From a virus: 64,000 bases of DNA. Where the stretch lies: IMG/VR virus record IMGVR_UViG_3300044998_000260, positions 21,309 through 85,308 of that record; one strand, given 5' to 3'. Of this stretch, positions 1 to 64,000 are shown piece after piece (position 1 is the first letter of the stretch; every line of letters begins with the position of its first letter). A program made the translations under genes and the position numbers. The notes under the pieces are model-generated. The model did not search any database, was not told where the DNA came from, and saw only the letters and a list, made by a program, of their open reading frames with translations.

Positions 1-1306
1 CATCGGTACGAACATCAAATTTGTATCTACGACCTTGTTGCAAATTGATTAATTTTCCCCATGTAATAAAATACGGGGCAGGGAGTTCACCATTAGCATA
101 AGCAATTTCAGGAATAGTTCGTACTAGTTCTGGCTGTATTTGTCTAGATTCAAATACACTTCTATTTGCATTTATTGGTCGAGGAATCCCGGCTTGTGAC
201 AATTGTGATGGACCATATCTACGTTCTACCCAACCATCTTCCTGAATTGGCGTAGACGGTGTAGGTGTAGGTGTGATTGGCGTACTTGGCGTTGGAGTAA
301 ACGGCGGCAATACAGGTGGCAACGGTTGCGGCTGCGGAGGTGCAGGTGGTGTCGGTGGCGGTGGTGGTAACGGATCAAAAATAGCTGAATTGCTCGTCAA
401 ATTGACAACACAATTTACTGCACTGACTCCTTCAGGATATGAGTCAATGACAGTAGGATCAAACAATACATCTACATCAATACTCGACGCTTTAGGCAAA
501 TCAAAAGTATGTGGATTGAAAGATACACCGGCCAAACCCAACATAGTCACCGTGATATCTACTTCCGATGAATTATTGCTCACCCGAATTTTTTCTTTTG
601 GAATATCACGCAAGGTACCTTTAATATACTGTCGATCAATTGTATATGCCGACAATGTTACCAAATCACGAAGATTAATGGTTCGAACGGTCGGTGGTGG
701 TGGCGGTGGTGGTGTTGGTGCCGGCGGAGATATTATAACCGGAGGGTTAACAGGTAGAACTGGATTAGTGCCCACCGGCGTAGTAACCTTATCATCCGGG
801 GGTAAAATTGGATTGGTGCCCACCGGCGTAGTAACCTTATCATCCGGGGGTAGAACTGGATCTTTTTTGTTAATTGGCGGAAAGTATCCATTATATTGAC
901 CGCCATTACTATTTTGGAATCGTCCTGCTAGTCGTGACCCATCAGGAAGTCTATCGAACCGTAACAAACCGGTATTAGCATCAACCCATGCGCCAATTTG
1001 ATCGGGGCCGCGTGTGTCACTATACCCTTTCATACCCGGAACGGGCTGATGAATTTCATTGAATCGACTACCGAACGGCCCTTCCACGCCCGTACCAGGA
1101 GGAATATCAGGTCTACCACCAAGTACAATTTGCGAAGGAGAAATGACGAGGCCAATATTTTGCTGCATTCGTTGAAATACTGCTAGATCTTCGGTGTATT
1201 TAGCCCAATCAATACTATACTGTGCCCAAGCAGCTAAATTAGTTGCTGGACTCCCTTCCGGTGGAGTTGGCGGTGTTGGTGGTGTTGATATTTGTATTAG
1301 TTCCAT
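1..1306 (-). CDS. Pro-rich protein, probably virion-associated; runs off left edge
   Basis: ATG at 1306 just after upstream stop; frame open to base 1; poly-Pro tracts and a 16-aa duplication P(V/I)LPPDDKVTTPVGTN (~760-860). Confidence 0.75.
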   Translation of the reverse strand, partial: MELIQISTPPTPPTPPEGSPATNLAAWAQYSIDWAKYTEDLAVFQRMQQNIGLVISPSQIVLGGRPDIPPGTGVEGPFGSRFNEIHQPVPGMKGYSDTRGPDQIGAWVDANTGLLRFDRLPDGSRLAGRFQNSNGGQYNGYFPPINKKDPVLPPDDKVTTPVGTNPILPPDDKVTTPVGTNPVLPVNPPVIISPPAPTPPPPPPPTVRTINLRDLVTLSAYTIDRQYIKGTLRDIPKEKIRVSNNSSEVDITVTMLGLAGVSFNPHTFDLPKASSIDVDVLFDPTVIDSYPEGVSAVNCVVNLTSNSAIFDPLPPPPPTPPAPPQPQPLPPVLPPFTPTPSTPITPTPTPSTPIQEDGWVERRYGPSQLSQAGIPRPINANRSVFESRQIQPELVRTIPEIAYANGELPAPYFITWGKLINLQQGRRYKFDVRTD

Positions 1307-1308
1307 TA

Positions 1309-2133
1309 TTATGTGACCTCAAATCGATTATCTATTTCACCACGGTCTCGCATATCCCGTACTACTTCTTGAATAGCTTCTGACATATATCGTTCAAGAT
1401 CTATCTCTTTAATATTACGAGTTTGTCTATCTTCTGCCATCTTATTTAGAACAATGGGATATGCTCGATCTAATACAGTAATAGTCATAATTTCATAGGC
1501 AACCATTGCATTAGCATACTTCAGACGAGCAGAGGTATCATTGATAAATATATCCGCGTCTAGTAATACCTTGTCAGAATCAAGTTGTTCTTCAGGAAGT
1601 GCGTCTAAACTTTGTCCAAAAGTCTGATCTATCAAACCTTGTGCAATCAATTTAGGAACAGACGGTACAGTAAACTCATAAATTTCTTGCATGATGCTAT
1701 TAGTTGGACGCGCCGCAGTTAACCGCAGTTCAGTACGATCTTCACTAATAGCTTCTAATGTGAGCTTTTCACCTGTTTCAGAACCAACTTCATTTCTAAA
1801 AATATTAACAACCAGTCCATATCGTCCTTGTTCTAAAGCTAGGCGACGAATGACATCACCAAAATCTATATTCAAGAATTCATATGCACCGGTATTATCC
1901 AAGGCAGTAGATAATCGGATTGCCGGGTCGTATACAGGCAATGTAATGTGGCCAGCAATTCTACCATCGGGAAAATAAATCCAAATTTCAATAACATCTC
2001 GTTCAGTAATACCAAAAAGAACCGGCTTTATTCCGGTTTGGAACTGTCTAGTATCAACAGAAGCAAGTCGCGATGGTCGTTCAAGAATAAGTTTGTCAGG
2101 TAACTTATCTGGAAAATTTAGTTGATTAGGCAC
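1309..2133 (-). CDS. hypothetical protein in virion module
   Basis: 274-aa ORF, tightly packed operon. Confidence 0.7.
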   Translation of the reverse strand: MPNQLNFPDKLPDKLILERPSRLASVDTRQFQTGIKPVLFGITERDVIEIWIYFPDGRIAGHITLPVYDPAIRLSTALDNTGAYEFLNIDFGDVIRRLALEQGRYGLVVNIFRNEVGSETGEKLTLEAISEDRTELRLTAARPTNSIMQEIYEFTVPSVPKLIAQGLIDQTFGQSLDALPEEQLDSDKVLLDADIFINDTSARLKYANAMVAYEIMTITVLDRAYPIVLNKMAEDRQTRNIKEIDLERYMSEAIQEVVRDMRDRGEIDNRFEVT

Positions 2134-2473
2134 GGCGCTGCCCCAATTGTGTGAATGCTCTACGTTGTGGACTAATTACACGTTCATATTGTGCTCTATT
2201 CCACCGTGGTGCATACAAATTAATAGCAAAATATTGTGAATTATTATTATTTGCGTCAACTTGTAGAAAGTCTGCAAAATCTCGTAAAATTTGATTGGGC
2301 AAAACATCCAATTGTTGAACGAGTGTTCTCTGTCGAAAACGATCATCAGGAGAAAACTCAATGGGATCATTCAAATAACCATCAGTAAATAACTGATCTG
2401 GATATCGTATTCGATCTACTTCACTCGGCGTTGCTACTGTGATGTTATTGAGTTGAATATTTTCCATTCCCAT
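2126..2473 (-). CDS. hypothetical protein
   Basis: 115-aa ORF overlapping both neighbours. Confidence 0.65.
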   Translation of the reverse strand: MGMENIQLNNITVATPSEVDRIRYPDQLFTDGYLNDPIEFSPDDRFRQRTLVQQLDVLPNQILRDFADFLQVDANNNNSQYFAINLYAPRWNRAQYERVISPQRRAFTQLGQRRA

Positions 2474-3534
2474 TAGACATTCTCTACAGTAAAGATGTAT
2501 CCGTTATCAATAATATGTTCAAATCCACCATCTACTACTTTGAACAATATCTTGTAATACCTTCCCGCATACATGGATTTTACTTTGAAATCAAAGAAAT
2601 TAACGGTTCCATCACAACTAATTTTTGAAAAGTCATCAAATGGAATTACTACAGTATTACTTTGTTGGTCTACAATACTAAAGTATGATGTTATCGGCAA
2701 TCTATTATTTCCAGCGTATGCAGAATACACAGTATCAAATGTCTTCTGAGGGTATCGTTCTCGCACCGATAGTGTCACTCGTACTGTTTCGCCAATTTTG
2801 TATTTTGGTTTTAAATTGCGAGGGAGTACAACCACATCACTTGGATTTGATGCCGACATTGAACCAGTCAAATATATTTGACTGTCCCATTTTGCCGACA
2901 AAGTTGGTAGATGAATCGTGTGACTATTTCTAGAAAAGAATCGAATGTTACCAGCGTTCTTTGTATCTGCTTCGGATTGTGTATCAAATCGTAACAAGAA
3001 TCCGTTATTTGGCACTGTGCCGGACACCCACGCCAATACTAAATTTGTAACATCAATTGATAGATCCTTCACGGGAGACGCAATGGACTTTGATACAATA
3101 GCACCAATTCCAATACTACCACTTGTTGACCATGTAGATCCACTTTCACGATATTTCCATGTTGTTCCATCATTTTCAAAATATCCGCCACTTGGATCTC
3201 GGCTAGACGTATACGGAACATTGGTATTTTGATAGAAATACCCCGTTCCCTCCACCCAACTTTCACTCACAGCTTGAATAAAAATTTGTTGGTTAATCTT
3301 GAGATCGTCAGCTCGAGCAACAAAAAGATTAAGATCAAATTTTGTATCAAGCGGAATATTACCTTCTACAAAACTACTTGAAATTTCTGAAACATCAAAC
3401 ATGATAAGTGACCGAATCCTTTTCGTTCCGGACTCGTCCTTACCAACTTCAAGAATTTCATCAAGACCTGTATTTTTCCAACTATACTTTTCGTATATCG
3501 AAGCGTCTTGTGTAGGAGAAAAGTGAATACGCAT
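2473..3534 (-). CDS. DNRLRE-like domain structural protein
   Basis: TQDASIYE..NTGLDEILEVGK..RSLIMFD and NNGFLL motifs; next to baseplate genes. Confidence 0.55.
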   Translation of the reverse strand: MRIHFSPTQDASIYEKYSWKNTGLDEILEVGKDESGTKRIRSLIMFDVSEISSSFVEGNIPLDTKFDLNLFVARADDLKINQQIFIQAVSESWVEGTGYFYQNTNVPYTSSRDPSGGYFENDGTTWKYRESGSTWSTSGSIGIGAIVSKSIASPVKDLSIDVTNLVLAWVSGTVPNNGFLLRFDTQSEADTKNAGNIRFFSRNSHTIHLPTLSAKWDSQIYLTGSMSASNPSDVVVLPRNLKPKYKIGETVRVTLSVRERYPQKTFDTVYSAYAGNNRLPITSYFSIVDQQSNTVVIPFDDFSKISCDGTVNFFDFKVKSMYAGRYYKILFKVVDGGFEHIIDNGYIFTVENV

Positions 3535-5474
3535 TACTGAACCGCCGAACCAATGATGTCTTTTTCAGGATAACGAACTTCAAAAATACACGGATCTAAC
3601 GATGGATAAATGACACCGCCTTGTGTTGCATCTTTGATATCATATAAGTAATCTTCATAGTCGGCACCATCGCGGAATCGGTATCGGTTAAATACATCCA
3701 CGCCAAGTACACTTTGTACACCCTCTACAGATGCAATTTCCATATACAAATCACTGAGAATGATAGGCTGATTAAGTTGCCATTTATCAATATTGAAAAA
3801 GTTGGCTACGGCGTCGATAGCTCGAGCCAATACCTCATTCATATTGTAGTTTTTATATACGCTAATTTTAAATCTCACACCAATATTAACAGGAAATGCG
3901 TCGAGAATACGTACCTCATCAGTTAACATTCGATATTGATCAAGATAGGTCTTAAGATTCTTTTTTGTATCAGGATTCAATCGCGTCAATTTCTTCTGTT
4001 GATTGTAACCCAACACATACATGTTAATAATACCTTGACCTGGGCGATTCTCTACAAAGATACCGTCAGGAATAATTTCTGCTTGATTTTGTGTTGCTCG
4101 CAAAATATTATTGATTTGTTCATCGCGAGTTACAAATACTTTTGATACACCGCCGTATTTTGGTGGCATGGCATATGCACGAACAATATAGTCTTCTACG
4201 GTAACCAATCGATTTTGTGCATTAAAAAACGCCAAGGCATTTTGACGAATTTCTTCAATGGTATCCTCGCCTTTACCTCCAGTAGCAGGCTCACTATTAT
4301 TTACGGCAATAGACCGAACCACTTCGTTCCACAAAGCACGTTCTTGTGGCGTAAATGCATTTACATCATTTATAGGTTCTACCGTAACTACTCGGTTAAT
4401 AGAGTTTGATGGAACATTTGATTCAATGCCGCCACCGACCGTATATGTTATCGTCATATCTATGTTACTTGGTGCCAATCCATATGACCGAGACGATAAG
4501 AAATCACTTGGATCAAGTGAGGTAGAAACTAGATTCGTTTCATATTCACTATTAGCAATTTTCTTAGATTCAAGATTAATTGAGTCGTCCATGTCATTAA
4601 TTACACCAGAACCAAAATTTATCTGTAACTTAAAATCTTCGGTATATCGTGTTACAAACCGTCGAGGTGTACGACGAATGCGAATCAAATATGTAGGAGG
4701 AACGCTAAAATCGGTATTATTGGCAGCAGCCGTGTTAATAACGTCCTCAAATATTAAATCTTGTGCCAGGTAATCTACTTCATACCAACGATTGCCATTT
4801 GAATCGGTGACAGACACTATATCAAGTACCTTTTCATCGGGAAGTTCAATTGATGTAAATCGTTCTGGATTTCCAAATGATTTCGTGTAAGTCTTAATAG
4901 TACCTGATACTACTTTGGCTTTCTTTCTGATCAGATATGTTAATGGACGATTATTAGTATCGGTAGCATATACCGTTATTTCGCGATCATTCGGATCAGC
5001 AAAATTAAGCTCTTGAATCGTTCGAAATGTCACATTTGTAAATTCGTCCGATGAAAACACAGCATTGGGCGCGAGACGTAAATAAAATCTTTCGTCGGGT
5101 TGATAGTTGCCTGTGATATCTTTTGCCGGACATAACTGAAATAAATCAACTTCACAAATTGCCGCCGTAGCAGGCTTTGTTTTATATCCAAATGCTTGTG
5201 CCATTGAAATAATATTATCACGTTCTTCCGCATATTGTAGTAGATTTTCACGGAAGTTTGTGTCAATATAATAACCTAATACATCGCCTACATAGGATGC
5301 CATTTCTATGAACATCATACCAGGAGAAGCTTCATTAAAATCCGTATAGGTATCAGGAAAATATACCTTAGCAAATTCTATGAGATTCTGGCGAAACTCA
5401 GGAAATGTTTTGCTAAGATATTTGATATCTCTATTTGACGGAGCAAATGACTTGTTAATTCGTCTAAGTGCCAC
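3534..5474 (-). CDS. baseplate wedge subunit (T4 gp6-like)
   Basis: YFPDTYTDFNEASPGMMFIEMASYVGDVL, GGKGEDTIEEIRQNA, RLVTVEDY. Confidence 0.85.
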   Translation of the reverse strand: MALRRINKSFAPSNRDIKYLSKTFPEFRQNLIEFAKVYFPDTYTDFNEASPGMMFIEMASYVGDVLGYYIDTNFRENLLQYAEERDNIISMAQAFGYKTKPATAAICEVDLFQLCPAKDITGNYQPDERFYLRLAPNAVFSSDEFTNVTFRTIQELNFADPNDREITVYATDTNNRPLTYLIRKKAKVVSGTIKTYTKSFGNPERFTSIELPDEKVLDIVSVTDSNGNRWYEVDYLAQDLIFEDVINTAAANNTDFSVPPTYLIRIRRTPRRFVTRYTEDFKLQINFGSGVINDMDDSINLESKKIANSEYETNLVSTSLDPSDFLSSRSYGLAPSNIDMTITYTVGGGIESNVPSNSINRVVTVEPINDVNAFTPQERALWNEVVRSIAVNNSEPATGGKGEDTIEEIRQNALAFFNAQNRLVTVEDYIVRAYAMPPKYGGVSKVFVTRDEQINNILRATQNQAEIIPDGIFVENRPGQGIINMYVLGYNQQKKLTRLNPDTKKNLKTYLDQYRMLTDEVRILDAFPVNIGVRFKISVYKNYNMNEVLARAIDAVANFFNIDKWQLNQPIILSDLYMEIASVEGVQSVLGVDVFNRYRFRDGADYEDYLYDIKDATQGGVIYPSLDPCIFEVRYPEKDIIGSAVQ

Positions 5475-5485
5475 AGATCTTCTCC

Positions 5486-5854
5486 TTAGAAGACGAGGGT
5501 AATACTATCAGTGATAGTTACGCTAGTATTGATGGAAAATGTAATGGTGGCAAATATTGAGTTTCTATTTTCATCCCGTTGTATTTGTACAGCTTCAATA
5601 TTCACATATGGGAGCCATATTTTTACAGCGGACTCAATAGTACCACGAACATTGGCTACATTATCATCTGTGATAGGTTCAAAAATAACCCTATGAATAT
5701 CACACCCAAAGTCAGGTTGTAAAACTCGTTCTCCCTTTTTAGTAAGTATCAAATTAGTTAGATTACTCTTTACTTGCGAAAGGATGTCTCGACCCTGAGC
5801 AAAATATCCGTTGTTACCACGTTCTAAAGGAAGTGTGATACCTAAATTAGCCAT
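5486..5854 (-). CDS. baseplate protein gp25/GPW-like
   Basis: VKSNLTNLILTKKGERVLQPDFGCDI..IKIWLPYV-type motif. Confidence 0.85.
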   Translation of the reverse strand: MANLGITLPLERGNNGYFAQGRDILSQVKSNLTNLILTKKGERVLQPDFGCDIHRVIFEPITDDNVANVRGTIESAVKIWLPYVNIEAVQIQRDENRNSIFATITFSINTSVTITDSITLVF

Positions 5855-6359
5855 TAAGTTTACCCATTTGTTGCATATGCTTCATTAACGCAGAATAATC
5901 ACGAGTAATAGCCGTAACAGTTTCGCTGTCTATAGGTAATTCATCGCTGTGGTCAAGAATAGATTCTACTTCGGAATTGTTTACCATAGAAGACGCGGTT
6001 TCTGCCAAAATATTACCTACAAGGCCGCCACCAAATGTTGATGAGTCTACACCAATTACAGATGGAGATTCTTGTATGGATCTCATTCGATCACGAATAC
6101 GTTTACGTTCTGCTTCAACATTTTCATTGGTTTTTTTTGAAACAGTTTTAGTAGGCATTGCTCGGGTTTGGGGTATATCAGGCCTTAGAATAGACGACAT
6201 TTTTGCCGGCGGACCCTTAGCGATGCCTTCTGCCAATAACGAAGCAAGAGCACCAGCCACGGCTTCCTGTACAAGAGGTTTCACCATTTTAGGAATAACA
6301 GACTTGAGTTGTTTAGAAACTTCAGCTTGTATTAATGCCTCAAATTCACTTTTTTTCAT
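5847..6359 (-). CDS. hypothetical protein
   Basis: 170-aa ORF in operon. Confidence 0.7.
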   Translation of the reverse strand: MKKSEFEALIQAEVSKQLKSVIPKMVKPLVQEAVAGALASLLAEGIAKGPPAKMSSILRPDIPQTRAMPTKTVSKKTNENVEAERKRIRDRMRSIQESPSVIGVDSSTFGGGLVGNILAETASSMVNNSEVESILDHSDELPIDSETVTAITRDYSALMKHMQQMGKLNG

Positions 6360-6362
6360 TAG

Positions 6363-7814
6363 TTATCCCTCTTGATATGGACTGATATTTCTTGCTTGCT
6401 GTGGAGGACTGTTGGTTCTGGTAGTAAAATTATCAAGACTTAGAATTCTTGCATTATTTTCACCACCAAGATATTGTTGTTTCCACTGTAAAAATTGTTG
6501 AATTCTTGAAGGATTTTGCGGCGATGGACTGCCAGGAACACCCGTAGTTTGTACAATCGGTTCAAGAACGAGGATTTGAATTAGTTTTTCTAATGCCTGT
6601 CTTAGTGTTGCTCCTAATACCAAAGGTTCACTTGTAGACGACTGAGTGCCGATATGAATCTTGGAACCCAAAAAACTAATACTTCGAGCCGAAAATGTTT
6701 GTGTATTTCCGGCAATTTGAATAATATTTCCCATTGCCGATCTATCAATGTTTCCGCCCACCGTCTCACGATAGTTCCGAACAACCCGGTCATTTCTATC
6801 TCGGGTAGTCCAAGAAATATGATCTTGGTCGGCGTCCATTGTAATATTTGCTTTTGTTGTCATATGAATGCCGTCATTCGTATCAACAATGACTCTCCGA
6901 CGGGCATTAATGACTACCAAACCTGTATTAGCGTAAATTCCTGCTCCATCAAACCGTTTCGGATAATCCGGGATACTAATTTGATGAATTGGGTGTTTAG
7001 TCGGTTTTATTGACTCAACTCGTAATGGAACAATTTGGTCTGTGGTCATCCACCATGAGGTAACATCTTTATTAATATCCTCAATGACTTGTCCAAATAT
7101 AGTATCTACGGTTCTAACCGCATCTGGATCTGGACCCACCCTAATAAGTAGATTCGGTTGTTGGTCTTTTTCTGTGGATTGCCACGGAATCTTTTTGTCT
7201 CTGGCCGTGGAGTTGACCTTGCCTCGCAGCCAAGCCGCTCCGAATCGAACTGTTTGGCCCGACCGACCTTCTAATAAGAAGTCGCCTTCAAAGTGCTTGA
7301 GGCGATATACCTTTTCTAAATCCTGAAAATACTCTCCTAGCGGCGGTTTTCCGGTAGAACCGACCTTTTTTGGTGCGACCGTTGATCGGTAGTCATCAGA
7401 TCTTTGAGATGCTGTATCTCCGGGGCCTGTTTCGGGAATAAGTTCCGGCAAATCTTGGGCAGTTACTCGGTTCGATACATTAAATTTAATTAGGTAATAC
7501 CATCGATTCAAACCCCGAAACACATATACAATCTCACCGATAAGAGGGTATTGACTGATATTTGCATACATCGGATACGCCCAGTCCAGTTGTTCTTCCG
7601 GTTTAAACGCATTGCTAGTAGTGCGTCGAAACTTTACCATGCCTACATTATATCCGTCTTTGGCATAGTCAGGATGTTCATTATTTACAATGACATCAGT
7701 GACAATGGCCTCTTCAAATTGATCATGTTGAACAGCAGATCCCAACCCGCTGGGCGGGGTGGGTTGAAATGGATTATAATTTCCGGCTACCGTAAAATTA
7801 CGAATTCTGTCCAC
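6363..7814 (-). CDS. putative baseplate hub/central spike-like protein
   Basis: 483-aa ORF; YPLIGEIVY in N-terminal region, beta-rich C-terminus; position; function is inference. Confidence 0.4.
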   Translation of the reverse strand: MDRIRNFTVAGNYNPFQPTPPSGLGSAVQHDQFEEAIVTDVIVNNEHPDYAKDGYNVGMVKFRRTTSNAFKPEEQLDWAYPMYANISQYPLIGEIVYVFRGLNRWYYLIKFNVSNRVTAQDLPELIPETGPGDTASQRSDDYRSTVAPKKVGSTGKPPLGEYFQDLEKVYRLKHFEGDFLLEGRSGQTVRFGAAWLRGKVNSTARDKKIPWQSTEKDQQPNLLIRVGPDPDAVRTVDTIFGQVIEDINKDVTSWWMTTDQIVPLRVESIKPTKHPIHQISIPDYPKRFDGAGIYANTGLVVINARRRVIVDTNDGIHMTTKANITMDADQDHISWTTRDRNDRVVRNYRETVGGNIDRSAMGNIIQIAGNTQTFSARSISFLGSKIHIGTQSSTSEPLVLGATLRQALEKLIQILVLEPIVQTTGVPGSPSPQNPSRIQQFLQWKQQYLGGENNARILSLDNFTTRTNSPPQQARNISPYQEG

Positions 7815-8181
7815 GCTGGACCTCTAACTTAGATTCAATTTTTACAATCTGATCATCTATTTCCGCAGCGTTTCTGAGAAGTTGTTCTTTCTCGGCATCA
7901 CTCAACAAAACTTCGTCGGCCGTTCCGGCATAAGACTGCGCCGTGACCATGCGTTGTACAATGGTAGCAACCTTAATGACCTGGTCATCGTTTTTGACGC
8001 CGACATCTATAAATTCTCGGATGATAGGCGCGAGTACAATAGCATCATCCTGAGTCTTCATCATGCCGACAAGCTGTGTAATAACACCATTTATGGTCGA
8101 ACGCTTGGTTAAAGCGTTATCGTGAATGTCCTTGAGAAGGTCAGAAAATCCTTTGCCTTCAAATACATCGGTATCTTTCAT
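7798..8181 (-). CDS. hypothetical protein
   Basis: 127-aa ORF with AGGAGG RBS. Confidence 0.75.
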   Translation of the reverse strand: MKDTDVFEGKGFSDLLKDIHDNALTKRSTINGVITQLVGMMKTQDDAIVLAPIIREFIDVGVKNDDQVIKVATIVQRMVTAQSYAGTADEVLLSDAEKEQLLRNAAEIDDQIVKIESKLEVQRGQNS

Positions 8182-8188
8182 AAAAAAA

Positions 8189-8220
8189 GCCCTCCTATAT
8201 GCTATAAATAGGAGGGCTCG
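8189..8220 (-). terminator. intrinsic terminator hairpin with late-promoter-like motif in its loop
   Basis: AGCCCTCCTAT/ATAGGAGGGCT stem + T7. Confidence 0.75.
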
Positions 8221-8233
8221 GAGATTTATTATT

Positions 8234-8986
8234 TTATTTGACCGTGTAAGAGAAAAACTTGTTTTCTGCTTCTGTGATTTCCCCTTCGGACTGGTACTGG
8301 TTGAGTTGTTTCATTACATGTGATCCCATTTTATTTACAACCTTGGTAATGTAACTAGATCTACAGTCCGTAATTTCTCTTATCATCAAATAGAGAGCTT
8401 TTTTATTAAAATTTTCAATTTTATCGGCTTTACGGAATAGTTCAATCACTGCATAAGCAATATCCGCATCCCGCTTTTTCTTGAAAACTCTTGGAATATT
8501 AGCATCCCAATAAGTAATCATCAAATTCACAAACTCCCGAAAATCTTGGCGTTCCTCGTCCGAGGAGACTTTCAGGTCCACTATTTCTTCAATTGGTAAA
8601 TGCAAATCATCATGCACATCAGACAAATATATCGTTCGCTTTTCTTGTTTGTATTCGTTGTTATTATTAAGAATTAGATAGTTCTTTGCAATAACGGAAA
8701 AATATGAGAATGATTTTGCTTTTGATGAATTATACTTGCCGAGATTCATTACTAAGAAACTAACAACTTGTTGTTTAATTTCTTCAAAGCTGTTATTGAT
8801 GTATGGAAACTTAAATCGGTTGATGATGTTCTCTGCCATCTTGTCCAATGGATAATCAAGATGTTCGACAAACAACTTTTCCCGTTCATCGGGATCCGAA
8901 GATTGATTGTATTGGTCTATAATTTGATCGAGATATTCAGGCCAATAGATTCTATTACTACCCGATCCCTTTTTACCCTTTGGCAT
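8234..8986 (-). CDS. late-transcription sigma factor (T4 gp55-like)
   Basis: FKFPYIN..KYNSSKAKSFSYFSVIAKNYLIL resembles gp55-family region 2. Confidence 0.65.
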   Translation of the reverse strand: MPKGKKGSGSNRIYWPEYLDQIIDQYNQSSDPDEREKLFVEHLDYPLDKMAENIINRFKFPYINNSFEEIKQQVVSFLVMNLGKYNSSKAKSFSYFSVIAKNYLILNNNNEYKQEKRTIYLSDVHDDLHLPIEEIVDLKVSSDEERQDFREFVNLMITYWDANIPRVFKKKRDADIAYAVIELFRKADKIENFNKKALYLMIREITDCRSSYITKVVNKMGSHVMKQLNQYQSEGEITEAENKFFSYTVK

Positions 8987-9287
8987 CAGTTTCCGGTGTC
9001 TGTTCCAGTCTGAACACTTCCAACGCCTCGACCATCGCTTTTAGTTGTCCAAATACAGACCCGACCTCATCATCTGTTTCAAAAGATCCACGAATATCAA
9101 TCTTTCTCATTTCTTCAATAGTATTTCGTAATTGAGTTTCTAATTGGTCGTTAAAAGCAAGATAAGTTTGTTCATTGACTTCATATAGTTCAATTTTATT
9201 TAGAGCGCGTCGTAATGTCAATATTAATCCGATTGATAAACCGACTAATAACAAAAGTACAACTGCCCAGAAAAATCCTATTTCCAT
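8973..9287 (-). CDS. single-TM coiled-coil protein
   Basis: N-terminal hydrophobic helix. Confidence 0.65.
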   Translation of the reverse strand: MEIGFFWAVVLLLLVGLSIGLILTLRRALNKIELYEVNEQTYLAFNDQLETQLRNTIEEMRKIDIRGSFETDDEVGSVFGQLKAMVEALEVFRLEQTPETDAKG

Positions 9288-9944
9288 TTATAATCCTCTC
9301 AAATCATAGTGAGCAAATCGCTTCATATATTCAGAAACATGCACACCATTACCATCATAAGTTCTGAAATTATATTGTTCTGGATAGAAAAACGCCAGCA
9401 CTCCGCCCGGCCCCACCAGGTGTGCGCCGGCTAAAATACCGGCTTTTGTGACATATACACCATTATATTCTACGCCATGATACTTCTTGATAAGACCTCG
9501 TAACGACCGAGCATTGTCTCGCATCCACATCAACATAACGGAATCTTGCAATTCTGGATTTTCTAAAAATTCTTCCTTAGATACTGTAACTCCCATCAAC
9601 CGGAGAGTTCTCGGATGAAACTGATACAATCCCAAATATCCGCTCTTACTGATCGTATTATACGATCCCAGTCCTTCAATCTTACCCATGTGTGCAAGAA
9701 ATGATCGTATATCACCGCGAATTTTTGGTCGTTTTACAACAACCTTCCCGGTAGTTTGCGGAAACGAAGATAGATCCGTCTTCCATAGTGGCGGAATCGC
9801 GTCGATTCTCAGTGACGGAACAGTATCGATTCCCGTAGACCATGTCCACCACATAGATTCTCTATGGGAATATTTGTAAGTTGCAATTGTCGCCAATCCA
9901 AAAATTGATAACAAGCAACACAGACGAACGAATTGATTTTTCAT
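9288..9944 (-). CDS. lysozyme-like/lytic transglycosylase with N-terminal hydrophobic anchor
   Basis: IEGLGSYN..SGYLGLYQF..FLENPELQD; ATGA overlap with upstream stop. Confidence 0.6.
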   Translation of the reverse strand: MKNQFVRLCCLLSIFGLATIATYKYSHRESMWWTWSTGIDTVPSLRIDAIPPLWKTDLSSFPQTTGKVVVKRPKIRGDIRSFLAHMGKIEGLGSYNTISKSGYLGLYQFHPRTLRLMGVTVSKEEFLENPELQDSVMLMWMRDNARSLRGLIKKYHGVEYNGVYVTKAGILAGAHLVGPGGVLAFFYPEQYNFRTYDGNGVHVSEYMKRFAHYDLRGL

Positions 9945-10543
9945 AGTAGTAAATGTGGTTTGGCTTCGGTAATACCAGCATTGGTAACAGTAACATATCG
10001 AGGCGCATAAGATTTCAACGATTCCGCACCTGCGTATGAACAAGCCGAACGAACTCCGTCTAACAAATCTTGAATGACAAAGTTTGCTCCGCCCTTGAAA
10101 GGAATCATCGTAGATTCGCCTTCAACATTACGTTCTGCCTGACCGTGGACCGACTTGGTTTCAAGTGAAGCGGCACCACGATACCGCTTGAATAGTCCTC
10201 TGGAAGTCTCTACAATTTTACCTGGTGATTCTTTTGTTCCTGCGAGTAGAGATCCCAGCATAACGGACTTTGCACCCACGGCTAGTGCTTTGGCGATGTC
10301 CCCACTAGTACGAATACCACCATCAGCAATGATGGGTATTCCTGAAGACTTGGCATGTTCTACACATTCTAAAATTGCAGTGACGTTTGGAACGCCAAAT
10401 CCCGTCTTGACGCGGGTGGTGCATAAAGAATTATGTACGACTATACCTTCAATGTTATATGAGTGATTGTCCTCAACCGTCAAGTCGTATACCTTTCCAA
10501 CATAATGCTTCCTTTCGATGGATGTTATTTTAACCAGCTTCAT
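9941..10543 (-). CDS. guaB: split-intein C-fragment + IMPDH/GMPR C-terminal half
   Basis: MKLVKI..VYDLTVEDNHSY..VVHN|SLCTTRVKTGFGVP..IADGGIRTSGDIAKALA. Confidence 0.92.
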   Translation of the reverse strand: MKLVKITSIERKHYVGKVYDLTVEDNHSYNIEGIVVHNSLCTTRVKTGFGVPNVTAILECVEHAKSSGIPIIADGGIRTSGDIAKALAVGAKSVMLGSLLAGTKESPGKIVETSRGLFKRYRGAASLETKSVHGQAERNVEGESTMIPFKGGANFVIQDLLDGVRSACSYAGAESLKSYAPRYVTVTNAGITEAKPHLLL

Positions 10544-10623
10544 AAAACCTCTTTTAGTTTATCTACAAATGTTCCATTTAAAATCTCAGTTTCCCACAGA
10601 CGAATCAGCTTAAAATTGTGTGA
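10540..10623 (-). pseudogene. C-terminal relic of Vsr/DUF559-like endonuclease
   Basis: SHNFKLIRLWETEILNGTFVDKLKEVL*, stop overlaps IntC ATG, no start codon. Confidence 0.55.
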
Positions 10624-10633
10624 CTATGATTTG

Positions 10634-11470
10634 TTACAATTCTATAAGAAGAAATTCGTCTGTTAGTTCTTCGGCTGAAGTCCATCGTGCGTATTGATGA
10701 ATATTTTCGTCGGTTACTAGATGTTCGTGGGACTTGTGAACCACATAAAATTCGTGGTTTTTAGTGCATTCGATCCCATTGATAATCATAATTTCTTCGT
10801 CACGGTCATATTCAAATTTATGAATAACTTCTTTTGGTTCACCTGTATGTGTATATACCACATCACCTATTTGAACATCTACAATGGGTTTCATTCCACT
10901 ACGAGTTCCTACCCGCATTTCGGGAGTAAAACACCCCCCACCGATTCCCACCCGAAGTGCGTCTGCACCCCAATCAATCAGATGTACAGTAGCTTCGCCA
11001 GTAACAATATTTCCTGCAATAACATCTACATTTAAATTGGCTTTGATGTGACCAATCGCATCCTTTACAAACTTGTGGTGCCCATGTGCCACATCTATTA
11101 ATATAACATTACATCCGTTTTTTGTCAACTCCTGCGCTCGTTCCAGATAATCTCCGTTAGCTCCAACCGCTGCGGCAACGGGAACATCAGTTAATCCATT
11201 GAATGTAGCATACTGATTTACCTTAGATACATGACTGGCCTGTTCTTGAATACTCATGAATCGGTGAATGACTCCAACTCCACCACAACTCATCATAGCA
11301 ATCGCCATATCAGACGCACATACAGTGTCCATAGGAGAAGCCACCAGTGGAATACCAAGATGGTAATTTTTTGTAAACTTAGTGGATAAGTCAACGTGCC
11401 CGCGAGATTCAATATTACTGTAAGACGGCACCAACTGAATATCATCGTATGTCAAGGCATGAGTAACCAT
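10634..11470 (-). CDS. guaB: IMPDH/GMPR N-terminal half + split-intein N-fragment
   Basis: LTYDDIQLVP..ASPMDTV..IDVAHGH..LRVGIGGG|CFTPEMRV..CTKNHEFYV. Confidence 0.92.
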   Translation of the reverse strand: MVTHALTYDDIQLVPSYSNIESRGHVDLSTKFTKNYHLGIPLVASPMDTVCASDMAIAMMSCGGVGVIHRFMSIQEQASHVSKVNQYATFNGLTDVPVAAAVGANGDYLERAQELTKNGCNVILIDVAHGHHKFVKDAIGHIKANLNVDVIAGNIVTGEATVHLIDWGADALRVGIGGGCFTPEMRVGTRSGMKPIVDVQIGDVVYTHTGEPKEVIHKFEYDRDEEIMIINGIECTKNHEFYVVHKSHEHLVTDENIHQYARWTSAEELTDEFLLIEL

Positions 11471-11481
11471 TTTGGTATTCC

Positions 11482-12240
11482 TTATTGAATCGTTTCGTAA
11501 AATTCGTTTTGCTTGGTTTGGCGATCCACGTCCTTATAATGACGAATCGCTAAATCTGGATCTTGTGGTAACATACCATATTGTTCGTATCCGACCAATT
11601 GTTCATGAACCGGCTTTGTCCACTTAATTTTCGGATCATTTTTGTATAGTCTCATTTGATAATCAGGCCATGCAACAATTGGTTCATAATATGTTACCAC
11701 GCCGTCTTCATCAGAAATAATAAAATCAAAACCTCGCAATAACTGATATTCGCCTGAATCTCGGTCAATTACCTTTATTCTACGATGATCTTCAAATTTT
11801 GTCAAGGTCCATCCCCATTTCTGGAGATGTTTGATTGTCAGCCCATCTATCGTATTGATACGAGGCACCCAAAATGCTTCTATGCCCGGATTCATATCAA
11901 TCAAATGCGGAATAAATGCCAGAAAGTCTTCGGTCACAAATTCATCAGCATCAATATTGAAAATCCAATCACCGGTACAACAAGAATTGAGAAAATTCTT
12001 ATGTTCATCATAACTCTTGTTGAGTGCATGTTGAAATAGTCGAATATGATCTTTAAAATTGTTCAATATACGAACAGTTTCTTCGTCTGTAGAAAAATCA
12101 TCAACCACTACTATTTCATACTCAACGCCGCTGCCAATATCTCGATTTATAAACTTTACAAGTTTATTCAATAATGACGCAATATACACACCTTCGTTGT
12201 GTGTACAAATTGCAAAACTAATCTTCATGCATTTCTCCAC
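11482..12240 (-). CDS. glycosyltransferase family 2
   Basis: ISFAICTHNE, VDDFSTD, IDADE, VHEQLVG. Confidence 0.85.
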   Translation of the reverse strand: MEKCMKISFAICTHNEGVYIASLLNKLVKFINRDIGSGVEYEIVVVDDFSTDEETVRILNNFKDHIRLFQHALNKSYDEHKNFLNSCCTGDWIFNIDADEFVTEDFLAFIPHLIDMNPGIEAFWVPRINTIDGLTIKHLQKWGWTLTKFEDHRRIKVIDRDSGEYQLLRGFDFIISDEDGVVTYYEPIVAWPDYQMRLYKNDPKIKWTKPVHEQLVGYEQYGMLPQDPDLAIRHYKDVDRQTKQNEFYETIQ

Positions 12241-13144
12241 TTTTAGTTTCGTATAACTCTCGATATTTTAACAATGCAAAATCTTTCATTTTTGCTTCCA
12301 AATCAATGTCAACCGGAACACCATAATCTTCAATACGATTGAATACATAATCAGCATGCGCACGAGGATTGCAATCAACAGACTCGTTGACGGCTTTGGA
12401 TTCACTATAATGAAATAACGGAGTCACATCACTGGGCCACGTCGCATATGCCATATGAAATGCAGATTTTTGATCTAGTTCGTCCGAATGAAAGTTATGA
12501 TGAAAGTAGTCAAAAGTAACAGGAATACCAAGTCTATTATGAATGTAGGTAACAAGTTGCGCTACGGAAAAGCCGGTATCTTTGTCGTCGTTTTCTACGA
12601 CGAGTCGAGACAATGCATTGGGCGACAACCGGCGAGCGGAAGCAACCCATCGGTCGGCGGTTTCTTCACTGAAATTCATACCAACATGAATATTGATTGC
12701 CGTATGGGGTGATGCTGGCAAACCCATAAGGTCAAAAATAAAGGATTGTAGCTCGAGTTCATTGATGGAATTATCTACAACATCCGGTCGCACGGAACCT
12801 AGTTTAACAAAATGATCGGGGTGTGCTGTGATGCGTTGGCCGGAGCGTTGAGCAATTTCACCGGCCGTTTGAAGATTGTCACAAATTTCAGACCAATCGG
12901 GCAAATCGGTAAGTTGATAGTGATTGGCCCACGGAAAGATACCAGAACCCATACGAAATACCGTAATATTGTGGTCGGCATTCCACTGCAAAACTTTGAT
13001 AAAGTCTCTGGTATTTGCCAATGCTAACTCGGAAGCATACGATACGCCCCGAGCATCAAAAGTTTTCTTAATCATGTCACGAGCATACATGATTTTTTTC
13101 TTTTGTAAAGATAAATTGATACAACAATATCCGACATTTGGCAT
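12218..13144 (-). CDS. uvsE: UV-damage endonuclease UvsE
   Basis: VGYCCIN, RITAHPDHF, INIHVG, LVVENDD, FDYFHH, RAHAD, DLEAKMKD. Confidence 0.92.
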   Translation of the reverse strand: MPNVGYCCINLSLQKKKIMYARDMIKKTFDARGVSYASELALANTRDFIKVLQWNADHNITVFRMGSGIFPWANHYQLTDLPDWSEICDNLQTAGEIAQRSGQRITAHPDHFVKLGSVRPDVVDNSINELELQSFIFDLMGLPASPHTAINIHVGMNFSEETADRWVASARRLSPNALSRLVVENDDKDTGFSVAQLVTYIHNRLGIPVTFDYFHHNFHSDELDQKSAFHMAYATWPSDVTPLFHYSESKAVNESVDCNPRAHADYVFNRIEDYGVPVDIDLEAKMKDFALLKYRELYETKSGEMHED

Positions 13145-13194
13145 AATATACCTCCGACCCGTAAGGTATATTACAACAACAATATTGTCAAGGT

Positions 13195-14184
13195 TTATCC
13201 CACTTGATTTTTCCAAGCCAATGCCTCGGGGTCGCGTTCCCAATCACCCCCAGGAACCCACTCAAACCCCTCTCTCCTGTAATAAGGTATATCACTAGAG
13301 CGTTGGTCGGGGTCAGTAATATCGGGCGTTATAGAGGGTTTTACGGGGTCAGAAACTTGAGCGTTTTTGCTCATTGGAGTAGTATCTGTGTCAAAAGTGG
13401 CAGTTTGGTAATTAAATTGTCCATTTTTAGTATTATTTATTGAAGTATTTTTCTTGACAATTAAATTGTAAGCTAAAAATAATGATATGCTCATGGGGTC
13501 AAATACAAACACAATAATAAGGGTGAACCATTTTACTACAGTATCCAACGGCACACCAATTGAATTTGCTACATAATAAAATGTACCTAACTTCCCGGAT
13601 GTTCCAATCTCTCCTTCGGTCTTTGTCGTTTGCGTTTGTAGAGAATCTTTGCGTGCCGAAAGTTCGTTGATTTGTTTTTGTAAAGAGGCAATTTCCCGGT
13701 CTTGTTCTCTGATGATCTGTTGTTGTGTTGCAGTTCCCCTACCAAGTCGTAATAATTCATCAACACGATTTTCTTGTTGTTCGCGTAATTTTACTAACTG
13801 GTCGGCTCGCGTTGAAAGTCGTTCAATGTTTTCATTAATATTTGATGTTTGCGATTTGTATAATACAATACGAGATTCTTTATCTTTGATATCTGTTGCC
13901 GATTTCGCGTAAGCAGAAGTCAAATATCCGTAGATGCCCACCGATGTTATTAACATCAAAATCAAGGTTCCAATGGACATATACACCTTTAAAATTCGCG
14001 GAATTTCTTGCCAATATCTGTAAAGAAAGCTAACCGATACAACCTTTCCGACTTCTAGGGCTGCCGCCATAACTCCAGCCGCAGCGGTAGCACCAACAAA
14101 TAGTTGTGCAATACCAGATACCGAAAACCATGCTGCACAGCCTGCTAATACAAATGCCGAAAACAAAATTACATATTTGAACAT
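13195..14184 (-). CDS. multi-TM long coiled-coil membrane protein
   Basis: AAWFSVSGIAQLF..LEVGKVV; IIVFVFDP. Confidence 0.7.
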   Translation of the reverse strand: MFKYVILFSAFVLAGCAAWFSVSGIAQLFVGATAAAGVMAAALEVGKVVSVSFLYRYWQEIPRILKVYMSIGTLILMLITSVGIYGYLTSAYAKSATDIKDKESRIVLYKSQTSNINENIERLSTRADQLVKLREQQENRVDELLRLGRGTATQQQIIREQDREIASLQKQINELSARKDSLQTQTTKTEGEIGTSGKLGTFYYVANSIGVPLDTVVKWFTLIIVFVFDPMSISLFLAYNLIVKKNTSINNTKNGQFNYQTATFDTDTTPMSKNAQVSDPVKPSITPDITDPDQRSSDIPYYRREGFEWVPGGDWERDPEALAWKNQVG

Positions 14185-14193
14185 AGTATGATT

Positions 14194-14228
14194 AAAAAGG
14201 CCTGAAGACTGGAATCTACAGGCCTTTT
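14194..14228 (-). terminator. stem-loop/terminator
   Basis: AAAAGGCCTG/CAGGCCTTTT inverted repeat. Confidence 0.6.
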
Positions 14229-14307
14229 CATTCTCCATTGGTTAAGTGTTGAGATTATCCGAAGTAACCGATATCGATCACCTCCTTATCTCAACATATT
14301 GTCTGGG

Positions 14308-14751
14308 TTACTTAATCTCGATCTTAACAGGGTCGTAAATGCCCCTCTTGAGTTTTGGAACTGTAACGGTGAGCAAACCATCTTCATACTTAGCCTCGAT
14401 GTTGTCTCGGTCAAGGTTTTGACCAAGCAGAATGGTTTTGGAAAATTTAGATCGCTTTAGTTCGCGTCGAAGATACTTCCCCTCCTGCTTTTCTGCTGAT
14501 GCTTCGCCTGAAACAACAAGGTTGTCTCCGACTATCTCTACACTAAGTTCGTTCTTCTTCCAACCGGAAAGACCCAGTTCGACAATAAATGCGGTGTCGT
14601 TTTCGATGATATCGGTCTTGGGAAATCCTAAATCAACCACTCCTAACTTTGTAGGATCTACATCAAAAAACTCACCAAATAGAGAATGAAATGCTGATAA
14701 TTCGGATGGAAGAACACCACGTTTCGTGGTGTGACGAGTAAGAAATGTCAT
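14308..14751 (-). CDS. small heat-shock protein Hsp20
   Basis: PKTDIIE..ELGLSG..EAKYEDGLLTVTVPK. Confidence 0.92.
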   Translation of the reverse strand: MTFLTRHTTKRGVLPSELSAFHSLFGEFFDVDPTKLGVVDLGFPKTDIIENDTAFIVELGLSGWKKNELSVEIVGDNLVVSGEASAEKQEGKYLRRELKRSKFSKTILLGQNLDRDNIEAKYEDGLLTVTVPKLKRGIYDPVKIEIK

Positions 14752-14837
14752 ATTGTTTTCTCCTTTACCAAAGGTCAAAAAAGAAGAGAGTGCCCGTCAG
14801 GCGCACTCCCCTATAAGTAGTCATTTTGAGTGAAAGT

Positions 14838-15476
14838 TTACCGTTTCAATAAACCCGCAATATCATCGTGTAATTGGGAAACTTGATTGTATAAATGATC
14901 GGCGGCGGCTTCACTGATGGTTGGAACTACCAGTGGATTACCCTCTCCACTCTTTCGGTTGATATGATTCTCAAGTACTTCTTCAAGTTGACGCATAATT
15001 CCACGGGCACGATAAACAGCACTTTCGACACGTTCCGTAACATCAGTAACATCTTCCCACCCACAAATTTCATCTTCACAGTCACATCCCTGACATCTAT
15101 CCTCGCAATCGCCTTCATTGGCACGTTCTTCTTCTTTCGTTCGTAGAAACAATTCGTAAAATTGACGTTCCATCTGATCGTCTTGTTCGGTAATATCCAC
15201 ATTATTATCTGTCCAGAGAGGAATATCAATAGTTGCTTGTCCCTGAGAATAAGCATTAAATTCAGCATATTCACCTTGACCATCACCAACTAGAGCTCGA
15301 CCATAATAAGTCATCTCCGGGGATGGTGCCCCTTCAACAAACACGTATCGTCCATCATTAGTAATCAACACATATTTTTTAACTTCATTATCTCGACCTT
15401 CATATGCATTCTGAAATTCAGGACTAATTGTGGAGGGAAATAAGTCATACACCAACGCGGTATCTATAGTATACAT
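14838..15476 (-). CDS. hypothetical protein
   Basis: ORF with Cys cluster. Confidence 0.65.
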   Translation of the reverse strand: MYTIDTALVYDLFPSTISPEFQNAYEGRDNEVKKYVLITNDGRYVFVEGAPSPEMTYYGRALVGDGQGEYAEFNAYSQGQATIDIPLWTDNNVDITEQDDQMERQFYELFLRTKEEERANEGDCEDRCQGCDCEDEICGWEDVTDVTERVESAVYRARGIMRQLEEVLENHINRKSGEGNPLVVPTISEAAADHLYNQVSQLHDDIAGLLKR

Positions 15477-15484
15477 TGTTATCC

Positions 15485-16216
15485 TCAGGTCCAAAGTGAC
15501 TCTCTAATTTGTAATACTTCAATAGCTTTCTCTGTAGCTTCTTTATATCGACGATTTTCTTCGGCCATTGCGGCGCGTGACGCCGCGTGATACTCGTTCC
15601 AAGCGGGATCATCCTTATGAAGATTTAATTCAAACATAGTGGGATTACCGCTCTCATCCCAATCACATGGAGTATAATCCAACAGTTTACCAGGTGGATC
15701 AGGGAGCATATCCCACGGATCGTTATACTTGTTGTATACATCATTATACCACAAGTAGAGTTCTTTTTGTTTTCTTGCCGACTCGGCTTGATGGGGGAGA
15801 TCACATTCATTGATTTCCCAGTCAAGATATTCCATAGCGAGTTGTCTACTAAGTTGCTTTCTCCACTTACGAGGCAAATATCGCAACTTCCACTTAGTCA
15901 CTCGGTCATACTTTTTCGGCTGACAAATTACTTCCATCCAAGCTTTTTGATTTTCGATGAATTCACAGAGAAGTTCAAATGTGGCTTCGAATAATCGGGT
16001 ATCAGTTTCAATCCAAGTCTTGCCACTAAATTTTGTCAGTTTGACCTTGTTGTGACCGCGAAAAATAATATTATAAAGAGCATATCGAAAATTACTCAAC
16101 ATCAAAAATGGCGCAGAATAATTGATATCAAATCGAATGTTGCCTATCTTACTATTCAGTTTTCTGCGCCACTTCGGAATTTTTGATGTTCCATTAATCT
16201 CTTCCGTGTCCGACAT
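15485..16216 (-). CDS. hypothetical protein
   Basis: long ORF. Confidence 0.7.
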   Translation of the reverse strand: MSDTEEINGTSKIPKWRRKLNSKIGNIRFDINYSAPFLMLSNFRYALYNIIFRGHNKVKLTKFSGKTWIETDTRLFEATFELLCEFIENQKAWMEVICQPKKYDRVTKWKLRYLPRKWRKQLSRQLAMEYLDWEINECDLPHQAESARKQKELYLWYNDVYNKYNDPWDMLPDPPGKLLDYTPCDWDESGNPTMFELNLHKDDPAWNEYHAASRAAMAEENRRYKEATEKAIEVLQIRESLWT

Positions 16217-16383
16217 TGCACTCTTTATTGCGTGTGAAGCTTTTAACATTAGCGTTCCTCAGTAATACCCACCAGGCACCTCCCGCTACCTGAAACGTCA
16301 TTAGTGACGTTAAAGGCAGTGGAAGTGTCGATGGAGTTCCGACTACAAATGATCCCACAAAAAACAACGTGGGTAAAAATGTC

Positions 16384-17982
16384 TTAAGCATAATTTTCTG
16401 CCTCACCAAGAGCATTTACAAACTCTTGACCGTATTTAGACATCTTTAGTAGATGATGTTGTGTAACCTTGGTCCCCTCGGCGTGAGCAATCGTTTGTGC
16501 CAACCGAATACTGTTCTTAATTTGACGACCGTTAATCTCAATCTTAGACAAAACATCCAGATCAAAAGTTGAATAATCAATTTTTGCCGCACTGAGTAGG
16601 TTCTTCCGGATTGACCGTCGAATCTCGTCGGTCATTTCACCGTAATGAATTGCCAATGAAATGCGGCTGTGGAATGCTCGGTCAAAATTCTTTACACGGT
16701 TCGTGGTGAGGAACATAACACCATTGAAATATTCGAGCAACCGAAGGAAGATACCAACCATTGCATTTCTTTCAAGATCATGGTCAGTACGCTGTTCTAG
16801 GAAAATGTCTGCTTCGTCAAGCAACAATACAGCATTCCATCGGCCGGCAAGTTCAAGAATCTGTCCCAGCTTGGTTTCAAGCTGTTGTGGATTCGTACCC
16901 AATTCACCAACAGACACCACATATAGTGGACGCTGAAGTGTTTCGGAGGTAGCTTCTGCGGTCAGCGTTTTACCAACACCAGGTGCGCCGTGTAACAGAA
17001 AAATGAACCCACCACTCTTACCACCAACGATATCGCTAAATCCCGATCCGTTGTGTTCTACTAGAGACTTGATGATAAACTTACGATCTTCGTCAAGTAC
17101 CAACTGATCAAACACGCCGGTATTGAACACCACCGGAGAAACAAAGTCTACCTTACCAATCGCCCAACGCTTATGACGGAAACTGAATACTGGAATAAAC
17201 GGCGAAGTCATATAGAGCTGGTCGTCGGGGATGACGAGTTCTGACTGTTGTGTATCGTCATTGTTGTGACGATGTTCCCACGAACGCATGCTCAGCGCGT
17301 CAAGTATGTTTGGTTCGTCGTTTCTCATACCCAGTCCATCAACCATTACTCGACCGTTACCAGACATAGGGAACCATCCTATCCATGATGGACGGAAGAT
17401 TTCTCCTTGGTAGTTCATGTATGATGCCTTACTGGTAACTTCTCGGAATACTCGACCACGTGCAACAAGCTTATCAAGCTCTGCGCCCGCTTCGAGCTTG
17501 CGGAATGGAAGCTCATTCATCGTGCGGGTACCTTCCCACCCGCGAAACGTTTGACTGTTTACCGCCAGTTCAATTGTGCCGCGCTCACCAATAGAAATAC
17601 AACGATATGAAATCTGAATCGTGGGACCGAAAAATCCATAATTGATGTTGATACTGACCAGTTCTCCACCAACGGATTCACCCATATAATTGACAATGAT
17701 CTTGTCACCACAATTGAACACGTCGGTTATATCGTCTACAATATAGTTACCACTTTCAAAGCGAAGCTTACGATTCTTTTCGTTTTCTCGCTTCTCGGCA
17801 CGTGTCAGTTTTTCACGAACGCGACGATCTTGGTCTTCGTTGGCAGTTGCCACTGCTTCCATTGCCTCCATCAAATCGTGTACAACACTTCTTGACGGCT
17901 TGCGGCGTGGTGCCTTTTTTACAGGCGTCTTTTTGGTAGCAACTTTCTTTACAACTTTCTTTGGGGTCTTTATAGTAGGCAT
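16384..17982 (-). CDS. AAA+ ATPase
   Basis: Walker A GAPGVGKT, Walker B LLLDEAD, FLTTNR..FHSRI. Confidence 0.92.
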   Translation of the reverse strand: MPTIKTPKKVVKKVATKKTPVKKAPRRKPSRSVVHDLMEAMEAVATANEDQDRRVREKLTRAEKRENEKNRKLRFESGNYIVDDITDVFNCGDKIIVNYMGESVGGELVSININYGFFGPTIQISYRCISIGERGTIELAVNSQTFRGWEGTRTMNELPFRKLEAGAELDKLVARGRVFREVTSKASYMNYQGEIFRPSWIGWFPMSGNGRVMVDGLGMRNDEPNILDALSMRSWEHRHNNDDTQQSELVIPDDQLYMTSPFIPVFSFRHKRWAIGKVDFVSPVVFNTGVFDQLVLDEDRKFIIKSLVEHNGSGFSDIVGGKSGGFIFLLHGAPGVGKTLTAEATSETLQRPLYVVSVGELGTNPQQLETKLGQILELAGRWNAVLLLDEADIFLEQRTDHDLERNAMVGIFLRLLEYFNGVMFLTTNRVKNFDRAFHSRISLAIHYGEMTDEIRRSIRKNLLSAAKIDYSTFDLDVLSKIEINGRQIKNSIRLAQTIAHAEGTKVTQHHLLKMSKYGQEFVNALGEAENYA

Positions 17983-17994
17983 CTTTTAGTTTAG

Positions 17995-18708
17995 TTATTC
18001 GTCGATTCCGGCGAGCCACTCCTGCTTGAGTGGGTCACGTTCAACGGTGGTTGCCATATGATCTGCCCAATGAATTACATAAGGCAGGTTGGTGTGAATT
18101 GGAAATTTACCATAGTTGACATAGTATGACTTATTGCTTTCATCATACAAACCATCGGAAAGCTTGATAGACAACCATTCCTTATAAGTTAGTTCAATTC
18201 CGCGAGACTGAAGAATGAACAACGCGCCATCAGTGACCTTCATGTAAGGCAATCGGTCATTATTCTTGAACATTTCGTTCTGATTTTTGCGGTGCCAATC
18301 AGAATCTTGTGGAATATAATAGGGTTCTCCTCCGGGCAAACCCAACTTCCAAAGGTCGTGATGAATTGCTGCCATAGTCAATTCACTCTTTGTAAAGTCT
18401 AACGAACCCCCTTTCTTATGAAGCACCTTAGCGAAGTCCATTGCACAATCATATACATGTAATACGTGGTCAATGTAGCCGCCGGCATAAGCATTATGAT
18501 AATGGAGCTTGCTTGACGCCGGAGCTTCCGTGAGTCGGCTGCCATAATCTTCATACATCGAAACTAACTTGTCCATTCGAGAACTGTGTTTGCCAAAGGC
18601 GTCTTCCATTACCGAAAAAAGTCGAGTCTTCTGTGCCTCAAGACGTTCCATCTCGGTTGTATATTCAGTTACAGCGTCTTGAATTTCAGGTTCAACGGTC
18701 GTGGTCAT
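17995..18708 (-). CDS. HD-domain phosphohydrolase
   Basis: PASSKLHYH..GGYIDH, HHDLWK, HWAD. Confidence 0.85.
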   Translation of the reverse strand: MTTTVEPEIQDAVTEYTTEMERLEAQKTRLFSVMEDAFGKHSSRMDKLVSMYEDYGSRLTEAPASSKLHYHNAYAGGYIDHVLHVYDCAMDFAKVLHKKGGSLDFTKSELTMAAIHHDLWKLGLPGGEPYYIPQDSDWHRKNQNEMFKNNDRLPYMKVTDGALFILQSRGIELTYKEWLSIKLSDGLYDESNKSYYVNYGKFPIHTNLPYVIHWADHMATTVERDPLKQEWLAGIDE

Positions 18709-18799
18709 AAATCCTCTATAAATGGAGAGGTCCGTATCATTACACCGGTAATATAGTGTGTTGATACGGACTCGTCAAGTCCCAATTTAATTGTAAAAA

Positions 18800-19330
18800 T
18801 TAAATAGTTCCGTTCCGTCGGGCTTTGCTACCGGCGCGTGCCCACAATTCAAAAATAGTTGGAATCGTGGGAGTTTTTCTCAGTTCCATACCAATTTCGT
18901 CAAGCAAAAAGTCGGCTTTTTTGTTATTACATGTAGAACACGCGGTAATAACATTCTTCCATTCGTCTTTACCACCCCTACTTTGCGGACGAATATGATC
19001 GCGGGTAAGAAATTCACTGGGCTTGAGATCTTGTCTATGCCGAGAGCAATATCCGCACCGGTAACCATCACGAAGAAATAAATTTCTCTGCGTAAGAATG
19101 GCCGGAACTCTGTGTGTTGGACGGCTCTTAACAAATTCCTTTAAAACTATCTGTGTGGGAACGGGCCAAATATCTTTAACAGAACTTACAGTGTATTCAG
19201 GATGTTCGGCCACAATATGAGCTTTTCCTTCAATGACGAGAATGAGTCCGCGCTTAGATGATACAACCGCCAATGGCTCGTAGCTTGCATTGAGAACAGT
19301 ACATCGGACTTGATCTAATACGGACAACAT
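18800..19330 (-). CDS. HNH endonuclease (McrA-like)
   Basis: CGYC..TRDHIRP..GG..WKNVITACSTCN. Confidence 0.9.
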   Translation of the reverse strand: MLSVLDQVRCTVLNASYEPLAVVSSKRGLILVIEGKAHIVAEHPEYTVSSVKDIWPVPTQIVLKEFVKSRPTHRVPAILTQRNLFLRDGYRCGYCSRHRQDLKPSEFLTRDHIRPQSRGGKDEWKNVITACSTCNNKKADFLLDEIGMELRKTPTIPTIFELWARAGSKARRNGTI

Positions 19331-19340
19331 TAATAAACTC

Positions 19341-19844
19341 CTATGAAGGTCGTCTGCTCTCGTTTTGTTTGTGCCGCGCCAATGTATCCCTACACCGTGC
19401 AGCCAGTTCATAATTTTCTTTCTTTACAAAATACGTCATCAGCGTATTCAACTGAGTTTCATATTCATGCCGTGAAAGTTGTGCCAGTTTGCGAGAGGGA
19501 CCAAACTGGAACAGCATGACATACGACATATCTTCCCTTACGGCTTTACGAATACGCTTGAGAATATACTTGTATACCAAATCCTCATGTAATTCCGTCA
19601 ATTGCATGAGAGCAACCGGATTATCACTTGGAATAATTACGAGGTCGTCGTTTTGTAACGGAAGACTTTTTGACAGACTTGGTTCTTCCGCTTGATTTTT
19701 CTGATTTAGCGGATTCAGCTTTGACTGATTTTCTGTCTTTTGGATTTTTACTATTACTGTTCTTGTTGGCGGGATCGGCGGTTGTCGTCCTTTTACGAGT
19801 TCGCGAAGCGACTGTTTTAGTTGGTTGAATAGGTTCCGATTCAT
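19341..19844 (-). CDS. hypothetical protein with C-terminal UVR-like motif
   Basis: ENYELAARCRD; start uncertain (overlap). Confidence 0.55.
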   Translation of the reverse strand: MNRNLFNQLKQSLRELVKGRQPPIPPTRTVIVKIQKTENQSKLNPLNQKNQAEEPSLSKSLPLQNDDLVIIPSDNPVALMQLTELHEDLVYKYILKRIRKAVREDMSYVMLFQFGPSRKLAQLSRHEYETQLNTLMTYFVKKENYELAARCRDTLARHKQNESRRPS

Positions 19845-20136
19845 CTACTTTCACTCCCCGGCGATATAGAACACCGTCTGGTGCTCGATACTTTTTCATA
19901 AACTGCCATCCTCGCGGGCGTCTCTCTTCTGGTGGCTTTGGCGTGTTATGTGATTCCGGCAAAGGCACCATTTTCGTAACGCATATAGAACAAATTACAG
20001 ATACAGCGTTCGGTGAAACTTTTGTTTCAATACGGCCACAGTTTTTACACGCCATCTCTTTTAATGACAGACCAGCCAATTTTCGTGACTCTTCAATTTC
20101 TTTCTTGGTAACTTTTTTTCTGTGGAATTGGACCAT
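19624..20136 (-). CDS. Zn-ribbon protein with basic tail
   Basis: CKNC..CSIC, RPRGWQFMK. Confidence 0.6.
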   Translation of the reverse strand: MVQFHRKKVTKKEIEESRKLAGLSLKEMACKNCGRIETKVSPNAVSVICSICVTKMVPLPESHNTPKPPEERRPRGWQFMKKYRAPDGVLYRRGVKVDESEPIQPTKTVASRTRKRTTTADPANKNSNSKNPKDRKSVKAESAKSEKSSGRTKSVKKSSVTKRRPRNYSK

Positions 20137-20335
20137 ATCTGTATTTTATAAGAAAAATTTGTTTATTCAAAACTTCAATCAATTTGGAACGCAATTCTTG
20201 ATCTATATTCGACGGCATTTTTTTGAGATATAATTTGGTGTATTGAACGGCCGAATTATATTGCGAAACTGTGCGGCAACTCTTGATTACTTTTACCACT
20301 TTTGAATAAATAGAAAGCAGTTCCTTGTAGTACAC
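20093..20335 (-). CDS. hypothetical protein
   Basis: 80-aa ORF in operon. Confidence 0.55.
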   Translation of the reverse strand: MYYKELLSIYSKVVKVIKSCRTVSQYNSAVQYTKLYLKKMPSNIDQELRSKLIEVLNKQIFLIKYRYGPIPQKKSYQERN

Positions 20336-20357
20336 ATTGGGTCTCCAAGGGTGCTCA

Positions 20358-20612
20358 TTAATTTATCTGAATAGCACCCCATTCCACATAATCCGGTAAA
20401 AGAATCTCGTGCTTCGCACAAATCTTTCTCACTCGATCAGTTAACTTGTTAATATCTTCCTGCTTAGTATTTTTAAATTGGCCAGGATTACTTGTGACAG
20501 CCGCCAAAGCTTGAATACATGCCACTAGTGCAGTGTAATCGTTAAGTTCTACGACGAGATCGTGAATACGTAACTGACATTCCTTTACTCGATTAGTAAT
20601 ATTAAGTTCCAT
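20358..20612 (-). CDS. hypothetical protein
   Basis: 84-aa ORF. Confidence 0.6.
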   Translation of the reverse strand: MELNITNRVKECQLRIHDLVVELNDYTALVACIQALAAVTSNPGQFKNTKQEDINKLTDRVRKICAKHEILLPDYVEWGAIQIN

Positions 20613-20625
20613 AATCGTCTCTCAA

Positions 20626-21027
20626 TTACTTACCTGCAACTTTTACGGCCAACTTCTCCATATACTTCTTAGCAACCGTCCACATTTCGTTGTGCGCTTC
20701 TAGCTCAATTACAAGTTGTGATCTTTCCTCGTCGATTTCCTTGATACGTGCTGTAATTTCCTTGATACGATTTTCCGCACCATCATTTACAGCACGAATA
20801 AGGTTAATCTTACTACCCGTTATCTTGGTAGGCATATCTGGTAGTGGATATGCAATCTCCTGAGTGTTATTGCTTCGTTCCGACATAGGAGGAGCATAAA
20901 CACGATTCAGATTGTCGAGAATACGTTCTGAATCAGGACGATTCACTCGCTTCTTACGCGACAAACCCAATCCAAGCAAAGTAGTCAAGGTGCCTCCAAT
21001 TATGAATAGTAAGTTTTTCTTTTTCAT
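20626..21027 (-). CDS. N-anchored coiled-coil protein
   Basis: basic-hydrophobic N-terminus. Confidence 0.6.
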   Translation of the reverse strand: MKKKNLLFIIGGTLTTLLGLGLSRKKRVNRPDSERILDNLNRVYAPPMSERSNNTQEIAYPLPDMPTKITGSKINLIRAVNDGAENRIKEITARIKEIDEERSQLVIELEAHNEMWTVAKKYMEKLAVKVAGK

Positions 21028-21035
21028 ATGTTAAG

Positions 21036-21378
21036 TGGACCTGAGGGGGAATCGAACCCCCTGTCCAAAGCATTATACTAAGTGACTCTTCTCCGTGCGC
21101 AGTTCGTTGTCTCATTTTTGATTCAATGTATCACACCGAACAAATCTACATTGTCTCTATCCGATTGTCAATCTCGATCTTATCGGAGTCTGTCAAGATT
21201 TACCCCTTATCGTGAGTTTTTCGTTATCAGGGGATTAACGAAAAACTTCTCGGCTATATTAAGCAGCGAGAGCAAGCGCAGGATTTGCACTTAAAAGTTT
21301 GATTCCATTTAACGAGATCGAATCAGTCTCGGCACGCTTCATTCACACTTCTAACCTCTGTCGAAACCTGGCAGGCCC
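21036..21378 (-). ncRNA. ssrA: tmRNA, tag ANPALALAA*
   Basis: GGGCCTG/CAGGTCC acceptor with G3-U, GGTTTCGAC, T-arm GGGGGTTCGATTCCCCC, tag ORF 21288-21259. Confidence 0.93.
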
Positions 21379-21389
21379 TTTGTTGCTTA

Positions 21390-21932
21390 TCAAACTTCAA
21401 TAAGCAGCTCATCAAGATAATCAAACAGACTATCAATTACAACAACCTGATCTGTGTCAAACTTGTGATAATTTGACTGCATTGCCAACTTGAAATCGTC
21501 GTGTTCCTTTCTATACATATCCACCAAACGACCACCTGATTCCACATTGGCAATGCGATCAGCCACCTTCACCAACACCGCTTTGTAGTTCTGGGCAATA
21601 CGCGGATACGCCTGCGCATGTCGCCACTTGCGATTGCCGCCCTTCGGTTCAGTGACCGCCGCCACAATGTCAGCAATTTCACGACCGAAGAAAGTAATTA
21701 AATCTTCGTATTCGGCATCAGTATCTTCAAGAACATCGTGCAGCCATGCGGCGACACGAAGATCTTCATCAAAAATACCAAATCGAAGTAACACACTTTC
21801 TACTGCCTGTAAGTGTAGAGCATACGGAAACTCGTCACCATACTTCTGCTCACCGTGGGCACGGACGGCAAATCGCTTTGCGCGGTATACCTTGTCTACG
21901 GCTTCGCGAGCCACAATGTTTACATCGGTCAT
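21390..21932 (-). CDS. RelA/SpoT-type HD hydrolase (small alarmone hydrolase-like)
   Basis: AHGEQKY..PYALHL, AAWLHDVLEDT, VKVADRIAN. Confidence 0.85.
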   Translation of the reverse strand: MTDVNIVAREAVDKVYRAKRFAVRAHGEQKYGDEFPYALHLQAVESVLLRFGIFDEDLRVAAWLHDVLEDTDAEYEDLITFFGREIADIVAAVTEPKGGNRKWRHAQAYPRIAQNYKAVLVKVADRIANVESGGRLVDMYRKEHDDFKLAMQSNYHKFDTDQVVVIDSLFDYLDELLIEV

Positions 21933-22008
21933 ATTATCTCCTAGATGCTTTGTTCTAATATACCACACCTAGGTCTCAAAGTCAAGTAACAATTGTAACA
22001 GGTTTGTA

Positions 22009-22413
22009 TCAGTCGGTTACAATAATTTGACGCTCTAAAAGCTCCTCAATCGCTTCCCGAATCTGCTTTCTAGTACGATTTGTAGGATATCGCATTTTTC
22101 TTTCAATCGTCCATACAGATTCGCACACTTCGTCTTCGGTCATGAATCTTGTAGACGACACAGATCGAATAATATCACCGTATTTACGACTTACATCCCG
22201 CATAATCGAACCACCAAAAATAGGCTTAACGATACCAGAATCAGAATACAAATTGAGTTTATAACGAACTGGTGTATCTACTACAGTTACGGACTTTTGT
22301 GGTTCCGACTTGGGCTCCGGCGCAATCTCCGGCTTCTTTTCCACAGCCTTCGTGGGTTCCGTCTTGACCGATTCTACGGTCGGAGTAACATTTTTTTCAG
22401 TAACATCAGACAT
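22009..22413 (-). CDS. hypothetical protein
   Basis: ORF. Confidence 0.6.
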   Translation of the reverse strand: MSDVTEKNVTPTVESVKTEPTKAVEKKPEIAPEPKSEPQKSVTVVDTPVRYKLNLYSDSGIVKPIFGGSIMRDVSRKYGDIIRSVSSTRFMTEDEVCESVWTIERKMRYPTNRTRKQIREAIEELLERQIIVTD

Positions 22414-22508
22414 AATATTATCCCCAAAAATGGGCAAAGAAAGGTCTACTATTGTAAATATCAATCAGATTGAAATAAATCAATGAACACTATTCATCAT
22501 TTATTTTT

Positions 22509-23168
22509 TTACACAAGAATCATTTCGAATTCGTCGAGGATTCTGCACTTTCCATCAATAACACTTCTGTGCATATGTCCACAATACATCTGCGGATTAC
22601 CCAAACTATCCCAAATATTCTGGACAATATCAGCATTATGATCGCGCCAATCCATAGGCACACCAAAAAATTGAAGAGCATCCTTACTGAAATTGCCTTG
22701 AATAACATTCTGTGGCGGAACATGCGTAATTAGCATGTCCACCTTATTGTTGTTTTGGCCAAGCTCCAAAAGCAATCGGTCCACATCCTGTTGGCGGATG
22801 TTTTCTTTATCGCTCCAATGCATACCATATATGAGTCTAATATTCTTGTCAATCGAGGCGGCACCGCCCATAAAGGCAATCGTGCGTCCATCAATCGTTA
22901 ATACACGTCCTCGCGGTACAAAAAAACAGTTATTATGAATATCGACCAAATCATCGGCATCAAGAAAAAGAGCATGTTGCTCATGATTACCATCAATCCA
23001 ATAGACCGGCAACGGCAACTTGTATTGAAACAAACGATTTATCACTCCATCGTAATATCCAAAGTCACCGACTTGAATGAGTGCGTTAGCGCCGGCTTCG
23101 TGCGCCTTAACTGCACGATCTTCCAACACTTCAAACGCGCCGTGAATGTCACCGAGAATTGCAATCAT
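22509..23168 (-). CDS. calcineurin-like metallophosphoesterase
   Basis: GDIHG, GDFG, GNHE, THVPP, CGHMH. Confidence 0.9.
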   Translation of the reverse strand: MIAILGDIHGAFEVLEDRAVKAHEAGANALIQVGDFGYYDGVINRLFQYKLPLPVYWIDGNHEQHALFLDADDLVDIHNNCFFVPRGRVLTIDGRTIAFMGGAASIDKNIRLIYGMHWSDKENIRQQDVDRLLLELGQNNNKVDMLITHVPPQNVIQGNFSKDALQFFGVPMDWRDHNADIVQNIWDSLGNPQMYCGHMHRSVIDGKCRILDEFEMILV

Positions 23169-23272
23169 AAAAATGACCTAGTTGGGGATGACTTTGAAAT
23201 ATACCTACTAGAAAAGAAAAAATCAAGGGTATTTGCCTTGACTTTTTCGGTATTACTAATTTGTTACATTAG

Positions 23273-23359
23273 CGGAAGACACGGGACTCGAACCCGCAAC
23301 TCCCTTGTGGGGAGCACCTCGTTTCCAGCGAGGCTCCTAATCCAATTCGGATATCTTCC
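23273..23359 (-). tRNA. tRNA-Ser(GGA)
   Basis: cloverleaf, long variable arm. Confidence 0.9.
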
Positions 23360-23484
23360 AAACGGGCCGACCTATACCACCTTCATCGAGAAGGTTTCTC
23401 TTGGCAAACGGTCCTAATTTACCCGGCAAGGTTATATTAAGCGTAACGGAAGACCAAGATTCGACCCAAGGTGACTATAAATAG

Positions 23485-23796
23485 TTAGACTGACTTGATT
23501 GCTTCAAGTTCTTCTTGTGCTTTTCGCAAATCTTCTTCTTTTTGCAAAAGCGAGGCCACCAAGAAAATACATCCCACAGCAACATCCATTGCTTCAGAGG
23601 CGACTTCTACGGGATCATTACTACGAACTGCCTCTAAAAGTTCGTGATATTCTTCTGCAATAATACCAAGTCCTTCGTGGTTGCTAACAAATGCTCCTTT
23701 ACCCTTCTGTTCAATACGGCCCCCCACGGCACGTACCATTTCTTCAAGAGTGCGATTCAAAATTTCATCAGTAACTTGCGGACGTATAAATGACAT
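23485..23796 (-). CDS. MazG-like NTP pyrophosphohydrolase
   Basis: IIAEEYHELLEA..EAMDVA. Confidence 0.6.
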   Translation of the reverse strand: MSFIRPQVTDEILNRTLEEMVRAVGGRIEQKGKGAFVSNHEGLGIIAEEYHELLEAVRSNDPVEVASEAMDVAVGCIFLVASLLQKEEDLRKAQEELEAIKSV

Positions 23797-23820
23797 ATAT
23801 CCTCTTTGTGGAGTCCATGA

Positions 23821-24894
23821 TTAAGAATAATACAAACGTGGCAAATTGTCAAGCCATATATGTTCACTTCTACGAACATATTTCTTGAGAGCCTTTCTTT
23901 GACACTCAAGCCATATAAAATGACGGTCATAGAATAGAACTCGCTTCATTGCTCGAACAATACTCTTAGTATCGGTAGTCTTGGCCGTGAAAAATTTCGG
24001 CATCCAATCCACTTCGGTAGATGTTACAATCGGTATATCGCGATTGACAAAATCCGCAGAAACAATATTGAATGTTTCCGAGAAACTCACTTGTAAACCA
24101 AGATCCATCTGATCAACCAATGCAATAAACTCATCACGATCAAGCCAATCGTGTTCTACGAGTTCATGCTTGCCGGCCACACCAGCAAATAATGCTCGCA
24201 AATTTTTCAGTACGACTTCACCGCGCTGTTCAATTCTACCCGCATTGATATGAAATCGGAGCTTCAATCCTTTTTGATCCGCAAATTGAATAGCCGCTGC
24301 TGCCTGTGTCAGATGATTTTTCATTGGACGAATTGCGCCAAAGCATCCAATGTCAATCGTTTCGCCTTTATCCCAGAATAATTCGGCCGGCGTTGTTCGA
24401 TCACCTACTGGATAGTAGTTTGGCAAGAACACCAATTTATGTGCCAAATTCCCATCAGTCGTGCTCTTGAAATAATTTATTAAATCGCGATGAGTGAAAT
24501 CTGAGTTTGCAGATACGAACACATTATCTTTTCGAACATAGGCATTGATCCACTCCATTGCAATACCTTCATTTGTTAAAAATGAAAGATCACTATGTAA
24601 ACGAATTATCCATTTGACATTGGGATGTAATCTTCGTAATACATCAAATTTCTCAGGTACCACCCAAAGAGCTTCGATGATAACGATATCGGGTTTGTAT
24701 GCGGTTACTTCACGATCAATAGAATTATTATCTACTACTTGAACAAGCTTTGATTCATATCCGTTCTTCAACAACATTTCATGTACAAATGTTGCAGAAT
24801 TGAACAGACCGGCACTCTTTAGAAGACGATCCCCGCTGTCAGGTCCGTACTGATGACGAAACTTTAGAATGAATAGAACTCGCGGCGTTTTCAT
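23821..24894 (-). CDS. glycosyltransferase-like protein
   Basis: IGCFGAIRPMKNH, SFSETFNIVSAD (GT-B-like). Confidence 0.5.
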   Translation of the reverse strand: MKTPRVLFILKFRHQYGPDSGDRLLKSAGLFNSATFVHEMLLKNGYESKLVQVVDNNSIDREVTAYKPDIVIIEALWVVPEKFDVLRRLHPNVKWIIRLHSDLSFLTNEGIAMEWINAYVRKDNVFVSANSDFTHRDLINYFKSTTDGNLAHKLVFLPNYYPVGDRTTPAELFWDKGETIDIGCFGAIRPMKNHLTQAAAAIQFADQKGLKLRFHINAGRIEQRGEVVLKNLRALFAGVAGKHELVEHDWLDRDEFIALVDQMDLGLQVSFSETFNIVSADFVNRDIPIVTSTEVDWMPKFFTAKTTDTKSIVRAMKRVLFYDRHFIWLECQRKALKKYVRRSEHIWLDNLPRLYYS

Positions 24895-25007
24895 GGATAC
24901 TTCTCGGCAAAGGTGAAATAACAACTATAAATAGTCAAGTCAATTTACGATGTGTGTGATTTTTATCGCGGTTCTTCTCTGAACTGTATGATAATACTTC
25001 CTAATAG

Positions 25008-25079
25008 TACCCTCGTTGGGATTTGAACCCAATCTTCATGTTTAGGAAACGAGCGTGCTGTCCATTACACCACGAAGGC
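25008..25079 (-). tRNA. tRNA-Arg(CCT), weak anticodon stem
   Basis: good acceptor/D/T arms; mismatched anticodon stem. Confidence 0.6.
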
Positions 25080-25081
25080 AT

Positions 25082-25291
25082 CTACGTGTCACGCATATTC
25101 ATATCAAGCGTATAATTACGACTTATGGTAATTTGATTTGAGTCGTAATGGTTAATCTTTCCGGTTTCAAGATTAGCAATCAACCAATGTGTGTTTTCAT
25201 GCGGACCATAATCAATAATGAATAAGGCCTGCCCCATACCATGTGGTGTGTTTACCCATAAAACTTGTTGTATTTCGTGAATGGTGGTCAT
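25082..25291 (-). CDS. hypothetical protein
   Basis: 69-aa ORF, ATGA-coupled to upstream gene. Confidence 0.65.
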   Translation of the reverse strand: MTTIHEIQQVLWVNTPHGMGQALFIIDYGPHENTHWLIANLETGKINHYDSNQITISRNYTLDMNMRDT

Positions 25292-25521
25292 GTAATATAC
25301 GCGACAAGTTTATCATCTTTGGTCTTTAACTCTAAATGACCTTTGAAACGAATGCTGGCCTTGGTATGTGGATTGTCCGGTGTTTCTTTGGTAGAAAATC
25401 CTCGTTCTGACTCAAAGTGCCAAATGTAATGTGTTTGACCCTTGTGCTTGATGATCCACGGTGGAATGTTCTATGGATCGGCGTTATGGGCTTTGTTATA
25501 GTGAAAGATAATGGTATCCAT
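25288..25521 (-). CDS. 77-codon gene with in-frame TAG at codon 17 (readthrough candidate or pseudogene)
   Basis: GAGGA RBS; MDTIIFHYNKAHNADP*NIPPWIIKHKGQ..AYIT; TGA overlaps next ATG. Confidence 0.6.
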
Positions 25522-25685
25522 ACATATTCCTCAATTTATAGTTGATATAATAAACGCCGTTAAGACAGGCCGTTGTTGACCCGCCTCAACGGCGTTGATG
25601 TTTGTCCATGTCCGCCTCAAGCCCACAGAGGTGATTCTAGTTCATAAATTCTTCTTCAATTGGATTGCATATATCCTTGTTTAAG

Positions 25686-25769
25686 CGGAAGCAGAGGGAT
25701 TCGAACCCCCAAAACCTTTCGGTTCGACACTTTTCAAGAGTGCTTAACACGCCAATTGTTCGTGCTTCC
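25686..25769 (-). tRNA. tRNA-Ser(TGA)
   Basis: cloverleaf. Confidence 0.9.
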
Positions 25770-25821
25770 ATTATTCATTATAACTTATACTTATCGTATT
25801 TTGTAGAAGTTAATTTTGCAG

Positions 25822-25894
25822 TGCTCACGGAAGGGATCGAACCTTCTATCTCTGCTATGTCAAAGCAGCGTGTTAGCCGGTACACCACGCGAGC
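25822..25894 (-). tRNA. tRNA-Val(GAC)
   Basis: cloverleaf. Confidence 0.9.
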
Positions 25895-25898
25895 AATA

Positions 25899-25971
25899 TG
25901 CCCATAGCGGGACTTGAACCCGCATCAACCGTTTTAGAGACGGTTGCTCTATGCCTTTGAGCTATATGGAC
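25899..25971 (-). tRNA. amber suppressor tRNA (CTA)
   Basis: ACCGT-CT CTA AA-ACGGT; complete 73-nt cloverleaf. Confidence 0.9.
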
Positions 25972-26046
25972 TGGAGGTACGAGGTGGATTTCAACCACCG
26001 CCTTCAGTTTTGCAAGCTGATGTCTTGAGCACTTGACTATCGTACC
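25972..26046 (-). tRNA. tRNA-Cys(GCA), CCA encoded
   Basis: cloverleaf. Confidence 0.8.
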
Positions 26047-26049
26047 ATT

Positions 26050-26126
26050 TGGTGGCAGACACGGGAGTCGAACCCGCTATCTCATTGGTTATGAGACAAA
26101 ATGGTTTTCCGTTCCACTCACCTGCA
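26050..26126 (-). tRNA. tRNA-Met(CAT)-like, weak anticodon stem
   Basis: 1-72 mismatch, CCA encoded. Confidence 0.6.
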
Positions 26127-26136
26127 ATTTTTCTAG

Positions 26137-26210
26137 TGGCGGGAGGAGGATTTGAACCTCCGACCTCGACGTTATGAGCGTCGCGAGCTACCAGGCTGCT
26201 CTATCCCGCA
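26137..26210 (-). tRNA. initiator-like tRNA-fMet(CAT)
   Basis: 1-72 mismatch, GAGCAGCCTGGTAGCTCG D-arm. Confidence 0.85.
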
Positions 26211-26211
26211 G

Positions 26212-26284
26212 TTGCTCTTCCAGGGATCGAACCTGGACTTTCCTGTTTCAGAGACAGGCGTGTTGCCTATTACACCAAAGAGCA
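26212..26284 (-). tRNA. tRNA-Gln(CTG)
   Basis: cloverleaf. Confidence 0.9.
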
Positions 26285-26293
26285 ATAAAAATG

Positions 26294-26488
26294 AATGTTC
26301 CGTAGCCGCAGTTCTGTTCTATCCTATCATTTATCTAAGCACCAACCCGCAGTTCTCTAGGGTCAAGCAATCTGCTGTTTGGCTTGCTGCGTTGCTGTGG
26401 TCTACGCGATGGTATTACCATCTTCCACATCCCCATTGCAGCTGCGAACTTCCTCCAGGTGTCACCACCCAGCGATAGGTCGAACATT
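26294..26488 (-). ncRNA. rnpB: minimal RNase P RNA (195 nt)
   Basis: GAGGAAGTTCGCAG..AGATAAATG..AACAGAACTGCGGCT; P1-P4, P6, P15 pair. Confidence 0.88.
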
Positions 26489-26509
26489 CATTAATATGTT
26501 TTACTATAG

Positions 26510-26582
26510 TCGGGATGGAGGGACTCGAACCCCCGATTTCTTGCTCCCAAAGCAAGTGCCATAGCCACTAGGCGACATCCCG
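26510..26582 (-). tRNA. tRNA-Pro(TGG)
   Basis: cloverleaf. Confidence 0.92.
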
Positions 26583-26588
26583 ATAAAA

Positions 26589-26919
26589 AGAAACGGACTG
26601 AGATTACATCCGTTTATGATTACCCGTTTGTTGGATTATTCCAACCCGTGTCCCCACGGGCCGTTCCCAACTTATCCACACCCTCATGGGCGTCGGCAAT
26701 CAGAGCGACCTTTTTTAAGGTGTGGCATTTCACCTGTCGTCTGGCGCTACTCAACCTTTTCTCTACCACCGAGCTTGCGGCCCGTTCAACTCCGCTAAGA
26801 GTTTATGTGCGAGTCTGGATTGATGAATCTCCGTCTTGGGAACATCGACTCAGCCACATTCGTTACCGTGTGGCATTACGCTCTTTTTCGCGTTCAGACC
26901 GAGGAAGTCTTTCCATTTT
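26589..26919 (-). ncRNA. short GOLLD-like structured RNA
   Basis: no ORF, many hairpins; GTTGAGTAG, GTGGATAAG, AATAATCC, GTAATCTCAG resemble GOLLD 3' domain (recalled). Confidence 0.5.
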
Positions 26920-26994
26920 TGGGTTCAATAGTGGGATTCGCACCCACAACCGATTCTTTAGCATAGAATTGCTCAACTATTGAGCTATATTGAA
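26920..26994 (-). tRNA. atypical tRNA-like gene, anticodon GCT, short variable region, C73, CCA encoded
   Basis: TTCAATA/TATTGAA acceptor; T-loop TGCGAAT. Confidence 0.6.
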
Positions 26995-26996
26995 AC

Positions 26997-27480
26997 CTTG
27001 AGCGAAGTGCTTCCTCAGTAGTTCCCGTATCTTTTGGATACAGAAATGCTACACTCCGCAGTTGTGTTCGGCTTGCGACCTACTTCACCATGTTTTGCGA
27101 CCACGAGCGGCACTTCTAACAGTCGCCCCGCCCAGACCACTCACATTGCAATTCAGCCCTTGACTGCAAAATCTCAAACTGAATTACTATCTGTTACCGA
27201 TACTTCCTCGGCCGTTGGTATGAAAGGAGCCCGGCACCACCCGTCAGACTTCGGTAACCCGCTTTCCTTTCGGGGCGTCGGCTACCGTTCTTTCCCTTTC
27301 ACGACCTTCGGACCTATCACCGCTTTGGGAGCGATGCCACCACAGTCGCTGTGGTGTCGGCCAGACTTGCTTCGGCGAGCGAGACTTTCATCTCACGGGG
27401 ATTACAAGGATACACCCCTTTATATGTCTTACGACATACTATTCTCACGGACCCGAAGCGGCCCGTTACTTCAGTTTTCA
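26997..27480 (-). ncRNA. ROOL-like large structured RNA
   Basis: TGAATTGCAAT, GTAGCATT, CCAAAAG..GGGAAC..ACTTCGC resemble ROOL 3' region (recalled); many hairpins. Confidence 0.5.
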
Positions 27481-27526
27481 ATCAACATTCACGGGGTGAA
27501 GCTGAACCAGCTTCACCCGCCACCAC

Positions 27527-27685
27527 TCACTTTTTATCGTTGTGTGAGTCAACTACTGTCAATCCTTGTCTCTTTGCCTGTTCTTGAAGAGCTTCTACAT
27601 GTCGCTTGCCAAGAGCCTCGGCTTCGGCAAGAAAAACCGGATAATTGGCTTCGGTAATAACGACTTCACACGAATTGTTTGCCAT
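27527..27685 (-). CDS. 52-aa hypothetical protein
   Basis: AGAGGA RBS; MANNSCEVVITEANYPVFL.. Confidence 0.55.
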   Translation of the reverse strand: MANNSCEVVITEANYPVFLAEAEALGKRHVEALQEQAKRQGLTVVDSHNDKK

Positions 27686-27708
27686 ATTTCCTCTTTTGTT
27701 TTAGAAAA

Positions 27709-27780
27709 TACCGGTACGGGGAATCGAACCCCGATTCTGAGATTGAAAGCCTCATGTCCTAGCCGTTAGACGATACCGGC
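27709..27780 (-). tRNA. tRNA-Glu(TTC)
   Basis: cloverleaf. Confidence 0.92.
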
Positions 27781-27787
27781 ATCTGGC

Positions 27788-27954
27788 TGTGAGGTATCTC
27801 CTCACTATCGCTTTGCCATGCGGCTCCGACGATGCCTCGGAACACGGCCGACTAAGACCGCCCCTTAGTCGAAGGCCCGTGTACATATTTCACCTGTGCT
27901 AGTCATACACGGCTGATTCGGCACTAGGCGCGGCTTTGATCTTGCCGCCTCACA
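27788..27954 (-). ncRNA. unclassified multibranched RNA
   Basis: closing stem TGTGAGG/CCTCACA with 3-4 internal hairpins. Confidence 0.5.
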
Positions 27955-27977
27955 ACACAAAGTATTGGAGTGTAGAG

Positions 27978-28050
27978 AGCAGATGGCGGGATTCGAACCC
28001 GCGACGACCGCCTTGGCAAGGCGACATTCTAGCCACTGAATTACATCTGC
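27978..28050 (-). tRNA. tRNA-Gly(GCC)
   Basis: cloverleaf. Confidence 0.92.
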
Positions 28051-28051
28051 G

Positions 28052-28125
28052 TGGAGCGGTTATACTGAGTTGAACAGTTCTTCCTTACTGGGAAGTAAGG
28101 CGTGCTGACGTTACACTAAAACCGC
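28052..28125 (-). tRNA. tRNA-Gly(CCC)-like, anticodon loop one nt short
   Basis: CCTTAC-TTCCCA-GTAAGG; CCA encoded. Confidence 0.6.
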
Positions 28126-28141
28126 ATAATTACATTTTTAA

Positions 28142-28212
28142 TTGGCCCCCAGGGATTCGAACCCCGATTAGCTGATCCAAAGTCAGCAGTCCTGCCGTTG
28201 AACGAGAGGCCA
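28142..28212 (-). tRNA. tRNA-Gln(TTG)
   Basis: cloverleaf. Confidence 0.92.
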
Positions 28213-28228
28213 ATAATTTATCTTTAAG

Positions 28229-28302
28229 AGCGGGTTACGGGATTCGAACCCGTACCGTCACCTTGGAAGGGTGTCATGCTAGCCATTGAACACCAAACCC
28301 GC
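28229..28302 (-). tRNA. tRNA-Gly(TCC)
   Basis: cloverleaf. Confidence 0.9.
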
Positions 28303-28304
28303 AT

Positions 28305-28415
28305 TTGAGCCTAGAATATAACATCTAATCTCAATCAGCATTTACTAGGCTCAACCCCGTTGTACCTTACGATATTATCGCGGGTCTGTTTCGGAGCAAT
28401 GTTATCTGATTGAGA
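28305..28415 (-). ncRNA. unclassified pseudoknot RNA
   Basis: two interleaved perfect 10-bp helices. Confidence 0.5.
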
Positions 28416-28418
28416 AAG

Positions 28419-28724
28419 TGCCTGTGGAGGGAGTCGAACCCACACTTCGGAGATTTTCTTACCACTATAACTTTCGTTACATTTCTACCTGATTATGATA
28501 GAAATTTTTGTGGTCTGGACTATACCTTTACCTTCAACTTTACTTGTTAAGGTACGCGCCGTCTAGTCTCTACACTTTCAATGAGAAAAAAAACAGTCTC
28601 AAAGCTTAGCTCGGGATTGGCAGTTAAGCTTTCCCCGAATTTGACGCGATTCACCAATCATATTTCTATGATAGTGCTCAAATTTGTTTAAGTCTCCTGC
28701 CTCTGCCAATTGGGCTACACAGGC
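28419..28724 (-). tRNA. tRNA-Leu(TAA) split by group I intron
   Basis: exons 28724-28690 and 28457-28419; CTT^AAAA. Confidence 0.9.
28458..28689 (-). mobile_element. group I intron (tRNA-Leu UAA type), 232 nt, no ORF
   Basis: P AATTCGGGGAA, Q AATCCCGAGC, R GTAGAGACTAGACGG, S AAGGTATAGTCC, terminal G. Confidence 0.9.
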
Positions 28725-28810
28725 ATATAATTATTTCACGATCAAGTTTTACTTCAATTGTCAATCAGCATTGTCTTACAAGTATAACTAGTGACAATTT
28801 ATTTGTCAAG

Positions 28811-28883
28811 TACCAGTAATGGGTGCCGACCCCATTTAGCCTTGTTTATGAGACAAGTGACGATGCCGACCGTCCCCACTGGC
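28811..28883 (-). tRNA. tRNA-Met/Ile2(CAT), atypical T-loop
   Basis: T-loop GTCGGCA. Confidence 0.7.
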
Positions 28884-28894
28884 ATATATCTTAG

Positions 28895-28968
28895 TGCCCT
28901 CGGTGAGATTTGAACTCACACTATTCAGTTTTTGAGACTGACGCCTCTGCCGGTTGGGCTACGAGGGC
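28895..28968 (-). tRNA. tRNA-Leu(CAA), short variable region
   Basis: cloverleaf. Confidence 0.85.
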
Positions 28969-29028
28969 ATATATCATTGATTATTTGATTACGTTGTTAT
29001 CATTCAACGGCCTTTCGGCTATGTCTTA

Positions 29029-29109
29029 TGCGCTTGGAGGGACTTGAACCCCCACTCCTTTCGAAACTTGATCCTAAGTCAAGCGTGTCTGCCATTCCAC
29101 CACAAGCGC
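29029..29109 (-). tRNA. tRNA-Leu(TAG)
   Basis: cloverleaf with variable arm. Confidence 0.92.
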
Positions 29110-29157
29110 GTTGTTTTCACTTCCATAAGTATAGAACATCTATTAAACGATGTCAAG

Positions 29158-29231
29158 TGCTCTTGAGAGGATTCGAACCTCCACTTGCAAGTTTCTCGAA
29201 CTTGTGCCTCTGCCTGTTGGGCTACAAGAGC
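29158..29231 (-). tRNA. tRNA-Leu(GAG), short variable region, C33
   Basis: loop TC GAG AA. Confidence 0.8.
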
Positions 29232-29274
29232 ATAGGTGCCGGTTTTGAGAGAACCGGCAAACTCATCCACCAGA

Positions 29275-29547
29275 TTAAGCGAGCGACCACTCGGTAATCG
29301 TGCGTCCCTTGGCCTCAGGCCGAGTCGAGTTCGTATAACCGACGCTACGGAATTCGCCGCCCTGAAACGCCGAATTGATAACGGCGATACGGCTGCGAAT
29401 CTTACCTTCGAGCATACCCTGGCGATTCATATAGTTCTGCGCGTCATCGGCAGTAACCGTCCGACTCGAACGCTTACGAGCCAAACTACGAAGGTATGAA
29501 CGAAGACTAGTGACAACACTCTCATTCCGCGAAGCAAGATTTGACAT
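29275..29547 (-). CDS. hypothetical protein
   Basis: RBS AGGAG; sigma70-like promoter upstream. Confidence 0.65.
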   Translation of the reverse strand: MSNLASRNESVVTSLRSYLRSLARKRSSRTVTADDAQNYMNRQGMLEGKIRSRIAVINSAFQGGEFRSVGYTNSTRPEAKGRTITEWSLA

Positions 29548-29644
29548 ACAACCATTTCTCCTTTTTTTGTGACGGGTCCATCCCGTCAACATAATGTAAT
29601 CTATGATAGGGGCGCGGATTTGTCAAGCCCCAATTTTTAATTAC

Positions 29645-30007
29645 CTAAATTGATGACAATGTGTGTTTTACAGGACAACCATTTTCGTCTACACAAACAA
29701 ATTTCATTTCTTCAATTTTGACAATTTCTTTTTGTGTAGTTAAATCTCTAACCACCACTTCCAGTGTCACAGAAGTTTTTCCTACCTGCTTAAGACTTAC
29801 ACCGATTTCTACTATGTCCCCTTGAAATGCCGGTGCAATAAAATTAATAGCAGAAATACTTTTTGTAACCACTCGACGATGCTTTGTTTCAATTGCTACA
29901 AATATTGCTGCTTCTTCGTCTACCCATTCCAGTAATCGTCCACCAAACAATGTATTATTTGCATTAAGATCATTCGGTTGAACTAATTTACGAGTTAAGA
30001 ATTTCAT
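29645..30007 (-). CDS. acyl-CoA thioesterase (HotDog fold)
   Basis: DLNANNTLFGGRLLEWVDEEAA..VGKTS. Confidence 0.9.
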   Translation of the reverse strand: MKFLTRKLVQPNDLNANNTLFGGRLLEWVDEEAAIFVAIETKHRRVVTKSISAINFIAPAFQGDIVEIGVSLKQVGKTSVTLEVVVRDLTTQKEIVKIEEMKFVCVDENGCPVKHTLSSI

Positions 30008-30013
30008 ATAACT

Positions 30014-30056
30014 GCAATGTTTAAACTATTGCCTCTGCCCGTTGAGCTACAAGGGC
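30014..30056 (-). pseudogene. tRNA 5'-half fragment
   Basis: GCCCTTGTAGCTCAACGGGCAGAGGC with no T-arm. Confidence 0.5.
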
Positions 30057-30640
30057 AGTGAAACTATCCAAGAAGTATTATGTAGATATACTTTATCACC
30101 AAATACCTCATCGACTGCTCTTTTAACTCCTGGCCAATCGTAATCATGACCCGCGATGACGCTTTCAGGTTTCATTTTTGGCATCCATAAATTAATATCT
30201 TCAAGAGCGCCCTCGTAAGAATGATCTGCATCAATAAACAGAAAATCGATTGACCGATCTTCAAATTCATTGTGTGCCACTCTTGTGGACATGCGAATTA
30301 GATTAACATAGGAATCCAATGAAAAATGCTTCAACACCGCTAACACTGAGTGATAACATGCATCTTCACTCATTGGAATATTCAGATAATTCATCCAATG
30401 AATATCTCCCGCACTCCACTCGCCGGCCGTAGCGCCGCGCAAATCCCAAAAATCAACACTATAAAACTTGATATTTTTTTTACTATTTTTGATACATTGA
30501 GCCATTTGAGCCGTGCTCCGACCCCACAAAGAACCAAGTTCTACAAATACAGATCCATCATCCGCCTCGTCCACATAATGAGCGTATATATCATCAAAAT
30601 TGCAAAATCCTGGAATTTGATAGATACTTGTTAAATTCAT
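30047..30640 (-). CDS. class I SAM methyltransferase (Methyltransf_24-like)
   Basis: FVELGSLWGRS, IDFLFIDADHSYEG, AGHDY. Confidence 0.9.
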   Translation of the reverse strand: MNLTSIYQIPGFCNFDDIYAHYVDEADDGSVFVELGSLWGRSTAQMAQCIKNSKKNIKFYSVDFWDLRGATAGEWSAGDIHWMNYLNIPMSEDACYHSVLAVLKHFSLDSYVNLIRMSTRVAHNEFEDRSIDFLFIDADHSYEGALEDINLWMPKMKPESVIAGHDYDWPGVKRAVDEVFGDKVYLHNTSWIVSLPL

Positions 30641-30697
30641 AATATTCACTGTAATGGTTAATAGTTGACCCACATTAATATTTCAATCACTTATCAG

Positions 30698-30772
30698 TAG
30701 GAGTGACGGGATTCGAACCCGCATTGCACTCGTTGAAAGCGAGGGTTCCTAGGCCAATTAGAAGACACTCCC
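30698..30772 (-). tRNA. tRNA-Glu(TTC)
   Basis: cloverleaf. Confidence 0.88.
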
Positions 30773-30777
30773 ATAAT

Positions 30778-30857
30778 GTGGTGCTCTACCTTTAAGCTAC
30801 ACAGCATAGCTCAAGTCGCGTCGCTGTGACGGGATTCGAACCCGCACCTACCACCAC
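30778..30857 (-). ncRNA. circularly permuted tRNA-like RNA
   Basis: T-arm and 3' acceptor precede 5' acceptor and D-arm; ends pair GTGGT/ACCAC. Confidence 0.75.
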
Positions 30858-30873
30858 TTTGACCTTTCGGCCA

Positions 30874-30946
30874 TACCGCTAGCGGGAATCGAACCCGCCT
30901 TTCCACTGTGAGAGAGTGGCGTCCTCAACCGATAGACGATAGCGGC
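30874..30946 (-). tRNA. tRNA-Glu(CTC)
   Basis: cloverleaf. Confidence 0.92.
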
Positions 30947-30950
30947 AAAG

Positions 30951-31028
30951 TGATGTAGATGCCAATGCTTTCCTTTGTCTTTAAGCCTTTCGGCGTTCGG
31001 ATACCACCTAGCTTGTGCATCTACATCA
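30951..31028 (-). ncRNA. unclassified stem-loop RNA
   Basis: 12-bp perfect closing stem TGATGTAGATGC/GCATCTACATCA; GCC-GAAA-GGC inside. Confidence 0.45.
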
Positions 31029-31029
31029 G

Positions 31030-31105
31030 TCGGGATAGCCAGATTCGAACTGGCGCACTCCTGTATCCGAAACAGGCGAGGTTGACCTGGCTCCTCCACA
31101 TCCCG
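31030..31105 (-). tRNA. tRNA-Pro(CGG)
   Basis: cloverleaf. Confidence 0.9.
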
Positions 31106-31112
31106 ATAAAAG

Positions 31113-31185
31113 CGCCCTTGGCAGGAATCGAACCCACATCTGCGGAGGTAGAAGCTCCGTGCCTTCTCCATTAGACCACAAGGGC
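31113..31185 (-). tRNA. tRNA-Arg(TCT)
   Basis: cloverleaf. Confidence 0.92.
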
Positions 31186-31310
31186 AATTCATTCATTGTC
31201 ATCAATATCATCGGACTCAAATTCAAATCCATCAATATTACGATACTTGTGTGCCGTTGGATGAGAATCGTATCCTCGGTTGTGACCTGTTCTCCAGTGC
31301 ATCGCCTTGT

Positions 31311-31883
31311 TCAACTTAGTCCCAACTTAGTCCACACATTGTTACGAAGCATCGACTCTCGGAGTTCACCAAACCGAGATTCAATCTCTTGATTGGGAAT
31401 CCAATGTTGAGTCACCATATTTGGTTCTTTACGAAATACCAAATAAAAGTCATTCATAAATACACAGCCAGTCACAATATACTTCTGTTTATAGCCACGA
31501 ATGTGTGTGACATCCACCCATTCACGTTTTGTGAAAAACGACTTGTGCTTTTCACTCAATTCATCGTATTGTTGTTGCGTCAAATACTTTGGCTTCTGTG
31601 GTATTGGTTCCCATTTATTCGTTTTCCAGTTACGACGAAGGAACTTTTCATTATTACAGAATTCAATCGTATTAATCTTATCTAGCACTTGTTGCATTTC
31701 TCGAGCATCTTTACGATTCTTTGCATCATCACTAAGAACATAATACCGAACCCATCCGCGCTGATACGGTTCTACATCGATCCATTCACCGCTCTTACGG
31801 CGTGCGTCAGACAAAGTCGTGTATTCGTTCCAGATACGGCGAATCCGCTTGTGTTCTTCGGTCTTATAATTACGCCGCATCAA
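31311..31883 (-). CDS. hypothetical protein, C-terminus frameshifted by 11-bp duplication
   Basis: CAACTTAGTCC x2 at 31312-31333. Confidence 0.7.
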   Translation of the reverse strand: MMRRNYKTEEHKRIRRIWNEYTTLSDARRKSGEWIDVEPYQRGWVRYYVLSDDAKNRKDAREMQQVLDKINTIEFCNNEKFLRRNWKTNKWEPIPQKPKYLTQQQYDELSEKHKSFFTKREWVDVTHIRGYKQKYIVTGCVFMNDFYLVFRKEPNMVTQHWIPNQEIESRFGELRESMLRNNVWTKLGLS

Positions 31884-32379
31884 TACCCTTATATTTCCGT
31901 AAATATCGGTTTCTTTTTGTATCTTTCTTTTGTCTAGTTACAAATGTTTCTGTTTGACTATGACAGTTGGGACATAAAAGTCTAAGGTTTTTCGGCAAAT
32001 TGTTATCACTATTGCCGTCTATGTGATCTAGTTGTAGAGTAAGTGGTTTGTTTAGATGTTTACCTAAATTTCCACAACCAACACATACATAACCAACAGT
32101 TCTAGTGATGTAGTTCTTTAGTGTTGAAGCTTGTGACACTTCGCCATTTTCTACTCTAATTCGTGTTATAGTCTCAAACTTGTAAGTCTTGTCACACTCA
32201 ATAGAACAACATCTGAATCGGCTTTCTTTGCCACAAACTCTACAATTATAGAGTGTTGATTTTCTTTGTCTTTTAGGAAATTTGTTGTTGTTGACGATTG
32301 CCGCACATTTCCGTGAACAAAATTTATTTTGTGGTTTACTAGAAATATCCGTATTGCAGTTTATACATAAATTTATCAT
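31870..32379 (-). CDS. HNH endonuclease with Zn ribbons
   Basis: LQLDHIDGNSDNNLPKNLRLLCPNCHSQT. Confidence 0.92.
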   Translation of the reverse strand: MINLCINCNTDISSKPQNKFCSRKCAAIVNNNKFPKRQRKSTLYNCRVCGKESRFRCCSIECDKTYKFETITRIRVENGEVSQASTLKNYITRTVGYVCVGCGNLGKHLNKPLTLQLDHIDGNSDNNLPKNLRLLCPNCHSQTETFVTRQKKDTKRNRYLRKYKGIDAA

Positions 32380-32439
32380 ATAGGATTCGAATTGTGGTTA
32401 CCTATATAAGTAATATTTACTGTTAGTTTCAATTCAAAA

Positions 32440-32516
32440 TACTCCGTGTAGGATTCGAACCTACGATCATATCCTGTATGTAAGACAGGTGCCCTGGGCC
32501 ACTAGGCGAACGGAGT
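32440..32516 (-). tRNA. tRNA-Val(TAC)
   Basis: cloverleaf. Confidence 0.88.
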
Positions 32517-32522
32517 GTAAAG

Positions 32523-32593
32523 TTACCCCACTACGATTCGAACGTAGATTCGTTGGTTCAAAGCCAACTGTCTTGCCATTAGACGATGGGGCA
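32523..32593 (-). tRNA. tRNA-Gln(TTG)
   Basis: cloverleaf. Confidence 0.9.
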
Positions 32594-32684
32594 ATGTATT
32601 GCCTTATCGTTGGATAAGGCAATAAATACGGACTCTAGCTACACTCCGGAGTGACTAGTTTAATCGGGTCCGTGCCGAAATCAA

Positions 32685-32758
32685 TGTGCCATACTGGAAT
32701 CGAACCAGTGACCACCGATTTATAAGACCGGTGCTCTAACCAACTGAGCTAATGGCAC
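32685..32758 (-). tRNA. tRNA-Ile(TAT)
   Basis: cloverleaf, CT TAT AA. Confidence 0.88.
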
Positions 32759-32764
32759 ATAAAA

Positions 32765-32838
32765 TGCACGTGGTAGGATTCGAACCTACGCACTTCGAAT
32801 TATGAGTTCGCTGCTCTAACCAACTGAGCTAAGGGACC
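32765..32838 (-). pseudogene. chimeric tRNA(CAT), acceptor strands do not pair
   Basis: 5' GGTCCCT vs 3' CACGTGC. Confidence 0.7.
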
Positions 32839-32858
32839 GTTAGAGATGTCGTTTATAA

Positions 32859-32958
32859 TACGCCTACTGGGACTTGAACCCAGAATAATCCGCATATCAG
32901 GCGGCTCCTTTCGGGCGGAGGTATAAGCTCCGTGCTTTAACCATTAAGCTATAGGCGC
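32859..32958 (-). tRNA. tRNA-Ile(TAT) with ~30-nt variable region
   Basis: cloverleaf + extra CCGC-CTGATAT-GCGG hairpin. Confidence 0.75.
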
Positions 32959-32974
32959 GTATATTCACCACAAG

Positions 32975-33051
32975 TCCGCCCAATAGGAATCGAACCTACG
33001 TGGTACCGTCTATTCTTTCAACCGCATATCAGGCGGAGGGAATATGGGCGG
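32975..33051 (-). ncRNA. rearranged tRNA-like RNA with GAT loop, copy 1
   Basis: 7-bp acceptor and T-arm; no canonical D/anticodon arms. Confidence 0.7.
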
Positions 33052-33067
33052 ATATTTTTACTACAAG

Positions 33068-33143
33068 TGCGCCCGACTGGAATTGAACCAGTGTGTACCG
33101 TCTACCTTTTCAACCGCTTATCAGGCGGAGAGGATACGGGCGC
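33068..33143 (-). ncRNA. rearranged tRNA-like RNA with GAT loop, copy 2
   Basis: same fold with compensatory changes. Confidence 0.7.
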
Positions 33144-33148
33144 GTATT

Positions 33149-33586
33149 TTACAAATATTCAAGTTTCCACCAATTAAAACTATGTGCTGTTTTTATTTGA
33201 TGACAATTTGCACATCTAATTATACACTTAGATATTTCTTGTTTTAAACGAGCCATTCCTATAGGACGTTTTGAAGAAATTTTTTCGCTTATATTAAAAT
33301 GTTTATTCGTTTGATGATCGAATTGTAGAGTTAGAATATTACGTTCACCACAATCTATACAAGGATTTTGTTTCAAATACTCTATAACATAATCACGTAT
33401 TTGTCTTATGCGTTTTTCTGAGTGTACGGATGCGGTTGTTATACGTTTTTGTCTATGTTTGATGTAATATTGTTCTTGATATGTTTTTTCACACAACTTA
33501 CATCTATGTGTAAGTCCGTTTCTTTTCTTGTAAAATTCAGAAACATGTTTTTCTTTATTACATATAGAACACTGTTTTGTATTCAT
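33149..33586 (-). CDS. HNH endonuclease
   Basis: CIDCG..LQFDH..CIIRCANCH. Confidence 0.9.
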   Translation of the reverse strand: MNTKQCSICNKEKHVSEFYKKRNGLTHRCKLCEKTYQEQYYIKHRQKRITTASVHSEKRIRQIRDYVIEYLKQNPCIDCGERNILTLQFDHQTNKHFNISEKISSKRPIGMARLKQEISKCIIRCANCHQIKTAHSFNWWKLEYL

Positions 33587-33758
33587 ATTATTCTCCAATG
33601 TGTGATACATATAATATGGAGTTGAACGTCAAAACGTATGTATCAGATCAACATATTTCCTTCTAAGAGCCCCCAATCGGTTCTGGTCCGTCCTCTCCGA
33701 GCCATTTATCTACTTCTTAATTTTCGTCCAAACCCTTTATTTTGCGAATACAGAAAAG

Positions 33759-33839
33759 AGCTGCCTGTGAGAATCGAACTCACAATATCTTACGATGCTA
33801 CCATACCAAGGTAGTGCCTTTCCATTAGGCTAAGGCAGC
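33759..33839 (-). tRNA. tRNA-Thr(GGT) with long variable arm
   Basis: variable ATC-GTAA-GAT hairpin. Confidence 0.8.
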
Positions 33840-33843
33840 ATTA

Positions 33844-33958
33844 TGGGAAACCAACATACATCCGAAGATAAGTTGTGTGGTGCTGTGTCAGCAGTCTTCG
33901 ATATTCATCTACCCTGACAGATAGTGAATCCTTATCTTTTCTTACCACTAAATTCCCA
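33844..33958 (-). ncRNA. unclassified RNA with possible kissing loops
   Basis: AAGATAAG/CTTATCTT stem; loops TGTCAG and CTGACA complementary. Confidence 0.45.
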
Positions 33959-33960
33959 AG

Positions 33961-34032
33961 AGCTCGATTAGAGAGTTGAACTCTATTCTCTGACTTACGA
34001 GGCCAGTGCATCACCCTTTATGCTTATCGAGC
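33961..34032 (-). tRNA. tRNA-Thr(CGT)
   Basis: cloverleaf. Confidence 0.85.
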
Positions 34033-34120
34033 AATTTCCACCAACCAAATTGCTTGGCTGTTTTACGTTTATGACAATTTGCACATCTAACTTCACATTT
34101 ACTAATTTCATTTAGATTAC
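34011..34120 (-). pseudogene. HNH endonuclease C-terminal relic
   Basis: EISKCEVRCANCHKRKTAKQFGWWK, paralogous to end of 33149-33586. Confidence 0.75.
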
Positions 34121-34123
34121 GAG

Positions 34124-34199
34124 ACTCTCCGACAGGATTTGAACCTGCGATTTGTACGGTTTTGCAGACCGTTGCCTTTGACCACTCAGCCACGGAGAG
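34124..34199 (-). tRNA. tRNA-Cys(GCA)
   Basis: cloverleaf. Confidence 0.88.
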
Positions 34200-34242
34200 A
34201 AGAAAACGTCACTTATCGGTGAGTATTACACACCTTAGACAA

Positions 34243-34326
34243 AGCTGGTGGTGGGATTCGAACCCACGGTGGGATTGCTCCGCTTGCTTACAAGGCAAGT
34301 CCTATCAACCGCTAAGGGACACCAGC
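34243..34326 (-). tRNA. tRNA-Thr(TGT) with long variable arm
   Basis: variable GGA-GCAA-TCC hairpin. Confidence 0.82.
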
Positions 34327-34359
34327 AAATTACAATTTACTTGTTTAAGCCGTCTACGA

Positions 34360-34409
34360 TTGTTAGATGGTTTACAAAACCTGTGCATCACCATTAATGC
34401 TTAAAGAGC
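34360..34409 (-). pseudogene. tRNA-Thr(TGT) 5' fragment
   Basis: acceptor 5', D-arm and anticodon only. Confidence 0.5.
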
Positions 34410-34490
34410 ATAAATCAACAAAAGTGGATTAGAACATCGTTGGTCTTACATGCTAACACTTCTATGTTTACAATCACACATTTTTTTGTG

Positions 34491-34557
34491 GTTTCCGTTC
34501 GGGTTGGGTTACTTTCTAAATCTACACAATAACAACTTTTTTGTCAAGCCCTCTGAT
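34491..34557 (-). promoter_or_regulatory. sigma70-type promoter + AACCCAACCCG leader, duplicated at 57969-58036
   Basis: TTGACA-17-TAGATT; ~65-bp near-identical copy. Confidence 0.75.
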
Positions 34558-34648
34558 CGCGATCAGAAAACGCCCCATGTTCCTATTGAAAAATTAAGTG
34601 GAGGATGAGAGAATTGCAATTCAATTTTGATGTTTTCCACTAATTATA

Positions 34649-34721
34649 TGGAGACTACGGGTAACGCTCCCGTTCCTACGCATTGCAAGTGCGTCGTGCC
34701 ACCTTTTAACACCTAGTCCCC
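34649..34721 (-). tRNA. tRNA-Ala(TGC), atypical T-loop
   Basis: G3-U70; T-loop AGCGTTA. Confidence 0.8.
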
Positions 34722-34722
34722 A

Positions 34723-35247
34723 ATGTCTTTCATTACTAAAATCTGCCAAGTGTGTGCCAAAGAATTTCAAGCAAAACTGTCGGAACATAAACGTGGCAAC
34801 TCAAAAACTTGTTCAAAGAAATGCGGTGCAGTTCTTAGTTCAAGGGTTCGTACAAAAATCAAAATTCCGAACGCCACCTGTGCATTTTGCAAAATCGAAT
34901 TTTACATGCGTCCATCATCCAAGAAAAATTCAAAGAGTGGTATTTTCTTTTGCTGCCGAACACATAAAGATATGGCACAACGGCTCGGTGGTATTCCAGA
35001 AATTCAACCAGCACACTACGGTACTGGTAATGGAATTAGTACATACAGAGACTTAGCATTTTCACATTACGATGCGCGGTGCAACCAATGTGGATATCAA
35101 AAGTTCAAAGAAGTGTTAGATGTTCATCACATTGATAATGATAGATCAAACAACAACATAGAAAATTTAGAAATACTCTGTCCTACATGCCACCGAGAAC
35201 GACACTATATACTAAAAACAGGATGGTATGCGCGATCAAAAAAGTAA
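34723..35247 (+). CDS. HNH endonuclease, antisense to tRNA array
   Basis: LDVHHIDNDRSNNNIENLEILCPTCH. Confidence 0.92.
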   Translation: MSFITKICQVCAKEFQAKLSEHKRGNSKTCSKKCGAVLSSRVRTKIKIPNATCAFCKIEFYMRPSSKKNSKSGIFFCCRTHKDMAQRLGGIPEIQPAHYGTGNGISTYRDLAFSHYDARCNQCGYQKFKEVLDVHHIDNDRSNNNIENLEILCPTCHRERHYILKTGWYARSKK

Positions 35248-35330
35248 TCATCATGTACCATACACTCGAAAGTGTAGATTGGACTCGAACCAATTTTAAC
35301 CAGAGAACAACAATTCATCGTACCACAAAC

Positions 35331-35402
35331 TACCACAGTAGGAGTCGAACCCTATCTTCCTCTTTGCAAGAGAGGCGCTTTCCCAAATTAAGCTACCGGC
35401 CC
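35331..35402 (-). pseudogene. chimeric tRNA-Ala(TGC), mispaired acceptor
   Basis: 5' GGGCCGG vs 3' CTGTGGT. Confidence 0.65.
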
Positions 35403-35407
35403 ATAAG

Positions 35408-35482
35408 AGTACCGTGTGGGGATCGAACCCACCTATAACTGTTTAACAGACAGCCGCAATCAACCAGACATGCCAACGGTAC
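35408..35482 (-). tRNA. tRNA-Asn(GTT)
   Basis: cloverleaf. Confidence 0.85.
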
Positions 35483-35588
35483 ATAATACATTTACATTTG
35501 TCGTGTGTAACTGGTGGACTCGCCTTCGCTACATTCGGACACGACACCGAATACAGTGTTTAACTCGCTCTGGCTGAGCCCACACAAG

Positions 35589-35660
35589 ATGGAGTGAAAG
35601 GAATTGAACCTTTATCATCGCTTTCAGAGAGCGAGGTAATTGCCGTTATACGACACTCAA
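35589..35660 (-). tRNA. tRNA-Gln(CTG)
   Basis: cloverleaf, one acceptor mismatch. Confidence 0.8.
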
Positions 35661-35665
35661 ATAAA

Positions 35666-36238
35666 TCAAATTAGTTCATACTTTTTTGCCCACTTACGAA
35701 CTGCGTTATCAGACACATTATATTTTCTACCTATCGCAGCCCATGAATATTTTTCTAAATCATGTTGTAATTCAATTTTTGTTGGTCTTTTCACAACACG
35801 ACGATTTAAAGATTTACAATCATCACAACATCTACGACTTTTACTAAATGTATTTAATGTAGTGTTACAATATTTACAAGTTCGAATCTTTGGTTGTCTT
35901 ACTTCACGATAATTTATATACGATTCATCAAACTTAATATAGTTATTTGGCAACTTTGTAACACCTGCTTCAACTTCTCTATGACAATTTGAACATAAAA
36001 GAACACACCTACGCAGTTCTTCTACAACAACATTCCATTTTTTTGGATTTGCTATTACTTGTGATATACTAAAGTTTTTTGTTGACGGATCTATGTGATG
36101 AAAATCCATTGCTTCTATGCATGAACAGTATCCACATATAACACATTTACCGCCCATAGAATCTACCATTAATTTTTTTGTAGATTTACGCCACTTGTTT
36201 ACTTTTTTACTATTACTACTCATAGAATTACTCCTCAT
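35666..36238 (-). CDS. HNH endonuclease with C-terminal HTH-like segment
   Basis: CVICGY..MDFHHIDP..CVLLCSNCH; SWAAIGRKYNVSDNAVRKW. Confidence 0.92.
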   Translation of the reverse strand: MRSNSMSSNSKKVNKWRKSTKKLMVDSMGGKCVICGYCSCIEAMDFHHIDPSTKNFSISQVIANPKKWNVVVEELRRCVLLCSNCHREVEAGVTKLPNNYIKFDESYINYREVRQPKIRTCKYCNTTLNTFSKSRRCCDDCKSLNRRVVKRPTKIELQHDLEKYSWAAIGRKYNVSDNAVRKWAKKYELI

Positions 36239-36287
36239 TTATCTATAAGTAGTTCGAACTATCGAAAAAGTAACATATACTGTTATA

Positions 36288-36359
36288 CAGGAGCGGAAAG
36301 ATTCGAACTTTCATTGACGGAGTAACAATCCGTGGGCTTGCCTTTTAGCCGACACTCCT
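36288..36359 (-). tRNA. tRNA-Asn(GTT)
   Basis: cloverleaf. Confidence 0.82.
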
Positions 36360-36407
36360 AAAAATGAAGGTTCCTCGCCGGCCTGCGCCGTCACCTACAA
36401 CCGACAG

Positions 36408-36481
36408 GGTGAATGACGGGATTTGAACCCGCGTCTGCAGCCTTCACAGGGCTGTGTAATATCCGCTATACTACATTCACC
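36408..36481 (-). tRNA. tRNA-His(GTG)
   Basis: G-1 and C73. Confidence 0.92.
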
Positions 36482-36627
36482 ATAATTGGCAGTTTTGTCG
36501 CCGAAGCGCCAGTGTCGAACTCTGCCAAACGACATTTTTGTTGTGTAAGGTGCCTTTCGGCTTTAAATGATCCGTTATCCTCTCTCCCACTCTGACGGAT
36601 CAAGCAGGTCAATTGACACAACATATA

Positions 36628-36700
36628 TGCACCGCCTGGGACTCGAACCCAAATCTTACCGGTTAAGAGCCGGATGTAATAGCCATTATACTAACGATGC
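36628..36700 (-). tRNA. tRNA-Lys(CTT)
   Basis: cloverleaf. Confidence 0.9.
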
Positions 36701-36704
36701 GTTA

Positions 36705-36779
36705 TGCCCCTGGTAGGATTCGAACCCACACCTGATAGATTAAAAGTCTACTGTGCTCGCCGTTAAACACCACAGAGGC
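36705..36779 (-). tRNA. tRNA-Lys(TTT)
   Basis: cloverleaf. Confidence 0.9.
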
Positions 36780-36791
36780 GTTGTACTACAG

Positions 36792-36867
36792 TCTGGACGA
36801 CTGGATTCGAACCAGCGTGCTCCTCCTCCCAAGGGAGGCGAGGTAAACCAGGCTCCTCAACGTCCAG
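36792..36867 (-). tRNA. tRNA-Pro(TGG)
   Basis: cloverleaf. Confidence 0.88.
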
Positions 36868-36873
36868 ATAAAG

Positions 36874-36945
36874 TGCCCTCATCAGGATTCGAACCTGAAA
36901 TCGGAGTTCCGTAGACTCCTGTGATGTCCATTTCACTACAAGGGC
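36874..36945 (-). tRNA. tRNA-Arg(ACG)
   Basis: cloverleaf. Confidence 0.9.
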
Positions 36946-37020
36946 ATAGTCCGATATTTGTATTGCGTGTCGGAATCAGCACGCTTGCCGTTATGGCTTT
37001 ATGTCAAAAATCTACTTCAG

Positions 37021-37108
37021 TGCGTGTGGAGGGAATTGAACCCCCGACGGGCTTTTACACCAACGGATTTACAGTCCGGTGCCACCAACCAGCATTGGCC
37101 TCACACGC
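37021..37108 (-). tRNA. tRNA-Tyr(GTA)
   Basis: GCGTGTG/CACACGC acceptor, long variable arm. Confidence 0.9.
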
Positions 37109-37184
37109 GACATCAAGTTAAGAATTTGCCAAACCGGCATACTTTCTTGATGTTTCGACTCCAACGAGTCATCATCAGGCGTGT
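37103..37184 (-). ncRNA. type I hammerhead ribozyme; predicted cut between 37109 and 37108
   Basis: ACACGC-CTGATGA-T-GACTC(GTTG)GAGTC-GAAA-CATCAAG..CTTGAT-GTC^GCGTGT. Confidence 0.9.
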
Positions 37185-37196
37185 CCTACTTTTTGT

Positions 37197-37225
37197 ATTA
37201 TACCTAATATCAACTTATTTGTCAA
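37197..37225 (-). promoter_or_regulatory. perfect sigma70 consensus promoter ahead of hammerhead-tRNA-Tyr
   Basis: TTGACA-17-TATAAT. Confidence 0.9.
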
Positions 37226-37230
37226 GCCAA

Positions 37231-37317
37231 CGGAAACGGCCGGAGTCGAACCGACATTGCCTTTTGAGGGGCTTGACTGTTTTCGAAACAGCTTGCTACA
37301 CCAATTGCCGCGTTTCC
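37231..37317 (-). tRNA. tRNA-Ser(CGA)
   Basis: cloverleaf. Confidence 0.88.
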
Positions 37318-37331
37318 AAATTCACTATCAG

Positions 37332-37420
37332 CGGAAAGTAAGGGATTCGAACCCTTTAAACCGTTTTACAGGTTTACTGCTTAGCAGGCAGTTGCACCGC
37401 GCCATCTGTGCCGACTTTCC
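37332..37420 (-). tRNA. tRNA-Ser(GCT)
   Basis: cloverleaf. Confidence 0.9.
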
Positions 37421-37424
37421 AAAG

Positions 37425-37496
37425 CGCCCCAAGAGGGATTCGAACCCCCACTAAAACGTTCGAAGCGTTTCGTGCTCTCCGTTACACTATCGAGGC
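37425..37496 (-). tRNA. tRNA-Arg(TCG)
   Basis: cloverleaf. Confidence 0.88.
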
Positions 37497-37512
37497 ATAT
37501 CACAACATCAAG

Positions 37513-37584
37513 TCCCACTGGCAGGGATCGAACCTGCCTCTCCGGTTCTTCAGACCGGCGCTAATCCATCTCAGCTACTGTGGG
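37513..37584 (-). tRNA. tRNA-Phe(GAA)
   Basis: cloverleaf. Confidence 0.88.
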
Positions 37585-37608
37585 ATATCTTGAACCCACA
37601 CCTATACA

Positions 37609-37682
37609 CAGGTCGGGAGGGAATCGAACCCATCTTTAAGGCAGTTTTGGAGACTGCTGTTCAACCGGAGAACATCCGACCC
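37609..37682 (-). tRNA. tRNA-Trp(CCA)
   Basis: cloverleaf. Confidence 0.85.
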
Positions 37683-37763
37683 ATAGTTTTATGACTTTTG
37701 CGTGCAATTTTCTGTGACAGTTGGCACATAAAACTACACATTTACTAATTTCTTAAATTTTGA

Positions 37764-37838
37764 CGGGATGTACGGGAATCGAACCCGTCTGTTGTCCGCA
37801 GTGACAGTGCGGTGGCCCCACCTTTGGCCCGACACCCC
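37764..37838 (-). tRNA. tRNA-Asp(GTC)
   Basis: cloverleaf. Confidence 0.88.
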
Positions 37839-38368
37839 AATTATTACACAACAATTATCAACATAGGTAAAACAAAAATCCCGCTTTGGCTTTTCTGCCT
37901 CAGCGGGACGGTGACTTCGGGTATTACCGATTATCAAGTTGTGATAATCACTCCAAAATTCACGCCCGCGTTTGGCGCAGACTCAATATTGCGACCGCTA
38001 AAGCGAGGCTTAGCGGCTTTGGTATCGTGTTGTGTATAGTGCCAAATATAAGAACGGGTCATAGTAAATTCCTTTGGGGTTTGATAATACATAGTTGCTA
38101 CGGTTAGAAAACCTCTGATTTTCTATTACTTTGTAAGATATTACACAGTTGGTTGTTTATCAACCTACGTTTCGTAACAGGTTTGTAACACACCAACCAT
38201 ATCGTTCATCTAACTTTAGGTAATGTAGGGGGTAGAAAGGTATTTGTCAAGCCCCCTACGCAGCGTTACTTATCTGTTACAATTCGTCTACGGTTAATCC
38301 ACAGGCAAATAAGATAGAAGATAGTCGCATATGTAATTTTGTTAGATGATAGTCAACGCTTTATTTTC

Positions 38369-38714
38369 TTATTCGTGAATTTCCTTCCAGTGACGTATAC
38401 GATGACAATTACTGCATCGTAACTCACACTTATCTAGTTCTTTTTTCAACTCAGACCAACGAAAAATATAGTTACCACTAATCTTAAATTCTTTTTCGCT
38501 GGGATTTTTGTGATCAAAGTCAAATGCAACGGGATGACCTTTATAACCGCAATCTTTGCAGACGCCTCCGAGATATTTGACCGCTCGTGCTTTTACATCT
38601 GATGCTTTTGTAAGTTTAATACATGTTGAACACTTTACGCGGTCGTCATTGTATTTCTTTTTCGGAACATACTTTGCGCCACAATCACAAGTATAAGTTT
38701 TGGTCAGAATGGCA
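38369..38714 (-). pseudogene. HNH endonuclease with out-of-frame ATG (or non-ATG start)
   Basis: ATG CCA TTC TGA; other frame LTKTYTCDCG..FDFDH..CELRCSNCH. Confidence 0.7.
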
Positions 38715-38770
38715 TATCTCCGATATAAACCGTGCCAGGTGATTATACATATCGGAGGCTCTACTTAATT

Positions 38771-39025
38771 TTAATTTGCTGGAATTACCATCCGGTCATG
38801 GCCAGTGACCACCTGAAGACTCTTGCCAAGTGCAGCGGCTACGTTTCGGAGCTTCGCGACATCAAAGTTCAAATCAATATCACCATACCAGAAGTCTCCG
38901 TCTTCTACTGTGCCTACTACGGCATTTGCAAGTACATGTTCCTTAATCTCAAGAAATCGTCCGGTAAACAGACCGTTCTTGTTCATAAGTTCTGCGGCTT
39001 CTTCCTGCACTTCTTCGTTAAACAT
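38771..39025 (-). CDS. hypothetical protein
   Basis: ORF in operon. Confidence 0.65.
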   Translation of the reverse strand: MFNEEVQEEAAELMNKNGLFTGRFLEIKEHVLANAVVGTVEDGDFWYGDIDLNFDVAKLRNVAAALGKSLQVVTGHDRMVIPAN

Positions 39026-39391
39026 TTAGTATTCCTCGTTAATGTATTCGAGGTAGTGGGCTCCACATAACGGAGGACTTCCGCTCTCGTCTTTCCGTCG
39101 TCGCCCGTAATTTCCACAAATCATGCACGTTAGAGCGGAATCTATCATAATCGTCCGTGCTACACGATTGAAGATGTCTATATGACCACCTTCACCCTTA
39201 ACATACAAGGTGCCATTTTTAATGTCAAGGGTATGAACTGTAACTTGACAGACAGTAGCAGCATCAAAAATAATCTGAACGAATTTATGCCATCCGATAG
39301 GCAAAAAATCGGTTACTTGATGTCTATCAAGTAATTTATTATCGTTTGATAATGTTTTTGAATTGCCGTTTATTACGATGGATCGAATCAT
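39026..39391 (-). CDS. hypothetical protein with CxxC/CxxH
   Basis: TCMICG..LCGAH. Confidence 0.65.
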   Translation of the reverse strand: MIRSIVINGNSKTLSNDNKLLDRHQVTDFLPIGWHKFVQIIFDAATVCQVTVHTLDIKNGTLYVKGEGGHIDIFNRVARTIMIDSALTCMICGNYGRRRKDESGSPPLCGAHYLEYINEEY

Positions 39392-39637
39392 ATTTTATGT
39401 CTGTGGGAAATATGTTATGAAGAAGTAGGACCGGAATTCAAATGTCAACTCTCAATTATCAAATTTCAATGCCTGGTGTCCGAATCAAGTATCAAATATC
39501 AACCGTCCGAAGACTGGAAAATAATAATTACGGAGTTCAATGGCTGAATAGTTTGAGGAGTTTCAATCCTTGAAAGATTTGTGGTTTCCATGTTCTACTT
39601 CAAACATATACATACTTGTCGATACTGTGTTAGCTAC

Positions 39638-40252
39638 CTATCCCACAGACTCTCTGTTTAGATCGGCCAGACCCGCCATTGTAAGGGTTACAACAGTTTC
39701 AGTAGACAATTCAATATACTTTGAGGAATTGATAGTTTCCAAACGTTCCTGAATATCATCAAGACGAACCTGAATATTTTGCAGTATCGTGTGTGCTCCT
39801 GATATCATCTCTTCCGTAAGGAATGGTATAGACATCGTTGCAATATTTCCAAAAGCACGCGCACCACCGCTCTTGTTAATGTCAACTTGACCGGTCTGAC
39901 GAGCGGTAATTTGCTCAACTGTGGGACGTATATTGGCGTGAGAAACAATACGCAAAACCACTGCACGTTGGCCAAGCAGCGCTGCTTGTTCTGTAAGTAG
40001 AGCATCTACGCCTTCTGCTGCATTGATTTGACCAATCGACTTGCGAATTTCCATCAAAGCAACTGATAGTGCCATATACCGTGCAAAGGCTTCGTTGAAG
40101 TGATCTGCTTCGTCATGTAGTTGATTGATCACATCAGGATCATAAATGTTTACTTCCTTATCCAGACGTGTAAGTTGACGGTCGTTGATTTCCTGCAATT
40201 TTGCAGAAACGCGATTGCGAATCTTAGCAGCTCTCCGCAATGTAATTTTCAT
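39638..40252 (-). CDS. helical/coiled-coil hypothetical protein
   Basis: 204-aa ORF, AGGAG RBS. Confidence 0.7.
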   Translation of the reverse strand: MKITLRRAAKIRNRVSAKLQEINDRQLTRLDKEVNIYDPDVINQLHDEADHFNEAFARYMALSVALMEIRKSIGQINAAEGVDALLTEQAALLGQRAVVLRIVSHANIRPTVEQITARQTGQVDINKSGGARAFGNIATMSIPFLTEEMISGAHTILQNIQVRLDDIQERLETINSSKYIELSTETVVTLTMAGLADLNRESVG

Positions 40253-40343
40253 ACAATCTCCTTATTTTGTATAGACAAAAGTATAAAAGGGAACTGATTA
40301 GAAATCAAGTCCCTTTAAATTATACTAATTTATGGTAATACCA

Positions 40344-40652
40344 TCAAATATTTTGAGCCCATCGTCTGAGAATATTTCGTACCTGTCTGTCCGATAGTTG
40401 ATTGACAATTTTTCTTTCCATTGTTAGCACCCATGTCTCAGATGCCTGTGGGTAGAAATAATGCAATGCTTCGTGGATCAATGTTGGTAGTATCGGATCT
40501 CTATGATCGAGATGGATTTCAGTGGGCTTATAGTCAATATAAATTTGACCTCGACGGTGAGGCATTTTACGAAATTTGAAGTCGTGTCCTTCATCTAGAA
40601 ATCTGTATAATTTCCGAGTAAAACGTCCGACATGATTCTTGGTTACAGTCAT
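40344..40652 (-). CDS. HExxH-motif protein
   Basis: LIHEALH. Confidence 0.6.
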   Translation of the reverse strand: MTVTKNHVGRFTRKLYRFLDEGHDFKFRKMPHRRGQIYIDYKPTEIHLDHRDPILPTLIHEALHYFYPQASETWVLTMERKIVNQLSDRQVRNILRRWAQNI

Positions 40653-41014
40653 GACAGGGCTCCAAATGAGGTATAATGATATTTAGTCTGTTAACCTGGT
40701 CTTGCGTTTTTTCTGATAAAAATTACTACAGATATCTAATTTAGTTGTAAAAAATTTAGTCAAGATACACTTCTGGCAGCTTCTAACAAGAAAGTTAGAA
40801 CTAGAAAATAATGGCGCTTCGCTTGTTTTTAAATGTTTTCTTTCTTTGGCCTACCTTTCTTTCTTTTGGCGAGAAGAAAGAACGCAGCACAAATTACCCG
40901 CCGTATTAGAGTGCAATAGGGCGCTAATAATTAGTGCCATCTTTTAGCGTCCGGAACGCCAATGTGGCCGTTTTTTTATCCTACAAGTTGACCTATACGT
41001 TCTCGATCAACCTA

Positions 41015-41278
41015 TTAAAACTCTACTATATCTGAACGTATCCATACAGCCCAACCGTTGTCAAGGGCCAAGTACCAATATGAGGGATCATCTTTGGATC
41101 GTGTCCAGTCATCCATCGGTGGTAATTGATGAATCGGCGCATCATTTGAGCGAAAATAATCAAAAAACCAACAGTTTATATCATACAAAAGTTTTGTTCT
41201 TGATGATTGGACTACGGTTTTTATTGTCTTTCCATTGTGAATAATGGCACCGATATGAACGGTTTTTACCAAGGCCAT
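41015..41278 (-). CDS. hypothetical protein
   Basis: ORF. Confidence 0.6.
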   Translation of the reverse strand: MALVKTVHIGAIIHNGKTIKTVVQSSRTKLLYDINCWFFDYFRSNDAPIHQLPPMDDWTRSKDDPSYWYLALDNGWAVWIRSDIVEF

Positions 41279-41286
41279 AGAAGTTC

Positions 41287-41520
41287 TCAGTAATAAAGTT
41301 TTTTCATTTCCTTGAATAACCGATCAGCGTTTATATCTCGTAGTGTCGGATCATCACCGTCGTTGTAATTATGAGTTTGTTTCCTGTGATGTAAATTCTT
41401 ATGTTCAATTTTATCGGAACTTTCTGTTTGTGAGACAGTCGCCGACGCTTTTCTATTTTTTTGAGCGAGAGCCACCACGGGATCTACACGAGTATGTTTC
41501 TTACCAGTATTTTTGGGCAT
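41287..41520 (-). CDS. hypothetical basic protein
   Basis: start refined to MPKNTG. Confidence 0.55.
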   Translation of the reverse strand: MPKNTGKKHTRVDPVVALAQKNRKASATVSQTESSDKIEHKNLHHRKQTHNYNDGDDPTLRDINADRLFKEMKKLYY

Positions 41521-41521
41521 T

Positions 41522-41803
41522 TTATATTTGGCGAGATCGAGAGAGTTCAAGAATTTGTAATTCCAATTTACGAATGCGATTTTCATGATCGTCAAGTCTA
41601 CGATCCTGTTCAATATTTTTAGTTTCTATAGGCGAGACTCGACGTTCATTATAGTCTACCACCGCTTCGGAAATTGCAGTTTCAAATTTCGTATCTCTGT
41701 TTGAGATGAAACTTTGATTGTTACCGAATATCTCTGCGGTAAATTTATTAAATTCTTCGGTAAGCCGGCCACGGAGAAAAGGTTTATTACTCACTTTTTC
41801 CAA
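41522..41803 (-). CDS. hypothetical protein
   Basis: ORF. Confidence 0.55.
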   Translation of the reverse strand: MEKVSNKPFLRGRLTEEFNKFTAEIFGNNQSFISNRDTKFETAISEAVVDYNERRVSPIETKNIEQDRRLDDHENRIRKLELQILELSRSRQI

Positions 41804-42183
41804 GGCTCCTTGTCATCATCGTCATCATTTGATTCACCTGTAATTTTTTCAAATACTGATTTAATGGCATTAATCTCGTCTGGCGTAAGTGGACCATCGG
41901 GGTCGCCGGCCATCATAGACAACAATTCTTCGAATGAACCAGCCGTGTATTTCCCATCAGCACTTTTCCAAATCTCTGACATGTTGTTATTATCGTCAAT
42001 TTGTAGATTAACATCGGCTGATAGCTTAGTAATTAGTTCTTCGGTTTTTGTCAAGCGTGATAACAGTTCCGGAATCCGTGTCGTGTCACGTGAAACTAGT
42101 AACAGAGTAGCGAATAATACTCCACTAGCAGCGAGGCCTACAATCAGTAATACTAGTAATACTGCGAGAGTTTCTACGCTCAT
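41791..42183 (-). CDS. single-TM protein
   Basis: hydrophobic N-terminus, GAGG RBS. Confidence 0.65.
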   Translation of the reverse strand: MSVETLAVLLVLLIVGLAASGVLFATLLLVSRDTTRIPELLSRLTKTEELITKLSADVNLQIDDNNNMSEIWKSADGKYTAGSFEELLSMMAGDPDGPLTPDEINAIKSVFEKITGESNDDDDDKEPWKK

Positions 42184-42293
42184 ATACCGTCCTCGTTTAA
42201 GTGAGTCTTGTATGGATAATTCAACATGATAAAATAATTTTATCGAGACGGATCAATCCATATCAGAAGTTACCTCTATAAATAGGTCCGGTC

Positions 42294-42785
42294 TTACACA
42301 TAGATTTCAATTTCTACATCTAAACCCCGCAGATACTTTTCCATGAGCGGTTTTACCTCATATTCCCAATTCAATCCGCCCAAACCACATCCTAATTTGG
42401 GGAATGCAATACTACGAATATTCCATTCTTTATGATATCGTACAAATGCTTGAAGGCCGGCTTCAATATATTCAACGCGAGATGGATTGGCCCAATGTTC
42501 TTTGGTGGGAAATAAACAGATCTTTTTATCGGGATCGGTTTTCGGCGTGTAGAACATTAATGTGCCAATTTTTAATTGGCCGGTTTCACATTGCATTTTG
42601 TAAGATTCAAACATCGATGGGTATCGTCGCTTAAAATCCAACGCGATTCCGGCACCCATTACACCTACGGTATTCACGGCATTGACTAAACACTCGGCCT
42701 GGCTATCAAATAAATTACCATGAACATAACGAATATTATCAATGTTCAATTGTTCTGTTTCAACAATGTTTGAATTATTGTCCAT
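42294..42785 (-). CDS. macrodomain ADP-ribose hydrolase (DarG-like)
   Basis: GNLF..VNAVNTVGVMGAGIAL..FPTK.HW..FPKLGCGLGGL. Confidence 0.88.
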   Translation of the reverse strand: MDNNSNIVETEQLNIDNIRYVHGNLFDSQAECLVNAVNTVGVMGAGIALDFKRRYPSMFESYKMQCETGQLKIGTLMFYTPKTDPDKKICLFPTKEHWANPSRVEYIEAGLQAFVRYHKEWNIRSIAFPKLGCGLGGLNWEYEVKPLMEKYLRGLDVEIEIYV

Positions 42786-42795
42786 AAATACAGAA

Positions 42796-43140
42796 TTATG
42801 CAGTAATAAAGTCGGAAATAATGCCTGCGGCGGCTCTGCCCAATTCCTTGAATTCCCCGAGCGTTACACGTTTTTCACCGTTGTATCTCGTAGCATGAAA
42901 TCGCTTTTTTCCGAGAAATTCGACCGTTCCAATAGCGTGTCCATTCAAAAACACTTCGCCGCGAGTTTCAGGATTTTCACGATCTACTTCAATACTCACA
43001 CGTAGTGAATTATAGGTGTCGTGATCAATAACACAACCATACTGAATCTGAAAATCATTTGCAAATCGATTGCGAGCCATATTACCTCTTAAAAAAAGAA
43101 TTTTGTGCAATATATCCGTATCTATATTTCTACCGAACAA
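42796..43140 (-). CDS. hypothetical protein
   Basis: ORF. Confidence 0.55.
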   Translation of the reverse strand: MFGRNIDTDILHKILFLRGNMARNRFANDFQIQYGCVIDHDTYNSLRVSIEVDRENPETRGEVFLNGHAIGTVEFLGKKRFHATRYNGEKRVTLGEFKELGRAAAGIISDFITA

Positions 43141-43508
43141 GTCTCAAAAAAATCATCTCTGGAACTCCACGTGGAGTTGGTATCATGACTAAATTTTACA
43201 GAAACTTCATCACCACGAATTAAAAATCCAATCATATTATTGTTGTGATGGTCAATGAAATAGAACTGTATCCATTTAGATAACCCGAGAATATCATAAC
43301 AAAAATTAGTTGTTACTTTGTGTATACGGGATGGATTATACGAACTTTCTTTTGTGGTACGTATTTCTCTGGTATCTAATATGATTTCGTCACCGACCAC
43401 AATCACGGGAATGACTTCCACGTTTATCGGCAAATACACAGGTTCACTCACGGTCATTGACGTAAAGTGTACACACTGCAAGAATTCGGATATCGGTAGA
43501 TGTACCAA
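43122..43508 (-). CDS. hypothetical protein
   Basis: ORF. Confidence 0.55.
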   Translation of the reverse strand: MVHLPISEFLQCVHFTSMTVSEPVYLPINVEVIPVIVVGDEIILDTREIRTTKESSYNPSRIHKVTTNFCYDILGLSKWIQFYFIDHHNNNMIGFLIRGDEVSVKFSHDTNSTWSSRDDFFETCSVEI

Positions 43509-43561
43509 AATAAAAACCCTCCTGTAATTTTCACGGTGTGAAAATTTTATTCAAGACGAGT

Positions 43562-43975
43562 TTACACATACAGAAGTTCGGTGTGTAATTTGTTTACAAC
43601 GAAAGCAATACATGTATATTCATCTATATCGGTTTGATATGCACCGGGTTTATAAAATATCCACAAATACTTGTATGCGTCTAATCCGTAAATTCTTTTA
43701 ACTTGGTTTATATCGATACGAATATCTCTCGTCGTGATTTTTGGATTTTGGTCGGGCATCATGACATATTCATATTCTCCGCGAGCGAACCGCAGTTGAT
43801 TATAAAAGTTGCATACCTGAGGATTCCACACCGCATGAAACGGCCAAATTGGGGTATCCTTTTTAATTAATATTTCATATACACTATCGTTTTTCTCGAA
43901 TGGCAACAATACCTGTGCCTTTTCAAGAAACAACACCGGTAATGGACGATTCACGGATGCAGGTAAGATCAACAT
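43562..43975 (-). CDS. hypothetical protein
   Basis: ORF. Confidence 0.6.
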   Translation of the reverse strand: MLILPASVNRPLPVLFLEKAQVLLPFEKNDSVYEILIKKDTPIWPFHAVWNPQVCNFYNQLRFARGEYEYVMMPDQNPKITTRDIRIDINQVKRIYGLDAYKYLWIFYKPGAYQTDIDEYTCIAFVVNKLHTELLYV

Positions 43976-43992
43976 GGTTCGTGAGTGGTTAT

Positions 43993-44424
43993 TTATTTGG
44001 TTTTACTTAACACCGGATCAATATCCATGAAAACTACATGTTCTCGTTTCACAATCAATGCATATCGTTGATTGCCGTGTGCATAAAATCCCATGATATT
44101 ATCACGCGCGTCACGCAAATACATGTCGGGATAAAATGTCATTGGTCGCCGCAATTTATGCAAGCCGATAAGCTCCCATCGACTCATAGCAAAATTACAT
44201 TCTAGTACCCAAATCGGAGTGTCCGTAAACACCAAGGCACTCCGATTTTGCGTTTCGGAAAAATCTCCGGAGTTTTGTAAATGTTGCAGAACATCATCCG
44301 TGACGGCGCGCGTGGTGTACCGTTTGGTAACGAACTTGCCATTTTCAGTGATTGTATTTGGACCGTCACCGTCAACCCACGATACAAAATTTATGTCATA
44401 AGCGTAAAGATCATTGGCGGTCAT
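43993..44424 (-). CDS. hypothetical protein
   Basis: start refined to MTANDLY. Confidence 0.55.
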   Translation of the reverse strand: MTANDLYAYDINFVSWVDGDGPNTITENGKFVTKRYTTRAVTDDVLQHLQNSGDFSETQNRSALVFTDTPIWVLECNFAMSRWELIGLHKLRRPMTFYPDMYLRDARDNIMGFYAHGNQRYALIVKREHVVFMDIDPVLSKTK

Positions 44425-44992
44425 CGGCGTCATCGTGGTTGCGATCTTGTTCTTCGAGTTGACGGAGCAACTTTTTAATGGGATCAATTTCCTCGGTATG
44501 TGCTTTGTGAATTGCGTCTTCTTGATCACGCATGGCCTTGTCCTGCATATCCAAATAATCAAGCGTGGCACTGACCGGATCAGCGGGTGCGTCACCTGGT
44601 ATGATTTTATTGTTGTGGCCACGCATCATATCTTCAATGGGGCGTTGCATGTGTTGCTCGAATTCGTATGCGCGTCGAGCATAAACGCCTCGGAGCATGG
44701 CACCGCTGACTCGATTTATCGTAGCCGATACCAACACGTCACCAATGAACAGAATCAACAAAAACCTGACCACGGTGACATTACCCCACCGAACCACGAG
44801 TTCGTCAAATCCGTAATACACGCCAAGGCCGACCACGCCGTAGATGATCAGTAAATGAAACATGATGTTCAGATACATGATAAAGTTCGCGAACGGTGAC
44901 GGATACGGAAAGAACATCAAGCGCAACGTGCGATGGCGTTCAGCACGGCTGGCTCGACCCCATGCAGAACGAAAACCGGAGAGTGCGTTCAT
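44411..44992 (-). CDS. two-TM membrane protein
   Basis: two hydrophobic segments. Confidence 0.6.
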   Translation of the reverse strand: MNALSGFRSAWGRASRAERHRTLRLMFFPYPSPFANFIMYLNIMFHLLIIYGVVGLGVYYGFDELVVRWGNVTVVRFLLILFIGDVLVSATINRVSGAMLRGVYARRAYEFEQHMQRPIEDMMRGHNNKIIPGDAPADPVSATLDYLDMQDKAMRDQEDAIHKAHTEEIDPIKKLLRQLEEQDRNHDDADDRQ

Positions 44993-45033
44993 AATATGTA
45001 GGTAATTAAATGGTATGGTTGATCACGAGCGGG

Positions 45034-45453
45034 TCACACGCAATGATATACCGCATCATCATTAATGTCAAGTTCATCAAAGCTTTCAATTTCCACATCA
45101 TAGGCAATGAAATTTTCATAATGACTGGCAAAGCCGAGCAACCACCCTGTTCCATCATTCATATATCGTGGAAACTCATAAACCATGTACTCTCCAGGAC
45201 GAATCCACGGCATTTTACCAAAATCTTCAGTAATTGGAAGTGCCCACATTTCATGAAGATTGCGGTCGTGACAAAAATATTCTCGCCGGGCAATGAGTTT
45301 TTGCGGTCGCAATTCCAGACACGGCACGTAGTTCACAAATGTGGAATAAATCGGAAACATCACGGCACCGACCGGCACACGCCAGATGATATTGTCGCGT
45401 TCGCGAAACGGATCACGAAACAGACGGGTTGGGAAGCGCAAACTATTGGTCAT
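45034..45453 (-). CDS. hypothetical protein
   Basis: ORF. Confidence 0.55.
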   Translation of the reverse strand: MTNSLRFPTRLFRDPFRERDNIIWRVPVGAVMFPIYSTFVNYVPCLELRPQKLIARREYFCHDRNLHEMWALPITEDFGKMPWIRPGEYMVYEFPRYMNDGTGWLLGFASHYENFIAYDVEIESFDELDINDDAVYHCV

Positions 45454-45549
45454 GTTTCAAAGTTTTCAAATTGCGAATACACCAGTAGACAGATGAACGT
45501 TCGAGCGTTCAAAACACCTATCAAAGCTGAACGAGCCGACCTATCAAAA

Positions 45550-45798
45550 CATTCATCAAAGCTGAACCTTCATCAAAGCTGAACCTTCATCAAAGCTGAA
45601 CCTTCATCAAAGCTGAACATTCATCAAAACATTCATCAAAGCTGAACATTCATCAAAACATTCATCAAAACATTCATCAAAACATTCATCAAAGCTGAAC
45701 ATTCATCAAAACATTCATCAAAGCTGAACATTCATCAAAACATTCATCAAAACATTCATCAAAGCTGAACATTCATCAAAACATTCATCAAAGCTGAA
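45550..45798. repeat. tandem array of nine 17-bp and eight 12-bp units
   Basis: C(A/C)TTCATCAAAGCTGAA and CATTCATCAAAA; flanked by TCAAAGCTGAACGAGCCGA. Confidence 0.97.
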
Positions 45799-46056
45799 CG
45801 AGCCGAAAAAATAGTAGAAAATAGTAGAAAGTCTAGCTGATTTACTCCTGGCCCACATAAAAATTGGCTAGGTCTTTTATCTTAGTAAAAAGATATTGCT
45901 TGAGTCCTAAAAAGTCATCGACTTGTTACACAATCGTTACAATGGGAAAAACTTTCCGCTCATAAGCCTAGAAAATTTATTCCCATTGTCGCAACGATGC
46001 AACAAGTGGTCTCAAAATCCACGCCCACCGCCAAAAACCCCTCAGGACGGAACCAC

Positions 46057-46398
46057 TCACGGTTGACTCTTGAGCACTTGGGTTATGTGTTTGCACGTCT
46101 TGCGGAACACGTAACCTGGGCACGTGCAAGTGGCCCGAGGTCCAGTCACGGTCACGGTATAGGTGCCCGTGCGTCCTTTGACGGTCACGGTTTTGACCTT
46201 GGGTGGATTGGCCGATTGGGACGATACGAAACGCTGCCATGAAATATCCTCAAGTCTAGTGCCTTCAGGCACCGCAGGGTAATCGCTCAAGGGCTTGACG
46301 CCGTTGACTAGCGTGATCGATCCACCGGCCAAGCACGGTTGACCCGTGGTTGGATGCCGAAAAATGGTCGGTCGTGCTGTGCTGACTACCGTGATCAT
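46057..46398 (-). CDS. SWIM zinc-finger protein
   Basis: CTCPGYVFRKTCKH. Confidence 0.8.
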   Translation of the reverse strand: MITVVSTARPTIFRHPTTGQPCLAGGSITLVNGVKPLSDYPAVPEGTRLEDISWQRFVSSQSANPPKVKTVTVKGRTGTYTVTVTGPRATCTCPGYVFRKTCKHITQVLKSQP

Positions 46399-46604
46399 AT
46401 TAGCGGTCGAGACGTCGGGTGAAATAAATCGCCAGCGCGAGAGAGAGCAGTGGTAGAATCATCTCGACGAACATCCGCTCACACCAACCGATGTGATCTG
46501 GGTCACGGCGCTGATGGGGCATTTTCCGTTCCTCGTTGAGGTTACCTACAATATAACAAAAATCATGCCATCCGCAAGGGGTGGTCTGAAATCGTTATAA
46601 TGTG

Positions 46605-46907
46605 TTAGAGGACAACAGCGCGTTTTGCTGCCGAGAGCATAGCGCGATGGATGTTACCAGCACCCACGGGGTTGCCACTGTGAACACGCCAGTCGGGCAT
46701 ACGAAACTCGGGGTTCGTATAGACTTGTTTCTCGATCCACAGAGCCACATCGTAACCCGTGCCACACTCGCGCTCGCCAAGATCGTGGTCAAAACTGATC
46801 ATGGTGATCTGACCAGTCTTGAGCATTTCAATCGCCTCAGCGGCAGTGTAGGCGCGAAGATCGAAATCAGGCGGTGTCTGGCGAAGGTCGTCGAGGTAGA
46901 GTCGCAT
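46605..46907 (-). CDS. cyclic-phosphate-processing receiver-like domain
   Basis: LYLDDLR.P..ISFDHDLG..GYDVA..HSGNPVG. Confidence 0.75.
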   Translation of the reverse strand: MRLYLDDLRQTPPDFDLRAYTAAEAIEMLKTGQITMISFDHDLGERECGTGYDVALWIEKQVYTNPEFRMPDWRVHSGNPVGAGNIHRAMLSAAKRAVVL

Positions 46908-47067
46908 ATCGTTAGCGGTGAAGTTACCTATAATATAACAAAAATCATGCCGTTCGCAAGGGGTGGTCTGAAATTGTTACAATGTGTCCACTTTAGAGGA
47001 CAACAACCATTCGTGCTGACACAAAAATCGTGTGAGGGGGGGGGGGGCTTGCGTTCTTCTGTGAAAT

Positions 47068-47406
47068 GTGGTATTATACATTATGACCACAACGACCAAG
47101 GAGACCATGAAAATCACCAATATCACTCCGTCGCGGAAGTATTTCCCGAGTCACCGCACAGGCGGTCTCAGCGGCATCACCGTTCGGGAAATCATCGCAT
47201 TTCTTGGATTCAAGCCGAACTTCGAGGATGATCCCGATAAAGTTGAAAACTCGTGGACCGCGAATGTGACGGTCAAGGGGTCGAAGCGGAAGGTCAAGAT
47301 CGCAATCTGGGATTACCGTGGCAGTCATCGATGGAAGGAGTTTTCCACCTATGGTCCACATGACGTTCTGCGGGCCATTTTCGGTGACTATTATGTTGGA
47401 TACTAA
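47068..47406 (+). CDS. hypothetical protein (likely start 47107)
   Basis: AAGGAG RBS; TTGCGT-17-TATTAT promoter. Confidence 0.65.
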   Translation: MVLYIMTTTTKETMKITNITPSRKYFPSHRTGGLSGITVREIIAFLGFKPNFEDDPDKVENSWTANVTVKGSKRKVKIAIWDYRGSHRWKEFSTYGPHDVLRAIFGDYYVGY

Positions 47407-47419
47407 CCTTTAACGCACG

Positions 47420-47722
47420 ATGTTCAGAATCACGCAGAACAAGGGCTTCCACATAACGTTTCAGAACGGATGGACACTCTCGGTGCAGTGGGGTCCACTT
47501 AACTATTGTGCCAATCGCAATGATGATCGGGTCTGGAATAGGCATGACATCGACGAGATCGCTGCCGAGGCGGGTAGCACTGGTAGCGCTGACGCCGAGA
47601 TCGCTGCGTGGGATGCTGCCGGCAAGATGTATGATTTCGGCAATGACACGGTGAAAGGTTGGGTGACGCCCGACGAGCTGGTCGAGTGGATCAATAAGTT
47701 TTCCACGATGCCACCGACCTAG
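47420..47722 (+). CDS. hypothetical phage protein
   Basis: GFHITFQNGWTLSVQWG. Confidence 0.7.
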   Translation: MFRITQNKGFHITFQNGWTLSVQWGPLNYCANRNDDRVWNRHDIDEIAAEAGSTGSADAEIAAWDAAGKMYDFGNDTVKGWVTPDELVEWINKFSTMPPT

Positions 47723-47749
47723 ATTCCACTTGCGGTTATCTGAGAAACG

Positions 47750-47779
47750 AAAAAAGAGCGAGAAATCGCTCTTTTTTTT
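47750..47779 (+). terminator. intrinsic terminator; near-identical inverted copy at 53293-53319
   Basis: AAAAAGAGCG-AGAAAT-CGCTCTTTTT. Confidence 0.85.
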
Positions 47780-47883
47780 ATGTCTATGACTTTCGTTATA
47801 TGATCTGTTCTATTTATCAGTTTTCTACTTATATATATGGTCTATGACCGTCTCCGTAACCCTCTTTCATTGAAGATAAAACT

Positions 47884-49005
47884 ATGTCCTTCTATCATCT
47901 ATGGCTTCGACTACTCGGCCGGCAACGGGGTCCACATACGACCACAACCACGGCTGATCCAACAACCACGACGCTAGCTCCAACCACGACTACAGTTGCA
48001 CCAACAACCACAACTACGGCTACGCCGACGACTACGACTCGTGCTCCAACCACAACCACGGCTGCACCGACGACTACAACTACGCTAGCACCGACAACCA
48101 CAACTCGAGCTCCAACAACGACGACGCTAGCTCCAACTACGACAACTCGAGCTCCAACAACGACGACGCTAGCTCCAACCACGACTACGGTTGCACCAAC
48201 AACCACAACCACGGCTACGCCGACGACTACGACGCTAGCACCGACAACCACGACTCGTGCTCCAACGACTACGACTCGTGCTCCAACAACGACAACGGCT
48301 GCACCAACAACAACCGCAGCGCCGCCAAGCGGCGTGCTGTTCAGTCATGGGTTCGATGATGGCGGCTGGGCGGGCATGGGTCGCTGGGGTTCTCCCCGCA
48401 TCGTGACCGATGCCACTGCTAATGGTGGACGATGCGTGCAGTTCGATTGGACACGAGGTGGTGATCGTGACCAGGCCATCTCCCACACGGTGACCGGGAC
48501 TCGTCTCAAGTTGCACGCACGATTCCGTTACAAGCAGTCGGCCAACGCCGACAACAGCGGCATCAAGAAGACCGTCCGGATCCGAGCCGACATCAATGGC
48601 CAGAGCGGCAGGGCCGTCGGCACCTTCAATATCCAGTGGAACGGCTTCCTGTTCTACGGCGACGATTTCGCAATAGCCCCATGGAACATCTGGCAGACTG
48701 GCTTCGAGACATCGCAAGCCATCTACACCCAGAACCATCCGAACACCTTCAGGGATCGCTGGCGATACATTGAGGTAATGTTGGACTACTCGGAACCCGG
48801 CAAGCAAAAGGCCGGAATGTGGATCGACGGGGTGCAGATCATCAATTACAGTGGGAACTTGGCCACACCGATGCCGTCGAACTTCTCGCTGCGGGATGTG
48901 TGGTTTGCGAGCTGGTTCAACGATCCCGCCGATACCCGATCCGAGTGGTTTGACGATATCGTGATATCAGATTCCTATATTGGGGTTCCAACAACCACCC
49001 AATAA
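47884..49005 (+). CDS. Thr-rich mucin-like repeats + beta-sandwich (LamG/lectin-like) domain
   Basis: about 14 TTTTxAP repeats then Trp-rich globular domain. Confidence 0.75.
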   Translation: MSFYHLWLRLLGRQRGPHTTTTTADPTTTTLAPTTTTVAPTTTTTATPTTTTRAPTTTTAAPTTTTTLAPTTTTRAPTTTTLAPTTTTRAPTTTTLAPTTTTVAPTTTTTATPTTTTLAPTTTTRAPTTTTRAPTTTTAAPTTTAAPPSGVLFSHGFDDGGWAGMGRWGSPRIVTDATANGGRCVQFDWTRGGDRDQAISHTVTGTRLKLHARFRYKQSANADNSGIKKTVRIRADINGQSGRAVGTFNIQWNGFLFYGDDFAIAPWNIWQTGFETSQAIYTQNHPNTFRDRWRYIEVMLDYSEPGKQKAGMWIDGVQIINYSGNLATPMPSNFSLRDVWFASWFNDPADTRSEWFDDIVISDSYIGVPTTTQ

Positions 49006-49051
49006 GTGTATGGGGAGCCGCAACAATCAAAAAAATAGGTTATTGAATCAT

Positions 49052-49453
49052 ATGACACAAAATCAAGTAATTGAACAATTATATTTGAATAAGCCAGAAT
49101 CTATACATGATGTCATTCCATCAGAATTTTTCACCAAGTATGACTCGTATTTCACCATTCCGAACGGTGTGTTCGGTGCAGAGCGTGCGTCGCCGATTTT
49201 AGAGTTTTGTGTTCAATCAATGAACAGTTCCTGTGGGTGGTATGGTCCGTCGTGGTTTGGCATGACCATCAAAAAATTTCTGGGATTACCGAACGAAATA
49301 CCACAGGCGCCGGTTGCTGAACAACTCCGAAATCATAACTACGAGTATTTTCATTACGGCAAATTTGAATCACAATATGCTCGGCACTGGTCATTGTATA
49401 GTTGGAGTCCTGAAGTATGGAATAAACTCAAGGATGGTGTGTATGAAGGATAA
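49052..49453 (+). CDS. possible glycosyltransferase-related protein
   Basis: NGVFGAE..SPIL..YARHWSLYSW. Confidence 0.45.
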   Translation: MTQNQVIEQLYLNKPESIHDVIPSEFFTKYDSYFTIPNGVFGAERASPILEFCVQSMNSSCGWYGPSWFGMTIKKFLGLPNEIPQAPVAEQLRNHNYEYFHYGKFESQYARHWSLYSWSPEVWNKLKDGVYEG

Positions 49454-50240
49454 AGTGAGTTTCGTCTGCACAACATTTCGTCGGGCGACCTGCGTTGAAC
49501 GTATCATTGCACAATTCCACGCTCAGACCTATCGACACGCCGAGCTCATCATTTTCAATACCGATCAGGAATATCCGATATCGTTGGCCGTCCCCGACGA
49601 ACAAATCATCGTGATCAACAATGACCGAAATTATCAGACTGGTCTTCCCTATACAAATCGCGGCGATATTTGCCGTGACGCGGTGACACACGCGACCGGG
49701 GAGTTTTTCATGTTGGCCGATGATGATGATATCTACTTACCGTGGCATTTACAACAAGCCGTAGAAGGCATCACAGAAATAGGAAAAGATGCGTGGAAAC
49801 CCGCAAATAGTTTCTTCGCCAGTCAACAAGGAATCATATTGGTTCAGAACACGTTGGAAGCCTCGGTTATTGTCCGTATGTCTCGCATTCGTGAAATTGG
49901 CTTTCGGTCGGACTTGACTGGATATGAAGGATTGAGTTGGTATACTCAACTCCGTGATGAACGACAACTTGACGAATACAACCCGAATTTTGTTCCGTCG
50001 TATTGTTTCAATTGGAGTGACCCCGCCGAGCTCGCCGGTCACAAACAAAGCGGCGATATTGATAATCCCGACAATTTTGAAAATCACAAGCAGCAATCCC
50101 GAGATCCAGCCACTCGGGCCTTGACGCCGTTTGCATCGTTGGATGATACCTATCGTCCATATTATGATTTCATTCGGAATAATCCCGATCTGTTCAATCG
50201 CGAATATGTCGCCAGATATGCCGCTCCGTTTCTGACTTGA
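49443..50240 (+). CDS. glycosyltransferase family 2
   Basis: VSFVCTTFRR, ADDDDIYLPWHL. Confidence 0.85.
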   Translation: MKDKVSFVCTTFRRATCVERIIAQFHAQTYRHAELIIFNTDQEYPISLAVPDEQIIVINNDRNYQTGLPYTNRGDICRDAVTHATGEFFMLADDDDIYLPWHLQQAVEGITEIGKDAWKPANSFFASQQGIILVQNTLEASVIVRMSRIREIGFRSDLTGYEGLSWYTQLRDERQLDEYNPNFVPSYCFNWSDPAELAGHKQSGDIDNPDNFENHKQQSRDPATRALTPFASLDDTYRPYYDFIRNNPDLFNREYVARYAAPFLT

Positions 50241-50318
50241 TCGAACCGGTTTGTAACGAGAATGTAACAACGATAACGAGGGGTTGTGTTTCAAACACTT
50301 TCGAGCTATTATTCTTCC

Positions 50319-50564
50319 ATGACTGATACGCAAACCTACACCCACCCAGTGGAAGGGCGAGTTTCCATGATTGATATGCAAACCTACACCCAATGGAAGG
50401 GCAAGGTGAACTTCTTGCTCGTTCGCTCGTTCGGTCTTGGCGTCGATGACCTTCCGGATTGCCCGTATCGCGACTGGTATGAAGACGACGTTAGCCCCGC
50501 TACGGCGGCGAAGCGAGCCATCGCTGCGGCAGAGTTTGGAGACTACGACGCTTACGACGACTAA
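50319..50564 (+). CDS. hypothetical protein with duplicated start segment
   Basis: MTDTQTYT/MIDMQTYT ~48-bp duplication. Confidence 0.6.
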   Translation: MTDTQTYTHPVEGRVSMIDMQTYTQWKGKVNFLLVRSFGLGVDDLPDCPYRDWYEDDVSPATAAKRAIAAAEFGDYDAYDD

Positions 50565-50679
50565 CCTTTTACACCGGTCGTTCCACCCTTGACCGACTAC
50601 ACCCTTTAGTTGATCCCCGGTGTCCTCAAAAGAGGACATCGTGAGGCGGTCTGTAACAATTGTGTAATATGGACCCTAG

Positions 50680-50901
50680 TTATGGACCTCCGAGGGCGGC
50701 GACCGTAACTTTGCATACGGCATTATACCCGTGGCGGGCAATGAGCTTATCAATCTCACGGCCTGCGTCACCACCGACACGATCCAAGGTCAGTTCCGCC
50801 GCTTCGTCCCACGAACAAGGGATGGCATCGGGTGACACCTCGGCCCACACGCGACGGAGCGCGGTTTCGGTTTCATCGGACATCTTGATGCGGGGTGCCA
50901 T
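50680..50901 (-). CDS. hypothetical protein
   Basis: ORF. Confidence 0.55.
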   Translation of the reverse strand: MAPRIKMSDETETALRRVWAEVSPDAIPCSWDEAAELTLDRVGGDAGREIDKLIARHGYNAVCKVTVAALGGP

Positions 50902-51159
50902 GTTGCCTTTGCCTTAGAGGGTTGCGCGTCATGCTCTTTACACGGGGTAATCTACGCGAAAATGGGGGCGAAATCAAGACCCAATCGGCGTTGTTAGATT
51001 TTTGTTACTTACCGCCGATTTTATCTTTTTTGATTAAACGATTAATTCCGCGCTTGGCTGAGGCAAGCGACCGATAAATTTGTGCATGCCCCGCCACATA
51101 ATACTCGCCTTCCGGCAGTTTCACATAAATCGTGAAATTTTTGTATTCGGTGACACGCT

Positions 51160-51558
51160 TCACACCGACACCGCCGTCAGGTATCCACTGCCGCCCTTGA
51201 CGGGAACCATCTTCCAGGGAGTGCCAAACTTCGCTCTCGCTTCGTATCCGCCCCAGTTGAAATCGTCAATCGTCCACAGCGTGCCAAAACTACGATTGAA
51301 GTTCGGAGCATTGTGACTCGCCGAGGCGAAGATCACGCCGTCGGTCAGTCGGACGAAATACCGAACACTGGACCCCACGATGACCTTGGCAAACTTGCGA
51401 CCCATTGCGATCTTGACGTGCGCGTTTTCCATGTTCGCTGCACAGTCGAGTCTGTCAGCAATCAAACGATTCATCGTATCGCGTCCGATTGTCCAGGCGA
51501 AGGTGTTGAGAAGGTCCGACATTGCCGTTTTCTGAATCATCGCGTTGCTCATGATCAC
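51160..51558 (-). CDS. hypothetical phage protein
   Basis: GRKFAKV..YFVRLTDGVIF..AP. Confidence 0.65.
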   Translation of the reverse strand: MIMSNAMIQKTAMSDLLNTFAWTIGRDTMNRLIADRLDCAANMENAHVKIAMGRKFAKVIVGSSVRYFVRLTDGVIFASASHNAPNFNRSFGTLWTIDDFNWGGYEARAKFGTPWKMVPVKGGSGYLTAVSV

Positions 51559-51583
51559 TTGTTCCCGTTCGTGAAGTTTTCCA

Positions 51584-51814
51584 TTAGCGGGTTTGCTCCT
51601 TCAAAAGACGAGCCTTGCGAAATCGGTTGATTCCGTTTTCAGCACGGCGTTGAAGGTCATGCTTACCGTTCACGGGTTCGGTGGAACGCCGCACGGGTTC
51701 GAAAATGGGTTCGTCTACTTCGTCGAAATCAAGATGTTGCAGATTCAAGCGAGGCACAGCAGTATTCGTTGGGGTTATGGCTGATTGTGAGGCGGTCGTT
51801 ATGCGGAGATCCAA
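51584..51814 (-). CDS. hypothetical protein
   Basis: ORF. Confidence 0.5.
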   Translation of the reverse strand: MDLRITTASQSAITPTNTAVPRLNLQHLDFDEVDEPIFEPVRRSTEPVNGKHDLQRRAENGINRFRKARLLKEQTR

Positions 51815-51996
51815 TGGATCAGTGCGGCCGCTTCCTCGGGTGTGCGCATCGGAAATACTGCCACCTGCCGACTCAAACGGCCTTCCACCGTCTTGACGAG
51901 CCAGCCAGCGGGCAAAAGGCGCGTGACGCGCCCAGTCACATAAATGCCATCCACAGGAAAGGCGACCGTATCGCCTACAGCGATGCGATTGCGCAT
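51799..51996 (-). CDS. hypothetical protein
   Basis: ORF. Confidence 0.55.
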   Translation of the reverse strand: MRNRIAVGDTVAFPVDGIYVTGRVTRLLPAGWLVKTVEGRLSRQVAVFPMRTPEEAAALIHWISA

Positions 51997-51997
51997 A

Positions 51998-52288
51998 TCA
52001 GCCTCGGTGAATCTTGACGATGGTGAGCTTACCGTCTACGACGGTGGCAATGTGCCACCAATCGTATGTCGGGGTATAACCATCTTCGTCGGGTTCCGGG
52101 GATCGAACCACGTTCTCGGCATCCTCGACGGACTCAAAGGTGCCGATGAAATCCAACATCCCACCTTTGGGATAGTAGGTCGATCCAGCAAACAGGAAAA
52201 GCGGAGTCGTTTCAGTCATGTGAGTAATATAGTCAACATCGGACGGAATACAAGGGGAACAACGTGTCGTTACACTTTCGTTACACAC
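51998..52288 (-). CDS. hypothetical phage protein
   Basis: FLFAGSTYYPKGGMLDF..YDWWHI. Confidence 0.65.
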   Translation of the reverse strand: MCNESVTTRCSPCIPSDVDYITHMTETTPLFLFAGSTYYPKGGMLDFIGTFESVEDAENVVRSPEPDEDGYTPTYDWWHIATVVDGKLTIVKIHRG

Positions 52289-52318
52289 CGGTGTGGGCGC
52301 GGTGTCAGGGGGTCACAC

Positions 52319-52633
52319 CTAGTTCGTGGTCCATTCCTCGTACCCGTCAGAGTCTCGGACGGGGATCCTGTTTCCACGTTCGTCATACGTGAACCACTCC
52401 TCGTATCCGTTAGAGTCTCGGAAATGGGTCTTGTTCCCGAGATCGTCGTACGTGGTCCATTCCTCGTACCCGGTGGAGGTTCGGAAATGGGTTTCGTTTC
52501 CGCGTTCGTCGTACGTGGACCACTCCTCGTATCCGTTAGAGTCTCGGAAATGGGTCTTGTTCCCGAGATCGTCGTACGTGGACCATGACTCGTACCCGTT
52601 GTCGTACACCATGTGCTCGACCCGATTTTTCAT
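52319..52633 (-). CDS. 20-aa tandem repeat protein
   Basis: YD(D/E)xGNxTHFRDSNGYEEW x4-5. Confidence 0.8.
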   Translation of the reverse strand: MKNRVEHMVYDNGYESWSTYDDLGNKTHFRDSNGYEEWSTYDERGNETHFRTSTGYEEWTTYDDLGNKTHFRDSNGYEEWFTYDERGNRIPVRDSDGYEEWTTN

Positions 52634-52782
52634 GTGTGCTCCGTTCAGGGGAAAGGTGACATAATAATAATAACCCGCAAGGGCGCGGTTGTCAAGGGCA
52701 ATGCGGTCTGTTACACGGTCGTTACAAACCGGTTCGGCCCCACCGAAAAATCTAGTGCCGATTTATTCGGTTACACGAACCG

Positions 52783-53028
52783 TTAGTCCCATTCGCCGTA
52801 ATAACCATAGTCCTCGTCAGTGCCGAAGCCAGCATCACGCAGACCCGTGGCGTGGTCACCATCCATATCGTCGTCGAAGTCATATTCGTCGTCGAAGTCA
52901 TCTTCGTCGTCGAAATCGTCGTCAAACAGTTCCTCGAGCTCTTCCTCGGTCAGTTCCTCAAACTCAGACTCATCGATTTCGTCCTCAAGTTCCTGCGAAC
53001 GATTGTCGAGATCGTTGAAATCCAGCAT
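52783..53028 (-). CDS. highly acidic protein (possible DNA mimic)
   Basis: D/E-rich 81 aa, GAGG RBS. Confidence 0.6.
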   Translation of the reverse strand: MLDFNDLDNRSQELEDEIDESEFEELTEEELEELFDDDFDDEDDFDDEYDFDDDMDGDHATGLRDAGFGTDEDYGYYGEWD

Positions 53029-53042
53029 GGTATCCTCTTGGG

Positions 53043-53246
53043 TTAGATGATTTCAAGCATGTGCTTGATTTCCTGATCAAACACATCGCTCTGCTCTTCG
53101 GCGGGATATTCCTCGGTCACGGCATCGCTGAGCATCGCGTCGCGTTCGGCTTCCAGATAAAACGAATAATCCATGAGATCGTATTCCACAAGCCGCTCCG
53201 TGTTGAGGTTATGAGTGTAATATAAACCGTCTGGGGGTTCGATCAA
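53043..53246 (-). CDS. hypothetical acidic protein
   Basis: ORF. Confidence 0.5.
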   Translation of the reverse strand: MIEPPDGLYYTHNLNTERLVEYDLMDYSFYLEAERDAMLSDAVTEEYPAEEQSDVFDQEIKHMLEII

Positions 53247-53332
53247 GCCCTTACGCTCCGTGTTACATTCTCGTTACAGGCCGGGCGGTATGAAAAAAGA
53301 GCGATTTCTCGCCCTTTTTCTATTTGAGGGGA

Positions 53333-53710
53333 TTAGTTTTCCGACTCCATCGACACGCCATATTCACGGCGTCCGTCGATATGGTAGAACACCGCATACT
53401 CGCTATTACGAGGAGCGGTATCGCACAGCTCGTAGTCCACCTGACCACGATTCCAAACATACTGCTTGGGCATATCTACCGAACCTTCGCAGCGGTCCCA
53501 CACGGAACACCAGCGGTCGCCACAACATTCGCAGTCATAGCCCTTGGCCACGCCGTCGAAATACACGCCGATGTCTTCGGCCTTGCTATTTGCTTCGGCG
53601 GCGGTGAACGCCTGAATGTAGACGTAGTTGCCAACGGAATCGTTGAACACGAGCCTACCGCCAGGGTTGTTCTGGCGGAACTCAAACCACTTGGGAGTCA
53701 GCTTGCCCAT
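53333..53710 (-). CDS. hypothetical phage protein
   Basis: FRQNNPGG..DCECCGDRW. Confidence 0.7.
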   Translation of the reverse strand: MGKLTPKWFEFRQNNPGGRLVFNDSVGNYVYIQAFTAAEANSKAEDIGVYFDGVAKGYDCECCGDRWCSVWDRCEGSVDMPKQYVWNRGQVDYELCDTAPRNSEYAVFYHIDGRREYGVSMESEN

Positions 53711-53723
53711 ATTTGCTCCGTAG

Positions 53724-54059
53724 TTAGTTAGCGATGTCCACGTAGGCGCACTGCGTTACCAGAAAATCGAGCAGGTTCGCGCAGTAAACGTCAATCTCGG
53801 AATCGTTGTAATCCAGATCCTCAAGCCGATTGATGAGAAACTCCACAAACTCGTTGTTGCCCACCATTACACGGTTCGTGTCGCCCCAAGTCCACGGCGC
53901 TTGATCCGTGATACTGTCCAGAAAATCGTCGGCACTTTCACCGAGCATTCCAAAGTGCTCGATCACATCACGATAGATCGCATTGGCCGAAACAAACTGA
54001 CACGTCTCAAGGTTAGCGCTGGTAATCATGGACAGCCTCGATTTCAGATACCGTGGCAC
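53724..54059 (-). CDS. hypothetical protein, paralog of 62790-63044
   Basis: shared TWGDxNR. Confidence 0.6.
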   Translation of the reverse strand: MPRYLKSRLSMITSANLETCQFVSANAIYRDVIEHFGMLGESADDFLDSITDQAPWTWGDTNRVMVGNNEFVEFLINRLEDLDYNDSEIDVYCANLLDFLVTQCAYVDIAN

Positions 54060-54282
54060 TTACGGTGCGCTGGATGTAGCGCAATGCCGCTTCCACGGTG
54101 TTGTAACTCGCAGGAATGGTGACCTGCCGAATCGGACACTTGCGACCGTTGAGATCGGTGCCGATGATGTTCCACGAACGCCAGAATGTATGGTCTGCCA
54201 TGTTACTTGCCCTCACGGCGAAGTTGCTTGAAACGACGATGAGCTTTGATGTCATCATCTTTATCACAGTGGAATAATACAC
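54013..54282 (-). CDS. hypothetical protein
   Basis: ORF; start uncertain. Confidence 0.45.
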   Translation of the reverse strand: MYYSTVIKMMTSKLIVVSSNFAVRASNMADHTFWRSWNIIGTDLNGRKCPIRQVTIPASYNTVEAALRYIQRTVSATVSEIEAVHDYQR

Positions 54283-54478
54283 CCAAACCAGTTTGAATAC
54301 AAGGGGTTTAGGCTGTTGTTACACGGATGTTACATACCGGTCCAATGACAAACGGGCCGCTAGAGTATTGTCATCGAGCGACCTTTACTGGCGTTGTTAG
54401 TTTTATGCAAGGACAGGAGATTATCTAACCGCCATTCGGCTGCACTGTATGAACCCAGCGGGTAATTCCAGCCTTTAG

Positions 54479-54551
54479 TGCTTCGAACAGGAGTCGAACC
54501 TGTAACCTACTGATTAAAAGTCAGCTGCTCTGCCAATTGAGCTATCGAAGC
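54479..54551 (-). tRNA. tRNA-Lys(TTT)
   Basis: cloverleaf. Confidence 0.93.
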
Positions 54552-54815
54552 GTAAATCACCCCGAGAATTTCTCGACCTCTGATCTAAGGATGAATAGTG
54601 GTGATGTCCGGGTTTCGCCTATTCAGATGTTTCCCGGATTTTTGCCTTATGTTAATGGCTAATTGCAGCTGCCACTGCTCAACCTGTGTGACCAGAAACT
54701 GGCAGGTTTCTGATCACAGACCCCTCCTTGGGGCGGCCAGGCATCACACACAACGATTGTCAAACATCGCCGAGATCGGCTGCGTCGGATCATCCGACGG
54801 GTAATTCCTATGTCC

Positions 54816-54888
54816 GCTATAATCACAATGGGACTCGAACCCATATCTGCCCCCCCAGGGGCCGTCCTATCCGTTAGACCATGTGATA
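54816..54888 (-). pseudogene. degenerate tRNA, collapsed anticodon arm
   Basis: D- and T-arm intact; GGCCCCTGGGGGGGC in place of anticodon arm. Confidence 0.6.
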
Positions 54889-55121
54889 TCCGATAATGTA
54901 TATTTGGCGCTATACAAAATCGGTCGCTTCTACCGAGCGTGCTTAGTGCGCCAACACCGTTCACACTGGTAGCCACTTGCGCAGTTTATTAAAGAGTATC
55001 AGCGCCATTCTCTTATAGGCAGTTTTCAGAGATGCCGAGCTCTTTATCGAATTGGTCGTAACGAGACTCGAACTCGTCCGGATGACCCACGAATGACCCA
55101 TCCATACCCATCGACCATAGG

Positions 55122-55193
55122 TGACGCTAACGGGAGTCGAACCCGTGTTCTGAGATTGAAAGTCTCATGTCCTAGCCACTAGACGATAGCGCC
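55122..55193 (-). tRNA. tRNA-Glu(TTC)
   Basis: cloverleaf, close to 27709 copy. Confidence 0.93.
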
Positions 55194-55475
55194 ATAAACG
55201 AGCGACGGACGCGAGAGCCGTCATTAGTCCCGACGGTCGGTGGCAGGACACTCGTTTCGTTTGTCAATCAACGTTAGTAAGATAACCCATTCGGTGTCTC
55301 AGGTCAAGCTTACTTTTGTAACACTTTTGTTACGGACCACGGGTGCCGCTCTTGATACCTGGTCAAGAGTCCGTCACCATTTCGGTTGGTGACCACCGTT
55401 CATCATTTACTCTAAATAAATAATACACCAGAGGCGACTAAACCACAAGCCCCCAAATCCCATGTTACACGGTCG

Positions 55476-55886
55476 TTACACGCCGGCGTGTAGCGTAAGT
55501 GCTTGTCTTGCAACAACATAGACCACACCGATTGTGCCGACCCATATTGCAAAATCGGCGAAATTGGCAATGCCAATGCCAGGCACGGGAATGAAATCAA
55601 GCACACCCGGTGGATCTGATACATAGCTCACCAAATTAGCTAATGATCCAGCGACCGCTGTAGCAGCATAGGGCTTGATATTGGCAATGTCCTGTCGCTG
55701 ACCAAGCTCCCAAAAAAACCAGCAGAGCATTACGGTCAACACGATATGTCCGATGTTGCTCAAACCGACCTTGCTTATCTCGGTGTTGTATACTACGAAT
55801 GATGGCAACCACCAAGTTGCGAGTTGCTTGGTGGCGAGATCCACGCCGAACACGACAAGGAAAGTCTTGCGCACTATATGCTCCAA
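55476..55886 (-). CDS. lspA: lipoprotein signal peptidase II-like
   Basis: VDLATK, AGSLANL, GVLDFI, NFADFAI; four hydrophobic segments. Confidence 0.7.
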   Translation of the reverse strand: MEHIVRKTFLVVFGVDLATKQLATWWLPSFVVYNTEISKVGLSNIGHIVLTVMLCWFFWELGQRQDIANIKPYAATAVAGSLANLVSYVSDPPGVLDFIPVPGIGIANFADFAIWVGTIGVVYVVARQALTLHAGV

Positions 55887-56280
55887 TATGTTTCGGACGC
55901 CGGCGAGCAGCAGATCGGCATATCTTCAGCTTCCTGATATGGCAGATCCGACAGCAAGTTAATGCGAGTGACCATTTTGACTGGTGTTTGTGGAGGGGGC
56001 TGCGGGCGCAACCCCAGTTATTCGTTCCACGGATCATCGCTCGGCGGCGAAAGATCATTCAGGTCGCTGAGCAGGTGCTTATGGGTCAACGAAGGTTGTT
56101 ACACGGATGTTACATGTCGGGCAAACGATTCCAGGTCGTGCCACCGCGACACGACCTGGAGGTGTATCAACTGAAGGGATGGGTTCCTGTCCGTCACACT
56201 CCCCGGCGGTCTAACGACCGTGCCTTTAGGCTACTTCGGATTATCCATCCGTCTGTGGCGACAGTTGATTACGAACGCGA

Positions 56281-56574
56281 TTATCGCTTCACGAACGTCC
56301 GAGCCAGTGCAACCGCCTGCGACTCGACCTCGGCATCGACGATGGTTGCGGCCACGCCGAGCTGTGCGAGAACCTGCTCGAGCTGAGTCTTGATATCGCC
56401 GTTGAGCTTCGCCACCTCGGCAGTCAGAGTCTCACGCGCCTTCTCGAAAGAACGGGCGATCTTCTCGGCCGAGCGGATCTGCGCGGTAATCGACTTACGC
56501 TCCTGCACCGTGCGCTTGCGAGCCATCGCCTTGGCCGACGGAGCCTTCACGGTCTTTGCAGCCTTTGCGGTCAT
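56281..56574 (-). CDS. Lys/Ala-rich coiled-coil protein
   Basis: AGAGGA RBS. Confidence 0.65.
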   Translation of the reverse strand: MTAKAAKTVKAPSAKAMARKRTVQERKSITAQIRSAEKIARSFEKARETLTAEVAKLNGDIKTQLEQVLAQLGVAATIVDAEVESQAVALARTFVKR

Positions 56575-56838
56575 GTTCGTTTTCCTCTTTTGAGTTGGGT
56601 TTTGTCTAATCGGAAGGTGACGGGGGTTTTTACGCTTTGTGAGGCGACCCGTCAACCATTTCGATTTTGTTTTCGTCAGTCATTACACTATAATAATACC
56701 CCAATCCCCCAACACAATCAAGCCCCTTTTTGCGGTGTTACAATTCCGTTACATGCCGCCCGCCAACGAAAAAGGGTCAAGTCCATTTCTGGACTCGGCC
56801 CTTTTTCTGCCCCAACCCGATTGGGGACTCCTTGGTGA

Positions 56839-57948
56839 TTACGCCGTGACCGGAACGCCGCCGAGATCGCGAATCTCATTCTCGATGCGAGCGATCTTGT
56901 CTGCGAGGCGACCACTTTCCTCGGCGAGTTCTCCGATCTCGTTCTCCATGTCGTTGGCCTCATCCTCGAGCGCCGGCGCATCACCGCCGAGATCGTTGAT
57001 CCTCGCGATGCGGTCGTAAAGGTCATCGAGGTCGGACTGCATCGACTCAATCTCACGGTCTACTTCCGACTGGCGTTCGAGCCAACCCTTGAGCACTTCG
57101 TTCTTGCGCTGGATTTCACTCTCCGACCAACGACTCTCACTAACATCCGTGCTGTTCGTCACGCCGAGATCGCTGTTGGTATACACCTCACGCTTCGGCA
57201 GCGGGCCACCCCGACCCGTGATTTCCGCGATGATCTCGTAACGCCACGTGCGACCCTTCTGATTGTTGTAATCGCTCGGGATGGCGACAACATCGGCGGG
57301 ATTGATCTTCATCACGACAAGGCGAAGGTTCACCCCATCAATCGTGCCAGCCCACGTGCTCGCATATTCGTAACTGGCGAAATGCAGACCCGTCGAGCAC
57401 GTGCGGTCGCGATCATCGTCAACCGCCTGACGCGGCATCTGGACCACGCTACCAACCGTGTTGAGGATGGTGCCGGAGTGAATGTCCTTGTAGTCTCCAC
57501 GCACGCTCTTGTAGGCGATGATATCACCATCAGCGTGGATCATGAAGTTGTTGGCGACGCAGAACAGCAAGAGTTCGTCCTGTGCAGCAACTCGCGGGTT
57601 CTGGCGAACCTTGCGCAGGAAGTTGTAAATCGGTTCGGCGGGCTGACCCTCGGCAATCATGTTGAGCACCTTTTCAGTCACTTCAAAGGTGAACGGCTTA
57701 CCATCCAGCGCGAGGAAGTCACCGATCATCGTGAAACCAGGAGCGTTCACGGAACCGACATAACGGTTGACCGCGCTGCGAACATCGAGCAGTGCCGGAA
57801 TCTTGTCGAAATCGGACGCAGCGATGGCATCCTTGACGGCCTGGAAGTTAGGATGATCGTTCGGCGCAACCAACACCTGACCATCAATAAAGATGGTAAT
57901 GCCGGTGTCGGTGACGATCATCGGAGGAACAGCGTTCGTTGCAGTCAT
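56839..57948 (-). CDS. rIIB: rIIB-like protein
   Basis: IIAYKSVR.DYKDIHSG..VDDDRDRTCSTGLH..INPADVVAIPSDYN. Confidence 0.9.
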   Translation of the reverse strand: MTATNAVPPMIVTDTGITIFIDGQVLVAPNDHPNFQAVKDAIAASDFDKIPALLDVRSAVNRYVGSVNAPGFTMIGDFLALDGKPFTFEVTEKVLNMIAEGQPAEPIYNFLRKVRQNPRVAAQDELLLFCVANNFMIHADGDIIAYKSVRGDYKDIHSGTILNTVGSVVQMPRQAVDDDRDRTCSTGLHFASYEYASTWAGTIDGVNLRLVVMKINPADVVAIPSDYNNQKGRTWRYEIIAEITGRGGPLPKREVYTNSDLGVTNSTDVSESRWSESEIQRKNEVLKGWLERQSEVDREIESMQSDLDDLYDRIARINDLGGDAPALEDEANDMENEIGELAEESGRLADKIARIENEIRDLGGVPVTA

Positions 57949-58180
57949 CTTGAGTATCCTCTTTTGGGGTTTCCGTTCGGGTTGGGTTACTTTCTAAATC
58001 TACACAATAACAACTTTTTCGTCAAGCCCTCTGATCCAATCAAAAGACGCCTTCTGGTCGTATAGTATGAACATACCCCATTCTCGGCAGAATGGAAGGG
58101 GTCAAAACCGTCTGTTACACGGTCGTTACACGCCGCCATCGGCCCCACCGAAAAATCTAGTGGGGCCGATGATTTACAGT

Positions 58181-60331
58181 TTACCGATTAGTGATGTAAT
58201 CGGTAATCTGATCCTTATACTGGTAAAACGGGTTTTGCGTTCCACCGTAGCCGAAACCTGACGCAGGTGCAATGCCGATCATCACGCCGATCATCGGATA
58301 CTTGGCAATGATCTTGTCCAACATCGTCTGCAATGACGGCACGATGTTGTTATCAACGGTCGGCCATTCCACGTTGAGGCCCAGACGACGCGAAGATGAA
58401 GAAATCTTCTGTGCGATCAAAAGGTTCTCGTTCATCTTCACCTTGTTGACCTGGGCGAGTTCGGCGTGGAAATCCGCGAAATCGGCGAGGATGCCAACCG
58501 CGTCGATAATCTTGCGCATCATCACCATTGGCCGCGTGATCTCACGCTGGAACCGCACGGCAGCGGCCGGGTCGGCATCAATCAACTTCTGCGCGGCGTC
58601 CTTCAGCGTCGGAATGAGCGGCTTCCACTCCGAAGCGTCAAACGTTGATACTTCGTTGTGCTTGATACCATACAACTGCTTGACTTCAATCTTGAGATCA
58701 CGGGCAATGGTGAGCAGTTCACGAACGTCCGAAGCGTCGAACGATGCAGGCACCCAACGCTTGCTGTGGACATCCTGATGCAGCTCGAGGTAGTAGAACG
58801 GTCCACCAGTCGGCACGTTCACACGAGCACCCCATGTCTTACCACCGTCGAAACGATAGAGTGCGTCGTTACCCTTCTGACCAGCAGGCAGCTTCACCTT
58901 GCCGCTCACCTGCGAAGCCAACAGAATGTCGTTCACAGGGAACCCGCCGAAGAAATCACTGAGCTGCTGCTTCGTCAACTTCGTCTTCACAAGAACAACG
59001 TGACCGATGGTATGCCCATACTTGAGCGTCCGCCCCGCTCGCGGGGTGCGATTCACAAGGTGCGTGTAGCAGTATCCCTTTGCGACGCGGGCGGCACCCT
59101 TCGTCAGGTCATCAATCATCAGGTACGTATGCTGGTTCGGAGCCAGTCGCATCGTTGCGCCGGACTGCTCTTCTGGCGTTCCGTGAACCGTGCTGCTGAC
59201 ACCGTAGCAACTGATCTCCGCCGTATCGTCGAGCGCCAGAAGTTCTTCGGCCGTGCGCACGACGCCGCGCGTCGTATCAATCTCTTTACCACGATACCAG
59301 ACCGACTTCACAACATCACGAAGCCCTCGCAGCGTGTTCATATTCTGAAACTGCGCGTGCGCTGCCCACTCCGTCGGCGCGTTATCAATCGTGCGAGACA
59401 CTACCGCGCCGAGATCACGCACCATTGCGTCGAACGCGGCCTTCACGGAGGCAATCGTGCGATCCGTATACTTCAGGTCATCACGTGACGGCACAATGTC
59501 CACGGTGCCAATCGGCACATACAGATCAACGTTGTTCTGTAGCAGATTCCATCCGCTGAGATCACACTGCTGTACGTCAACATCGTAGGGCACATTGCCC
59601 ATAATGATACGGGTGCGCCCCCACCGTCGCCAGTCATGCGATCCGCTGATATCGATACCATATCCGTTGCCGGAAATGATATACGTCGGCTTCGTGATCG
59701 GCTCATCGGCATTGAGCACAACGATGTCCATCGGGAAGTATGGCACATACTTACGGGCTGCCACGTGAACGTCCTGCACGTGCTCACGACGGATCGGAAT
59801 GCGAATCGTGACGCCGTTCGCTTCCCTCGTCGGCACGGTCGTTACGTGCGTGATGTTCGGAATGCCGTCTTCGCCAACAAACGCCATGAACGTCATCAGC
59901 TCGCCATTGTAGCGGCTTTCAATCGTCCACTGCTGACCGTTGTTGTAGCAGAACGCCGTCTTGCTGCCGAGGCCGAAGCCACCGACTTCGTCGTTGTTGT
60001 CGTTCTTCGTGGAGTTACCATACTGGGAATACACTTCCCAAACAGTCTCGAAGCTCATGCCGACGCCGTAATCCTTGAACACAAGGAACGGCGACAACGC
60101 CGTGGGCAGGTGAAGTTCGCACGGCGTATAGGTTGCGTTCGGGTTCTTGCGCTTGAGTGCGAGCCACGCATCGTACATGTTCGTGGTGTATTCACGAACC
60201 ATAGCATCGACGGGGTTCTTGTAAAGGCCGCTGAGCACGGACATAATGTGCGCACCGACCTTGACGGTAAACTCGCGCTGCGCCTTCATGCCAGCCACGG
60301 TGGCATTTCGCTTTTCGGTGATAATCTGCAT
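58181..60331 (-). CDS. rIIA: rIIA-like protein (GHKL ATPase N-terminus)
   Basis: LYKNP..VREYTTN..DYGVGMS..STK..GGFGLGSK. Confidence 0.9.
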   Translation of the reverse strand: MQIITEKRNATVAGMKAQREFTVKVGAHIMSVLSGLYKNPVDAMVREYTTNMYDAWLALKRKNPNATYTPCELHLPTALSPFLVFKDYGVGMSFETVWEVYSQYGNSTKNDNNDEVGGFGLGSKTAFCYNNGQQWTIESRYNGELMTFMAFVGEDGIPNITHVTTVPTREANGVTIRIPIRREHVQDVHVAARKYVPYFPMDIVVLNADEPITKPTYIISGNGYGIDISGSHDWRRWGRTRIIMGNVPYDVDVQQCDLSGWNLLQNNVDLYVPIGTVDIVPSRDDLKYTDRTIASVKAAFDAMVRDLGAVVSRTIDNAPTEWAAHAQFQNMNTLRGLRDVVKSVWYRGKEIDTTRGVVRTAEELLALDDTAEISCYGVSSTVHGTPEEQSGATMRLAPNQHTYLMIDDLTKGAARVAKGYCYTHLVNRTPRAGRTLKYGHTIGHVVLVKTKLTKQQLSDFFGGFPVNDILLASQVSGKVKLPAGQKGNDALYRFDGGKTWGARVNVPTGGPFYYLELHQDVHSKRWVPASFDASDVRELLTIARDLKIEVKQLYGIKHNEVSTFDASEWKPLIPTLKDAAQKLIDADPAAAVRFQREITRPMVMMRKIIDAVGILADFADFHAELAQVNKVKMNENLLIAQKISSSSRRLGLNVEWPTVDNNIVPSLQTMLDKIIAKYPMIGVMIGIAPASGFGYGGTQNPFYQYKDQITDYITNR

Positions 60332-60487
60332 GTCGAATCCGTTTCGGGTTGGGTTCGTTTCGTATGGTATGAACATACCCCCATTCTCGACAGAATGGAA
60401 GGGGTCAAAACCGTCTGTTACACGGTCGTTACACACCGCCTCGACCCCACTAGAAAATCTAGTGGGGCCGATTTTGCCGATTTACAA

Positions 60488-60757
60488 TTACGATTCCTGC
60501 GGCTGCGGGGCCTGGGGCTGTGACGCCGCCTTGGTGCTACCCTTCGGGCGACCACGGAACGTCTGCTCAAGACGAGAGGCACCGACCACGACTCGTGCGC
60601 CTCGCAACGTCTCAAGCGACGCATCCTGCACCTTGCAGCGCCACGATCCGTTTTCCTCCTGCTTGAGAATCACAACGCGAGTACCAGCGGGAACCAGTTC
60701 GCCGCTAACGGTAGAAACGGCACGGGTGACGCGAAGAACCTGAGCACGCTTGAACAT
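60488..60757 (-). CDS. hypothetical protein
   Basis: AGGAG RBS. Confidence 0.65.
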   Translation of the reverse strand: MFKRAQVLRVTRAVSTVSGELVPAGTRVVILKQEENGSWRCKVQDASLETLRGARVVVGASRLEQTFRGRPKGSTKAASQPQAPQPQES

Positions 60758-60790
60758 ATGGTTTTCTCCTGTTGAGTGGGGTTGGGTTGA

Positions 60791-61090
60791 TTAGATTGCG
60801 AAACGCGCATAGCGCTCAATTTGGCAAATATACAATTCAATTTGCAAATCCGAATCGTTGTCGCCGCGACTCACGAGCGCTTTGACCATCACATCACCAG
60901 AGCACACGAAGTACTGCCGAACATCATCGGGGTCACTGAGTTCGCGCACGAGATTGTTGCGATCTCGCTCGATATTGTCGATGAGACAGTTAGCCATATC
61001 CAACACGACATCGTTGCCGAGGCGCACCGCATCACGCGGGGGAACGGCAACGCTCCTGCTACTTCCAACCTTCACACGAAAGTTATTCAT
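60791..61090 (-). CDS. hypothetical protein
   Basis: ORF. Confidence 0.6.
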   Translation of the reverse strand: MNNFRVKVGSSRSVAVPPRDAVRLGNDVVLDMANCLIDNIERDRNNLVRELSDPDDVRQYFVCSGDVMVKALVSRGDNDSDLQIELYICQIERYARFAI

Positions 61091-61103
61091 GGTGGCCCCT
61101 TGT

Positions 61104-61862
61104 TTAGTTCTGAACGAAACCGCTATCGTCCTTTTTCGCCTTGCCCTTCGCCTTCAGACCGACAATGACACCCTTCGGGTCCAGGAACCGCAGGTCCGTT
61201 GCGTCGCCGTCGATCACGGGCACACTAAGGAACACCTTGGGCACCGTGCGGAACACCGCAGCAACGTTCATACCGTTGGCGAGCGCCCGCTCGGCGTCGG
61301 CAAGATTGCTCTCGGCCAGCGAGAACGTCAGGTGGTAGTTAGCGGGCAGATCGCGACGGTTGGCGATTTTCGTATAATCGTAAAACTGCACATTCGGAAA
61401 CATCGCCATAATGTTGTCGAAACCGTCAACCTTCACCGTTTCCCAACGAATGTCGCTCGTGCCGTTCAGACGAAACACGGGAGTCAGGTTATACTTCGCG
61501 GCACGCTTGATCGCCGCCTTGACTTCCTTCACCAGTTGCGCCATAAACGCCGCACGATTCTCGAAGAAAAATCGGGTGCGGGCGATGCGGGCAAGTTGAA
61601 TCTTATTCGTGATCCGACCGTCCATAATGGCCTGTACCAGGTCGGCACCTGACAGAACGCCCGTCGCGTGACCAGCGAACAGTCCGCCACGCCCCGCCGT
61701 ATTGAGGCACGCAGCGGCGCAACCCTTCGTCGCCATCGGGCACGTATTGTATCCCGACATACGGCTCGGGGCCAGGTGGAGAATGTTAGTCAGGTAACCC
61801 TGAGACTGGCCCTTGGCAACCTTGGGGTTGCCCGTCGTGAGAAGCTTGATCGTGTTGGTCAT
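61104..61862 (-). CDS. GP88-like protein
   Basis: TCPMATKGCAAACLNTAGRG, RLNGTSDIRW, FYDYTK, YHLTFS. Confidence 0.8.
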   Translation of the reverse strand: MTNTIKLLTTGNPKVAKGQSQGYLTNILHLAPSRMSGYNTCPMATKGCAAACLNTAGRGGLFAGHATGVLSGADLVQAIMDGRITNKIQLARIARTRFFFENRAAFMAQLVKEVKAAIKRAAKYNLTPVFRLNGTSDIRWETVKVDGFDNIMAMFPNVQFYDYTKIANRRDLPANYHLTFSLAESNLADAERALANGMNVAAVFRTVPKVFLSVPVIDGDATDLRFLDPKGVIVGLKAKGKAKKDDSGFVQN

Positions 61863-61972
61863 ACAATAATAATAACACTTCCCGACAGAATAACAAGCCC
61901 CCTAGGCGGTTGTTACAATTCCGTTACACATCGGCCGGACATTACATTTGTGACATTACCACAATCCATTTA

Positions 61973-62602
61973 TCAGATCGAAGCGGATGCCACAAATCCG
62001 ATCACAAAATGCTTTTTTCGTGGAACGGGATTTGAGAACAGGTAGATTGCATACCGCGCGCCTCTCGCGTTCATTTCCAGAAAACGCGAGAACTTCGGAT
62101 CGGCGGGCACGTCCACTGGCGGTTCCTCAATGGTAATCGCACGATTCAACTTCACCGACTTCGCGCACCATATGGTCGCCGACTGCCACCACACGGAATC
62201 TACTACGGGATTTTTCGAACGAGCATGAACGGGCCAAACTTTCGTGCCTTCTTTGAAGACTGTGGTCGTCCCATCTCCGTGTAGGTCGGACTTACACGGA
62301 GACGATATCACCGCGTAAGTCACGGTATTACCCTTTCGGGTCTTACGAATGTATCCGTGCGACTGAAGCAAACCGAACAAGTATGCGCCCCAACCTCGGG
62401 TGACCGTGTTCCCACGATTGGGACCATACACAAGTTCTTTCACGATGGTGCGACCGAAAACATCACGCAAAATATCTGCCTTCGTCGCGTGCGGGTGGGT
62501 GCGAAGATATGCCAACACCTTGTTGGCGCGGGAGTCGGGACGGGACATCGACTTACTGAGGTCCATACCGTTGGGCATGCGGAGGCGAGGAGTATTTTTC
62601 AT
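61973..62602 (-). CDS. hypothetical protein, possible winged-helix N-terminus
   Basis: VLAYLRTHPHATKADILRDVFG. Confidence 0.5.
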   Translation of the reverse strand: MKNTPRLRMPNGMDLSKSMSRPDSRANKVLAYLRTHPHATKADILRDVFGRTIVKELVYGPNRGNTVTRGWGAYLFGLLQSHGYIRKTRKGNTVTYAVISSPCKSDLHGDGTTTVFKEGTKVWPVHARSKNPVVDSVWWQSATIWCAKSVKLNRAITIEEPPVDVPADPKFSRFLEMNARGARYAIYLFSNPVPRKKHFVIGFVASASI

Positions 62603-62789
62603 AGTGTAAACATATACCATATATGAAGCAAAATCCAGTAGAGGAAACCAGTTGTTACGATTCCGTTACACACCGGTCGAGTGTCACATTTGTGACATCC
62701 TTAATAGAGAGAAGAAAACCATGCCCACACCAGAATAATAATCCGGTGTAGGCGCGGCGTCAGGGGGAATGGGAATAACCAGAAAAAGG

Positions 62790-63044
62790 TCAGTTCTCCA
62801 TATCGATATACACCCCCTGAGGGATAGCGTCGATGCGAGCCAACACGTCCGAAATATCTTCGGCGTCGTCTTCCCGGTTGTCGTTCATCTCCACCAGTTC
62901 ACCTCGTACTCGTGAAACGTCCATCAGGGTGCGGTTAGCGTCTCCCCACGTCATGTCCGAAGATTCAGCCAAAAGCTCAAAGAGATGGAGCTTGTCCCCA
63001 ACAATCTCGCTGAGATGGACGAACCGTGCAGTCTGAATGTTCAT
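62790..63044 (-). CDS. hypothetical protein
   Basis: GGAG RBS; flanked by 40-bp promoter repeats. Confidence 0.6.
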   Translation of the reverse strand: MNIQTARFVHLSEIVGDKLHLFELLAESSDMTWGDANRTLMDVSRVRGELVEMNDNREDDAEDISDVLARIDAIPQGVYIDMEN

Positions 63045-63283
63045 TCTAGCTCCGTCGAAAGAAAGGTGAAACATCGAGGCCCACACCAGAATAATAATCC
63101 GGTGTAGGCGCGGCGTCAAGGACAACGCGACTATCGGGCGCTTGTATGCAGCCCCGCCTACATTGGATTTTTTGTTACCATGTATAATACAACATTCCCT
63201 CGCCGAATACAAGGGATGACCTCGGTTGTTACATTGATGTGACACGTCGGTCGGATATCACATTTGTGACACCCTTTTACCGA

Positions 63284-63514
63284 TTATGGTTGGGGACGAT
63301 ATCGCTTGAACAGCTCGTCAACTTCATCGCTGACGCCACGCTGATCCAGCGACTCCGCCAGTCGGCGAATGGCGTTATACTGTTGGTGACCCCTCGACCA
63401 TACGCTATAATCGTCGCTGAAGTCATAATACCAGTCATGCGATTCCATCAGCTTGCGAAGGCGAATGAGATCAGCGTCGATGAGATGACGGTCGATTTCG
63501 GATTGAACGGACAC
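63284..63514 (-). CDS. hypothetical phage protein
   Basis: HDWYYDFSDD; GGAG RBS. Confidence 0.65.
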   Translation of the reverse strand: MSVQSEIDRHLIDADLIRLRKLMESHDWYYDFSDDYSVWSRGHQQYNAIRRLAESLDQRGVSDEVDELFKRYRPQP

Positions 63515-63518
63515 GATG

Positions 63519-63743
63519 TTACTCCTTAGTGAGACTGTTGACGTGGACCAAACCGAGAAAGTCGCCGTCCAACGATTCAATATGGCAGTGACCCGCCGTA
63601 TTGCACTTAGGTGCGCCAGTAAGATTCACGACGCGCACGCGCTGACCAGGTTCCGCGTCCGTCTGAGGATAGATCACATCAATCATCACAGGACGGAACA
63701 CATAAACGGACCCCGCTCGAACTCGGTTGAACCTTGCCATCAC
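63519..63743 (-). CDS. hypothetical protein
   Basis: coupled ORF. Confidence 0.6.
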   Translation of the reverse strand: MMARFNRVRAGSVYVFRPVMIDVIYPQTDAEPGQRVRVVNLTGAPKCNTAGHCHIESLDGDFLGLVHVNSLTKE

Positions 63744-63970
63744 TTCGCCCTCCGCACGACGATGTCAGCGGGATAACCGTCGTGCTCGATAAGCGAGCGC
63801 CGCACTTCCTCGACAGTCATCTTCGGGTGTTCCGAATAGAAAACGGTGTCGATGCACCGCGTCGAGGAACCGCCGAAAAGATCACGTTCGGTGCGGAACA
63901 CGTCAAACGCTTGATTGCGGATCAGCTTTGCCATCGTGCTGTTCTCCATAGAGGTTGGAATCGCTTTCAC
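63740..63970 (-). CDS. hypothetical protein
   Basis: coupled ORF. Confidence 0.6.
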   Translation of the reverse strand: MKAIPTSMENSTMAKLIRNQAFDVFRTERDLFGGSSTRCIDTVFYSEHPKMTVEEVRRSLIEHDGYPADIVVRRAK

Positions 63971-64000
63971 AATGTATAATATAACAGTCGCTCGCCGAAT

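Follow-up and report, generated by a model that had tools for sequence, protein, structure and literature searches.

The question raised by positions 37021-37225 of the window (the whole 64,000-nucleotide stretch of viral DNA analysed here) is whether the 5' end of a phage tRNA can be made by a self-cleaving ribozyme lying directly in front of it. The formation of tRNA 5' ends is credited almost universally to RNase P, while what hammerhead ribozymes do for bacteria and phages has been an open question since their discovery there in 2011. On the basis of sequence comparison and folding models, the element in front of tRNA-Tyr is probably a functional type I hammerhead, which would cleave itself co-transcriptionally and leave a tRNA-Tyr with a 5'-OH, the acceptor stem then displacing stem I of the ribozyme.

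The tRNA array and the hammerhead in front of tRNA-Tyr

The window belongs to a 105-kb IMG/VR viral contig (completeness about 48%) whose source is hot-spring microbial-mat metagenomes. Since rIIA, rIIB and baseplate wedge proteins are encoded by the contig, the phage was assigned to the large T4-like myoviruses. No close relative of it was found among GenBank phages by blastn, among viral contigs by an exact 33-mer search, or with rIIA as a single-protein probe. At 21-38 kb of the window, the minus strand carries about 45 tRNA genes together with a tmRNA (21033-21378), a GOLLD RNA with a tRNA inside it (26595-27061, 198 bits) and a group I intron (28498-28699), as identified with ARAGORN and Rfam. 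One tRNA of the array has a CUA anticodon and is an amber suppressor (25899-25971), and at 30758-30866 on the same strand there is a match to the Y RNA-like YrlA that stays below threshold (37.4 bits, gathering score 69).

All parts of the element are read on the minus strand. The perfect TTGACA-17-TATAAT that had been claimed was confirmed at 37225-37197 (TTGACA at 37225-37220, a 17-nt spacer, TATAAT at 37202-37197); it is the sole 12/12 promoter-like site within 30-40 kb and would function as a sigma-70-type promoter, with a predicted transcription start at about 37190. Between the -10 box and stem I lies, as read from the sequence, a 12-nt 5' leader (ACAAAAAGUAGG, 37185-37196), in which no conserved tertiary-contact motif was found.

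The complete type I hammerhead of the original prediction was found with every element in place from 37184 to 37109. The 5' strand of stem I, ACACGC (37179-37184), is identical in sequence to tRNA positions 67-72 and is followed by the catalytic core C3-A9, CUGAUGA (37172-37178), which was located by sequence, by descriptor and by a covariance model (model R2, described below), and which agrees with the required C3 U4 G5 A6 N7 G8 A9. After an extra U between A9 and G10.1 (37171), the stem II hairpin GACUC-GUUG-GAGUC (37157-37170; 5 bp, with a G10.1-C11.1 pair) and the GAAA of G12 A13 A14 A15.1 (37153-37156) lead into stem III (37110-37153), in which the A15.1-U16.1 pair and CAUCAAG/CUUGAUG make up 8 bp around a 28-nt loop with an inner UGCC/GGCA hairpin. 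The stems and the GAAA were supported by sequence and descriptor, and stems II and III also by the computed fold. The U of the A15.1-U16.1 pair is U37110, and position 17, which must not be G, is C37109, the predicted cleavage nucleotide, the predicted scissile bond being 37109/37108. The 3' strand of stem I, GCGUGU (37103-37108), is the 5' acceptor strand of tRNA-Tyr (nucleotides 1-6), as had been proposed, and gives a 6-bp stem I; G37108 thus doubles as hammerhead N1.1 and tRNA G1.

The tRNA-Tyr(GUA) itself, the only gene of this kind in the phage fragment, was called at 37021-37108 by Rfam (45.8 bits) and at 37020-37108 by ARAGORN. Since both programs start tRNA-Tyr at 37108, the cut register falls on G1 and the predicted scissile bond is the -1/+1 bond of the tRNA. 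The tRNA is a class II tRNA of bacterial type, with a long variable arm, G1-C72 and A73. Among its oddities are A8 G9, a C27.U43 mismatch and the lack of an encoded CCA, and the A8, the mismatch and the absent CCA are common to its relatives in contigs L010 and L225. In the spacer past tRNA-Tyr, a hairpin GCGUG-N10-CACGC (36965-36984, minus strand) has one arm with the sequence of tRNA nucleotides 1-5 and one with that of the stem I/acceptor 3' strand, which may be due to chance.

Three helices of 6, 5 and 8 bp are present with the core-adjacent pairs N1.1-N2.1 and G10.1-C11.1, and a departure from the hammerhead consensus is the extra U at 37171, which separates A9 from the position 10.1 that it should directly precede. 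An alternative register, with the extra U taken as 10.1, was rejected because G12 would be lost. The minimum free-energy fold of 37190-37100 is exactly the three-way junction (z = -2.6). With the type I descriptor a single site was found in the whole 105-kb contig, and with the loosest descriptor 0.08 sites per window were obtained in 300 dinucleotide-matched simulated windows; since none of the 300 was as good as the observed site, a chance origin of the motif is excluded.

The Rfam hammerhead models gave no match to the element, either at the gathering threshold or at E<=10. The tRNA-fused copies of other phages, the canonical ones included, are also below threshold, indicating that these models do not cover the tRNA-fused group. 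Covariance models were built from foreign sequences. Model R1, from three foreign seeds, ranks the window element first in the 18-kb array (20.7 bits). Model R2, from 13 hammerheads of other phages (mostly tRNA-fused units, with the window excluded), gave one match on both strands of the 64-kb window, at 37101-37185 on the minus strand (35.6 bits, E about 6e-9, such E-values being rough). This match is full length, has the same cut site, and takes the extra U as an insert.

With its extra U after A9 and its 44-nt stem III, the window copy is the most divergent member of the group. AG/AG flanks around stem I are common to the other tRNA-fused members, and no convincing tertiary contact between stem I and loop II, of the kind that hammerheads require for fast cleavage at low Mg, was found for the window copy. 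The extra U, the 44-nt stem III and the lack of an assignable contact together suggest that the window hammerhead may be slow. De la Pena and Flores are said to have reported in 2001 that a U after A9 raises the cleavage rate.

Hammerhead-tRNA units in other viral contigs

Viral contigs were scanned for CUGAUGA, a gap, CGAAA, a second gap and a tRNA T-loop, and the matches were filtered by descriptor, ARAGORN and Rfam. Ten further type I hammerhead-tRNA units were obtained in nine other contigs, and their predicted cuts fall on the tRNA 5' end or precede it by one base. The offset is 0 before tRNA-Tyr in L010, L020, L021 (two tandem units), L024, L050, L053 and L055. In L031 (12250-12323, minus strand) the hammerhead stands before tRNA-His and the predicted cut is one base before the +1 of ARAGORN, so that the G-1 required by this tRNA would be kept, and in L039 it stands before tRNA-Gly and the predicted cut leaves one extra U. 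The rIIA of this phage is absent from all five of the contig records tested, indicating that these are not its close relatives. Tyrosine makes up 9 of the 11 tRNA-abutting units (window included) against 19 of 555 tRNAs in the fetched loci, a statistic that is weakened by the shared ancestry of some units. Upstream of some units, ORFs (L010/L217 and L039, directly) or tRNAs were observed and no promoter; a promoter is not a feature of the tRNA-fused hammerhead family.

The covariation of stem I with the acceptor stems, on which the original prediction could have failed, was found at all five stem I pairs. In the alignment to the covariance model, 98% of cells are paired and 13-14 of the 17 pairs show double changes, values that are flattered by an alignment fitted to the structure and from which the slid controls are far off. 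In stem I, both partners vary at all five pairs and pairing is 100%, against 33-52% in the slid controls. A check independent of this alignment is given by three contigs with an identical tRNA-Tyr body and the acceptor stems GCAGG, GCCAG and GGTAG, in which each stem I fits its own tRNA. Taken together, the further units, the covariation, the kept G-1 of tRNA-His and the model R2 match give strong comparative support to the proposal that a natural hammerhead makes a tRNA 5' end.

Other scans had a different yield. A first generic scan with the D-arm TAGCTCA gave five matches, none of which adjoins a tRNA, and a scan with longer spacing (93-123) gave mostly chance matches. In cultured phages, no similar unit was found and there were T-arm matches only. 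The scan with longer spacing also yielded a weak and odd motif before tRNA-Ile(UAU) (L095:316, L098:3117 and L119:673, minus strand), which was not accepted; the motif, CUGAUGA-G-GUC...GAC-GAAA, is identical in the three contigs, has weak stems I and III and may be a degenerate hammerhead. Hammerheads of the same build were also observed directly before a YrlA-like RNA (69.7 bits; L018, 6030-6224, plus strand) and before tRNA-like RNAs that were not called by ARAGORN (L009, 9902-9966, minus strand; L052, 96-161, minus strand; L063, L115, L124 and L130). Judging from these sequences, further small RNAs of phages may also owe their 5' ends to self-cleavage.

To place the abutment in context, type I hammerheads at large were considered. 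They are very common in viral contigs, where at least 120 such loci (L233-L351) combine A-rich flanks with a stem I of 5-6 bp, and among the matches listed they mostly lie a few tens of nucleotides before start codons, typically 15-30 nt before the ribosome-binding site. Of 125 generic phage sites among the matches listed, 98 are type I by descriptor, and the fact that none of these 98 abuts a tRNA indicates that the abutment is something special that is being maintained. A pattern search of 185,579 prokaryote genomes gave 81 matches, and none abuts a tRNA. In two tRNA arrays on Propionibacteriaceae-type MAG contigs (L204:996-1353 and L211:1478-1835, plus strand), hammerheads have their predicted cuts 9 nt before tRNA-Glu and 37-43 nt before tRNA-Thr, near the tRNAs and not adjoining them.

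Within the tRNA-Tyr subtype of the window, followed through viral and metagenome contigs, a hammerhead is present in L010 and there is none in L223/L224, L225 and L226-L232. Since the nearest tRNA-Tyr relatives mostly do without it, the ribozyme is an optional and dispensable add-on that has been repeatedly kept. The related tRNA-Tyr genes at L223:7250-7330 (minus strand) and L224:1-100 (plus strand) have no hammerhead core, and their leader contains, inside an 80-nt structured spacer, a GCCGCC that complements acceptor nucleotides 1-6 (GGCGGU).

Folding order and predicted cleavage

Transcription would start from the adjacent strong promoter or arrive by read-through out of the upstream tRNAs. 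Stems II and III of the ribozyme would fold first, and the emerging tRNA nucleotides 1-6 would then pair with the leader strand ACACGC, completing stem I. The core would cut after C17, leaving a leader with a 2',3'-cyclic phosphate and a tRNA whose first nucleotide, G1, bears a 5'-OH. After some 80 nt more, the 3' acceptor strand, which has the same sequence as the leader strand, would capture nucleotides 1-7, so that the cloverleaf forms and the leader fragment departs. The 5' end of tRNA-Tyr would in this way be formed without RNase P. Because RNase P cuts the same bond, it could rescue precursors that remain uncut.

The proposed co-transcriptional order, with the acceptor stem displacing stem I, is consistent with nascent-chain folding. 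In these calculations the probability of stem I is 0.98-0.995 when tRNA nucleotides 1-6 have just emerged, 0.26-0.6 across the next 81 nt of the growing transcript, and 0.003 (37 C) or 0.02-0.085 (60 C) after emergence of the 3' acceptor strand. Since stem I forms early and collapses when the 3' acceptor strand appears, cleavage is expected to be co-transcriptional. At equilibrium, the full precursor is more stable in the tRNA fold, by 4.7 kcal/mol at 37 C and by 2.1 kcal/mol at 60 C, and cleavage must consequently win a short kinetic window. Natural hammerheads appear to be selected for co-transcriptional cleavage (PMC1636495).

Alternative readings and relation to known systems

An unlikely alternative, and the one that survives best, is that the hammerhead is active and was selected for transcript management, RNase P normally making the tRNA 5' end. 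The tRNA-Tyr unit would then be split from the upstream RNA, and the upstream piece would receive a structured 3' end with a 2',3'-cyclic phosphate, much as with the generic phage hammerheads that stand before genes. This would fit the abundance in viral contigs of type I hammerheads with a 5-6-bp stem I, which among the matches listed mostly stand before start codons, as well as the position of the L010/L217 and L039 members directly after ORFs. In some tRNA arrays the predicted hammerhead cut lies farther from the tRNA, at 9, about 14 or 37-43 nt upstream, and at such distances RNase P is still needed. The phage also carries, between two tRNAs, a 205-nt RNase P-like RNA (26287-26491, minus strand; below the Rfam threshold), which aligns with the whole of the bacterial RNase P class A model (55.4 bits, gathering score 100, local E 2e-16) and also matches RNaseP_arch (46.8 bits); its sequence resembles a phage RNase P RNA that has been greatly shortened, and its presence points in the same direction. 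However, a generic separator needs no exact cut at +1, no stem I made from the acceptor strand and no shift to G-1 at tRNA-His, and the absence of tRNA abutment among the 98 generic type I sites listed also argues against this reading. In addition, the stable stem III, ending at -2, should hinder leader binding by RNase P.

A further question is why tyrosine is favoured. The widespread PtuAB nucleases of Septu and retron-Eco7 have tRNA-Tyr as their target, and tRNA-Tyr genes carried by phages serve as a counter-defence (PMC11555353, PMC13096335), which suggests a need for a fast, self-sufficient supply of tRNA-Tyr. That the 5'-OH end, or the speed of a host-independent supply, is the real purpose of the ribozyme and explains the tyrosine bias is a tentative idea that we regard as quite unlikely. 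The original suggestion that the 5'-OH may shield the downstream Tyr-Arg-Pro-Lys-Lys transcript is likewise speculative. No member of the PNK-type kinase, Rnl2, RtcB or CCA-adding enzyme families was found in the 105-kb fragment, which holds about 48% of the genome, so that this absence says little.

A conditional switch, in which stem I and the acceptor stem compete and thereby set how much tRNA-Tyr and how much of the downstream Arg-Pro-Lys-Lys transcript is released according to temperature, Mg and transcription speed, is highly improbable. The folds differ by just 2.1 kcal/mol at 60 C, with stem I still at 2-8% in the full precursor, the habitat is a hot-spring mat, and the long, irregular stem III loop is peculiar to the window copy, all of which would suit such a device. 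Yet no ligand-binding or sensor element was recognised in it, the stems of the other members are short and plain, and mature tRNA could be obtained through RNase P under both outcomes.

The least probable reading takes the motif for a chance match or an inactive relic and leaves the processing of tRNA-Tyr entirely to RNase P. It could draw on the missing Rfam match, on the insertion in the core and on strains that offer no variation in which selection could be seen (in four sequencing runs all variants are identical across the ribozyme, with no substitution, and the strains differ only in the loss of one base from the A-run of the leader at 37190), but it is opposed by the intact invariant core positions and three helices, by the lack of a comparable motif in the simulated windows, by the match of an independent model, by the exact G1 register shared with other phages, and by the existence of natural viroid hammerheads that also have an extra nucleotide after A9 (De la Pena and Flores 2001, cited in PMC2632901).

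The preferred reading, a hammerhead that matures tRNA-Tyr, relates the element to several known systems. It shares with the bacterial and phage type I hammerheads (RF00163; PMC3088659) the core, the strand order with stem I open, the 5-6-bp stem I and the phage setting. The known phage type I hammerheads flank protein genes, whereas in the window copy the substrate strand of stem I is the tRNA acceptor strand and the predicted cut is the mature 5' end; the extra U after A9 also sets the window copy apart. The function of phage hammerheads was called unclear by Perreault et al. 2011 (PMC3088659).

The design, promoter-hammerhead-tRNA with stem I taken from the first tRNA nucleotides and an expected 5'-OH product, is identical to that of engineered transzymes. 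The latter are laboratory constructs made to bypass the start-site limits of T7, whereas the window unit is natural, has a bacterial-type promoter and recurs in wild phages. Engineered ribozyme-tRNA fusions reportedly gave usable tRNA in the hands of Fechter et al. in 1998. A ribozyme upstream of a tRNA gene is described as a standard engineering trick that yields usable tRNA (PMC12228740).

The theta ribozymes (Kienbeck et al. 2024, PMC10879173) are likewise small self-cleaving ribozymes on phage tRNAs that define a tRNA end. They are of the minimal HDV-like class, act at the 3' trailer, occur in gut phages and are linked to suppressor tRNAs, whereas the window element lies at the 5' end, and the theta-ribozyme paper assigns tRNA 5' ends to RNase P (PMC10879173). 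A 2026 paper places hammerheads beside phage tRNAs and cites for this the theta paper, which concerns HDV-like ribozymes. RNase P cuts the same -1/+1 bond of pre-tRNA and is also an RNA catalyst, but it works in trans and by hydrolysis, so that its product has a 5'-phosphate, whereas a hammerhead turns over once, in cis, and the transesterification that it catalyses produces a 5'-OH and a 2',3'-cyclic phosphate.

The original prediction also held that no natural case had been described. In agreement with this, no description of a natural hammerhead maturing a tRNA 5' end was found in the literature searched, subscription journals being outside its coverage. Judged by its sequence, the element is a known ribozyme class in a new context with a new predicted role, and it is one of a small group that had escaped notice and to which the Rfam hammerhead models are blind. 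Because the job proposed for it is precise and is backed by covariation across unrelated phages and by the G-1 of tRNA-His, the function of the hammerhead is directly testable. As a maker of 5' ends, it would be the counterpart of the theta ribozymes, which process the 3' ends of phage tRNAs, and a laboratory design for tRNA production would turn out to be used by nature as well. If the supply of tRNA-Tyr is what it serves, a hammerhead-matured tRNA-Tyr with a consensus promoter would form a self-contained module for its rapid replacement, and the unusual 5' end might help the tRNA to escape a host nuclease or 5'-phosphate-dependent decay.
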